Assembly (NCBI GenBank): GCA_046563655.1
Contig: CM102285.1
Coordinates: 7,502,001-7,566,000 of the forward strand
Origin: Yuukianura sp. NJ FZ-2021
Taxonomy: Eukaryota
Direction: 5' to 3'
DNA length: 64,000 nt
The notes beneath the pieces were generated by a model. That model saw nothing but the letters and a program-made list of their open reading frames with translations. It was not told where the DNA came from and ran no database searches. Positions 1-64,000 of the stretch are shown in pieces; position 1 is the stretch's first letter; the number at the start of each line of letters is the position of its first letter. A program made the position numbers and the translations under genes.

Positions 1-172
1 AAAACCTTAATTCTAAACTTTAAACCAGAAAACCTTAAATCTAGAGTAAATCTAATCCAATTAAATCAGAAAAAGCTCACATCTAAAATTTAAATCAGAA
101 AATCTTAAACCTAGAATTAAATCGGAAAATCTTAAAACTAGAAATTAAATCGGGAAATCTTACAACTAGAAC
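1..172. repeat. Degenerate ~29-bp tandem repeat in the 3' non-coding region of the BEL element
   Basis: Recurring AAATC(A/G)GAAAATCTTAAA(A/C)CTAGA(A)ATT units. Confidence 0.7.
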
Positions 173-199
173 TTATCCGAATCCAGTTCCGATGTCTTC

Positions 200-1072
200 T
201 CAATTTCCAAAACGTTCCGGTTTCTTCACAGTACGTCCAGATTTAGTCACAACCGGTACTTCAGCTTGAATGTCGCCTGCTTCCTCTTCATCGTAGTCAA
301 TGGTCGTCTCATGCTTGCGTTTCTGCTTTCCAGTCGGCTTACGAGCATCTCCGACTGTCTTCTTGTCCCCAATCGGCTCACGAACATCTCCGACTTTCTC
401 CGGATCAGCTTCTTCAGCTGGTAGCTCGTCCCTCCTCACTTCCAAAGGCACTAAACGTTGAATTGGACGAGTCAGGATTCCAGTTTTCGTCCGAACTTTT
501 GCGACACGAATTTCCCCGTCATTGCCAGGAATCAGCTCAACGATCTTCGCCATTGGCCACAGAATCTTTTTCACTTTGTCCAATCCCACAATGACGATCT
601 CCCCAACTTCAAATTGTCGAATCGTCTTTTCGTTGCCCCGCTGAACAAGTTGGCCCAAATAATCACTTCTAAATGCCTCCTTCAGTTCAGCCAGTAGTTT
701 GCCCAGTTGTCGTTTCTTGTCGTGTAGAGATGGTACTTTCACTGTAGATGCTTCTGGAACTTCACTTTCTGGTAAGTCGTGAAGGAACATTGCTGGAGTG
801 ATTGACACAAAGTCATCCTGATCCTCCGTGACGTATGTTAGTGGACGGTGATTCACAGCTGATTCCACTTCACACAAAGCAGTCTCTAACTGTACATACG
901 TCAATTTGGCGAATCCCAGCATCCTTCTTAGCAGATCCTTCACGCTACTAACCAGTCGTTCCCACCATCCTCCCCACCATGGTGCAGATGGAGGGTTAAA
1001 CACCCACTTCACACGATGAACTTGAGTTTTCTTTTCCACTGAGTCCCAGTTGATACTTTTGAACAAGTTCAC
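200..1072 (-). CDS. BEL/Pao integrase core and C-terminal ORF fragment
   Basis: WVFNPPSAPWWGGWWERLV, EVESAVNHRPLT, WPMAKIVELIPGNDG, RPIQRLVPLE. Confidence 0.9.
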   Translation of the reverse strand: MNLFKSINWDSVEKKTQVHRVKWVFNPPSAPWWGGWWERLVSSVKDLLRRMLGFAKLTYVQLETALCEVESAVNHRPLTYVTEDQDDFVSITPAMFLHDLPESEVPEASTVKVPSLHDKKRQLGKLLAELKEAFRSDYLGQLVQRGNEKTIRQFEVGEIVIVGLDKVKKILWPMAKIVELIPGNDGEIRVAKVRTKTGILTRPIQRLVPLEVRRDELPAEEADPEKVGDVREPIGDKKTVGDARKPTGKQKRKHETTIDYDEEEAGDIQAEVPVVTKSGRTVKKPERFGN

Positions 1073-1126
1073 GGCTCCGACGAAGTTGGTGCCGTTGTCT
1101 GTGTAAACGATGGTTGGTCTCTGTCT

Positions 1127-2665
1127 TCACTTGCTGAATCTAATAAACGACAAAATAAAATCTTCAGTTGACAGAGATTCAACCAACTCCAAATGAATGG
1201 CACGGTACACAGCACAAGTAAAAAGCACAATATAAACTTTGTCTTTGTTCTTAAGTGTCAATGGGCCTGCCAGGTCAATTCCAGTGACCTCAAATGCTCT
1301 TGCGTCTCTGACTCTTGGTTCCGGTAGTGGACAGATTCTGCTTTCCCCTTTCTTCCCATCAAATCTGGTGCATCTGACGCACTTCCGGATGACTTTCTTG
1401 ATGGCTCTGCGACTTTGAACTATCCAAAACTTCTCTCTGAGTTTAGCCATCATCAGCTGAGTCCCACCGTGAGAATTAAGTTCATGGGTCTCCTTAATAA
1501 TCAGAGTCACGAATGGATGAAAGTTTGGTAGTAAGATAGGACGACGGAACAAATCACTGTCTTGACGATTGGTGATCTTCGTTCTCACTCTAATGATTTC
1601 GTCAGTGTCCTTCTCCACTCTGAGTCCCTCAATGACACTTTTCTGAGTAGAAAACGATTCCAACTGCACAATTTTGATGAATCGACGTTCCACACAGTCT
1701 AATTCTTCTGCCGTTGGTCGTATGCTGTTCTCTCGTTGTCCAATCTTCCGTGTGTTGTTCAGGAACCGGAAAACAAATGCCAAAACACGCAGATTAGAAC
1801 TGTAATTGTTTTTCACAACATACCAAGGCCTAAAATCAGCAGTAACATTGAGAGTCGAGATTCCCCTTTTCCTCTCCTGGTCGACTGCTTCTTCGTCTGT
1901 CGGTTCTTCTGCCAGTGGCCACAATTCCTTTTGCAGTCGTAACCAACCGGGTCCTTCCCACCATCTCGACTCGACAAATTTGGTGGGGGTGATACCCCTG
2001 GAAGGTAAGTCGGCTGGATTATGTATCCCTGGAATGTGATGCCACTGCGATGACTGGGTCAACTGACAAATCTCTTTCACCCTGTTGCCTACGAAAGTCC
2101 CCCATTCGTTGCTCCTCTTGATCCATGAAAGTGCAGTAGTGGAATCTGACCAAAAGTAGCATGGGACGTTGTCCAAATTCAGGGCCGTCTTCACTGACAT
2201 TGCCAGTCTTGCCGATATGGTGCATGCGAGTAGCTCTAGGCGTGGAATTGAAGCTCCCTTGATAGGAGCAACTCTGGATTTTGCCTGTAGAAGATGAACT
2301 TTGACACCTTCCCTCGTTTCCACTCGTAAATACAGCACTGTAGCGTATGCTTTCTTGCTGGCATCTCCGAAAATGTGAAGTTGGTAATTGCCAAAGTCAT
2401 TGATCTTGTCCCCACTGACATCTCTGCGTAATTTGACTTTGTCCATGACTTGAGAGAGTTCAATTGACCAGTTCACAAATTCGTTCACAATGTTAGCAGT
2501 TACTTCATCGTCCCAATTCTTGTCTTCTACCCAGGCCTGTTGCATGAGGATCCTCGGAACGATGAGCACTGGTGACCAAAGTCCAAGGGGGCAAATACCT
2601 CTGTAAAGAAGACAAAATAACACGTTTAGTGATTTTGCTAGGTATTTCAGTAGGAATGACGTCAC
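1127..2665 (-). CDS. BEL/Pao RNase H (peptidase A17-type region) and integrase N-terminal ORF fragment
   Basis: LHIFGDASKKAY, AKSRVAP, IPRLELLA, WSDST, NPADLPSRG, H..H..C..C zinc motif, GIDLAGP. Confidence 0.9.
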   Translation of the reverse strand: MTSFLLKYLAKSLNVLFCLLYRGICPLGLWSPVLIVPRILMQQAWVEDKNWDDEVTANIVNEFVNWSIELSQVMDKVKLRRDVSGDKINDFGNYQLHIFGDASKKAYATVLYLRVETREGVKVHLLQAKSRVAPIKGASIPRLELLACTISARLAMSVKTALNLDNVPCYFWSDSTTALSWIKRSNEWGTFVGNRVKEICQLTQSSQWHHIPGIHNPADLPSRGITPTKFVESRWWEGPGWLRLQKELWPLAEEPTDEEAVDQERKRGISTLNVTADFRPWYVVKNNYSSNLRVLAFVFRFLNNTRKIGQRENSIRPTAEELDCVERRFIKIVQLESFSTQKSVIEGLRVEKDTDEIIRVRTKITNRQDSDLFRRPILLPNFHPFVTLIIKETHELNSHGGTQLMMAKLREKFWIVQSRRAIKKVIRKCVRCTRFDGKKGESRICPLPEPRVRDARAFEVTGIDLAGPLTLKNKDKVYIVLFTCAVYRAIHLELVESLSTEDFILSFIRFSK

Positions 2666-5420
2666 AAAACAAACTATCTTCGTCCTTGTCCCACTTTAAC
2701 CCCAAAACGTTAGTCACACACTGATCTTCACAACTACCACTTCTTTTCCACTGTCGAAGCTCCATCTTTGCAGTAGACAAAATTCCTGTAGACACTTTTT
2801 TAACCGTTTCAAACTCTTTCACTGTGTCCACTGCCAAAACCAAATTGTCCACGTACAAAGATTTGATGATGTGGCTTACGACCGATGGATTTTCGCCGTG
2901 ATGCTGGTTCAAATGATGAAAAATAACTGCACCCAGTAGAAATGGGCTACAGTTCATGCCGAACACCACTCTGTTGTGCCTGTAAATTTTAACGTTCTTA
3001 CGTTCTACATCGTCATACCACAGGAATCTGATGAAGTCCCTGTCCTCCGGATGAACTTCAATCATCAAAAATGCCTTCCGAATGTCTGCGATGATCCCAA
3101 TTTTCCCCATCCAAAATCGCAGTAAAATTGACGGGATGAGATCCAGTAAATTCGGGCCTTTCTCCAGGCATTCATTGAGAGACGGGTGTCTTCCTACTTT
3201 GCACGATGCATCGAAGACGGGACGAACTGGAGTAGTAACACTATTTTTGAAGACAGCACGATGAGGCAAAAAATGACACTTCGTGTTCCCACCGTCTGCT
3301 TCATCCTTGACCACGGAAATGATCCCCTCAGCCTCCCAATCGTTGAAAACTTTCTCGTAGTCTGAGTATTTTCCATTTGACATCAATTTCCGGGTCGTGT
3401 TCTCTAGTCGTTTCATCACAACTTCACGATTTGACGGTAGCACTGGGGTTTGACTAATCCACGGAAGTCTGACAGAATATCTCCCATTTTGATCACGACT
3501 CACGGTCTTCTGAAAATGTTCCAGTGCTTCTTGTTCATGCTGTTCTTTTGACATTTTCTCCACAGGGTCACGGATACCGAGTGTGTCCAAACTCCAGAGT
3601 TGACTGACGGTTGAATTGGAAACTGTCATAGAAAAAACAGACATAATTAGTTCATTTGAAAGTTTTCGTCTGTCAATTTCCCCCATCACTGCCCATCCAA
3701 GTTGAGTTTCAGTTGCAGTGAGTCCGTTCTGCAAACGCTGGATCTTCCCTGTCAAAATGTCACCTAAAATGTCCGCACCAATTAGAAATTCAATTTCTGT
3801 GGGGTTACGCTCGTCCAAGTCATTAACGAAAATTCCGAGTCGTTTCAACTCCCCGATCCATGGACCTTTCGTTACACGAGGTAACGATCCACACAATGAT
3901 TCATGGTCCATCACTTTCACATTTAGACAAAACGAACCGTGAACACTCTGCACCTGGAAGTCGTAAACAAAATGAGGCACATTACGCACTTCCGTTCCAC
4001 CAAACAACTGATGATTAATTGAGAGAGTGTCAACTGGTTCCAAATTCAAGTCCAATGCCGTTTTCTTCAGGAGGTAGCTCCGTTGTGACCCGCAGTCAAT
4101 TAGGACACGAACAGTCTTCGTCTTCTGACTTGTAGGATTCACCAGTCTGACCATCATCGTCTGTAAAATAACTTCATTCGTACAGTTGAGGTTAGACTGT
4201 GTGGTGACATCCGTCTTCTTCTGTTCGTCCTTCTGAACATTCCTCGGATTCTGCGGACACTGTAGTAGCTCGTCGGTGCACAATGGGCACTTAATGTTCG
4301 CTTTGCATGATTTGGACATATGCCCCGGTTTTAGGCATACGAAACAGGCCCCCTTCTTCTTCAACTTGTCACCCCGTTCATTCTTCGTCATTTTCTGTGC
4401 TGCATAGCAGTCTTTGGACGAATGTGACTTGTCACAGAAGACGCACGATGGTTTTGAATTTCCACTGAAGAGACCGGCAGCGGTAGGAAAATTTTCATCA
4501 GTTGACTTGACTTTTCTGGTTTCTTTCTTCTTGTCAGCTGATTCGAAGCCGCTCCGTGCCAGTTTTCGGTGTTCTTCGTTTTCAATTTCCAAACGGAGAA
4601 AATCCATAAGGAAATCCATTTCAGTTTTCGGTGGTGTAAGTACGGATCCGTCTGCACCAAAATTCGGACTCCGTTGCCATGCGACCAAAATTTCCTCTGG
4701 AAGACTTGATTCTACCATCGGGAACAGAACTACTTCCATGGCCTCCACCGACAGATTAAGTGACTCCAACGAACGAAGATGCGAGATCAACCGGTCGTAC
4801 AATGAAGACAAAGTCACTTTCTCACGAACACGAAGTAAAATCATGGAGATGACTTCCCGTACGTAGTACTGCTGTAGGAGTTTCGTTTTACCAAAACGAT
4901 TTTTCAAGGCCTCAATCGCCTTCTGATAATTTTTCTTCGATTGAGGGTAGCCCTTGATCAGTTCCTCAGCCCTTGATCCTTTCTCCATGCTCTGAATAAG
5001 ATAAGTAAACTTATCAGATTCATCTAAATCTTCATCCAAGTGAATCTTCTCAAATTGCCCCCACCACCCGAGCCAGTCTTTCAAGTCTCCTCCGAATTTT
5101 GCAAGTTCAATTTTAGGATACTTGATCGTTTTCTGCCGATGTGTGGTTGAGCAGTTTTCACTTGGGTCATGCACACTGCTGTGATGTGACTGCGGATAGA
5201 AGATAGCGTTGACTCTGACACGCACAGCACTCACTTTCAGTTGATACTCTTGAGTGTGTGTCAACTCTTCATCCAGCATCTCATCCGTAGTTGAATCAGA
5301 ATCCAACATCATGGACTTGACAGTGTCATCTGCTTCGTTCAGTTTGATAAACTGGCCTTCAAGTACTGCGAGAATGGTTTCCAATTGTGAATTGTCTTTC
5401 TTCTCCTTCTCCAGTTCCAA
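2505..5420 (-). CDS. BEL/Pao gag (Zn knuckles), aspartic protease and reverse transcriptase ORF fragment
   Basis: CVFCDKSHSSKDC and CFVCLKPGHMSKSC knuckles, LIDCGSQRSY, ADIRKAFL, RVVFGMNCSPFLL, YVDN. Confidence 0.9.
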   Translation of the reverse strand: MELEKEKKDNSQLETILAVLEGQFIKLNEADDTVKSMMLDSDSTTDEMLDEELTHTQEYQLKVSAVRVRVNAIFYPQSHHSSVHDPSENCSTTHRQKTIKYPKIELAKFGGDLKDWLGWWGQFEKIHLDEDLDESDKFTYLIQSMEKGSRAEELIKGYPQSKKNYQKAIEALKNRFGKTKLLQQYYVREVISMILLRVREKVTLSSLYDRLISHLRSLESLNLSVEAMEVVLFPMVESSLPEEILVAWQRSPNFGADGSVLTPPKTEMDFLMDFLRLEIENEEHRKLARSGFESADKKKETRKVKSTDENFPTAAGLFSGNSKPSCVFCDKSHSSKDCYAAQKMTKNERGDKLKKKGACFVCLKPGHMSKSCKANIKCPLCTDELLQCPQNPRNVQKDEQKKTDVTTQSNLNCTNEVILQTMMVRLVNPTSQKTKTVRVLIDCGSQRSYLLKKTALDLNLEPVDTLSINHQLFGGTEVRNVPHFVYDFQVQSVHGSFCLNVKVMDHESLCGSLPRVTKGPWIGELKRLGIFVNDLDERNPTEIEFLIGADILGDILTGKIQRLQNGLTATETQLGWAVMGEIDRRKLSNELIMSVFSMTVSNSTVSQLWSLDTLGIRDPVEKMSKEQHEQEALEHFQKTVSRDQNGRYSVRLPWISQTPVLPSNREVVMKRLENTTRKLMSNGKYSDYEKVFNDWEAEGIISVVKDEADGGNTKCHFLPHRAVFKNSVTTPVRPVFDASCKVGRHPSLNECLEKGPNLLDLIPSILLRFWMGKIGIIADIRKAFLMIEVHPEDRDFIRFLWYDDVERKNVKIYRHNRVVFGMNCSPFLLGAVIFHHLNQHHGENPSVVSHIIKSLYVDNLVLAVDTVKEFETVKKVSTGILSTAKMELRQWKRSGSCEDQCVTNVLGLKWDKDEDSLFCDVIPTEIPSKITKRVILSSLQRYLPPWTLVTSAHRSEDPHATGLGRRQELGR

Positions 5421-5432
5421 ATTGAGAGAGTT

Positions 5433-5850
5433 TGAAGTGGCTGCTCGTCCATCATCCTATTGTTTAGTATATGATTAGTTAGTTTAGAGATTAGGTTAGG
5501 GTGAGATGAGATGAGGATGTGTTTTGTGGGAGATTTGAAGAGAGGCGAGGTGGAGAGCAAGTTAGGATTTGTATAGAGTTTCAGATTCAGTCTGGATTGT
5601 GCTTGGGGAGAAGAGGGAGATCAGTGTACAGAGTACGAGAGAGATTAGTAGTTTCCAGTGATGTTCACATTTATTCTTACTGCTTATTAAATATATCTTA
5701 TATATTTAACCGCAGATGTGGTTTTGGTGTGTCAGCGAGTTCACTGATTGATTTGGTTAGTTGATGAGTCTGCGGACTCAGAGTTTATTTGGAGTCTGAG
5801 AGCGTGGCTGCGGCCATATTGGATTGGAGTAGCGGTGTGAGGACGCTACA
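5433..5850. mobile_element. Solo LTR inserted in the BEL gag
   Basis: TG...CA ends; 4-bp TSD AGTT at 5429-5432 and 5851-5854; removing it restores the gag frame (...TKLVN-SLNLELEKEKK). Confidence 0.85.
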
Positions 5851-6331
5851 AGTTCACCAGTTTCGTGACAGCTGACCGAAGTAGTCTTCTTTCTTTCTTA
5901 AGTTTGTCCATCGTTCGTGCAAATAAAAGAAGAAATAACGAACGATTAGTTACCAGGTACCAACGATTAGTACAGAACGATCTGTACCTGGTTCAATCCC
6001 GTTCCGGTAGGGATACACCTCGACGTAAACGTTTGGTTTAATTGAAGTACGTAGATTCCAAGTCTCGTCTCGTCAGATCAATTTGATTCCCAAAGTCCGA
6101 TCAGGTATGGCTCCGTCAATCCAATTCAAATCAAAGATTCTCGATTAGTAATGATCAGTTTCAAAATCAGTTGGAAAGCTATCACCTCAATCAATCCCAC
6201 TCCGGCAGGGATACGCCTCGATGTAAACAGTTGTTTTATGTGATGACCGATCCACTTCCGTCAATTAGCAGCTTCCAGTATCCCGTATGTCAAGGTTAAA
6301 GCCACAAGTAGTCCGGCCAGGGTCAACAAAA

Positions 6332-6688
6332 TGTTGAATAAACGAGCCAATTTCAACTTAGGCACTGATCAACTACCCGTTGATCTGTGGCTATCTAATT
6401 CCGAACACTCTAACCTTTGACAAGTGAAAACTGAAAAGTCTGCCTGATCTTTGATTTGTTTATGTTTATTTTACTTTTAAATCAATGCCAAATTAATCAA
6501 CTCAGGAATCTAATTAGAGCCAAATTCCTTACTGCTTATCGGATCTTCAAGTACTTACTACTAAAGTTCCCTCTTTTTTCCACTAGCAGTCGAAAAGGAA
6601 ACGACGCTATCCCTTTTCAAATAATTTTAGCGCCGCCTTTCTCAAATTTCCAAAATAGTCAAAATAAAAAATAGCCATATTTCTAACA
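6332..6688 (-). repeat. 5' LTR of the BEL/Pao element (357 bp)
   Basis: On the - strand TGTTAGAA...TTCAACA, AATAAA near 6465-6470, followed by a PBS-like TTTTGTTGACCCTGGCCGGACT; partner LTR not in window. Confidence 0.75.
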
Positions 6689-7193
6689 CAACCATCTGGG
6701 TTTTTCCTCAAAAAGACGCTATGTTTTCAGATTTTTTAAAAAATCGGGCAGCACCCGTAAATTTTTTTTGAAAATGAGCCTCTAGGCTTAATTTGATGAC
6801 CCCTGACTGTCAAGGGGTATGTTTCGCTTCTGTGCTGTAGAAGGAAGAGGAGAAAAAGGCAAAAGAACTGTATTTTTAAAATGATTTTAATGTTTTTGGG
6901 TTTTTAACTTTTTAACGTTTTTGATTTTTTAACTTTTCAAGTTTTTAGCAATTTAGACTTTAATTTTTTTAACGCTATGGCTTCCCATCTTTGCTCCATT
7001 TAATGAAAGTTTGAATTTTTTTCAGATTTAGGTGAAATTGAAATAGCGATTTTCGAATTTTGAGAATTTTTCCAAGTTTTTATGTTTTGTTAGGTTTCAC
7101 ATTTCTTGATTTCTTTGTCTCTGGGATGCAGTCGTTTTCGCTTCACGGTCGCCACGTGTGTCAACTCGGGGAAGCAACCTGTGACCTCCGGTG

Positions 7194-9061
7194 CATACCT
7201 CGGAGATTTTCGCTCAAAATTTGTCGCACCGCTCCGCTCAGGCGTCGCTCACAGCGAAAATTGCTTAGCGGAGGGGAACGAACGTGTAACCAAGCTGAGC
7301 AAACCGAAATTGAGCGGAACGGTAGTCTAGAGCGTTGAACGGAGCGGTCGTTGAGAGGAACGGCGGTTTGAACGCCTAAGCGGAGCGATGATTAAGCTGA
7401 ACGAGAATTTCAAATTTATTCCTGAGCTGAGCGGAGCGGAGCGAATTTTTTTTTTGTCTTATCTGAAGTGAGTGGAACGGAAAGAAAAGCCGTTATGCTG
7501 AGTGGAGCGAACAGTCCACAGAGAATTTATCCGACAGAGCCGAGCGGAGCTGAGCGAGAACATTCGTACCACTGAGCGGAGCGTAACGAGAAATTACTTG
7601 TGGAGCGAAGATCGCTCCGCTCAGAGTTTATTAACATCTATTTTATGCTGAGCGGAGCGAAGAGCGTTCCGCTCAGAATACACAAATCTAAACTTGTTCT
7701 GAGCGTAGCGAAGATCGTTCCGCTCAGAAGTTACTAACTTGTCAATTTTGGAGTTAATTCAAACCCACAGCATGAGATACTTGTCCAAACAACTCTTTAT
7801 GTGACTTTGTACATTGACTTTAACTTTTGTGTTGAAATTTGAATTAATTTGAAATATGATATGCTAATAGTAATTTTGTAATAGTAAACAGACGTGCCAA
7901 AAATATTTAGTTCCATGTCTACAGTGGGTATATTAGCAAATACATATTTCAGGTCTGTTTGTTGCTGAATATTTATTTATTCTCCCATGCCCTTAACGGT
8001 TACTGCTGTATATTTTTACGGGTCGGGCAATTTTTTATGTTTCAGTGAAAAAGAATGAAATAAATGAGCAAACTGAAAAATTGAAAAAAAGTACAGATGT
8101 TTTGTTTAGTTAATTTCTTGCACTTGTAGGTTTTCTTCGTTTAGGGTTTTTTTTCAGTTAATTTCAGTTTTTTTTCACTTGCCACTGAAAGTGAAATATT
8201 TCACTTCTAACACTGTTAACGGTTGGTAAATATTTGCACCTTTTTCAGTAAATTTTGGAGTTATTTAAATACTACTTCGATGGTTTTCAATAAATATTTT
8301 TGGCAAGTCTGATAATAATGATTAACTCGAAAGATATCAAACGACATTAAATGGTCGGTTCAGACAGGCGCGTCTGTCACCCTATATCACGCGACTTTTT
8401 AGATAAGAAAGTCAAAGCAATAATTATAATAAGTCAAGGCAATAATAAGGCCAAAATAAGGCTTAAGAAATGATGACGTGCTACCCAGGCGTAGTTAATT
8501 AGTAGTTAGTTCCGAAAGGATACGGTTCCACGCCATTGGTTCGCAAGCTTTTAAACGAATTCGATTTTGAACTAATGCTGTAGTTCCATAGCATTTGGAT
8601 GCCGAAACATAAAATTGAATCTGAGCTGCGCGAAGTTCTGAGCTGGACGAATTTCTTAGCGGAGCTGAACGGAACGGTGTCATTCGCAGTATTCTGCTGA
8701 GCTGAGCAGACCAGTGCGAAAATTTTTGGGCAAAAGTGGAGCGGAGCGGCTGAGCGATACACTGTTTCCAAATGAACCTGAGCGAACGATGCTGAGCTAT
8801 GCTTTCTAAGTTAAAGCTGAGCTGAACGGAGGGAATTTTTTTCTCGATCCATCTGAGCTGGGCGGAGCGGAGTGGATGTATAATCGCTCAGCTCTGAGCT
8901 AAGCTGAGCGGAGCGAAAGTTTTGCTGTATTAGTTTGAGCGGAGCGGAATGGAGAACGGTGTGTGGAGATGACAGAGCTGAGCTGAACGGAGCTGAGCGA
9001 TTGTCAAATCACCACCAATTGAGCGGAGCGGAGCGAAACCCTGAGCTACTGCCGAGGTCTG
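7194..9061. mobile_element. Non-autonomous hAT-like DNA transposon
   Basis: 8-bp TSD CTCCGGTG (7186-7193, 9062-9069); TIR CATACCTCGG / CCGAGGTCTG; many subterminal CTGAGCGGAGCG repeats at both ends; no transposase ORF. Confidence 0.85.
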
Positions 9062-9253
9062 CTCCGGTGTATGCTGGATGCTGATACGGATGCTGGAGGA
9101 ATGAAGTGGACGGAGACAGAACAGACAAGACTAGATGATGAGCCAAGTGAGGGTTTATTCAGACTGAGAATATGAGTGTGTGTGTATTGTGTGCCGTATC
9201 CTAATTTATCCTATGGGGCGTGAGTGGGGTGCGGTACAGGGTCCACAACTATG

Positions 9254-10945
9254 GGGGGAGATTTGCTGATAAACCATATGATTTTTTCCGCAACAGGAAT
9301 ACCAAAAAACGGGCAATCCCTGTTGCGGAGAATCCTGTTGCGTCAAATCGTGACAGTCATTTTCTGTTGCGAAAATTCCTGACAGTCATTTCTTTTTTTA
9401 GAATTCAAGTTTATTTATTTTCATTTAATATTTGTTTTTTGTTTACCAAATTCTAACTGCCCCCACACACGTGGCTTTACGCAATTTAGAATCTAATTTT
9501 AGTTGGTTATTGATGTTTTTTTTTGTTTTTTTTTTCTAACCTAGGTATCTTACAAGACCTAAACCTAAGTAATTGCAATAACTAATACTATAGTAATTAA
9601 AGTAACTAAGGCGGACGAAGGTTGTTGATGTCGAAAACACATTTCGATTCCTGGTGTCCAAAACACATCTCGAATTTTTTTTGCAACAGAAAGTGAGGAC
9701 CAGAATTTTCTACATGGAATTGGCTCTCAGCTTTTTTTTTTTGCAGTAGGAATTAACTGTCGGCATTTTTCGCAACAGAAATTAGACGTCAGCATTTTTC
9801 GCGACAGAAATTAGCTACCAGGAAGCTTACTTATAAACATAGGCTAGCCTAAGTTTGGCATAGCTTAAGTTTACCCGAATCACTTACCGCACTCAGAATT
9901 CCGTACTTATGAAACACTTTTCCTCATTGTGGTAGATTTAAGGAACTTTTCTCCGAGTTAGGTGAGGTGGAGAGGTTGGAGGGGAGTACGCAGACTCCGC
10001 AGCTCCAAAACATTTCAATTTCAAAACAAAACAGAGATCAGCCGCTTCATCATGTTTATGACAATAGCCATTGCCACTGATTATTATAACCACTAATCAT
10101 TCAACAATGGCCATATCGATAACTATTTTGTTTAACAGAGTTCCGAATGGGAACCCACTGACCATGACATGCTCCTAACCAAATAGAGCTCCCTTCAGCT
10201 AACCTACACAGCACCTTATGATAATGTAATGAAGATGACAACTAGCGATAACGATTAGTGACCTTTGACAATCTGCTGGATGACAATCTAATTGAATGGT
10301 GACTTCACATTCGCAAATTGACGTTTATTGTCCAAATTAACGGGTTCCTTACGGGAACCCAATTGTTATTACCTAGTACAAATGGAAGTGAGCTCCTCAT
10401 GAACGTAGTGATGATAATGATGACCTCACAAGCCAGTTTAACTTCACAAACTACTAACATCACCTTATTTAACCGCAAAGTACCTTAAATTAGTTAAATT
10501 TACTATTAGTTACATTGTGAACTCTATTTGAAGTGCTAGAAGATTGACTACGGTAACTTTAGAGCACCCCTCGAGAATCCGTAGATTTGTCACATACGTC
10601 ACAGTACTCTCGAGGGGCGGACCTCTTCATAGGTAGCGATTTGGCTACCACGGGAAAGTTCTCTATGGAGAAACAAGAGGAAGAGAAAGGGGTGAGGTAG
10701 GAGCTGCAGCACTCTCTACCACACTCCTTACTCTTGCCGTACCAAATGCCGTAAATTTTTGAATTTTTTCCGCGGGCAGCTCTACCGCGGTCGGCTAAAG
10801 TGTTATAAGTAGACCTCCAGGATATTTCCCAACAGAAAATGACTGTACCGATTTGACGCAACAGGAATCTCCGCAACAGGAAGTGCCCGTTTTTTGGTAT
10901 TCCTGTTGCGGAAAAAATCCTGTTGTTTATCAGCAAATCTCCCCC
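9254..10945. mobile_element. Non-autonomous TIR element, PIF/Harbinger-like
   Basis: ~125-bp imperfect TIRs beginning GGGGGAGATTTGCTGATAAAC; 3-bp TSD ATG (9251-9253, 10946-10948); superfamily is an inference. Confidence 0.75.
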
Positions 10946-12135
10946 ATGCACTACAACGTAGATGAACCGAGATGCACAATCACGCAATGTCTTCTTTCAC
11001 AGCTGGGCAGTTAATGATCCCAATTAGGAATAACATTTCCATTGTTTCTACTACATAGTACATCAAAGAAAGAAAGTTTTTTTCATGTATTATGACAATG
11101 AAAATATATTTGGCCAGCTAATTTGATACGCTTTTAAGACTTGACTTAACTGCTAACTACGATTTCAGTACTCTTCATATTTTTTTAATTTTAGTAAACA
11201 GAAATGGCAGTTATGGTATATCACAACCTGCTGGAGCTTATTCTTTTAAAACAAATTGGCATAAATTTCCCCCCAGTACGTGTAAAAGTGAAAATATTGA
11301 ACAGCTTAATTTCTTGTCAAATTAGACAAAGCGGATCAAAGTGGTAGACTCATCGTGTCAGGGCTAGCATTAGCTTCGGCAACTTCGTTGGGCGTTTCGA
11401 TTTTCCGCCAGCTTTCTACTTGTAGAAAATGTTGAACATTACAATTTTCTGCAGACAATTTTTCACATTTTGATTTTCTGCAAGTAATTTTTGGTTGTAT
11501 TTTTTTTTTTCCAATTTGCAGCAAATCATGTAGAAGGCAGTCGATCTCCCCTCATAATTTACCACTCTACCAACCAATTTCTACGATGCGATTTTCGGCG
11601 GCACGATTTTCTACGTTATGATTTTAAATTTACTACGAATTTCTACACCACGATTTGAATTAATCTTAGCAAATGAGTAAAAAAAACTCTTAACAATTTT
11701 TTAATAATCGCTGAGTGAACAGTAAAATTTAAAAAAAAAAATTGGCCGGATTTCTGCCCAGCACTAGTAATGGTGGTATGCGTGCGGTGCATCATGTATG
11801 AAGTAACTCGGTGTTGGGTTGAAATATTTACACTACCACTTCAAGTGGTCCACATGGACTGAGTAGTATTGAATAAGTAAGTTACGATTTTGTTGCTAAT
11901 TATCGGTGGTTTAAGTTGTTAACTTTTGTTTTATCACCTTGAAATTGATTAAAAATATTCGCTGAAACCGTCATAGTGCAGTTTTGTACTCATTGTCATT
12001 GGTTCTCACAACGTCACACTGTTTCGAAAAGTGGCTAACGGGTGGCTACTTTTACAATCCATAGGAATCAAAACGTTGAGCGTCCGTCCACTTACGGTGT
12101 CAATCTCAAGGGAAATCAAAACAACGTGCTACAAG

Positions 12136-12501
12136 ATGGCTGACAACCGTGTAATCAAAGCAAGTATTGAACCACCCTTCAGTTCCAGAGCGAACGGCAT
12201 TGCAGAAAATGAAACAACTTCCTCCGATATGAGGATGAATGTCACGTCGTGTCAAGTCAAGGGGAATGTCATTGCTGATCATCCCCACTTTCTCAGTTGT
12301 CAAGGCCATGCGTTATTGCAAAGTAGAGAGACTCAGACCCACTCATTCATTTATGACCTGGGTCAACTTGTCTGGGAAGAAAAGATTTCGGTTCCTATTC
12401 CTATTTTAGCCGAAACAATTCCGGTGAAGGTGGAGATCGGTCATGTCGGAGACAGTGAGAGACAAGACTCGTCGGTTGAACTGAAAGAACCTAAACATTT
12501 G
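12136..12501 (+). CDS. Candidate first coding exon (A) of the RluA/RPUSD2-like gene
   Basis: AAG-ATG-G start, 122 open codons, phase-0 donor TTG|GTGAGG compatible with the phase-0 exon at 39361; no recognisable homology. Confidence 0.45.
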
Positions 12502-15500
12502 GTGAGGAAAATGATCTTCTAATTATTTTTTTTGTTAATTAGTAAGTTAAATCATTTTATTTAGCAGCGGCGACTTCTGATTGCGTGTGCGCAGTAGGTC
12601 AACGTTCAGTAGTGGCAAGCACTAAAGAAGTGTAACGAACTATTAGCAGTTTAATTAAAACAGCTCAAGCATAGTCCAAAGTTGCGGATCCGGCAGCAAC
12701 GCGTTGCCTTTAATCCGGGGTTTTAAAACGAACATAAACACGTTTCTTCTAATGATCAAACTACAAACGCTACACAAATTGCGTTAATCTAAACCTCCTT
12801 CTGTTGCATTTAGTTAAAATACATAGGCTTTTTGATCACTATCGGTATTCTATTCAGAAATTCAGTTTGAATCCCTTCGCTTTCGCTGTGATTTCTTTTT
12901 TTTTTTTGAATGTTTTTGTGTGCTTTTCAGCAGTTCTTAACAAGACAGAAAAAAACAGTATTTTTATTGTCAATTAGACTCCTCAAGACAAATTGTCTGG
13001 CATAACAGCCAGGAACTTACTAAAAATCGTAAAACAAAATCCTAATTATGGTAAACTTAAATTTTTGTGTACTACTGCAGTACTGAAGCGAAATTGCGAC
13101 TTTGCCGACTTTCCTTCCTCCGACCTTCACTTGTTCCATTTTCTTTTTCAAGTTTAAATGGTTGGGGTATTACGTTCTGTATGGTTAATTTAGCAGTATG
13201 ACATGGAGTTTAAAAATTAAGAGCGGCTTGCATGCGAGTAACTGTAATTCGAAATCGCTTCTGTTTTGTCTCATTTGTCATAACCAGAGTGACCTGCTTA
13301 GACCTGAAAGAGAAAGATTCGGGTCGACGTGCCTTCTTTCACTCAATCGGAGGAGAAAGTAGGAGCATATTTGCCTTTGAAGTATACGTTAGCAGTAGCC
13401 CAGTAGTCGGTAGTGGACTAGTGTGCATGTAGAAGTTGCTTTTAGCACTGGTAACAAGGTAGAGTAGAACTTCCTTTCTGGAATTGCGAAAGTGATTAAT
13501 AGTGTGATATGGCCAGATTAATTGTGGAGTATCAAGGGGTAATTAAAGGTTCTTTTAGGAAGGATTTGGGGGAACGAAACACGAGTTAGTGTGCGAGTGA
13601 GTAGAAAGAAGTGGGAGGGTGTAGAATAATAAATTAAATTAAATTGATGATTGTTCTTCGAGGGGTACTTATGGTTAAGTTTTGGGAAAATAGAAAACGA
13701 GGAAAAGCGTGTATTTCAGGAAATATAATATAAGTTTATTAACTTTGCACAAAATATTTAAAGGATCAATTGTTACTGGAAATTCATTTCGTATGGTTCA
13801 CCATGAGTAGTTTCCCAGAAGTTTCTGCTTTTTGTTTTCTCCTCGTGTAAGATTGTGCGGAGGCGGACCAAGACCGATTGCATTGTTTCTGAATATCCAG
13901 GATCAAGTGTTACATTTTCTTTTACTTGAACAAGAACGTTTTTAGTCTTTATTCACTTTGTGTGGCTCGTTTGAACTAAAGTGGTTTCTTTTTTTTTTAG
14001 TGAAATTCAATTTACTCCCTTTTGTTCGTAGGTTTTTCATTAACATTCTTCAGACTGACATCGAATGGAATGAAGGAACGACGTAATTTTTAAGAAGCGC
14101 TTTAAGAAGTTTCTGTCACAGTTTCCTGCCAAGTCCATTTTCCAACCTATTGATGCTTCTGTTCCGAATCGAATCTGTTTTAGCCTCGGCTGCTCTAAAA
14201 TTCCAAATCACAAGCAGCCATTTAAGACTTAAAGAAAATATGGAGTTTTACAGGAAGTATTGTGCAAATAGTTGTATTATCACGTTTCACATTTGACAAT
14301 ACTACACGCCATATCCAAAGGTTCTGCAAGGCACTTGCTCCGTTTCGGTGGGTAGCTTTCTCTAAAAAGAATCTACATGAACTACATGAATACTTCTACA
14401 TGTACTACATGAATACTTCTTGGATACTGATTAAGTTGGTCGATGGCGGCAACTATTTAGCATTTAGCTAACAGCATCATCGCCAGAAGAACAAAGAAAG
14501 CGACAAGAGTGGGAGCAGAAATTCTAGACACTGTTTTTGTTCATTATGTTCATACATTGTCAGCTCATATACGTTTTATAAATACACGAAGAATGGAAAG
14601 CAGGAAGAGCGTAGACGACGGCCTAACAGAGTGTGCGGGCTTAGTTGACACTACTGAGACGCCGTTCTTACGTCGGTTGCCTAATTAATCATTCCTTGAG
14701 CTCAGTGGATCGTGGAATAATGGGAGAATTATGATGTTGAAAAGAGACTGCTGAGATTGGATCAGAATGAAGTATCAGTTTCCAACTTTTGTCTCCTGTC
14801 CTGTGTCTATTCACTCTCAGCAGCATTATAGCGTAAGCGACAAGTTGAAACAATGGAATTGTCGGTGTTGAAGAAATCTGTCACCTAGGAGGCAAGGCAG
14901 TGCGCTAGAATTGGAGGAAAGCTTAGGAATTAGGAATTTGTGTCAGTCCTGCTACGTGACAATTGTTCGCGATGAGAATTAGATTCGGTGTTTTGATTCG
15001 GATGGACTAATTTGTCGATGAGACAAGTATTCTTACAGGCGGAGTGGGAGTGGGATGTTTCAGTTGTTCAATTTAGAAATTATGAAATTTACACCTTCTG
15101 AGGAATTTGGTATTTGGTACATGAGGAGTTTGTAGAATTGGCAAAAACCTGAGAATTTGATGATTTTTCAAAAATCTGCCGCAAGTTTTGAATTTCTGTG
15201 CTTACAGTGGTTTGGGGCAGAAAACAGAAATTACGAGACACTTGAGATGGATAATGCTTTTTTAAAGTTTGGATTTTCTTTTGAGGCAAAGGCATTGTTT
15301 CGTTTTGAAAAATTGAAATGCATAAATGATGTCAAGCGTTAAGTGTCACGTCGCCATTTGTGAGAAGAGAAAATTGTGTCCCTGCTGGCATTTTGAAGTG
15401 TTCGTGTGTGCCTTTCGCGTACTACAGCAATTTACAATTCTGCCCAATTGAATTCATTTAAAATCCATTGTGTTTTCAGTCAACTTTAAATTGACCTGGC

Positions 15501-18279
15501 CTGAGGGCCCAGTCTCGTCGTTACAGTTTTACAGTTACAAGTATTTATTTACTACATACTTCCTAATCACGTGACGTGAAATCGCACAACAGACATTTTT
15601 GTTCTTTTCGGTTTACATAACAAAATAATAGCGAAAGGTGCCTTTAGCATCAAAGCATTAAAAATTATGTTTTTGCTCAAATTTGTACTTGAGATTGTAA
15701 ATTCCAATAATCACGCGATTGCTTAACTTTCAGTTTAAAGAAGTCACGTTTACTTTTGAGGCGTAAAACAAATTGTTCTGACCTCACTTTCTCTTAAATT
15801 ACTCAAATTCAATATCCATCTCAAAGAAAAAAAAACAGGGAAAAAGGTAACAGCGTTTTATTTTTTGTTGCAAAAAAGAGTTTGCACTGTCATGATTTTT
15901 GAGTGTTTGGTGTAACGTAATCTCTCTTTGTGCACGAATTGACCAGCCTATTGTCTTCCATTCAGGTTCAGTTACATAAAATGTGGCAAAGTATCTTAAT
16001 CTACAATGGAAATGGGATTCAAAGGTATTCCATGTCCGCTATGTCAAGGATTATAGAATTTTAGAAATTGTAAAATTAGAACGTAATTGAATCTGTGTTT
16101 GCCAGGAATTAGATACTGGGAGGCGTAGAAGGTTGAACAGTGAAACTTGAATCCAGAATTTTGACTTTTGCAAACATCAAAACGCCCATTGTCAAGTGGC
16201 TTTGTGCCGAGAGGGAGATCATGTTGTCTCTTTTTCCAAAGCCTGGATGTGGTTTGCAGCCCAAAGTTTTTCTTTCCCTGCCCTCCTGTTCCTATTGTCA
16301 GAATTCGTTTTGGCACGGAGAGAGTAAAAGTTTGCAAAAATTGTGGCTGGGCTTGGAGTTGCCTTGTCAAGGAGAAGGCAGGCGACGGCTGTGCTCCGCA
16401 GGGACAGGCGCTGCTTTTTACAATGGCAAGACTAGCAAACGGAGTGTGTGGCATTTTAGTTCTCGTTGGGCGAGCCAAAGAGGCAGACACGATTTTGCGG
16501 CGTGGAAGTTAGAGCCTTGCATCACAAGTTTTGTTCCTAAAAACAAATGCTAAAATTCCAAAATCGAAAGCATTTGGATTGTAGGAAAAACAATTTCTGA
16601 AATAACCTTGTAAAAGTTGGTGCTTCCGGGTACTTTCGCCAGTTTTATCAGAATCAACTTTAGCTTGTTGACACTCGACTAAATTGGAGAAATTGTTTTG
16701 AAAAACTGTTGAAAACAAAGTGTTCATAACTGTTTGTTCTTGTGTTAGGGGAATTTGGTGCTGAAATTGAAAAGAAGCGACGTAATGCATGCATATGGGA
16801 GTGAAAGCAGGTTTTTTCCATTGTTTCCAGTCTAAATTCTCCATCTCTCTCTCTCTGTGACGAGCACTTGAGAAAATTAAATGGAATAAGGCCTTAAGGG
16901 ACAGTGGCTTTTTAAGCAGTGCTTTCCCATTTACAAAGTGTCAACTCCATGTCAAATTGGTAACGCTTTCTCTGGCATATTTCATCAGGACGTTATCTTT
17001 TTCTGACTGGTCTGTCCAATCTCTAAAAAGCATAAAGTCAACATGAAACCGTAGAGACGCAATTCAGCATAGGTGTGGCGGAACTGAATCGGCAAAATTA
17101 AAAAAAAAACGCAGCCTTTTTTAATTCTAAAAGCTTTAGATTATTGATTTTGATAGCTTAACCCGGAAATTCTGTACGTTTTAAAATGAATTTAAGGTCA
17201 GAGCACATGCATTAAAGTGAGCTAAAAATTTGGTTGAGCAAACATTTAAATGTTTTTCTTGTGCAGGGAAAGTTTTAGTGGTTTGAATTTTGAGAAAATG
17301 GAATTTTTCCTTTTTGCATTTTAAGTTTCTCGTTTTACGAAAAACACACTTTTTGCAGGTGAAGTTGAGCTCACGTTAATAATTACAATTGTTCCGCCTT
17401 GCTTTTGCTCTGTCACATTATTACTAAAATTCATAGCCATTTTCCTGTGCCAACTGCAACGTGACTTTGAGGTTCAGGGTTCAGGGTGTATGCCCCACTA
17501 GTAGTAATTAAATTGAGTGCTCTCAGCCTGAACTAAACGAAATCCCTAACATCACACAAGACAAAAGCTTATGCCAAAATAGACCTTTGGTTTCGAGTAA
17601 ATAATTGGCACCACAGGAAACCACAATTCTCCTAAAAAAAACGTAACTGTGGCCAATTTGGGAAAAAGGTCTATGTAATGGGCTTACCTCAATCAAGACC
17701 AAAATGTCGGAATTTCACTTTCACAGATGAATTTTCTAATGAGAGGGAGAGATGGGAGATTAAATTGATTTTTTCAGTTTTTCGAAAAGGATTCTCTCAT
17801 CTTGTGATGTATTTTGACGTTTGACTCCACATGCCCCACCACTACTAAACAACCAGACTTCTTTGTAGTCAGAGATAAAAGCGAAAAAAAACTCTTCGTT
17901 CTCTCAACTGAAAATTGGTTTTGAAGGAGAAACTAATCTTTGAAAAGCATTTTGAAAAGTTTTTAAACAAAAGCTGAATAAGTTTGTATTGAAAATGCCG
18001 ACTGCTGAGTATGTTTAAAAATGTTTAGAAAACTGTGAGTGTAGAATTGACTAAAGTCCAAGAAATTATCATTGGGAAACGAATGGTGAAAGACAAGGGA
18101 ACATTGAAATCGGAGAAATAGGACGTGGAGCAGGAGTTTCAAGATCTAAAGTTCTACCCGCCTTGTACTAGACGTTTTCTGCAGAATGTAGATGTCTAAA
18201 AAACCGATTCTTGCCGAGACTTGACATCTGTTTTGAAGTTGTTTTAAAAAAGTCGGTTAAAAAAGAAGACAGATTGAAA

Positions 18280-18619
18280 ATGCAGTCTCCGTGGCTGTTC
18301 TTTGCTCCAAGTTATACCTCATTACCCCTGGCCCATCAGGCTCAAGTGCAGCAGGGAACAGGGAAACCTCTGACCTCTGCCCATGCCCTTACATTCCCCT
18401 TGGCAGCCATGTCACAGGGCCCCCTCTTCTGTCTCCCCTCCAGGAAATCCCTTTGGAGCCTTTGGCCCACCGCCACCCCATCATCATCCCCATCCATCAC
18501 ATTCTCAGCTACTGCTCGCTGCAGCGGCTGCCGCAGCCTATGGCCAACAGTGCGCAACGCTCCTCCATCAACAGATTCCGAGACAGCAACCCATGCCCAA
18601 CGGCAACTTTCACTTGAAG
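18280..18619 (+). CDS. Candidate alternative first coding exon (B) of the RluA/RPUSD2-like gene, with an apparent 1-nt frameshift
   Basis: GC-rich coding-like island; MQSPWLFFAP... then, in another frame, PPPPHHHPHP..AAAAAAA..GNFHLK|GTAAAC (phase 0). Confidence 0.55.
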
Positions 18620-18775
18620 GTAAACTTTTTCACTTTGTTTACTTTTGGAAAAAGCATCAAGTGTGGATGAACAAATGACTGAATCTGCCAAACCAAACGT
18701 TGAATCGATCTGTAGGCAGAAAACTTGGAGTGGTCGGTTTTGTCATCAGCATCACCAAGTGAGGTTGGCTTGTAG

Positions 18776-19401
18776 CAGAGATGGGAATGGGACCCTGTAC
18801 CCAACTGGGGCCCTGTTGCTCACCCTGTTCAACTGGGTTTTGGGCGAGCGAGCCGATAATTGAGTTGGGCGTGGGCGAGCGAGCTTTTCATCTCTATTTA
18901 GTGAACAGGGAGGGTATTTTGTGGAAGACGAAATGGGACCCGACTCAAATATTTGGACCAACTAGCTCTTGATTCTCAAATCCCATTCTCATTTCTCAGA
19001 AGCAAATTCGCGGCGCCGCATTTAAACTTTGAAAGTATTCACTTCTCTAATTTCAATAATTCTCAAACAGCCGATTAAAGTGTTTTTTCCACCACCGGAA
19101 CTTATTTTAAATGCAAAAAGAGCACAGCTGAGCGAACGGCTCTTCATCAGTAGTATTACTTTCATCCACAACTTATAGCTAAATGAGTAGAAAAGGAAAA
19201 AAAAATGGATTGATCTGTATTGTATTGGACTGTATAGGGTTCAATCGGGTGGGCGGGTTTTTGTTCGACCTGACCAATTGGTCAACTGGGCGAGCGGGCA
19301 TTTCTGAAAATTCAGCCGGGCGAGCGAGCTTTCAATTTGGGTGCCCAACTCCGTAGCTGAACAGGGCGGGCGCCGGAAAACGCTGCCCATTCCCATCTCT
19401 G
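18776..19401. mobile_element. hAT-type MITE
   Basis: 16-bp TIR CAGAGATGGGAATGGG; 8-bp TSD GCTTGTAG (18768-18775, 19402-19409); internal GGGCGAGCGAGC repeats. Confidence 0.9.
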
Positions 19402-21532
19402 GCTTGTAGTACAACCCTAGTGCAAGATTGCAAAAGTTTGTTGCAACTTTCTATAATTCTTGCCCTTTTTTTTGTGAAAAGTATACAAAAAACACTGATT
19501 TTCCCCAAATTATTCTTTGATGGAGTTGAAAAGTTTTAGAGGACTGGCAATGTTTTTTTTTGTTGGAATGCAAGAGAGAAAACGGCAAAGATCAAATGAT
19601 TTTTTTACAATGAAAACTTTTCGTGAGTCATTTAAATTGGGGCATTTTTATTGCGTTTTTTAACATGTGTTTTTTTTAAAGATTTTTGTTCTCACGTTTT
19701 GCTTGAATTCATTTTTTTACTGCTTTTTTTATATACTGAACTTAGGGAGCTTATAACCAGCGATTTGAGAGCTAATGAAAGTGACACCAATTCGCGTGTC
19801 AAGTTAAAAAAATTTTTAGCGTTTTTGTCTGGCACTCCCCTGATTTTCAACTTTAGTGTTATTGCAATTCAATTTCTTAAAAAAAAAGTGTAGTTAAATT
19901 TTTAAGGCTTTGGTTTTTTAACAAAAACTTGCTTTTATAGCCCATTACAAAAAATTATGGATTCGATTTCCCTTTTTTAATGTCTACGAGATTTTCCGCC
20001 CTTACTTTTTGTGTTTTTTTAGTTCGTTTTCTATTCTTTTTTAATAATTCTGAATCCCCACTGTTGTTCCACCTGTATGATGCTTTTGTGTCAGTCACCA
20101 ATGTACTCCCAAGCATTTTTTCTATTAAATGGATGATTAGAGAAGACTAGGAGGAGTTAATCATAAATTTCATTTTCAGAATTCATTTTTTTAGGATTTT
20201 TATTGTTATACCTTGAGCAGTGTCCGTTTAGGCTTTTGGAAGACTTGGTGGTACTGGGTGGGACACATGCGAAGACAACGCACACAGGAAGATGAAATAT
20301 TGATGAAGCCTAAACGTCTAAAGCCCCATCTAAACATGCGATGAAGTTGATCAATTTTCGGTTGTAAAGATACCGGACAAACCCCAGTAGTTAGGCTTTA
20401 CAAAGTCAGTTACACTTCCGTTCTCAGCTAAAGATTTTTTGTCCAAGGTTTTTTTTGTTGCCAAACTTGAGCTTTTACGGTATAAACCGCCCGATCTACA
20501 GAAACCGCCTTAATTCCCGTTGTCTCCGTTTTCGTTTAATATCTAATGAAAGGAAATGACTGCATTTGGAGGCCACAAAGCTCGAATGGGAAATATTTAG
20601 AAGGAAATGAGGTTGAACCGTGTCAATTGACAGATACGATGAATTTGGCACAACTCCGATGGAATTGTCACGCTTTTCTTAGGGTGATTGGCAGAATTGG
20701 AATGGGGTTTAAATGAGGTTAAATAGGAAGTTTTCGATTCTATTCCAGAAAGGCTGTTAAATTGGAGTTTAAATTAATTATGAGTTAGTGTCTGTTGTTG
20801 TGATAATCGAAGAAAAAGCTTTAGGTTGAAACTCTCCTGTCCATTTCTGGGCAGATTGTCTTTTTTGTAGGTTTACTGCTTGGAGTTAGTCGTTATTTTC
20901 TTTTCTTCTGTGCGGAAAAGTGGGTGAAAGTTTTATGAGATGAGGATTGGGAATTGGGATGGAATTAGAAAATTATGAGGCGTTTTGAAGTTATGATTTC
21001 ATAAATTTATGACAACTGCGCAACTTTTTTCGGCTGAGGGGGTTTGAAGTGGCTTCCGCCATGTTTAATTATGGTGGGTCTTTCATCAACATTGGTGGAA
21101 CATAGCGACAGCAGCGGATATGTGACCAATGGTCGAGAGAATAAGTAAATAGAGAAGGGAAATGTCAAGTGCTTGGACTTCGGTGAACTTTATTTGTGTG
21201 TTTTTGTTCTTTTGACTAACTTTTTGGAGTGTTATTTCTATATGAGTTTGCGTGTTTGACTCTTTCAAAGCATGGACATAAGTCAAGGGAGCGTGAAAAG
21301 CGAAAAACTGTCAAGATGGAGTGTTGATTATTAATGTTGGATACCTTGGAAGTTCGTTGAATTTTATGCTAAACCTTGGATTTTGAATTAGGTTATGGTT
21401 CGAGGGTGTGCTTTTCGCTGTTATTGTAATATTTTGATCTGGGAAATGGACTAAAGGGACTTTCGGCATAAGAGTTTGAGTAGGATTTCCATCCATTATG
21501 TGAGACTTCAATCCATCTTGAGGAGCCTTTGA

Positions 21533-22776
21533 GAGTAACTCTTTGTGAAATGTGTAAATGGTCAAAACCATCGTATTTTTTGATCGTTTTCAAACTTTGC
21601 ACACGAAAAGTACCTACCAAAAAAAATTTTTTCGCGCAAAAAGCTAAGCCGTATCAGTGACCCCTGCGCAGTACTTCAAGGGCAAAGTCGCCATTTTGGA
21701 AAAAGTGCGGATTGCATATCTTTGGAACGGATTGACGGATTGACCTCATCTTGGTGTCAAAAGAAAGGGTTCAATGAGCCCTTGAAGTGATTTTTTTCAA
21801 ATTTTATGTAAGGGCCCATGGGCCCTTAAAAATTAATGCCGAAAGAACCCCTTATTTTCACCTTCTTTTTTATTTCTCTTACGTCTGAAAAACATAGGCC
21901 AAATCAATTATATAGTAAAGGGCAACCTTCCATATGGTAAAGGGCCCTACATACGCTTAAGGGTACCCATGCAAAATGAACTTTTAAGCATTGGATTAAA
22001 GTTTTTACAAAATATCTACATCCAAATAACTTTAAAAATTAACGCTGAAAGCACACCTGTCTAATATTTGGAGCCTAATATTGAGGGGGCCCTTTAGGCG
22101 CGGTAGTCACCCCTTAAGGTTCTTTTCTTGAATATGAAGTTTTAGGATGTTTCTAACCCATTGGCCAACTTCGGATGCTTGCGTAAGTTTTTCAAGAAAT
22201 ATTGTATAGGAGACCCTTGAAGGGAGTAGTGACCCTTAGGATGATTCTTTCTTAATTGCCATTTTTATAGCTATTTGGATGTAGATATTTTGTAAAAACT
22301 TTAATCCAATGCTTAAAAGTTCATTTTGCATGGGTACCCTTAAGTGTATGTAGGGCCCTTTACCATATGGAAGGTGACCCTTTACTATATAATTGATGTG
22401 GCGTATGTTTTTTAGACGTAAGAGCAATAAAAAAGCAGGTGAAAATAAGGGTTTTTTTCGGCATTAATTTTTAAGGGCCCATGGGCCCTTACACAAAATT
22501 TGAAAAAAATCACTTCAAGGGCTCATTGAACCCTTTCTTTTGACACCAAGATGAGGTCAATCCGTCAATCCGTTCCAAAGATATGCAATCCGCACTTTTT
22601 CCAAAATGGCGACTTTGCACTGGAAGTACTGCGCAGGGGTCACTGATATGGCTTAGCTTTTTGCGCGAAAAAATTTTTTTTGATAGGTACTTTTCGTGTG
22701 CAAAGTTTGAAAACGATCAAAAAATACGATGTGTAAGACTTTTCCAAAAATTTACACATTTCAGAAAGAGTTACTC
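21533..22776. mobile_element. Foldback non-autonomous DNA element, Sola-like
   Basis: ~500-bp inverted arms (21533-~22040, ~22262-22776); GAG...CTC termini; 4-bp TSD TTGA (21529-21532, 22777-22780). Confidence 0.8.
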
Positions 22777-24211
22777 TTGAGGAATTGTGAATTGGGAGTC
22801 ACTGGTTAAGGCATAAGGTTTGGTTGTCCCATCCTTCGAAGGGGCTTAAGTTCAAATCCTACAGCCGCCAAAGGATCCTTTCTCTTTCATATTGAATTCC
22901 GAAGAAGCATTAACTTTCTTCCTCAATCTCAATAATGCATTTTGTGTGTAAGGAGGGTTTTTCTGTATGCGTGTGAGCACTCTGCCACTGAAATGCAAAG
23001 GCTGGGAATTAAATTTAGACTCTCCACTTTCTCATCCCCTCGTCCTTAAAAAAATTCGGCAAAAGATGTTTCGGATCTCGTTCACGCATGCGCCTTATGC
23101 AGCACGTCTCATTATTAAATTTGTAGCGTACCGCTCCAACGGCAGGCAAACTTATTCATGTGAAACGGGCCACTATAGACGTTTTTTTGAAAACGAAAAC
23201 TTCCACTTATTGTATTTTGAAATTCTAAAAGAGAAAGTTTTTCCAAAGCGTATAGAACCTTTCGCCATTTACTGCATTAGTTTTCTCCAGCACTTTTAAC
23301 TTTGGATGTTATATAATTAGCTTACAGGAGGAGAGAATTTTGAGTGATTTTTTGAAAGAAAGTGATGGATGACGAGTGGTTTGTTTGGTGGAGTGAGTTA
23401 TTGAGGGAATTTGGGAATGTTTTGACTGTGTGATGATGTTTCACAAAGTTTGTTTTTCTACTTGACTCAGGGCTTAGAGGAATAAGGAAAAGAGAAAGTG
23501 GCGAAAGTTCTTTTGAGGTTTGACGGTGGATTTTGGGAAGATGGAGAAAGCAGAGCGCGATTCTGAAGGATTGCGGTTAGTTTTTGATGGAGTTCAGCCT
23601 CCTTTGAGTCTTTTCATTTTAAATTTTAAGTCAAGTATGGGACAACTTCTAAAGGTTTATTGGCTTTGGATTAGTGGTTCACTTTCACAACTTCAAGTTG
23701 GAACAGTCTCTTTTGAATTTGGAGTGAATTAAAGGTTAGGTTAGAGATTAGGCTAAAACTAGATTTGGTTAGGTTTGGAAGGTTGTAAGATGAATGTCTG
23801 CTGGGAAATTAATATTTGGAAACGTGTGCACAGGCTGCAACAAGGCAAGTCCACTTTCTCCTAATTTCATCTGCCAATTTATTTTAGGCCAGTCCCTTTG
23901 GAAGTCTTTGTCACAATGGTCTCTGCTCTGAGATACCCGGATTACCTCTTAGCTCTGACTTTTTGGCTGGACTTTGGGTTAGGTTTTAGTTTCTTTTTGT
24001 TCAACTTATCCACTTTGCTGCAGCGTCGCTGATTTAACCGATTTCTGGATGCCTTTTCTGGGTGTAGTAACGGGGGAAAGAGAAAAATGGCACGAACTGT
24101 TTCGTTTTGTGAGAAGAAAAATTAGATTCCTTGCTTCCTTGGATTCCTTCGTATTAATAAATGAACTTTCTCACTTTCCAACATCCTTCCGCAATATTTT
24201 GGATAGGCGTG

Positions 24212-25830
24212 AGTTAGACCCAAAGTGCCGGAGAAAGCACAGGGGCATTACCCCTCCCCACGCCGCCATTGTCGTTAAAGCGACAGATGCCATGATGGTC
24301 GCCATTGCAGTCGTTGTTGCTCGGCGACTGGTAGTGACGACTACCCCTCCATCCCTTCCCCTACATCCCTTCATCATCCCACCGATGGACCCGTCAGAGG
24401 TCAAGGTCGTTCTAGCCTTGTCTAGAATGGAGAAAGTGGTTGATTTCATTTTTGATTTTATTTTCGTGCATATGGCTGTGGATGGGGTTGCCTAACGTGG
24501 GGAGAATGGTTTATTGCATTTCTGATTCTATTTTCGTGTATATGGCTATGGATGTGGACATTGATGACCAGGTCAAAGGTCAAAGTCCTTCTCCACTTGT
24601 ATAGGATGGAGAAAGTTGTTGATTTCATTTTTGATTTTATTTTCATGCATATGGCTGTGGATGCGGACATTGGTGACCATGTCAAAGGTCAAGGTCGTTC
24701 TAGCCGTTTAACTTTTCTTTACTTTTGCTGCATCGCCGCCATTTTCGCCTGAAGAGTAGTTGCCAATTAGCAATCCTTGTGTTGTAGTGACTGGTTTGAT
24801 TTAAAATAGTACACAGTGAAAGGAGTTGTATTGGTGAAAGGGAATGGGACTAGGTGAAACCGGTTTTGTCCCATTGCATTTGAACAACTTCTCACCTTTT
24901 CCGTAGCTGGAGTGAGAAAGGGAGCCCTTGGTCATAGTAAATCCAGGTGAAGGGCTGGATTTTGTTTATCGTCAGTGAAATATAGTAGTTTGTTTTGTAT
25001 AAGTTTGTGTATGACATGGCGGTTACGTTTTTATTTTAACCCCGTAGATTCAACATTTCATTGTAATTCCTCTGCTGTACTGTTTTGTTTGCTCCAAAAT
25101 AGTGTAAAGTGAAAGGAGTTGTATTCGAGAACTCGGTGTGACAGAGGGGAACCTGTTTTGCGCAATTGCATTTGAATATCTCTCTTACCCTTTTCGAAAC
25201 TGGAGGGGAGAAGGGAGACCCTTGTCCTAATAAACGCAGGTGAGGGGACTTGATCCTTTATTAATTCTCTGCAGGAAGTGGAAGTGAGGGTTGAAATTGT
25301 TGGACAGGAGACCTTACGTGACAGGCCAATTGCATATGATCCAAGTAGGCTGTGAATATTTATCTATACGGACAGGTCTTCCGGATTTGTAGCTGTATTT
25401 TCAAATGGAACACGAGAAAAGTTTGATTTCCACTATGAAATACCGCAACAAAAAAACGCGGAACTAAGGCATTGGAAGGCTGCTGTGCTGTTGCATTACA
25501 CAAAAACCAGTCAAACCACTAAATCTCCCCTTACACTTCTTCATGCTTCTCCACAACAGTTTAATGGACGGGCTGCACTTTCTGAATTTGTGAAAGATTA
25601 TTACTGATCGACTACCAGAAAATCAAGAAATTAACGGTGCAAATCGAGGTAAAACGCTTCTAAACCTCCAAATACGTAATCGACACAACCAAATAAACGT
25701 AATTTTTTGCTCAATTTTGTAAGAATTGTCTCCGATTTCTAGCAAATTCTGAACTCTAAACTATTATTTCTGTTAGACTTTAGAAATGTTTTTACTATTC
25801 ACTTGAATGCTCCGATTTTTTTAGTATAAA
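24212..25830 (+). repeat. Left TIR of the mini-Polinton (~1.62 kb)
   Basis: Near-identical reverse complement of ~28383-30004, with a few substitutions and small indels (two of ~8 bp). Confidence 0.95.
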
Positions 25831-26097
25831 AAGTACAAAATTTGAACATTTTACTCCAACTAGTCGCTAAATTTAAAAAAAAAGCTCTGAGAAACACTGT
25901 TAAATTTGTCGAATTTTACACGTTTGCCTTTTTATTTATCCACAATTGCTCCGCGAAGCGATAATTAACAGTTTCAATTTAACCGAATTACGGGAAAAGT
26001 AGCTTTTTAAAACAATATACTACCGTTAAAGTCAATACCGCAGAAAAAGAGGTTGTGACAAAAGAAATTCTAGCCACTCGCCCCATTTTTTTGTAAC

Positions 26098-27417
26098 TTA
26101 AAATTTTTGCAGCTTCCTTTGAGGAGTATGTACTGTTCCAAACCGATCAATTTCCAGTTCTGCGTCTTGGATAGCCACGATTACGGCAGCCATTTGATCG
26201 GTCGTGTCCTTGTCAAAGCCAAACTCCAGTCGTAATGTTCCTGGGCGCATCACCGTATTCGTGTCGCAGTCAAAAGTGTTAATTTCAAAGACAAAAAGGG
26301 CGTTTCCGTCCAGGAATTCTGCATACGAAATGCCATTTCCTCCCACTTTTGTTGGCATAATCTTGCACAGCGTGTTGTATGCCATCATGTACTGCTTGTC
26401 TTTAAATATCATTTCCGGGTATACAATGGGATTTCCATTCAGAGTCAGTTTGATACTGTTTACTCCGTTTGGAAAAAAGTGAAACGGCGACTTGTGTATG
26501 GTTCCGTTCATAGCATCGAGCGTAGTCAAACCAATGCATAAGAGCCTTGGAGTTTGCTGGAGGCAAGCTTCAATAAGGACGTTTTTCATTCCTGGTGGCA
26601 ACATGCAAGCTCGAGACGTAACGTTGTCGAAACTGTAGCAAAATTTCCGTTTCTGTGCCAATCCTTTTCGATGTTCTGCTATAATTTTGGGGTTGACGAT
26701 TACTTTTCTGACAAAAAACTGTGCTTCTTCTACTCGAATAATGTACTTTTGAGGTTCAGTCCCCTCTGCTGTGGCGACAGCTGGGCCGCGTAGGCAAAAT
26801 TCTGGCGTGCTCCGTCTGAGTTCAATTGAAAACTTTGTGTCCGGTGGGAACAACTTTTCAATTGTAAAGATTCCCTGCAGCAGTTTTCCAATCATTTCAA
26901 ATGATTTGCTTCCTTTGGCGAGCTCCAGCCTTGCCTTGTAGCTCTTGTTGTTGTCGGAAAAGTCGCCTGGCTTGTCGCCTGGAAAGTAAATTTCCTTGGA
27001 CATGATGCTTGACTTTGTTCCGAGTCCATTTTGAAGCTGCGAAAGTACCCAAGCTTCAAATGGGTACATGCTGCTGTTTGATGTAACATTGGTTCCATCG
27101 AGAAATAATGCCACATTGTTGATGAAAGAATGGAAAAATAAATTTTCGGGAGCAATCTTGTCCTGGTCAGTCAGAACTGATCCGTCTGCTCTGCGAATGT
27201 TGACCAAAAATCGAAAGAACGAGTCAGACAAATCAACGTATTCTTTTGTAGTATACAGGAATTGTAGTGAACAGTCGTTGAACTGGGTGAGGCCAGCCGC
27301 GTCAATACGTATGTAATTGTCCAACATGAACGATACATCCGTATTTGTAGCCTGAAACAGGTCCACTTTCGGGTGGCCAATGACAGGCTTTGAGTCGGCA
27401 AATGCTTCAATTTCCAT
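26098..27417 (-). CDS. Polinton/Maverick double-jelly-roll major capsid protein (hexon-like, F54H12.2-like family), 439 aa
   Basis: ACC-ATG-G start; intronless and intact; motif order VDLF..T..S, EYVDLSDS, APENLFFHSFINNVALFLDG, MYPFEAWV..L..G...K, FEMIGKL..IF..EKL, ELRRS..FCL, PR..IG, SPFHF, GNGISY.EF..GNALFVF, GTLRLE..F, LEID matches the Polinton MCP pattern as I recall it. Confidence 0.85.
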   Translation of the reverse strand: MEIEAFADSKPVIGHPKVDLFQATNTDVSFMLDNYIRIDAAGLTQFNDCSLQFLYTTKEYVDLSDSFFRFLVNIRRADGSVLTDQDKIAPENLFFHSFINNVALFLDGTNVTSNSSMYPFEAWVLSQLQNGLGTKSSIMSKEIYFPGDKPGDFSDNNKSYKARLELAKGSKSFEMIGKLLQGIFTIEKLFPPDTKFSIELRRSTPEFCLRGPAVATAEGTEPQKYIIRVEEAQFFVRKVIVNPKIIAEHRKGLAQKRKFCYSFDNVTSRACMLPPGMKNVLIEACLQQTPRLLCIGLTTLDAMNGTIHKSPFHFFPNGVNSIKLTLNGNPIVYPEMIFKDKQYMMAYNTLCKIMPTKVGGNGISYAEFLDGNALFVFEINTFDCDTNTVMRPGTLRLEFGFDKDTTDQMAAVIVAIQDAELEIDRFGTVHTPQRKLQKF

Positions 27418-27559
27418 GGTGAATCGGTGGAATGCCGCGGAAATACTGTTTCTCACTTTAGTTTTGAGTAAGAAATGAAACTTGAAGCCTAGGCGCGATA
27501 GAAACACAACCGTGTGGGTCAAAATCTGGGAGTCAACTGAAATTTCTCAGCTTTTTGCA

Positions 27560-27940
27560 TTAGCTTTTTCCGAAACTTCCCCTTGGTGATTTACTTTTTA
27601 AGATTCTGCCACCTCCCGTCTGAACTTTGCGGCGTTTTTTCGTCTTTTTTGGCTTGACGTTTGAATCTCCATGGTCTTGATTCTGATAAACTATTGGTTC
27701 CGACTTGATTTGGGCCGGTTTTTTCCTCTTCAAAGTGGCAAAATGGCCGCCGGGTTGTTTCAATCGCGTAGCTTTAGGTTCATTATGAACCACTAAACCT
27801 CCTCCGTCCTGACTTTCTTCTGATTCTGTTTGAAAACGTACGTCCTCTTCTGATTTTTTTTGTGTTTTACGTAACTTTTTGCGAAATTTGGGGGAATCTA
27901 CAGTGTCCGCACCGACGTCCGTGTCCAATTTTCCTTTCAT
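27560..27940 (-). CDS. Small Lys/Arg-rich protein (126 aa), putative virion core/DNA-condensing protein
   Basis: ATG at 27940, directly upstream of and co-oriented with the MCP; basic tracts (KFRKKLRK, KPKKTKKRRK); QDGGGL, QPGGHF and QTGGGR motifs. Confidence 0.6.
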   Translation of the reverse strand: MKGKLDTDVGADTVDSPKFRKKLRKTQKKSEEDVRFQTESEESQDGGGLVVHNEPKATRLKQPGGHFATLKRKKPAQIKSEPIVYQNQDHGDSNVKPKKTKKRRKVQTGGGRILKSKSPRGSFGKS

Positions 27941-28382
27941 AATGCAAGTTTTAGCGAAAAATTCGAAATATGAAACAAAAAAACTCGACAAAATGCGTGT
28001 GAACCAGTCAAATTCTGAAACAAAACTGCCACAAATTTTGTTTTAACGGCAATGAATCATTCATTTCCTCAGCATTTAAATTTTTACACGTTTCGTAAGA
28101 ATATCTTGCTTCACAAGGTACTAATTCTGCAGTTACACTGCGAAAAATGCATCAGCATTGTCTGTACATTGCGTCTGAGGGATTAAAATCAGAACCTAAA
28201 CGCCATCTGACACAACAAGACTTATGATACAAGCAATCTATACGCTCGAAAGTAGCGAAATACGAGGGTGAGGTTTCCCCTCAGGCTTTGAAAAGTGGGA
28301 AGAAACTATTGAAATAAAATGAAATCAACGACTTGTGTCATGCTATGGCAGGCTAAAACGACCTTGACCTTGCTTTAATGCA

Positions 28383-30004
28383 TTTTATAGTAAAAAAAAA
28401 ATCAGAGCATTCAAGTGAATAGTAAAAACATTTCTAAAGTCTAACAGAAATGATAGTTTAGAGTTCAGAATTTGCTAGAAATCGGAGACAATTCTTACAA
28501 AATTGAGCAAAAAATTACGTTTATTTGGTTGTGTCGATTATGTATTTGGAGGTTTAGAAGCGTTTTACCTCGATTTTAACTTTTGCACCGTTAATTTCTT
28601 GATTTTCTGGTAGTCGATCAGTAATAATCTTTCACAAATTCAGAAAGTGCAGCCCTTCCATTAAACTGTTGTGGAGAAGCATGAAGAAGTGTAAGGGGAG
28701 ATTTAGTGGTTTGACTGGTTTTTGTGTAATGCAACAGCACAGCAGCCTTCCAATGCCTTAGTTCCGCGTTTTTTTGTTGCGGTATTTCATAGTGGAAATC
28801 AAACTTTTCTCTTGTTCCATTTGAAAATACAGCTACAAATCCGGAAGACCTGTCCGTATAGATAAATATTCACAGCCTACTTGGATCATATGCAATTGGC
28901 CTGTCACGTAAGGTCTCCTGTCCAAACCCTCACTTCCACTTCCTGCAGAGAATTAATAAAGGATCAAGTCCCCTCACCTGCGTTTATTAGGACAAGGGGC
29001 TCCCTTCTCCCCTCCAGTTTCGAAAAGGGTAAGAGAGATATTCAAATGCAATTGCGCAAAACAGGTTCCCCTCTGTCACACCGAGTTCTCGAATACAACT
29101 CCTTTCACTTTACACTATTTTGGAGCAAACAAAACAGTACAGCAGAGGAATTACAATGAAATGTTGAATCTACGGGGTTAAAATAAAAACGTAACCGCCA
29201 TGTCATACACAAACTTATACAAAACAAACTACTATATTTCACTGACGATAAACAAAATCCAGCCCTTCACCTGGATTTACTATGACCAAGGGCTCCCTTT
29301 CTCACTCCAGCTACGGAAAAGGTGAGAAGTTGTTCAAATGCAATGGGACAAAACCGGTTTCACCTAGTCCCATTCCCTTTCACCAATACAACTCCTTTCA
29401 CTGTGTACTATTTTAATCAAACCAGTCACTACAACACAAGGATTGCTAATTGGCAACTACTCTTCAGGCGAAAATGGCGGCGATGCAGCAAAAGTAAAGA
29501 AAAGTTAAACGGCTAGAACGACCTTGACCTTTGACATGGTCACCAATGTCCGCATCCACAGCCATATGCATGAAAATAAAATCAAAAATGAAATCAACAA
29601 CTTTCTCCATCCTATACAAGTGGAGAAGGACTTTGACCTTTGACCTGGTCATCAATGTCCACATCCATAGCCATATACACGAAAATAGAATCAGAAATGC
29701 AATAAACCATTCTCCCCACGTTAGGCAACCCCATCCACAGCCATATGCACGAAAATAAAATCAAAAATGAAATCAACCACTTTCTCCATTCTAGACAAGG
29801 CTAGAACGACCTTGACCTCTGACGGGTCCATCGGTGGGATGATGAAGGGATGTAGGGGAAGGGATGGAGGGGTAGTCGTCACAGCCAGTCGCCGAGCAAC
29901 AACAACTGCAATGGCGACCATCATGGCATCTGTCGTTTTAACGACAATGGCGGCGTGGGGAGGGGTAATGCCCCTGACATTTCTCCGGCACTTTGGGTCT
30001 AACT
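28383..30004 (-). repeat. Right TIR of the mini-Polinton (~1.62 kb)
   Basis: Mirror ORFs in the track (24458-24685/29531-29758; 24552-24752/29464-29664) have identical translations. Confidence 0.95.
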
Positions 30005-31299
30005 GGCGTGTCAAGATTAAATTTGATGGTGTGGAAGTTGATTGATATTGATCACGTATTCCTTCAATGCTGATTTTAGTTACGGGGTGTTTAATATTCC
30101 AACCTTAACTTAGTATGGTTGACTTAAGCTAACTTTTGGTTAACATGCTTGGGAAGTTTATAGTGTTTGATGGTTGGTTTTTAAAAGAACTGTGACCAAA
30201 TGGATTAGAGATTTGGACAAGCCTGTTCCTGTCGTGGGCATTTTTGGATTGGATTTGAATGATTTGTAAGATGGAGACAGAGATAAACCGTGGAATGACG
30301 AAGACGAAGAGTATGGTTTAGGATCTGTGCAGATCTTGAGCATCATATCTCTAGAGAACAATGAAATGTAACTGTGTCTACATCAGGAAGTGTCTTCCCT
30401 GTTACAAGATGTAGGAAGGATATGGAGAGGGGAAAGGCGATGAGAATGATCAATTGCGGAGCAAAGTGCATCATAAAAGTGTCATTGTCATTCTATCCAG
30501 TCTTCGAAAGGGAGACGAAGGGTTTTCTACTACCACTTTCTCCAAATTCCCCAGAAAATTGGCTGTAAAGCTCCTAATTCACGGAATCATAATTTCTTTT
30601 TCGAAGTTACGACATTATTCTGTTCGTTCGGGGAAAGTGCGCCAAGGAGGAGAGCTTCTCCTCCTCATCTCAATTTTAAATTGACTAAACTTTCTTTAAA
30701 AAGTTTTTTTTAATCTATTTGCCATTCCTACTTCAAATCCAAATTGAAAATTAGCTACATAGTTTGTTTCTAGTTCGATTCATCCATGTTCTAGTTTTGC
30801 TGGGTTCCATGCCATTTCGCCGAATCATTTACTACGAAGCGCATTTCGACGAATGAATTTCGTCGAAACGAATTAGTACGAAAGTCGATTTACTACGAAA
30901 TGTACTTTCCTTCGAAATCGAACTACAACGAAACGAATTACTACGAAAGTCGCTTTACTACGAAAGTTAGATTACTGCGAAAGTCGCTTTACTACGAAAC
31001 TTGAATTACTACGAAAGTTAAATTACTACGAAGTGGAATTACTACGAAAGTTAAATTACTACGACCTAACGTTAAATTTAACGTTTAATAGAAATTGTTA
31101 ATTTGAAAGAAGATGAAAAGAAGCAAAAAGCATAAAAATAGGTTAACACGTGAGTTAAAGTTTCTTACTATCCTCAATGAGCAAGGGTAGCGAACTGGCT
31201 ATGTGTCCGAGTGTGTTGGGCATTGGCGTATGTTAAATCCCTGGTTGGTTGATTTTTGTGAGTGATTTTTTAAGTGATTTTAAAACTGGTGTTCAAAAT

Positions 31300-31461
31300 C
31301 CCTTCGTAGCATGCATGGCTGGCACTGCTGCTGAACCGCGCAGGAAAAAATATCGCGACCTGGAATTCCGCCTCCTCAAAATTATTGAAGATTTTGGGAA
31401 CATTCCCGCCTCGGATTATCTTTTAGGAATTATTGCGCACAACATAGGGTTCTATGTTTAG
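31300..31461 (+). pseudogene. C-terminal relic of a MULE transposase
   Basis: PRRKKYRDLEFRLLKIIEDF...DYLLGIIAHNI resembles the RKKY...YL.GIAHN tail of animal MULE transposases. Confidence 0.65.
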
Positions 31462-31499
31462 ATTAAGTTTAGGTAGTTTTGATTTTGATGGTTATGTGT

Positions 31500-31620
31500 T
31501 AGTTTTTAGTCTTCTCGAGACGCATGTCTACGACATGCTGAAGAAGACTATTGATACGACTTTGTCCGTCTGTCTGTCTGTCTGTCTGTCTGTCACGTTT
31601 TTTAGGACTCATTTCACTGA
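31500..31620 (+). mobile_element. DINE-1/Helentron-like fragment with a CTGT microsatellite
   Basis: GTCCGT(CTGT)6 tract at ~31564-31594 preceded by a short stem-loop-like region. Confidence 0.4.
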
Positions 31621-33029
31621 AACATACGAAGTTTTGATCTGGTCATTTTCTGACAGTTAGTTTAATTACGTTGTTAAATTAAGCCTAGTTAGAGGGTAGA
31701 AATTACGGCTTGAATTCGTAATACGTAAACGGTGCTTGGCAGGGTTCTAATTTGCCTTTGTGAGAAATTTTTATAATTTTGAATTTAAACAACCGATTTT
31801 CGGCTCAATAACTTATGCACTTAATTTAACACACTGTGCATTTTCATTAACCGATTTGGATTTAAAAGAAGTTATATTCGACCCATCCTCCTCAGCGTTC
31901 AATTTTGTGCATCATGCCATGCACAAAGCTCAACTTCGATATCATTATTTTGATGCCGTTTGGTGTACTCTCTTTTCGCTAATAGTACATTGCCATGGCA
32001 ACAGCGATTTTGCAGAATTGTGCATGTTAGCAAATTAAGAGCATCAATCAAGAACCATATTCGACCCCTTCTCTTAAACGTTCAATTTTGTGCATTTGGT
32101 GCACAACAAATTAACAACATCAATTCAGTGCAGATGTTTTCGGCCTCAAAACTTTAACATGATTTTCGTTCAACTTAACGGTAAAAATGCCAATACAATT
32201 TTGGTGCAACTCATGCACAAAGTAGGATCTCACATTCGCAATGAAAATGTTCAGTAACGTTTTAAAACTTCATTTTCATGAAAACGGTTTCTCAGTTCGT
32301 CCACAGTTTTGCGGTAGGCCGGTCTAAAAGCCGTATCAATTGCCAACTCCCTCCAGAAGACCAATGCTCAACCCTTGAGCATTGCCCTACCTTGTTTTTT
32401 GTTACACAGCATAATTTTCCAAATAGTTTTAGTTTTTTTGTTACTCAAAATAATTTTTTCAAAAGCTCTTTGACAAAAGTTCTGTACGTCCGTTTTCAAA
32501 ATAAAGATTTACATATTAGAGAGTAATTACAAACCGAAATATAGAGCGAAATATAGAATATAAATATAGATTCTATATTTATATTCTATATTTTGAAATA
32601 TGGAAAAGCTACGCTGATTGCACAATTTATACAAAAAATTATAAATATAAGTTACACGAACTTCAAACTCTTGAGTATTGTTTACACCCGCCAATGCAGA
32701 CTGCGCTAGCAAAGTGAGGAAAGTTAATGTCGCGAAGGCATCGAAACGCAGGGTCACCAGCTGAAATGTCGCCAAAAGCTAGCGTAAAAATTATTAGGAA
32801 TTAAGAAAACACCGAAGTAACATTGTTACGGCTGGAAAGTGTGTCTAAAATTCTGTCACTTGACGACATTTGTGACACTGATCATTTGGCGAGATTTGTC
32901 GGCCGACATATTTTTGTAACATTTTATTTGTCGAATTTCTGCTTGGTCACTTTAAGTCTTATCTGACGAAATTTCTGACGGCGACATTCAAATTGGCGAC
33001 ATTCGTCATTCCGGCTTTCGAATGAGTTG

Positions 33030-33232
33030 TCACCTGCCTGTGTTTGGTATGATTTTGTGAGGTCATCGCGCTAGGTCAAGGGTCAAAGGTCACGGGTCAA
33101 GATGTGACATAGCCTATTCTTTGCGGGTTGACCTCACGAAGAAAAGGACAAATCCCTTGTCCAAATCGCTTCAGTAGTTTTGGAGGAGTAGTGGAACACA
33201 GAGATAAACAGTCTCGATTTTATATAAACAGA
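33030..33232 (-). mobile_element. Helitron-like 5' end fragment
   Basis: - strand reads A|TCTGTTTATATAAAATCGAGACTGTTTATCTCTGTGTTCC...ACTACTGAAGCGATTTG, resembling insect non-autonomous Helitron starts. Confidence 0.4.
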
Positions 33233-33599
33233 TTTTTTTTTATATATACTATATCAAGTATGACATCCAACATTATAATTAAACCTAACCTTTAATTTCA
33301 TCCGTGATAACATTCACGTATGTGTGCCACCACATTCAGGTGGTGGCACACTAACTTCAATATTAAGATTAGATTAACTACAAACCTAAAATTTTTCGAA
33401 ATATCGCAAGCATTTATATCTTAGTTCGACATGCACTATCTAAACTAACCCCAATAAAATTTAGGTAGCAAAGTTGCAAAGACACATTTATTATTTGGTT
33501 CAGTTATAGATTGCAATAGTGGATTAAAAGTAACATTCCCAGCAGTTTGAAATATACTGAACACCAGAAACAGTGTCACTTCATATCGAAATAGGCACA

Positions 33600-34235
33600 A
33601 TGGCTTGTACTAGTTGGGTTGGTTCCTTCCTCGCTCTTGTTATTGTATATTTAAATTCGGAAATAGCCAAGGGTCAAAATGAGCAATTTATTATTAAAAC
33701 ATTCACGAATGAATACTGGTGCTTGCACAGCGGACGCTGGGACAGTTACAACGGAGTAATGACTATCAGCGTCTGTGAAATGTAAGGCTATAACTTTGTT
33801 ATTTATGTTCAAAATGATGCATTATGTGTAAACTTTGATAGAAATGGTTTATTGGTTTAGAAATAAGTGTTTTAAATTGAATTGCTTAGTACGGACACCA
33901 AATACTTGGCACTGGACCTCATAACAGTTGCACCGGATGTTTTTGTCATTCGCTCATACTCACCTTTCCCGGGAACACCACATCCACCTGACCGCCTAAC
34001 GTGTTTCACAGCTCCATCTAATATTGGAAACTACGTTTACTTGGCCGTGACCTGCGACTATGGAAACCCAGCTCAACATTTTCAATTGGTTCAATCGGGG
34101 GGAGATGGAAAATTCATGATATGGAACAAATTGTACAACAATTGTCCACAAGCCAATTTTACTGAAGGCAAGCCACTTAGCTCAGCCTGCGATGCCGAGG
34201 AGCCACTTCAGTTGTGGACAATAGAGAAAATTTAG
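33600..34235 (+). CDS. Secreted ricin-B (beta-trefoil) lectin-like protein, 175 aa, 2 exons (33600-33781, 33890-34235)
   Basis: Hydrophobic signal peptide (VGSFLALVIVYLN..AKG/Q); 108-bp phase-2 GT-AG intron joins the two ORFs in frame; three Cys pairs with CDYGNPAQHF and CDAEEPLQLW (QxW-type) motifs; AATAAA at 34311. Confidence 0.75.
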
Positions 34236-34724
34236 TACGGTTATGCAATGCAAATATCAGATAACAATTATTGCCCAGCGGCTTGTTGTTATAATGTGCA
34301 AATGTAGTGGAATAAATTAAAGGAAAGGAATTAGAGAAATGGCAAAAACTACAATTTTAAGGAGACGTTTCACAGCAAGGACAGCAAGACAGCAATTAAA
34401 CATCATATCTTGTACGCTATCGATTTAGGCTGGGAATGGCAAGATTTGTTCATATTTCTCGACTCTACCTTTCTGCGGCCGATAAAGGAAATGATGGGAT
34501 TTTCACACTTTTTTACGATCAAAAAACAAAATTTCTTGAAGAAAAAAGCAACGCTGTTGTTACTAAAATTTAGAAATCCCTTTTTAAGTTCAGTAAAAAC
34601 TCCATTTTTCGAAGATTCTTTAGAACTTCGAAAATTTATGACTCATGTGCACATATAACATCCGCATTCTGAAACTTTTACCACGGACACGGCATCTCTG
34701 CGTTTGACAAAAGTTGTTGACATT

Positions 34725-35252
34725 AGACTAATTCGGATTTGGGACTGGGACTGGGCTTGTGGACTGTGTTACAACCTACAAGCTACAAGCTACAATCCAC
34801 GAGTCCAGACAAAACAGTTTCGGCTTTTCTAGATGGTGGACTGTGGACGGTAGAAATAATCGTGCTCACTTTGAATTTTAACAAGTATTACATATAATAT
34901 GACATATTTGAATAATATAATGGAGATTATTTAATTCATCATATCATTCAAAAATGTTATTGGAACTAGTGGTTGAATTAATTGTTATTGTACACATAAT
35001 TACCATTTTTTTAACCAAAAGTTATCGAATTACTATTGTTAGCAATTATTTGTTGTTGAAACCTAAATTGATCACAGCATTCCTCTCCGCTTTTTTGAAA
35101 ATCCAAAGCGGGAATGAGATTTCCACCGTCCAGTCCCTGAAAGAGACGTGTTTCAAAAAAATGAGGAAAAGATTCTCTCAGAGACTGTAGGGACGGTAGC
35201 TACCGTCCACCGTACAGTCCACCGTCCCAGTCTCTGAAATCCGAAAGACTCC
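34725..35252. mobile_element. Nested MITE (Harbinger-like) inside the MULE
   Basis: Imperfect TIRs ..TTCGGATTT..GACTGGGAC / GTCCCAGTC..AAATCCGAA, internal GTGGAC/GTCCAC repeats; exact ends uncertain. Confidence 0.5.
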
Positions 35253-35945
35253 ATTATTGCTAAAAGAAAACTATCTTTCGTGGTAATTGGGCCTTCGTAG
35301 TAATTCACCTTTCGCAGTAATTCAACTTTCGTAGTAAAGCACCTTTCGTAGTAAATCGACTTTCGTAGTAATTCGTTTCGACGAAATTCGTTGGTCGAAA
35401 TGCGCTTCGTAGTAAATGATTCGGCGAAATGGCGTGCTACCGTTTTGCTGTACCTGGTTTCCGAACGTAGGTTTACCTTACAGAATTCCGAAGTTTCGGT
35501 GTGGGAGGTTTTGCCATTAAAGTAGAGCTAATTTGCGGTGTATTCTCGTAGTCCTAGTTCCGGCTACGACTGTCGCTTATATGAGATTATACGAGAAAAA
35601 CGATAATGTACAAAGAGCTTTACGCTGTGCCTTTCAAGTGTTGCTGCTCCTGTCCTTGATTGAGGAGAAAGTTAATGGCATGCTCTGCTTCTGTCTTGTC
35701 TTTCTTCCATTTAAGTTGTACGTTTGCATCAACTTGTGGAGGGCAGAGGGCAAACTTAGTCTGTATCTTGTAGTGTGAGCACCAAGGACTTTGGTGGTCG
35801 TTGGAGAAAGTCAATATCAGGGAGGAAGAAAGTTAAAAAGAATTGGAGCCCAGAGGGGATGCAGCGAAGATCTTAAGGCTCCTCCGTTCAATCCCACTTT
35901 CTCTCACCGCAGCAGTCTGCGTTTGGTTTGTCGAGGTAGAGTAAC

Positions 35946-36134
35946 GTAGTCTGACACCTATGAACGGTCACTTATGACCGGCTACTTATGAACGGCCGCT
36001 TATGGATCATAGCATTAGCATTCTTGTGGGCGGTCGCTTTATGGACGCCAAATTTTGATATGGGTATGGTGGTCGGTTCTGCATTTCAATAATATGCTGT
36101 CCATAAGTATCCGTTCATGAGAGTCCGGGAATAC
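35946..36134. mobile_element. Small degenerate MITE
   Basis: ATGAACGG..CTTATG repeats at left mirrored by CATAAG..CCGTTCAT at right; no clear TSD. Confidence 0.4.
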
Positions 36135-39100
36135 AAAAGAATAGGATGAAATTGAATACGAGTTTACTACGGTGGAACTCCAAATGGCTGCGTTCCCACC
36201 TGCCGTGCTGTTCAGCACACGCTACACGCACAAATCCAACGCCACGACACAATGGGATTCACAATCTGTACAATGGGTAGGCATTATCCATACGTTCCTT
36301 ATACTAACTTTAGAATTTCATATTTCTTAAAGCCCACCTACGCTTAAGCACTAGGAGCTTTCCTTTTTTGTGACACTAGGTTTTATGATTTATGTTCAAA
36401 CACATATGTGGATTATGCCGTCGTCAAAATATTGTTCCTTACACAAACACTGTGATATCCACCTAAATTGAATTTCAGATGATCATTTGTGTACAGTATA
36501 AATTTGTTACGTCATAGTCTGTTTGCTCTGTTAAGCATTGCGTTGAAGTGAAAAACCATATTGCAAAATAATGGATTGGAAATGGGAGTATGGCAAAATT
36601 TTCCATTTTCCCGGTCAATAGCGAATTGGTGAATTATACAAAGGGGGCTAAATCGGCTAAAATGGATATTGGAATGCTTTCATTTGCATTCCATTTCCTG
36701 TGACCTTGAAACCGTTAAATTAGCATGTCGTAGTAATGTGCCCCAAGGGTATTTGTTTCTTATGCTTCCGTCAAGTCGTCTCCCGCGCCAGTATTTGTGG
36801 GAATGAGAAAGGAAATGGTGGGGTTCCCGTTGCTAAATAAATGCTGAGCTCTCTAGCTTTCCTGTGGCGGAACTTTCTCCATAGGCTTTTGTGAATATTT
36901 GATGAATCCTGATGAAAGCGTTTTGGGAAAAACAGAATGGGAAACAGGGGACTCTGCTTTTCATATGACACTTTCCCTGTACTGCCGTCTTTCAAGTCTA
37001 AACTTCTAAAATGACAAATGAAGCTAAAATTAGTTGCGGAACGGAAAGTTTTCACTGCTTTCGCTGAGTCTTCTAATTTCTTCATTGTTCTTGTTCTAAA
37101 GAGTCCTGGGCTGTGATGATGGTTGAAGGAATAAATGAGAATGGGACAAAGGAATTATTCGACAGAGTGTGAAAATTCATTCCTTTTTAATAAATTATGA
37201 TTCTACTCAAGAACAGAAGGACTAACTAACTTTTATGCTGGAATAGTGCTGATTCTGCTGCAGACGATGCTTGTGACAGGAACTAATTAGCAGTCTTTGT
37301 CTTTCTTCACTTAGGCTGTCATGTTCTCAACGTGAACTTCTCTTACAATACTCCAGTCACATGAAAAACTTCTAAATTCTGTTGGTGTTCTTAATTACAA
37401 CTAAACGCAGGGATAGTTTTAAAGTTTTTTTTTTCAAATATAGTTTTTCAACTTTCATCATTCTATTTTTATTCTTTGTTATGTTAGAAATCATAATGTG
37501 AATAAAGGAGACGCGTGTCAATTAATAGGTAGAAAGCCAGTGGGAGTTGCGATGAATTGAAATGGAATGGAGAGTACAATGGGTACTTTTCATTGCTTTT
37601 CTATTGTTTGCCCATGTTTGATACATATTACCATTAAACGCCCATTCGATGAATGATTTTCTTTAACATTGACACTTTACACTGCAGAAGCAACACCTTA
37701 AACGTGAGTTGGCAGAATCGAATAAGAGAAAAGACATTCAATGCTGATTGCTTTCTGATAGTTTACCATTTCTGACTTTCATTGTTGGAATGATTGCTGT
37801 TTAATGCGGTTGAAAATATTATGTTTTTCATTATAGTGTAATTTCTTTATGGTTAATTTAAAATTTATGATGATTTGGTTTTAAAATTGTTAAGTTGGGT
37901 TAGGTTTGAGTATTGTTTTTATACAAAGAAAGTCGAAAACACCCATTTTAAATTGAAATTAAAACGGAGTTGAATTGAGGGTGAAGGGGAATCAATCTGG
38001 AATGGAGTAAAGCATTACCTATCCTGATTCTGTTCTGAGTTTGTATTAATCATGGACCAGCAACCCTTCCAAATGTGTTAGAAATGTATTTAAACTTGGT
38101 TTTTGGAGAATTCAGAGAGACAGTTGTAAATGTCGTGTCATTAATTTCTAGAATTAGAGTCGATTCACGCCTGAACGAAGTCTGAGGTTTTCTTGTGTTG
38201 GTTTCAAAAGAGGGACGTGTGAAGATGCGGTTTGTGACTGGGGAAACTTTTACGAGAGTTCATGACATGTCTCGTGTGCTAAATAAGGATTTCCGCTGAC
38301 CTGCGTAATTCTACCCCGTTAAGTGGATATTTATTTTTGTCAGTGGGTGTGGCTGGTGGAGATGGACAGATTTTGGGGCGATGCTGACAGTGCTTCCTTC
38401 CATGTCTCCCAACATAAACAGAAACTGCTGCATTTAACAATTGCTGAATTGGCAACTGTTAGTCACTACTGAGGTTGACCTAGTTTGGATTCAACCAGGG
38501 GACCATGGGGTTTGCATTTGAGTTGTACAGAAATATTTAGCATGCGAATTGAAATGGAATTGAATGATTGAAGAACGATATCAGTTTGAGGCATCAGTGC
38601 ATTTGAAGAGGCGGATCTGTCGTTTCGTTTGGAAGGATGAAACAGCGGATGTCAATTTAGATCATTCTTAGGTCACACATTTATATTGCAAAATGGGAGT
38701 ATAAGCCCGAAATACGCAACGCGTGCGCTATCGCTAGGTGCGAAATGATATCCCGGGGAGATTTAATTCAAATTTAATGAATAACAGACTCTGTTTAATA
38801 AAAGTTTTAATTAAAACCTTGAAAAGATGCGTTACCCATTAAGGTGTTGCGGCTCTTGAAATAATACGAGACGACTCAGCCGTACTTTTCAACGTTATAT
38901 ACTTTTCAAGCGTTTGCGTTTGTAATTGTGATTGAATGCGCTTATCTCGGAAGTTCCAAGTTCTTTCATTTGGAAAGCTGCATTTGGGAACCTAAAAATT
39001 TGAATTTAAGTTTTAGACACGTAGTAAAACTATTAAACGTTTGACTTGAAGAAATTTTATTTCAAGTTTGCTGAAATTTACGCTCGACGTTACATACCAG

Positions 39101-39360
39101 CTATTAAGAAAATTTTATTAACTTCAGGAATTGTCTGTATGCCTAAAAGTTAAAAACTGAAAAATACAGTTAATGGCAGCTTTAAATTGTCTATGAGCGT
39201 TTTAGTGTACTTGGAGCTAATAAGAGTTGGGAAATGCTGTTGGCAGTTCCTGTTAGTGAAGTATTTTATAATGCAAACTTAAGTTTGTTTGATTTTCATT
39301 GTTTGTTCCGTGTCGTCGGAAGTTCAGTTTTTGAAGGATTTGATTTGTTTGTTTTTTCAG

Positions 39361-39465
39361 TTGGATGCCGGAGGGGGTGGCGCAGGAACGGGGCTTATTT
39401 GCCCGGTAAAGCGGAAATCCGTTGGCGAAGATCCGGAACATGCCGTCAGCCGGGAAATTAAAAAG
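39361..39465 (+). CDS. RPUSD2: RluA/RPUSD2-like gene, internal exon (LDAGGGG...REIKK)
   Basis: TTTTTCAG acceptor, AAG|GTGAGT donor, phase 0-0, joins the exon at 46632 in frame. Confidence 0.75.
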
Positions 39466-41611
39466 GTGAGTTTTTCAAAAATTTTCAAAAATTTTGATTC
39501 ACTTTAATTTAAAAATTGCTAAAAGATTTTCTATAGTGCCACTGTAAGGAATTTTTGTTGAAGGAAAAATCTTTAAGGAAATCTTAAATCTGTAAAAAAA
39601 AAATGATTTTTTGAAAACTTTGATTTATTTTTTTCAAAGATTTTAGTGATACCGATGAGGTTTCCTGAAAGTTCAGTTTCGAAACTGGGAAATTCTGTTT
39701 AAGTTAGGGTTAAATGTTAACTTTGGAGTTATATTCCAACGGATGTTTTGGTTGGTGGTGTTGTAGACATTATTACCTTTTGTTTTCCTGAAAGAGCCCT
39801 CGAGAAAGTTTACTTTCCTTAATTTAATAAAACAACACAAAGGCACAAGTTAATTTGATTCCATTTGCCTTAGTCTTACTTTCTCCTTGTTCTTCCCTTA
39901 GAGAAAACTCCTTGTAAACCGTTTGGGAAATGATGAGCACATTAATAGAATTCAACTTCCCATGACATTCAGGTTAACTTTTTAAACGGTCCGCTCTAGG
40001 CCAACATGCGGCAGAAGCCTAAACTAACGCTATTTTTATAAAGAACGTGGAGGAATGGATTTTTCCATAAGGAAGAGGCGAAGAAAATTAGGTTTACGTT
40101 GCTGCCTGGCGGCCTTCGGATCCTATTTCCTCTGTTTTTGATGCTGGAATGATTCCGAGAAAGTCAACCTGCTAAAACTGGAGAATTTTTTGTGAGGTTA
40201 CAGGATGGGAAAGTTGGTTCAAGATTTGTGGTTGACTCAAGTAAGGTTTTTGTCCATTAAGTTGAAGAACTGTTGTTAGGTTTATGTTAGGTTAGGTGGT
40301 TTGAGCCATTGAAAACAAAGGCGCCATTTGTGAACTTCCGCCTCCCCCTAGGAATTACAGTTAGGTTAGGTTTCATGTTACTTTTGTTTCCTACAAAAGG
40401 AAAGTCGTGGAAATCTTGAGCAGGAAGTTGGAATTTCAGGAGGTTTAGAAAGTTAGTGCTGGATGTTGGCCGAGTTAAGTTTTAAGGTACGGCCAAATAC
40501 GTAGTTTAGTTGACAAGACACGCCACACAGTACTAATGGCGGCTGAACCCAAACTTTCTAATGAGGAAAGCGAATTCCGCTCATGTCTCATTTTTACTTG
40601 GTTTTGCATAATTCCGTATTAGTGGTTCTTTTGAAGCAGATTTAGGCAACAAAGGACTGTAGGAAGTAGGGAATTAGTTTCTAAATTGGAATTGAGACGG
40701 GGGATGAGGAGATGAGATTGGATTTGAATGAACTTTCTCCGTGTTCTTTTTGTATTCCTTTGCCTAAAGAAAAGGCTGGAACTTAAGTTGGAAAGTTGGG
40801 AGTTGAACTTGGCAAGTAATCAGTAGTGCAGGAATAGTTGCCAATTTGTTGTTGATCAACTCCGAAGGGGTCCTGTCTACTGTGATCGCCTTCCAAGTTG
40901 GATCGAATTAACTTTTCAAATTAGTTAAATTTGGTAAACAGGGATTGAAGACAACTTTCTGGATTTTGAAGAGAGTGGATGGATTCATGTACAGAACTTT
41001 TGGAATTGGATTATCAGGGGAGAAAAGTTGCTAGGTTGAGACGGAAAACCGCAGTCTTTTTTTTTTAATGATGTTAAGTCTACATAATCCCGGTTCTTTA
41101 ATTTTCTCCCCGAAACGAAACCTACATTATAGTCGTTACGGTTCATGTGTGTCGGAATGTAAATTTTTGTTTTTTGAAAAATGTTTTGAAAATGTTATGA
41201 CTTAGTTGTTTAAAGTTTTCCGCAATAATCAGATTTTAGTATTTGTTTTACTTTTAGCTTGAGGATGAGCTCAAGACGGAACTAATGCCCAGAAAACAAT
41301 GACATTAACTGTACTTGTTTGTCTATTTTTTGGAGAATTAACTTCGTTTTGAGATGGGATTTTATGAAGACGGTGTGTGTCTCTTATTTTGAACTTTGTG
41401 TCATGGGTCTGTTCCTGTTTTCCTGCAGTTCCCATTAGTCTTTTGTTCTTTTTTAAGCTCTGTTTTGCTTTGGGTGGGATTTAATGAAATGAAACTCTCA
41501 AAGCAGAGAGTATAATTAAATCAAAAACTCTGTTCTCTACATTTCAAATTATAAAATTGGATAATACTCCAACAAAGTCTCTACTCTTGTTCTTGAAAAG
41601 GTGTACTAATA

Positions 41612-41774
41612 CCGTAAGTTTCCATATAATGCACCCTCGTCTACTGCGGTAGACCCTCGCAAATCTGAACATTGTTCACAACATTCACAACACATGGGGG
41701 TATTTTCTTCATAGGATTGTGTATTATTTGGAAGAGTTGTATTTGGAAATGGTCAACTATTTGGAAATTTACGG
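41612..41774. mobile_element. Tc1/pogo-type MITE
   Basis: TA TSD; imperfect TIR CCGTAAGTTTCCATATA / TATTTGGAAATTTACGG. Confidence 0.65.
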
Positions 41775-44700
41775 TAGTTTTAGTCTGTTGGGAATAGAAC
41801 GGAAATTAGTGGACCAAAAGTTTGTTAGTTTAATGGGATTCTTCTCGGAGGATTTTTGGCTGATGAGGGTAGAAGATGAGGTTAATTAAAATCATTTCAA
41901 TGGTGGGCTCAGGTAGTGTTTGGAAACGTGCATTATTTTCCGGGGGGAACATAAAACTCCTATTACATTTACGCCTACATTATTATTATCATTTTTTTTT
42001 ATATAATTTTACTTTTTTACATTATTTATTATTACAACGATTCAATAATGGTAGAAGGTTAAATTAACGCAATTAAAATAAAAAATAATGAGTAAAATGA
42101 ATTTGAACTCGAACAAGATGAAGAATTTTCAGTCGATGGACAGCGGAATTGAACAAATTCAGGAACTATGCGTTTGTTAAAAGCAAATGTTAGAAATTAA
42201 ATCAATAAGCTCGTATGTTCGACAAAGAAATTCAATTTGCAAATATGTTGTTGGAAACTCTAAAAGATGAAAGTTCAAATTTTCGGTTCGACATTCACTA
42301 TGCATGTTCATCGAATTTTGTTGAAAAAGTGGGGGTATTCTGGAATTTTTTTCTACACTTTAATTTTAACAGAACAAACACCACCCACCAGCACATCTCA
42401 TCCACTCCCGTTTTCTTTTCTGTTCGGTTCGTCTAAAAACTTTTGTGAGGAAGACGATTGTGAGCGGAGAAATTCTGGTCCTGATTTTTGAATCATTAGA
42501 CATTTCTTTTCTTTTTGAAGTGCTACTCTACCCGCCGGGATTTTCGTATTTTTTGTCCAGAGACGCCAGCGACTGTTTCATTTTGATCCTGTGTTAGAAC
42601 TTTATTCTTTTGTACTTTTGCTGGGATGCTGTCTGCAGTGCTCTCGACAAAGAGGTCAGGGCCTGGCTTGCCCTATTTTTAGAACAGACGTCTTCCCTCG
42701 TTTGAAACCATTCTTCTCCCGGGTAGGATCTACAGTAGCCTTCCAGGCGCCCTCTCTTTGTCTCATTCATGGAATTTAATTCCAGGAACCAATTCAGAGA
42801 GTGTACTCCACATTGTGACGCTTTACACCACTCCCACATATTAGGCAACCAAAAATAGAAACAAAAAAGGAAGTTTGAAATAAGATTTACCGCTTTCTCT
42901 TTGATCTACAATAGGGAGAAAGTGATGCTTTAGTGAAAACGAGTCAAAGTTTATTGCCCAGAAGAGCGTGGATGAGTTTTAAATTATTGCGTAATTGTAA
43001 AGTGGTTAGTTGCATAAATTGCTTAGTTATTTAAAAAAAAAAGCATTTTGATAGAAGTGTCTACAACATCGGAAGCGGTAGTTGAAGAGAGGAGTTTGGA
43101 TTTATTTTATTCTCGTGGTGGCCTACTCGTTATTTGGTCTTAGCAGTGTAGGGTTGATGTGGGCGTTGAGTTGATAATTGTCAAATATGCCTTGGAAGTG
43201 GTGAAAAGTTGTAGGTTGGGTGTTTGAATCAAAGTCCTTGCAATGTTATCAGTTTAAGCGTGGTGATGATGATGTGGGTGTTAATATGATTCAGCTTTCA
43301 CCAACAACGCTAGCTTTTCTCTCCGCACGGACAGCCAAACAACGACCCATAAAGTTACCATGAGTTTAGGAGAAAGTGATTCAAGTTTATCTTTTTAGAA
43401 TGTGTACTCTATATTCGAGTATTTCGAGCAAACTGAACCAGAAGACAAAGACTTAATTCCATTTCATGTGGAATTATAAGATCTGGGTGTGTGGAATTCC
43501 GCTGTATTTGTGCAGACTTTACTGCAGTGGGTGAGATAATAACGGAGTGTCGGAGACAGAAGGCGTTGGGCTAAAGTTCATTGTTCGAGAAACGGAAAAA
43601 GATGATAGAGATGGAGTTGACGTTGATTGGGAAAAGTGATTGCGGAGGCCTTTCAAATGACAATGAGAGACACCTCCGTAATTTATTGCCAGAAATTACC
43701 CGCCTTTGGATTCGTGGAAATACGCAATAGCTCAAAAGGAACTGAACAGTTGGAGATATTCCTTTCAATCAATGTGTCAAGTCAATGTTCATCTTTTTAA
43801 AAGATTTCTAAAGCCGTGCTGATTCAGGATGTGAGGTCAGGGGGGTCAGTATTGCGTGAATCAACTAAATTTCAAGCAGTAAATCGGCATTGTTTGGAAA
43901 GATTTTATTCTGGATTGTTTTGAAAAGAACAGGAAGGGGTTTGGTTTCGCTCCGGGTCCTTCATGTGTTAATGTTGACACAATGATCTGCTGAGTTGGAG
44001 GCATGGCTGATGGTGAGATGTTCCATTATGAAAATCGAACGGTCTTTGAATGGAAACCTACCAGAAGCATATAACCATAAGGAGCTTATGTCTTCTAACA
44101 TTCAACAGTGAAAGCGGAAATGGAGAAAGCATAAGGCGATTACTAATTATGAAATGAATGGATACTGCAGTCCGTTTTCTCCCAGTTGATTTAGTATTAG
44201 AAACGAAATCGGATTACAATTTCAGTTGGACTACTGTGTTTTGATTGTGAGAGCTTTCACTTTACAGCTGAATTGGGTTGTAATGGCTAGCTTAAATTAG
44301 GAAGACTTGAGGTTTAGGTTATGGTTAGGTACTTTGGTTAGTGCAGGAGAGAAACGTCCTTGTCATAGGATTAACCACAGAAATTATATAAATTATAAGA
44401 TTGGTTAGTAAGATTATTACAAAGGACTTTGATGGGCTTTAAGTTCAATGTGACATTGACAGAAGAGGAAAAGAAAAAAAGTGAGAGAAAGTGGAATCAA
44501 ACCACTGATGTGTTGAGCCTTTTATTCAGCGGGGTTTAACTTTAGACTATTGTTGAAATTTAAACTTTTGTATAAGTTGGTGGAGGCAGGAAGGAGTGTC
44601 GGGAAGTTTGCAAAGTTTTTGGGAGGAAGGGAAGTGAATTTATTGAGTTGAATGGAAATGGGAGAAAGTGGAAACTTTTCCATTAGAGTTTGAATGGCTG

Positions 44701-46631
44701 GAGGCTGGAAGGCGGGAGAAAGTAATAGGGACTTTTGCATAAGTAAAAGTTTCCAAGGACACACCTGGGAACTTTGATTTGGTTCTGGGACCGTCGTTTT
44801 TCCACCGTGATTTCCACGGTGCCGCGGAGAGAACAATGGACAAAGTATATACAATCTCTATTTGTTTTTCTCAGCTCTACGTTTCTGAAACAAGTTCAAT
44901 AGAGGTTACGGTTCGGTACATTTACTTCCTCTTGAATTTTCTGCCCTGCAAAATTAGAGAATGAGGCGCTGGGGAAAGCGGCACAGGAGTCTCAAGTGCC
45001 TTTCGATGTCCGTCTGAACAAGAAGTGGAATAACAGCCTCGGGGTTGTTAAGTTTTGTAAAGCGAAATGCACGAAAATGAGAAAGAAACGTTCCGAATTT
45101 TTTGGAATGTGGAATTTTCGTTTTTTTAGGCGTTTTTAACAAAAAAAATGTTCAATTTCCGTTGTGGTTTGTGATGACGAACTTTGTATTGAAAGTTTTC
45201 GGTTTATGGAATAGGAGAAGTGGAGTGTGGGAAGTGGAGCAACAGGTTTCGCTTTCAAGAACTTTTGCTTGGAGCTACAAGCTGAAATGAAGATAAGAAA
45301 GTAGATTGGAAGCACTCCGTCGCCTAGCGACGATGTCGCTTCCATGTTCTTGTGTTTCTTTCATTTACAACTTTGTTATTAGAACGTGTTTCTTGTAATA
45401 TTTTCTTAGAAACATACTAAAAGGAAGTGAAAAGTTCTGAGAAAGTTGACTTTGCCACAAGCATGTTCCTCGTGAAGCTAAATTTCCGTAGGTGAGGCTG
45501 CCGTAATTGGTTGGAAAGTTGGCTTGTTATCACCTTCATGCTTTCCCTGCCTAGCAAAGGAAAGTCAGCTTTTTAGTAAGTAGTAGTTAAGTTTCAAGTG
45601 TGTTTAGCCTATGTGTGCTCTAGATCTTGGGTGATAGCAGGGGAGGGCTTCTCTAGAAGCTTTTTACTCGCTTTTCCTGTGCTGTACTTCCTGGAATTAT
45701 CGACTAGTGGGCTGTCTTTTGAAGTTTGATGAAGATTATGATGACGGAGAGAAAGTTGGAAGGTATAGCCTTGTTAGCACAACTTTTTTTCTGGTGCCTC
45801 ATAATGTCATTACCACGATTTAGAATTGCAGGGTTAGTCTATATTCCGTGGAAATATCGGAAGAACAAAAGAAAAGCACTTTGCGTTTTTTTTTTTGTTC
45901 CTTTTGCGTTCTGATTTTTGTACTTTAATTTTAGGTGAATCGGTTATTAATTAGTAGTGGAATCTGATAGTTCTTTTACGGAAAAGGCACAGGAAGCGCC
46001 AATTTTTTCCAGGAATGAATGATTTATTGGTATTAATGGTGTCGAAAACACACTGGATTACGTTTTTTTTTTCCGCGTTAAGGTTTTGAAATTAGTTTCC
46101 ATTTTGGAAGGTAATTGTATGACATGGCATTGATGGATTTCAGATTTTGGTTGATATAAAAAGAAATTGAGGTGCGGTCGGAAGGAAGAGGGCGATACAG
46201 GTTCTGAATCCACCTTTTTGACTAATTCACGGAAATGACGAACTCTGTTTGATGAATATTTTGGGTGCTAAAAACGTTAGGAGAAGAAGGGAAGGTTGAA
46301 ATTTTAAATCCAGAAGCTCTAAAGAGCCCTTACAGCTACTTTTAACGTTTTCTCTTTGATCTTTCCATAAGGAAACGACGGAACTAAAAGCTCCACTTTC
46401 ACAATTCGCTCCCTTAATCCTCCCGGAGTAGCAACTTCATGAATGTTGAATTCTGCTTTAAAACTCCGGCTTTAAAAGGGGTCACTTGGAAAAATTGAAA
46501 GTCTAATTGAAGTTGACTTAAAAATAGCCAGAAGGGGGATGCGGATGTCGTTAGGCCAAAGTTAGTTAAATTGAATTACTTCTGACTTTAAGTGAATTTA
46601 ATTGAATGAAATTGGTTGTTGCTGGTTTCAG

Positions 46632-46719
46632 GCCAAGTTGGAGACGAAGGCGCTCAAGGCAAAGCGCCCAGGGTTCACTGATGAGCGATACAATGAGACT
46701 TCTTACTACGTCGAAAATG
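46632..46719 (+). CDS. RPUSD2: RluA/RPUSD2-like exon (AKLETKALKAKRPGFTDERYNETSYYVEN)
   Basis: CAG| acceptor, |GTAAGG donor; conserved segment preceding GLRKVYPY. Confidence 0.9.
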
Positions 46720-49559
46720 GTAAGGTTGCTTTATGTTGCGCGATTCCTATCTTATAGACGCTGCCGAACACAAAAGAAGAAGGAAGGCTTGAATTTGTTA
46801 AACACGGAAGGTTTTTGTGTTAACTTAGGCAGATAAAAACACCAAATCTTTAAATCTCGTTTACCACGCTGTGCCTTTGAACAGATCTGCACCTCGTTCA
46901 GACTCTTAACTTGAGCAGCTTTTCAAAATGATCAAGGAAAAGGTTGGTGGTCACTCCCCTGTGGAAAACTGAAAAATTGCATACTAATCTACTGCGCGGG
47001 TTTCTACGACTACTCTTTTCGAGCGGCTTTCAAAAATTCTTTGTTTTAGACTGAAATAGCATTACTGAAGTAAGAGATTTGGGGGGTTTAAATTTTACAG
47101 CAGTACTTTTATTTTCTGTTTTCTGCTTTCAATCCGATGACTCTTACATTATGTACCAACCGACTTTCCCAAGGGTTTCCATTGTCTAGTAGTAAATAGA
47201 GACGACGGAAAATGATTCGCTCTGACGTAGTAAATGGCCAACCTAGTGTCTTTTGAGTCTTGAGTGGAATGGGATTTGGTGTAGACCACCATAATCCTCC
47301 GGTAGTGTGGAAGGACACTGATAAAGGGGACAGCAAGAGTTACTTTCTCCTCAAAGAACAAATACTTTCACCCAATTTAACCCTCACATACCTTGTATAG
47401 AGTTAGCTCATGGTTTCTGCTTTCATTTTATACCATAAATCAACTTTGGGTTTATGACGTTGCAGTGTCAAGAGCCTTCTTTTCAATAAGAAATAGCTTT
47501 GGCTTCAGAAAATAAGAAGGCGGTAGATTTAAAAAAACGGAGTGACAGGGTCAAAGTTTTCAATTAACGAATAGTAGAGTCGGGGAAGACGTAGTGAAAG
47601 TGAGTTGTATTTCCATTAGAGAGATTCAAAGGATTTGTAGAATTACATTACAGTACATTATGTACGCAGTAGACGTTATGTATAATGTAAGCATTATGTA
47701 CGTTCTGTAACGTTCTATCACGTGCCGACGTCACAATCCTACAACCGCTTGGTTGAATTAGGTTTGACGCGATTAGTTGTAGCAATACATGTTTTGGGAT
47801 ACGCTTGTTTATGAATGTGACATATGCCAATCCTGGTTTGAGTGAAATAGAACGATTGCTTGTGTTTTATTTAAGTGGAAACTTATTTCCCGTCCACTTA
47901 ACCTCTCCATATGGTATCATTTTCAGAGTAAATTTGGATTTTGGATTTTAGGATTTAGTGTAGTGTAGTTTTAGCAGATGAAAGAATTACTAAGGTAGGA
48001 AAGAACATCCATGTTCCGGTTGAGTATTTTGAAAATGACACATTGGAGCATCATGTGCAACGGAAGTTGAAGTAGTCACTTCAGTTTTGAGATCTGTCAG
48101 AGATTTAAGTCTATTATTATGCCATTTGAGAGAGGCCTGTAAAAGTCTAAATTGTTGTTCAAAATCCGGTTGGAGGAGGAGGGAAATGTATCAAAGTCAA
48201 CTGATTTCCTAAAATCCAAAAAGCATGAAAATGCTTTCATCATTATTTGAGGAAATGGGATAGAGTTTAGAAGGATTTTGAGTCTTTTGAAATGTGGGAA
48301 TTGGAACGAAATTTTGAAGATCTGGGAATTACTTAATGAGGAATCCCTGTGAACAGACTTTAATTTCCGCACAATAAATCACCAAATCTGTCTCTCCGCT
48401 TTGTGGTTTTCTTTGATTCGTCTTTTAGGTTCGCAGTGAAAGTTAGCCGTAAGGGATTCTCTCGTGCCTTAGTCGTTCTATTTACTAAGGAAATTGACTG
48501 TCGGAGAAATCTAGAATTTTGAAGTGTCACACTGTTCGTTTATTAGATTTGAAGTTTTTGGGCAAGATGCAGTGTACAATCAACTTGGCTTCTTTTGCAG
48601 CGTCCAATAAAGTCTCTGGGGCACGACGATTCAGGAAATCTGGCCATAGTTGCTCAGTCCCTTTGACTCAAATCGGGAGATGGTTGCGAAGAATGTCAGG
48701 GAAGCAGAAGGCATTTGTCGTTTGTAGTTCTATGCTGTGTTATTGGAAATTGAGTTGTATATGTTTGGCAATGTTTGATCTTTTGTGTCTAGCCAATTTC
48801 TAAGTCTCTAGGAATTATTGCTTATTGAAGATGAAAAAAAGAGAGGAGGCGGATGGAAGGTTATGAGAAAATTCCTGAAATATGAAACCCCATTTATTTT
48901 AGAAAGCAAGACACGAGGGACTTTCGGTTTTTTCGGTTTTCAGAGGAGGCTTGAAAGAGATTCGGCGTTTTTTATTCCAAAAGACTTGTGTTCTGGTGGT
49001 AGTGAGTAGTGTAGTATTTACGTAAGGATCCAGCCATGTCATCTAGCCCATATCCTTTTAATTTATGACTACATTACTTATCCATACCATCCTTTCCTTC
49101 ACTCTCCTGCGAAGAGTTGTGGAATAATCATGGGAGATGTACTACTTCGAGCCACTTTAAAATTTAATTGCAATTTTCAAATTATGAGATGAGAATAATT
49201 TGGAAAGATGTCTAGAGAGTTAAGAGCTGAAGAGTGAAATTGGCATGTCTTTCTCCCTTGCTTTCAGAATGCAAAGGAAGCAAATAACTCGTCATAACTC
49301 TTGAGAGCTAATGAATTTCAAATGGAAATTCTACAAAGTGGAGACGAAGACACGATTGGATTTTTTTCATTCTATATTCTACAGAAGTGTGTGTTGTTTT
49401 TTAGTGTTTTTTTACGAGTAAAGTCGTAATGTTGTTTATGGGTCTCTGAGGATGTTAATGGAGGGTTGCAGAGATCTTAAAATGGAGAGAAAGAGTGCAG
49501 AATCATCTCCGTCCATTGTTTCACCTTCTTTCCCCAAGGAATCAACGCAAACTTTTTCT

Positions 49560-50190
49560 GATTCCATGTAATTTGATCAAAAAAATTTGGTCAAAAGTGA
49601 AAAGATCAAACATGAAAACGTCAAAAGTGAAAAGGTCAAAAAGTGAAAACGTCAAAAGTGAAATGATCAAAGCCTAAAAAGATCAAAGAATGAAAAGGTC
49701 AAAAAGTGAAAAGATCAAAATATCAAAATGACTGTTAAGTTTAAAGTTTAAATCGGTCCAATGTTCAGGCCAATAATCGTCTTAAACTAAGATAAGCCCC
49801 TCCTTCGAAAAGAGGCCTCCGATCAAAACTAAATTTAGTCAAAAAACCGTATTCGTAATGCAATTTGCATAAGGTTATCAACGCTACCCTAAAACTTTGG
49901 CATTGAAAACACTAATCACTATAGTCAAACTACTAACCTAACGCCGCGCCTTCGGCGCGGGAGGATTAAAAGAAGATATGGAACCAATTTAAACTTTAAA
50001 CTCAACCAAGAATTTCCGTCAATTTGACATTTTGATCTTTTCACTTTTTGACCTTTTCGCTGTGTGATCTTTTTAGGCTTTGATCATTTCATTTTTGATG
50101 TTTTCACTTTTTGACCTTTTCACTTTTGACGTTTTCATGTTTGATGTTTTCAGTTTTGACCAAATTTTTTTGACCAAATTACCTGCTACG
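49560..50190. mobile_element. MULE-type MITE
   Basis: 9-bp TSD ACTTTTTCT (49551-49559, 50191-50199); ~200-bp TIRs built of TGAAAAG(A/G)TCAAAA units. Confidence 0.88.
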
Positions 50191-52456
50191 ACTTTTTCTA
50201 TGGTTTTGACCTTAGTGGGACTTTTAGAGGTGTTGCTGAGGTGGTAAAAGTTAGGTTGTAACGATTCCTTTGTTTCGTTACAACGGGTAGTTGTGCTCCT
50301 AAGTTAGTGTTTGTGTAGTACTATTAACGTTGTCTTAAATGATGACTTGTGTAGCAGGAGAGTCTAAAGTAGGCAATATTTTAAAAGTAAAGTTAAGAGT
50401 GTGACGGAAAGTAGCCTTGGGTAGAGAAAGCGAAGCTAAGCGAGGGTTCCTGGGGAGTGAAGTAATGAAATATGAAATACTGGTCTCAAATTGGAATCGC
50501 GAAAATAGATCCTAGTCTTCCATTCCAGGAACTATGGATATCCCATAAGTGCTCTCTGGACTGAAAGTAAATTGAAGACGGATGGATGGTAGAGGAAGAT
50601 GAAATTCCAGAGAGGTCCATACCATAAGCACTTTTCTGTATGAAGTCCATCAAGGACAGATGAAGGGTCCCTGTTCCAGGAAAATGGATTTTAGGCCTTA
50701 AGATGCGTAGAAGTTCTCAAAAGTGGGCCATCCCCATATGGAAGATGAAAGATGGATGTGGAGGCGGCGTTTTGTCATCTTCAGATTCTGGACAAATTGA
50801 ATGGAGAAAGTTGTTGTAGAGTTATGAAATTGAGTAAGTTGGGTGGAGTTTTATTAAAGTAAAATCTATTCACATTGTCCAGTGCTGGAAGGAATGACAG
50901 TTTTGGAACAAACAGAAAAATCAAAATTCAAAGAACTTTTGAACTTCAGTCACAGGATTTTATGATATTTTATGCTATTTTTGGACTTTATCGTGTTACT
51001 TTCGAAATTCAAATAATTTTGAATGTCTACGGAAGATATGAGGCGGAAAGAAGACGAGCAAATATAATAATAAAATGTCGTTTTCGAAATATTCAAATTT
51101 TGAATTTCGAGCGTTTCTGTGTAAAAGCAACCTCTGAAGTGGAAAATATTACAAGAAAGGGAATGAAGGATTTGGAAGAAGCTTTTTAGATTTGCCACGC
51201 TTTGTTACCCCGAGAATGAGGACGTAAGGGAGAAAGTGATTTCATGAATTTATTATTTATTTATTTAATGTGTCTTACCTTGATTTGGAATCTCTGGCTG
51301 TCGACTGTTCTTGAATTATTGAAATGTACGTACAAAGCTTAGGACGAAGATCAAAGCCACTTTCCCTTTTCAAAGTGTCTTTCAATGTTTTAAAACTAGG
51401 TTTTAATGAAATCTCCTCTCTACATTTCTACGCGTTAGAAATAGAAAAGACAGTAAATGAAATATAGTTTTTGATGTTTCAATGTGGTGAGAAGTTTCAT
51501 GCAACCGCGTTTTCATTCCCACAAAGTTTTTGAAAAGGAAAATACTGGCCTTGGAGGCAATAATTAGTTGAATTTTTGATGAGTTGCTTTATTAATGGTA
51601 CGTTTCAAAGAATTTCAAAAGGACTGGAAGGCATGAAAAGCGTTTGAAAACGTTGGTAATTTTGATATCCAGTGAGTTTGACATGTATGGAATAAATGCT
51701 AACTAGAGTTTCACAGGAAAGAAAGTAATGTTTTCCCTTTTGTTTCACGTATTGATTTCCCATTGTTAGTGGTCTGCTGTAAGATGAAATGGAAGTGGGC
51801 GGATCAATTGTGAGTGTAAACATCTGGAAATGAGGTGGAAGTTGGCTGGAACTTAAGTTGGGACTATTGTCTTGTTGCCAGAAGTTCTGACTATGTCTGC
51901 TATTGCTATTTCTATGGAAATATACAAAAGTTTTTGTCATTCCTGGAGCCAACCGGAATGGAGAAAGTTAAGATTTTGTTGAAGGGAAAGCAGAACTTTG
52001 TTACAGATTTGTGAAACCAAAGCTAAATACCACAAAGAACTGTGAAACTGAGCCACTTTCTAAAGGTTCCCAAGAGTTCGGTTTCTGCAAAAGAAAAGGA
52101 AGTGGATGGGAGATTGGAACTTTTAGAATTCAATTGAAATCCTATAAGTTTTCATACTTTTCAAACGGGACAGTTCGATTGTCAATTTCGTAGCTTACCC
52201 GGAAATTCAGATTCCTTCAGATGCCGCAAACCCTAGTCAGAGGAAGCATTTTGAAGGGTTTTCCATATACTGCGCAAATGCGTTTCTGGAATGTTTGACT
52301 TTAAGCTTTAGGTTGTTTCGATGTAAAGCGGGTTTTTCTGAATTGGCAAAATGTTGGTACTGGGTAGAATAAGGATAATCTTAATTAAATCTTAAGTAAG
52401 TGTTAAATAACAATTAAATGCGCTCTCTCACGGTTATTTTGTTTTTATTTTCCCAG

Positions 52457-52578
52457 GATTGCGGAAAGTGTACCCGTACTACTTCACGTTCACAACTTTC
52501 ACCAAGGGTCGGTGGGTTGGAGAGAAGATTCTGGACGTGTTTGCTCGGGAATTCAGAGCACATCCCGTGGAGGAATAT
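52457..52578 (+). CDS. RPUSD2: RluA/RPUSD2-like exon (GLRKVYPYYFTFTTFTKGRWVGEKILDVFAREFRAHPVEEY)
   Basis: Hallmark RPUSD2 motif; canonical splice sites; phases consistent. Confidence 0.95.
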
Positions 52579-53293
52579 GTACGTTTTATGGATGAACAAA
52601 TAAAAGTTTGAACTCACTTTCCCGCCTTTCCTGCCCCACTGTGGCTACACGTTTTCACTTGACTCCTTCAGAAGTTCGAGCCAAAGTCTCCACTTTCTCC
52701 CTTTCCTCCATAACCCAAGAGGAAATCAGGCTCCACACAAATTCGTCTTATTTTCTACTTTCTTTAACAAAAAAACTTTAGGCATTTCCCCTGAAACTCA
52801 CTGCCAGCCGACCTCAGCAGCAGCAGCCTCTCTCCAGATTTATTTGTTCCTCAAGTTTCTGAATTTTTTTAACGGGGCGTTTTTTTGACATCATTATTTT
52901 TTGTACTTTTCCCAAGGTCCCACCGCTCCAATTTTCCTCCTCCAGTTCCATATTCCAAATTCAATTTTTTAGATATCAAATTATTTTGACAAAAAGAAAT
53001 GTCCTCAATTTTTCAATTTAGCTGAACATGACCAATTTAGAACTTTCTCCATCATTCTTACAACGCTATATGCACGGCGTGTTCTTTTTTTATATTATTT
53101 TTCTACCTAAAATTTTAAAAACTGTTCTATGAAATTGAATTTTGAATATTTCAGCTTTGTTTTTTCTCCGTAATACATTTAATGGGACTTTGGCTGATAT
53201 TGCTTTTCCAGTTTAATTAATTTTGTTTAATTGTTTGAATTTTATATTAATCCAAATGTTGACTCTGATTCTCTCTTGGCTTTTGACTACTAG

Positions 53294-53347
53294 GAACGGT
53301 GTATCAAGAGTGGTACGCTTACGGTCAACTACACCAAAGTCGACACG
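53294..53347 (+). CDS. RPUSD2: RluA/RPUSD2-like exon (ERCIKSGTLTVNYTKVDT)
   Basis: TAG| ... |GTAAAC; S4-like region. Confidence 0.9.
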
Positions 53348-53428
53348 GTAAACACCAAAACCTGGCTTTTTAAATACTGCAAAGCAAATATTATTATGTG
53401 ACTCCCGCTGTTCTCTTTTTGAATTTAG

Positions 53429-53475
53429 GACTATCGACTCAAGCATAATGACTTGCTTGCTAATATTGTTCATAG
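53429..53475 (+). CDS. RPUSD2: RluA/RPUSD2-like exon (DYRLKHNDLLANIVHR)
   Basis: TAG| ... |GTAAAG; phases consistent. Confidence 0.9.
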
Positions 53476-53806
53476 GTAAAGTCAAACCTACTTTTTACTT
53501 TATACGTTTTCTGTAGCCAACATGTATGTGCTCCACCTTCCGACGGCTGTCGAATGTGTTGGTCCTAATGCAACCAAACTTAACTGCAATTTCCGCCTAA
53601 CCTTGTACTTTACTGTGCTTTATAGATTTTGCTCAGATTCCATTATCACTCTTTTTTCTGTGCCATTTTCTTTTGTGTCTTTTGGAAGTGATAAATCGCC
53701 TTTCAAAAAAACCAGCTTTTGAAACACTTTCCACTTTACCACTTTCCGTTTTTTGCGGGAGTGGGTGAATAAATTGAGTTTAAATGGAGCGATGAATTTG
53801 TCTTAG

Positions 53807-53894
53807 GCATGAAGTCCCAATTACGGCGGATCCCATCGAGGTCATTCACCAAGACGAAGACCTCGTAGTTGTCAATAAACCGGCATCAATCCCG
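53807..53894 (+). CDS. RPUSD2: RluA/RPUSD2-like exon (HEVP...VVVNKPASIP)
   Basis: Pseudouridine synthase motif I (VNKP); canonical splice sites. Confidence 0.93.
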
Positions 53895-56800
53895 GTAAGC
53901 CACCATTAATGTCCTCTAATCACCCCGTGCCACACTTGTTTTCCCCACAAAACGTAACCTTACACGAAACAAAATTGGTTTTTGTGTGTTCTTTGCGGAG
54001 CTGGAGAGTCGGCTTACAGTTTTATAGTGTCGTGATGATGACACATTGAGAGTATCTGCTTTATTTGTGTTTTGAAATGGATAGTCATTTCCTGTTCGTC
54101 GAAATTGAGCCAATTTTTGTCGGAGGGAAATTGTTGACGTTAGGTTTTGAGTCTTTTTGAAAAGAGAAAGTGGGTAACTGACACGTTTTCTGCTTTCTTT
54201 TTTGTTCCACAGCCTGTGGATGGTGTGATGATACGTTTTTGCTGAGTTTTTGAGTGTAGAGAGACAGGGAGAGGATGGGGTTCTAGTTGTTTTCAAATTG
54301 AATTTTGACAAGGTATTTCTCCTTGTATGGGTTTTATTTTTGAAGTTTCTGCTAAGAAAAAAAAGGAGTTTGAGAGAACTTTCACCACGAAAAAATCGAA
54401 ACCCTTAACTTTCATCGCTGAATTTCCGGCGTAGTATAAAAGACGTATATTGACAAAGAACAACGCTAGAGGCGCCTTCATAGAACTTTTCCAGTTAGAA
54501 TGCAAACAAAAAACGGAAATCAAAATCTTTTCAAAATTCTAGTTTTGTCGATGTTATGAAATATATGAATTGAATTGAATATCGGTATATGAATTGAAAG
54601 TGAAGTGCGGTGAGAGAAACTGATTTCTCGGAGTGTGGCCTATGGCTTTAACTTTGAAAAATTGATTTTCCTTTTGTGTATTAACGTGAGATAAGAATGG
54701 ACCGATTGAATCATCGTAGAGTCGATGAGTCAGGAACTCTTTGTAGTGTGAGAACTTATGGTTTTGGCAGTTTGAAGTGTGACATGAAGTTTCGTAATGA
54801 GTTATGATATGACAATAAAACGGGAAGCATAATGAGGCAAGTAGCACTTCTCACTTTAACTTTCACATTGAAGTGGTAAATACTAAGACAAACTAATCTA
54901 GAGTAGGCAAATTCAGTTTGCGAATGGGTTATGTTACTGCTAAACGCGCACTGCTTTGAAAATAGTCGAAACCGTTAGAATGAAGAATGCTAGATAGGGT
55001 TGCCGGGATTTGTTGACCTTGGGGAAAAATCGAAAATTGGGGGATTTGGTGCATCAAGCACAAATATATAAGAACGTTATGTAAATACTAACATTTTACT
55101 TATTGAGTGTGAGCCACAGAAACTACGAATTGCAGTCATTGGTTAATGTCCACTGGAGTTTTTAAGCCGACTGAGTGATTCTGTTGTCAGACTTAGGCTG
55201 TGGCCTAGTAATTTGGGAGAGGATAAGCCGCTGTGCTCTGGGAAAGTCATCTGTCCGACGTCTGTTTTCCCGGGATTGAAATCGGAAGGAAGATAACGGA
55301 AAAAGCTTTAGTGCGAGGCCAGACAGACATGTCAGGAAGCTATGGCTGACATTTGGAAATGAATTGGAAAGGGTTAGCTGTTGGCCCATTTGGGAGTAGA
55401 CCTGCTCATGTCAATGTCGCCAGTCACCGCTGCTCCAAAGATTCTGGATGTCTTCAATAAGGCTGGAGGCACAAGATAAATTCGGGAGGAATCTGAGGTT
55501 AACCATGCTTGGGCCTGGCTAGTCATTGCCCAGGATTCCGGGTCAAGTGGAAGTCGTTTTTAGATGAAACTCTTGATTGTTCTGCTCATGTCAAAGGAAT
55601 AAGAACGTCGCCATAAATTCTGACTTTGTGTTTCGAAAAGGCTTGAAACTTTGAGGCTACAAAAAATTGATGGTTGTGTCCGAGGGAGGCGAATAACCGC
55701 TTTTATTTCGGAATCCTGAAGTAAGAATTATTTTCATTCTCTGGAGGTTTTGCAGAATTCGACTTCTGTATTGAGACTAACGATGCCTTTCTTTTGAAGT
55801 TTAAGAAACATTGTGGACATTCCCGTCAGAGTTGACGCTTTCCAGGGTCAAAGTTTGGGAAACTTTGCGTCTATTGAAAATCGTGACGACTGAAGAAAGT
55901 GTCACGAAAGCTAAAAGCGTGAAAGTTGTTGCCGTCAGTTGCTGGGGGTGGGATGCCAAAGAAGTGAAAGTTGACAACCGACTCCGAGGAGTTGTGTAAT
56001 TGACAAAAAATATTTGTAAAGGCAGAAACGACACGCATAGAGAAAAAACGTCAGCAGTTTCCCTTTTGTAAAGATTAATTTCAAGATTCTGGATTCTGAT
56101 TCCAGCGCATTGATACAACTGGACATTCAATTACACGCTTGAATTTGATTAAAGTGAAAAGAGACATTAGCGCGGGTCAAGGAGACAAAGTGTCGGAATT
56201 TCACGGACCGTTGCATTTTAGATGAAAAGGAAGCGTAGTTGTAATGAAATGTGGGAATCCAGTTGTATTTGCTCCGCCTGAAGTGGGATTGTCTGAACGT
56301 GGAGCTTAAAGCAGACAGCAGAAGGATTTAAGTTTCAGGTTCCCTGGAAGTAATGGATATCGATTAGGGTTTTAGTCTTTTGAGGTTTTCCGAAAGAGAG
56401 TGTTAATACATGGAAGTTTCATTTCATCTTTGACAAACGTTGACGAAAAGCCCTCGGATACAACTCAGAACCGTTAATGCTTGAGAATAAAGCATAGCCT
56501 CCTGGAAGAATACTGTTGCTGAGCTGCGGTGCGCCAGTACATAAGCTTTGCATCTTCCCGCTCCTAAAGCCTACAAAGGTTGTAGCCAAAATCCGACGCT
56601 TGGTTTACCGAAAGTTCCGTTGAGCAAGGAGCTGAAGAAGTGTCACGGTGGGAGCCCTGAGCATAGTTTATATTTGGAACTCGCTCCGGGTCCAAACAAC
56701 GACATTTTCCCAGACTTTTTTTTCACTGTTCCGAATACTTGCCTTTCGGTTCAAACTTTTCTTGGATTTTAACCAATTCACAAAGCCGAATGAAAGACTA

Positions 56801-57544
56801 GCAGAAGACAATGGAGATGAATTCTGCAGCTTCTGGCACGTGTATTTTCCCCCTTTGCTACATTCTTTTTTTTTGTAGTCATTGGCAACAGAAGACAAAA
56901 GAGCGGAGTGTAATGGGACACGTCATTAAAATCCCAAGATTTAGGAGACGCAAAGGCTCTAAAGAGACTTCAAGTCTCCTTTAACACGTTCTGAGGAAAG
57001 GATTTTCAAATTCAAGAATTCAGCGGAAATTGTTAGGAAGCGATTTCTTGTGGGTTCTTTCAGTAGTACTTTATGCTGGGGTGGATACGCTCAAACTGAT
57101 ATAATCAAATTGTGGATGACGTAATTAATAGACTAAAAAACCTTGGCTGAAAAGTTACTGACTTTGACAAATGTGGCGTTTCAAAATGGAGAGAGTGTTT
57201 TATTTAGCGTTTTAATTCTAAAGTTTTAACGTATATGGAGAATTTAGCCTGTTTTAAGGATACAAATAACAAGCTTTCCCGCTTCACATGAACATAATTC
57301 GTTCTGACGCATTTACGCATGAGGAAGATGATTAGCTAAAACCGTGTTCACGAATCACGACATTATGTTTATAACCAAATCACCTCCTCTATTACTGACT
57401 CTGTTGTGCATTTTTTGATGGGGTTTCTGCTTGATTAAACATTTCTATTTGATTAAGCGGAGCCATTAATAAGCGTCAGCAACTTTCTTTGTTGTTGTTT
57501 TCTTTTTTCTTGATTGATTTTTATATTATTTTTTTTTGTTCAAG

Positions 57545-57765
57545 GTCCATCCGTGTGGTCGTTATCGCCACAACACGGTCGTCTTCATTCTAGCGAAGGA
57601 ACACCAGCTCAAGAACCTACGAACAATACATCGGCTAGACAGACTCACGTCTGGACTGCTTCTTTTTGGAAAAAGTCCGAAGAAAGCACGGGAAATGGAA
57701 CATCAAATTCGGAGCCGCCTCGTCCAAAAGGAATACGTGTGTAGGGTGGAAGGGGATTTTCCAGA
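57545..57765 (+). CDS. RPUSD2: RluA/RPUSD2-like catalytic exon
   Basis: VHPCGRYRHN, HRLDRLTSG (catalytic Asp), KEYVCRVEG. Confidence 0.97.
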
Positions 57766-58387
57766 GTAAGACTGCAAAACTACTATTAGCATCTTTAGAA
57801 TTTTGTTCTAATGCGTTGTAGAGTGCTAGAAGCTTTTACTGCTTTCACCTCCGTCTCCGCGAGGTCGAGGGTCAACAAAGTGGTTGGATTTTCGAGAAAT
57901 CGATTCGGATCACAGGGTTGACAGCACCTGACGACCAACACCATGTACCATTAGTCCCCGTAGCCTGGGCAAATGGAACCACTCTAACCTAATAACCTAA
58001 GACGGAACGGAGGCTCATGGATAACCTAACCTAAAACCTAGCGTTGGAGCTAAGCTAACCTAAAACCTAACCCGAAGATCAGCTGTCACAGGCCCTTAAG
58101 TCTCCTCTGAGCAGGAGGTTTTAAACCAAAGTGGGTTTAGGCCTAGCCTTTAATGCTGAGCGGTTCACACTAATACTAAACCTAAGCCCCCACGAACTTA
58201 AGCCACTTCGGGAGTATTAGAGTTACAATTTATTTGAATATCATCATGTTGTCACAACGGCTTTGGAGATAGACCTGGATAGAAATTAGCGCTGTAATAG
58301 AATTTAAGTGCTTTGTTTAATTTATTTTAAATCTGGAACGAATGAATGATTGATTACAGCGATTTTATTGATTTTTTTTCTTTGCAG

Positions 58388-58578
58388 CGGTGAGATTGAG
58401 TGTGTAGAGCCGATTGAAGTGGTGAGCTACAAAATTGGAGTCTGCAAAGTGTCTAAGGACGGAAAGGACTGTAGAACGCTGTTCAAAAAGTTGAGCTTCA
58501 ATGGGAAGACGAGCGTCGTCATAGCACGTCCTCGGACGGGTCGAATGCATCAAATCAGAGTACATCTCCAATTTCTCG
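58388..58578 (+). CDS. RPUSD2: RluA/RPUSD2-like exon (motif III)
   Basis: PRTGRMHQIRVHLQFLG; canonical splice sites. Confidence 0.95.
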
Positions 58579-59221
58579 GTGAGACAGCAACGTCTTTTGT
58601 TTTGACAACCACATTCATCTCCCTTAGTCTTGACGTTTTCATGAATTTTGTTCAACGAGCTTACTCCTAGCAGCTCGCTACCTCCGGGCAATTAGAGTTA
58701 TACCTTGTCAACTTGTTGCTGTTCGTATCAATTTCAGCGTAATACTTTCTTCCTTCCATGAACGTATTGAGTGCACTTCATTCAACAACAGAATTCGAGA
58801 CTCAACAAAATATTACTTTTTGATTCAATCTACTTAGACTAATTAATTACTTAGTAGTAGATCTTCTAGTAGAAGAATAGAGAAATGAAGTCCATTTCTT
58901 GTCCAAAGTTAGAGTGTGTTCGTGGGGCCTACTGTGTTTTAAGTTTTTGGAAATATTTTTCTTTTTGATGACAAATTTGAATAGAAGTTTTTGGAAACCC
59001 AGTCGTAAGATTTAAAAGTTGACATTTTTGAACTTGTGCATGTGCAGTGTGCACTTCTTGGAAAAAGTAAGCCCTAAGTCCTAAGATTTAAGATTCGGAG
59101 TTAAAAAAAAAACTCTTTCTGCGTGCACACGTCCTCAACGCAAGGAAGGACGTTAGGGAAGCGGAATTTGTAGTTTATTATATTTTGGAATAATTTTTAT
59201 TTGAAATTGTAATGTCCACAG

Positions 59222-59997
59222 GTTATCCAATTGTGAATGACCCCCTGTACAATCATCCAGTTTTTGGTCCGGAGAAAGGGAAGGGAGGTATCATGGGAAA
59301 GACGGACGAGGCCTTGATCGCTGAACTCATTTCCATTCATAACGCAGAGAATTGGTTGGGAATTGAAGGCGAAGAAGCTGGCGGAGTGGCTGGCGTGGAC
59401 ATCTTTGGACCTCCGCTTCCTCTTGTGGGCACGTTGTCCCCGTCTCCAGAAGATCCAATTCTGATTCCTGGACCATCATTTACGACAGGAGACACTTCCA
59501 CACTCCGACTAGACAGCTCTTGCGGTTTGAGCCGTGACATGAATTCCACCGATGTGCTATCAACGATGAGCCAAGGTGAAAGCTCCATCTGCCCAGGCCT
59601 AGGAAACACTGATGGTCTCACGGCTGCAGTTCCAGGGGAAGAGGTGCAGACATTGGTGACGGGCAAAGTGACAGTGGGAACACAGACAAGTTCGGAGGGG
59701 GAAGAAGAGTCAAGTACTAGGTCACCCAGTAGTGACGAACGGACCAAACATACTCCAAGCTCAAGTACAAATGCAAATATGGAAGACAAGCAAGAACTTC
59801 CAGGAGCAGTAGCCTCGGCCTCCAATTTAATTTCAACATCTCAAACTTCAGCAACGGTTGCTTCCAGTAATTCTACGGAAACTACTTACAAAAGTGAACA
59901 GTTGACGGTGGACCCCCATTGTTATGAATGCAAAGTCAAATACAGGGATCCAAAGCCGAAGGACCTCGTCATGTACCTCCACGCTCTAAGCTATCGG
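59222..59997 (+). CDS. RPUSD2: RluA/RPUSD2-like exon (GYPIVNDPLY...MYLHALSYR)
   Basis: GYPIVNDPLYN, long S/T-rich linker, DPHCYECK, MYLHA; |GTAAGT donor. Confidence 0.93.
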
Positions 59998-60380
59998 GTA
60001 AGTAGTCACCATTTTAAAATGTTTTTAAAACCTAAAATCCGAAAACCTGGCAATTCACATTTTACCGTCCGAATTTTCTCCACAAATCTACATGCATGGT
60101 AGATCGAAACAATGTGCAAAGAATTTGTCGGTTATGAGTGAATTACAAACGGAAGCGCAGGCTAGGAAAGCTTAAGTATGAAAGTAATGTTTAATCATAA
60201 AACAAGGTATTGGAATCAAGTGAAAGTCAGAGTGAAAGCACGACGGTTCTTCCGTATGCTGCCTGGAATGATTCATATGTGGGCATCCGGCTGGAAATCT
60301 AATAACCATTAGTGAACTCCCGGTGAAGAAAAAGAAGTTAAAGTTTTGGTAATGAAAGGAATTTCATTCTTACTTTCCAG

Positions 60381-60473
60381 GGACCTGGTTGGTGCTACGA
60401 GACGAAACATCCTGCCTGGGCTGAACCAGATTGGCACGAGACAGATGAGGAACAACTCTCCTCGACAACGTAA
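60381..60473 (+). CDS. RPUSD2: RluA/RPUSD2-like last coding exon (GPGWCYETKHPAWAEPDW...*)
   Basis: TTTCCAG acceptor; W.YET..P.WA terminal motif; TAA at 60471-60473. Confidence 0.9.
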   Translation, partial: GPGWCYETKHPAWAEPDWHETDEEQLSSTT

Positions 60474-62100
60474 TTTGATGAAGGAGCGGGAAAGTGAAAG
60501 GAAGGACTACCCGGGTTTCGTTTTCATTTCAAAAATGGAACGGTGTTTTTTAGGGTGAAGGGCTAGGAGAAAGTATGGCGAGCGTTTTTCATTAGGACTT
60601 TCTTCATAAGACTACCGAATCAAAAATGGCCTCTTGCTCATAACTGTTCGTCGTCATTTCAAAAAGAAGAAAAAACATCACTGTTCCCTGGGTATCCCTA
60701 GCCTTCACCTTTTGCAAGTAAAGAAATGGCCATGATTGCTCAACTTTCTCCAGAACCGTTTCCCGGAGAAAGTTGAGACTTTCTCTTTCTTTTTAGGTAA
60801 TTTCTCTATCTTTCTCGTTAGAGGTGATACAAACTTACTGAACTTTTCTTCATTCCGACGTGATACGATTCATATTGAACGTTGTCTTATTAGAGCACAG
60901 TGAATGTGCAGTGCCGCAGTAATTGGAATGAGAGTTTTCTTATTTTTTAGACCGATTCAACTTTAATTAAATGCAACCTTGTGAGGAAAGGTTTCCTTTT
61001 TTTTTAATTACTTAAGCTCCTACTTTCACGTCTTCTCTTTCTAAAACTACAAAAAAAATTGGTTTAATTGTTTCTATTTTATATAAACTTAAGCAATCCA
61101 TTTAAATTGGAATGTACAAACACTTTTCTTTTAACTTCCTAATTTTTTGCGTGTAAAACGCTCACGTAATACGCCGAAGAATTTAGCCAAATTCTTCCGG
61201 ATTGTGATCGAAAATCAATGCTTAAAAGACGCGGCCATTTCATTAGAAGAAAAAAGTAGCAACGTAAAACTCCGTTAGCCTAAATTTAATTAAAATGAGT
61301 CCAAGCTGTTGGTGGGCTCAGATCAATTAGTATACGCTGCTTTTTTAATCGGTGCTGTTAGGATATTTAGCACAAAATATTGTTCCGAACTTCAACAATT
61401 ATGCACCGATTTAAAAAGATCTTCAAAAACTAATATTTCTTAGTTACATTACTATTCTACTTTAAAATTCGAACATGGGCCTGATTTGGTTTCTTGGTCA
61501 AGGAAATAATGAAATTCAATTTGAGTAGAGTAATCCAAGGTTACTACAACTTTTGTAATAATCATAAATCTATATAACAAAGTTTTGTTCACTATCTCAG
61601 AGAGCCTTGTATTGTCAGTCACTATTATGAAAACGTAACTTTATTTGACTTAAAAAGTTTTCTTTTGTTGTTAACTTTAAGGAGTGGCCTGCTCGAACCA
61701 ACCGCCAGAATGGAAGTAATTGACGTTAAGGAAGATAAATCTATTATTCTGATTGTTATCCCTTATTTTAAATTAGCCGACAGACAATACAAATTCACTT
61801 TTGAAGGAAAAAGACAAGTTTAGTGATGAATAAAGAGTAAGATAAACAAGAGGGAAAGGCGTCATGATTGGAGAAAGTGAAGGAGACTTCCTACATGATT
61901 GTAGTGAAAAACGGCTAGTAGTAAAAAGCGATTTATGGAAGACGAGACAAAGAAAAAATAACACTTCTTGCTACTTTTTCTGGGCTTCTTCCCCAGCCGT
62001 ACGTCTCCAGGTGATGATAGAAATACAATAAAGTGAAAATCAGTTCTTAGAGGCGGACGAGCATTCTGAGCCTTTGTCTTCAATTTTTGTCACAACGTCA

Positions 62101-64000: not shown

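Follow-up and report, generated by a model that had tools for sequence, protein, structure and literature searches.

Boundaries, termini and core of the element

Within the stretch of animal genome analysed here (64 kb in total, hereafter the window), positions 24212-30004 are occupied by a discrete insertion of 5,793 bp that is flanked by two copies of the hexamer GGCGTG (24206..24211 and 30005..30010), i.e. by a 6-bp target site duplication (TSD). The ends of the element read 5'-AGTTAGACCC...GGGTCTAACT-3', with the termini AGTTAG...CTAACT; the terminal 25 nt occurred exactly twice in the 64-kb window, once at each element end and inverted to each other (two matches were obtained in none of 100 shuffled controls). 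AG termini were reportedly named by Kapitonov and Jurka in 2006 as a defining mark of the Polinton family. Four collinear inverted-repeat blocks (I1-I4: 594, 492, 344 and 182 nt; complementarity of 98-100%) pair the left terminal inverted repeat (TIR; 24212..25822, plus strand, 1,611 nt, beginning with 5'-AGTTAGACCC) with the right one (28395..30004, minus strand, ending with GGGTCTAACT-3'). In a direct alignment of 1,619 columns, 13 substitutions and three indels (1, 8 and 8 nt) separated the two arms, which together account for 56% of the element length. Sub-repeats are present in the left arm at 24384..25181 (direct-repeat families D2, D7 and D9), comprising three copies of approximately 104 nt (24384-24666) and a pair of units spaced by approximately 293 nt (24772-25181); they are mirrored in the right arm (families D3, D5, D8, D10 and D11).

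The two TIR arms enclose a unique core of 2,572 nt (25823..28394, minus strand) that contains two co-oriented minus-strand ORFs of 439 and 126 aa and leaves only 871 nt outside of these; all further ORFs inside the element are 92 aa or shorter. A motif scan revealed a candidate poly(A) signal, at the motif level, approximately 160 nt downstream of the stop codon of the larger ORF (AATAAA, 25931..25936, minus strand) and a candidate TATA box within the core, 6 nt from the boundary to the right TIR (TATAAA, 28384..28389, minus strand); the latter is a weak candidate because chance alone would give about two copies of such a hexamer in 2.6 kb. The preceding sequence-only reading of this DNA had described 5'-AG...CT-3' ends with an exact 6-bp TSD and a core with two intact co-oriented ORFs, and both descriptions agree with the termini and the ORF listing; its near-identical TIRs of about 1.6 kb were found as arms covering over half of the element, the precise values being 1,611 nt and approximately 99% identity rather than 100%.

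The capsid gene, its relatives and the missing Polinton functions

The larger ORF (26098..27417, minus strand, 439 aa) is uninterrupted and, judged by its predicted structure and its sequence relatives, encodes a Polinton-lineage major capsid protein (MCP) with a double jelly-roll fold. Its AF2 model (pTM 0.72) matched the MCPs of Sputnik (3j26_A, 3e-14) and mavirus (6g44_A, 1.3e-13) and also those of PBCV-1 and SGIV in Foldseek searches, the top match in BFVD being R9XLG5 (1.4e-20); the "MCP-like" label given to this ORF before, with structure prediction named as its check, is thus confirmed at fold level. The Pfam search, PF21738 included, returned no family for the MCP query and a sub-threshold PF21738 match for one of 30 relatives; the sequence search retrieved 3,016 library representatives at E<=1e-3. 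The MCP retained 35 of the 45 family-conserved columns (78%), which is mid-range for the family (62-98%). Relatives with 23-33% identity adjoin genes for pPolB (DNA_pol_B_2 in locus L007), an rve integrase (rve plus chromodomain in L015, L017 and L018), an ATPase of the Adeno_IVa2/Pox_A32 type (L018) and an adenain-type protease (Peptidase_C5 in L009, L013 and L018); L018 is an example of a complete Polinton of 12.3 kb, bounded by TIRs of approximately 265 nt. Seven of the nearest MCP relatives belong to contigs that are 2,577-3,254 nt long, and one more belongs to a 5,991-nt contig.

The smaller, basic ORF (27560..27940, minus strand, 126 aa, or 160 aa from stop to stop) contains two Q-x-G-G-G motifs and a K/R-rich tail, motifs that are common to the relatives in alignment A4. 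It had no match in Pfam, in PHROGs or in a search of 5.8 billion proteins. By tblastn, it was similar to the ORF located just upstream of the MCP gene in L011 (31% over 74 aa, E 0.005) and, at E 0.27, in L006 (46% over 28 aa), and by these alignments it is the positional counterpart of the small ORF preceding the MCP gene in the relatives.

The sequence-only reading had further stated that pPolB, integrase, ATPase, protease and penton are absent, and this was borne out by the ORF listing, Pfam and tblastn of the relatives' ORFs. When all ORFs of at least 100 aa from loci L001-L017 were compared with the 64-kb window, 19 of the 20 tblastn rows fell on the MCP gene; the remaining one was weak (E 0.009) and lay inside a BEL/Pao element, to which the sole integrase domains of the window (1127-2695) also belong. 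The pPolB ORFs of L007, the rve-chromodomain integrase ORF of L015 and the protease and penton-like ORFs of L006-L009, L013 and L015 had no match in the window. No ORF of the size required for pPolB is present in the element and none is left that could hold a packaging ATPase (the ATPase of L018 was not among the tblastn queries), and six-frame reading of both core flanks revealed no gene remnant. Two canonical neighbors of the MCP gene are likewise missing in the element: the penton-like ORF that lies upstream of it in L011, the closest relative with visible context, and the downstream protease. As the element encodes only two virion-type genes, it necessarily relies on functions provided in trans.

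For a unit of 5.8 kb whose terminal repeats recall small linear DNA viruses, one might also consider a small replicon or virus that is self-sufficient, employs the polymerases of the host, integrates by a different route and is no Polinton derivative at all. Such an origin appears extremely unlikely: Pfam returned no family for the element, no replication-initiator gene of any kind was found among the ORFs (those beyond the two core genes being too short, as given above), the kin of its MCP sit in elements with pPolB and integrase, and the 6-bp TSD together with the AG...CT ends is the footprint of a Polinton. Polinton-like viruses and virophages are marked by a small genome that unites MCP, penton and packaging ATPase, a combination that was not found here. 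The sequence features (6-bp TSD, AG...CT ends, long TIRs and a predicted double jelly-roll MCP with pPolB/integrase-bearing kin) support the assignment as a Polinton-type integrated unit.

Empty site, probable further copies and proposed mode of origin

In the public run X1, a contig of 1,525 nt matched window positions 23605-24205 (601 nt) and then 30005-30802 (798 nt), skipping 5,799 nt; six letters fit either side of the joint, which corresponds to an uninterrupted target site with a single GGCGTG. The whole 5.8-kb unit is therefore an insertion, and its entry at the present site as one unit, with formation of the 6-bp duplication, is shown. X2 and X3 also yielded short contigs with the 24205->30005 joint, but the shorter side of these covers only 25-26 nt. 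The insertion is hence polymorphic, being present here and absent from the same site in other samples. This contig also bears on the question of whether the inverted duplication is an assembly artefact, as assemblers are known to fail on long inverted repeats. Such an artefact is hardly credible, given that the arms differ at 13 positions and by three indels, that a perfect TSD and the empty-site contig of an independent study both match the outer boundaries, and that one X1 contig starts exactly at the inner TIR boundary (28395) while another runs from 27558 to 28422, i.e. the assembly graph branches at this point.

Although the site is empty in these samples, parts of the element are present in them. 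In X1, contig 27558-28422 had a depth of 75 and the MCP contigs had depths of 107-124, in comparison to 7.1 for a single-copy flank contig (Logan contig depths cannot be read as copy numbers); at the right inner junction, the contigs overlap the TIR by only 28-29 nt, under the 31-nt rule applied for bridging. In X3, two contigs carried other flanking sequence that ends exactly at 24212, and record 18 bridged the left inner junction (TIR to MCP 3' side) in a copy of approximately 90% identity. Based on these contigs, the depth, the foreign flanks at the exact terminus and the inner junctions point to a mini-form that is itself present in several copies and has been mobile. It might be objected that large elements usually end by internal deletion and that the window holds a single copy, so that a full-length Polinton would have inserted here and lost its interior at this locus, without the mini-form ever having moved. 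The inner TIR/core junctions in samples without the insertion argue against such a deletion after insertion, as do their roughly tenfold depth over the flank and the exact terminus joined to other flanks; moreover, a local deletion cannot create 1.6-kb arms matching up to the core unless the parent already had them. This course of events is thus very unlikely. Polinton ends and a TSD, the lack of polymerase and integrase genes and, with contig support, transposition of the form itself, i.e. the features of a non-autonomous Polinton derivative, were all found.

The element is probably a young, non-autonomous Polinton/Maverick (polintovirus-type) derivative that is mobilized in trans. The parts required in cis are kept, namely both termini within TIRs of 1.6 kb, whereas of the canonical gene set only the MCP with its double jelly-roll and a small, basic virion protein would have been retained. 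We infer that it is copied by the protein-primed DNA polymerase, and inserted by the retroviral-type integrase, of an autonomous relative whose ends are compatible; no other Polinton gene lies within the 64-kb window. The element may have originated from a parent with capsid genes near one end, by one or two internal deletions or by a copy-back (template-switch) event during protein-primed replication; either route would result in the arrangement of outer arm, core and inverted outer arm. As the penton-like ORF and the protease are both missing, a single deletion suffices only if the gene order of the parent was non-canonical. The intact capsid genes would then reflect the youth of the element and the chance positions of the breakpoints, and selection would not be required.

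Alternatively, selection could maintain the capsid-only state, the element being a satellite with its own capsid protein, an interfering element or a segment of a divided polintovirus genome, with a helper needed for polymerase, integrase, ATPase, protease and penton; an interfering element would compete with or poison the capsid assembly and replication of the helper. In line with this, the MCP is full-length with most of its conserved columns kept, and the differences between the window and X1 were fewer in the MCP gene (6/1,195; 0.5%) than in the inner TIR (15/557; 2.7%; p=2e-4) or the flanks (44/1,399; 3.1%; p=4e-7). This lower divergence is easier to reconcile with constraint on the capsid gene than with its retention by chance alone. 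Furthermore, the core resembles a neatly delimited pair of genes, with TATAAA at the 5' border and AATAAA past the MCP stop codon, no remnant of either canonical neighbor is left, and the X3 copy, diverged by approximately 10%, preserves the junction between TIR and MCP 3' side. The contig sizes of the nearest relatives are close to those of the core and of the whole element, and on this reading these relatives would be further members of a lineage of capsid-only mini-polintoviruses. However, these points do not separate selection from youth, as the insertion is polymorphic and the identity of its arms is 99%. Between samples, the small ORF showed three differences (27768, 27780 and 27815), all of them non-synonymous, and the sole tabulated MCP difference (26575) is synonymous; the coincidence in size may merely mirror the contig sizes of short-read assemblies. 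Beyond the lower MCP divergence, no support was obtained for the argument of the sequence-only reading that random decay would not leave an intact capsid plus core module, or for its multipartite, satellite and interfering-element interpretations. In addition, a capsid needs vertices to close, and in canonical relatives the MCP gene is always accompanied by a penton-like ORF and a protease gene. Maintenance by selection is considered rather unlikely for this element, and only a low probability is assigned to a selected lineage of helper-dependent satellites or interfering elements with their own MCP.

Relation to known elements and significance

The derivative resembles autonomous Polintons/Mavericks (polintoviruses, adintovirus-like animal elements) in the 6-bp TSD, the AG...CT termini, the long TIRs and an MCP of the same family preceded by a small ORF. 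In contrast to these elements of 12-20 kb, it measures 5.8 kb, lacks the pPolB, integrase, ATPase, protease and penton-like genes, and devotes 56% of its length to TIRs of 1.6 kb; a typical Anolis Polinton is given as 17.5 kb with a 6-bp TSD and a 584-bp TIR (PMC3014272). In Pieris mannii, polinton-related structural variants without polB are described as mobile nevertheless, and P. napi and Euchloe belemia polintons as having TIRs of approximately 2 kb that hold hexon and adenain genes (bioRxiv 10.1101/2025.02.07.637071). The butterfly polintons share with our element the presence/absence polymorphism, the flanking TIRs, the apparent amplification despite a missing polymerase and the position of capsid genes adjoining or within long TIRs; they differ as a class of variants above 12 kb whose listed genes include integrase, ATPase, penton and adenain, with retrotransposon cargo, versus two genes here.

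The "N" in the name of the Nematostella element Polinton-N1A_NV presumably denotes, by Repbase convention, a non-autonomous Polinton. This Repbase entry is reported to carry an MCP, which is said to fall outside the Maverick/Polinton MCP lineage (PMC11296320). On that account, both elements are apparently non-autonomous Polintons with an MCP, but of different MCP lineage. The mobile butterfly polintons without polB and the MCP-bearing Polinton-N1A_NV are precedents that lower the novelty of the present element. Some Polinton-like viruses and virophages have no recognizable integrase and are nonetheless found integrated (PMC11296320). Small linear genomes, TIRs and a double jelly-roll MCP are common to this group and to our element, whereas the former keep MCP, penton, ATPase, usually a protease, and a replication gene, and the latter has the MCP only, with Polinton-type kin.

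Defective adenovirus genomes with extended inverted terminal repeats are short, keep both ends and rely on a helper. A linear yeast killer plasmid of 9 kb is assisted by a 13-kb helper (PMC13348850). Such protein-primed linear replicons likewise give rise to short, helper-dependent forms keeping both ends; they are, however, episomal and do not insert into chromosomes with a TSD, and the killer plasmid makes no capsid.

Whether animal Polintons/Mavericks are viruses or transposons, and how their polymerase-less copies move, is under debate. A minimal, recently inserted and apparently multi-copy derivative that consists of ends and a capsid gene is a natural test object in this respect: The sequences that are enough in cis can be read from it, the replication and integration machinery of Polintons is implied to be able to act in trans, and the comparison of its copies offers a simple test of selection on the capsid genes of elements of this kind. 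Should the capsid-only state be under selection, an animal polintovirus would for the first time have a satellite-like or interfering partner; otherwise, the element would be a clear-cut case of extreme Polinton reduction.

Boundaries and internal structure of the insertion

The insertion occupies positions 24212-30004 (5,793 bp), and its termini read 5'-AGTTAGACCC...GGGTCTAACT-3' between two copies of the target-site duplication (TSD) GGCGTG, read in the sequence at 24206-24211 and 30005-30010. The left (24212-25822) and right (28395-30004) arms of the terminal inverted repeat (TIR) are paired by four collinear inverted-repeat blocks (594, 492, 344 and 182 nt; 98-100% complementary); in their direct alignment of 1,619 columns, the arms are separated by 13 substitutions and by three indels of 1, 8 and 8 nt. 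The outermost 122 nt (24212-24333, mirrored by 29883-30004) account for seven of these substitutions, including a 3-nt block at positions 26-28, and the first 25 nt did not differ between the arms; the outer TIR was variable in other copies within the public sequencing runs, too (loose ends at 24222, 24241 and 29975). Within the 64-kb window, the terminal 25-mer was present at the element ends only (two matches were obtained in 0 of 100 shuffles), and no part of the element was found elsewhere, 31 of 31 blastn matches lying inside it; the terminal 25-nt sequence had no match in the viral contig collection, and Rfam had none over 23500-30700. The discrete integrated element proposed in the sequence-only reading is confirmed by its sharp bounds, the twofold GGCGTG, the paired TIR arms and an empty-site contig.

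The core (25823-28394; 2,572 nt) contains two ORFs on the minus strand, those of the 439-aa major capsid protein (MCP; 26098-27417) and of a 126-aa basic protein (27560-27940). All other ORFs of at least 60 aa in the element are at most 92 aa long, TIR-located, mirrored in both arms and derived from internal sub-repeats.

Outside the element, an array of approximately eight copies of a 17/33-nt unit (GAAAGT...ACTACG) is situated at 30855-31063, 850 nt beyond the right end of the insertion; raised depth and contig joints in the runs suggest a variable, repeated satellite. A 302-aa stop-to-stop ORF at 59194-60102 (plus strand; no Pfam matches) overlaps an opposite-strand ORF of 167 aa, in a kilobase of locally raised GC content (0.464 for 59001-60000).

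The two core genes and their relatives

The MCP sequence matched no Pfam family and no PHROGs entry, and the PDB returned noise only, by sequence as well as with profile A5. The family comprised 3,016 representatives at E<=1e-3, of which 63 reached E<=1e-30, mostly of about 435 aa, and a word-indexed protein search gave seven matches (best 45, 44 and 41% identity). The AlphaFold2 model (8-sequence alignment; pLDDT 67.9, pTM 0.72) matched double jelly-roll capsid proteins in the PDB, namely those of Sputnik (3j26_A, 3e-14), mavirus (6g44_A, 1.3e-13), grouper iridovirus and PBCV-1 (244 matches at E<=1e-3), so that the MCP-like nature and the double jelly-roll expected for this ORF were indeed recovered by structure prediction. 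In BFVD, an uncharacterised protein of Cotesia sesamiae bracovirus ranked first (1.4e-20) and adomavirus LO7 next, with adintovirus and MELD-virus proteins further down; in the ESM Atlas, the MCP grouped with animal clusters in which 14-30% of the members carry PF21738 (DJR-like_dom). Across 56 relatives, 45 columns are at least 70% conserved, and the protein retains 35 of them (78%; family range 62-98%). According to the predicted fold, it is an intact Polinton-type MCP.

The 126-aa protein, rich in lysine and arginine, had no match in Pfam or PHROGs and none among nine candidates in the protein search. Two Q-x-G-G-G motifs and a basic tail are common to it and to the ORFs directly preceding the MCP gene in three metagenome loci (L010, L011 and L006), and tblastn aligned it to L011 with 31% identity over 74 aa (E 0.005). 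We read it, from motifs and position, as a fast-evolving counterpart of the small pre-MCP ORF of the relatives, with a putative core or cement role and possible cleavage at its glycine motifs by the protease, which the element itself lacks.

The gene context of MCP relatives was compared at 17 metagenome loci (L001-L017; the three closest relatives, P0001-P0003, are not among them), one IMG/VR contig (L018) and one locus of a metagenome-assembled genome (MAG; L019), with 23-46% identity to the MCP. The viral contig collection yielded no relative with the single MCP protein and one distant relative, L018, with an alignment query. This linear contig (1-12321) has TIRs of about 265 nt and ends that do not begin with AG. 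It appears to be a Polinton-type genome of 12.3 kb, complete with all canonical genes in the order polymerase, ATPase, integrase, 273-aa ORF, 148-aa ORF, MCP and Peptidase_C5 protease. Its polymerase (1,164 aa) shares 31% identity over 308 aa (E 2e-44) with a DNA_pol_B_2-matching ORF of L007, its ATPase is of the Adeno_IVa2/Pox_A32 type, and its integrase combines rve with a chromodomain. Parts of this arrangement recur at the metagenome loci: the protease immediately follows the MCP gene in L009 and L013, an integrase and a 270-500-aa ORF lie ahead of it in L015 and L017, and a protein-primed DNA polymerase (pPolB) lies upstream in L007. In L011, the closest MCP with readable context (46% over residues 1-130), the C-terminus of an upstream ORF is followed by about 300 nt of 14-nt tandem repeats, the small ORF and the MCP gene. 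By its position, and with reference to the minor capsid (penton) protein of Polintons described by Krupovic et al. 2014 (PMC4028283), the upstream ORF of the relatives probably encodes the penton protein; the PDB profile search gave no match for it, and the ESM Atlas unnamed clusters only. Among the six longest metagenome loci, five had no TIR pair and L007 one 41-nt low-complexity pair, short-read contigs being prone to collapse such repeats.

The contigs of the nearest MCP relatives measure 2,602 (P0001), 2,577 (P0009), 2,675 (P0010), 3,048 (P0008), 3,249 (P0003), 3,254 (P0011) and 5,991 nt (P0002); their closeness to the 2,572-nt core or the 5,793-nt element is suggestive, though possibly coincidental, and P0001-P0003 might represent the cores of comparable mini-elements. 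Two metagenome loci (L004:125-1720 and L005:223-1832) share a block of 85% identity that extends from about 300 nt upstream of the MCP gene exactly as far as the stop codon. Beyond this block the flanking sequences are unrelated, neither a protease nor a penton-like ORF lies close by, and the MCP of L005 is truncated. Such blocks might be MCP-only fragments that were dispersed in another organism. The prokaryote genome scan returned one locus, L019:1-8300, terminal on a contig of 267 kb in a Chlamydiia MAG. Here, a Polinton-like stretch (MCP relative of 23% identity, sub-threshold Peptidase_C5 ORF, 902-aa ORF), together with a LINE-type endonuclease ORF, is fused to DNA that encodes NfeD and an aldo/keto reductase and whose numerous long, overlapping ORFs suggest a high G+C content; the contig is probably chimeric or misbinned.

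Empty site and further copies in public sequencing runs

Parts of the window were present in five public runs from two studies, with no RNA run among those listed; four of them (X1 from organism A; X2-X4 from one sample of organism B) were compared contig by contig, the best-supported pieces being described here out of a comparison that holds 951 further pieces and 126 loose ends. In X1, a 1,525-nt contig passes from 23605-24205 directly to 30005-30802, skipping 5,799 nt with six letters that fit both sides: it is the unoccupied target with one GGCGTG. The same 24205/30005 joint was found in X2 (two contigs) and X3 (one contig), where the shorter side spans only 25-26 nt and the evidence is hence weaker; it was not found in the X4 contigs. 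Other sampled genomes hence lack the insertion, and the DNA added at the locus is the whole 5,793-bp unit plus the 6-bp duplication.

Element sequences were nevertheless present in these samples. In X1, the flank had a depth of 7.1 compared with 107-124 for the MCP contigs, 75 for 27558-28422 and 119 for 28395-28951, depths in Logan not being equal to copy numbers; the contig 28395-28951 starts precisely at the TIR boundary. A contig of 28201-28423 was present in X2 and X4, and across the left inner boundary an X3 contig (record 18) runs from the TIR (123 nt) through 77 nt of replaced sequence into the MCP 3' flank (146 nt), representing a copy diverged by about 10%. In two X3 contigs, different sequence terminates precisely at 24212, which indicates other insertion sites; right-junction contigs extend just 28-29 nt into the TIR. 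A variant joint between 25300 and 28263 on opposite strands (X2, X3 and X4; shorter side 49-59 nt) reveals a form from which about 650 nt (28264-28915) are missing on the small-ORF side, and in which the outer TIR meets the region upstream of the small ORF; in further variants, 25758-26084 is skipped or 25822-25899 replaced. The mini-form itself thus appears to have moved. That the interior was instead lost by deletion at this locus after insertion is unlikely because, within the limits of depth, contig reach and the pieces considered, the samples with the empty site hold the interior of the element and its inner junctions.

The divergence between window and X1 bears on whether the capsid module is retained by selection. 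Differences amounted to 6/1,195 in the MCP gene, 10/865 in the small ORF and its upstream region, 15/557 in the inner TIR and 44/1,399 in the flanks (Fisher tests on this chosen subset of contigs: MCP versus TIR, p=2e-4; MCP versus flank, p=4e-7). The low MCP divergence in these chosen contigs suggests that the MCP part is constrained or that its shared ancestry is very recent. The single MCP difference listed among the compared sites (26575) is synonymous, the three listed for the small ORF (27768, 27780 and 27815) are all non-synonymous, and organism B is mixed, with 12 of 923 MCP sites differing from the window. A selected capsid-only satellite or interfering element is, in our estimation, doubtful.

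Missing functions and probable mobilisation in trans

When all ORFs of at least 100 aa from L001-L017 were searched against the window by tblastn, 19 of the 20 resulting rows fell on the MCP gene and one, weak (E 0.009), in a BEL/Pao LTR retrotransposon. The latter occupies 200-5456 on the minus strand, split in three stop-to-stop frames (2505-5456, DUF1759 and RVT_1; 1127-2695, Peptidase_A17 and integrase zinc-binding; 200-1126, DUF5641), and identifies the window as animal DNA. Read in six frames, neither the inner TIR nor the 454-nt region upstream of the small ORF nor the 275-nt region downstream of the MCP gene revealed a gene remnant. The claim that pPolB, integrase, ATPase, protease and penton are all missing was borne out by both approaches; judged by its coding content, the element is devoid of any function for replication, integration, packaging, maturation or vertex formation. 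With the TSD, ends, TIRs and MCP lineage of a Polinton but none of these functions, it is a non-autonomous Polinton derivative.

The element entered the site as one unit, left a Polinton footprint and encodes no enzymes; its termini and its junctions also occur elsewhere. For mobilisation, it would depend on an autonomous relative that recognises its ends and supplies a protein-primed polymerase and an integrase. As to its origin, either two deletions or an unusual parent, with the capsid genes beside or inside a long TIR, would be needed because the small-ORF/MCP pair has lost its canonical neighbours on both sides; from such a parent, a single deletion or copy-back switch could yield outer arm, core and inverted outer arm. 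Butterfly polintons, according to a preprint (bioRxiv 10.1101/2025.02.07.637071), have such an arrangement, with TIRs of about 2 kb containing the hexon and adenain genes. A single copy-back from a canonical parent is rejected: both canonical neighbours are missing, and L011 has a penton-like gene upstream.

A young non-autonomous Polinton derivative mobilised in trans is the best explanation and, in our judgement, probably the correct one; the rivals other than selected retention are very improbable even when taken jointly. From the interpretation offered in the sequence-only reading, the Polinton-footprint insertion without own enzymes stands, and the multipartite, satellite and interfering readings are unproven. 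No description of a capsid-only or miniature Polinton was found in the full-text literature searched, and Repbase and bioRxiv supplements, outside that scope, may hold such entries; the Repbase entry Polinton-N1A_NV is reported (PMC11296320) to possess an MCP. In contrast to the polB-less butterfly polinton derivatives, drawn from structural variants of more than 12 kb, a class listed with most other Polinton genes, the present element has two genes. As a real, young and unusually reduced element, it would lend itself to tests of trans-mobilisation.
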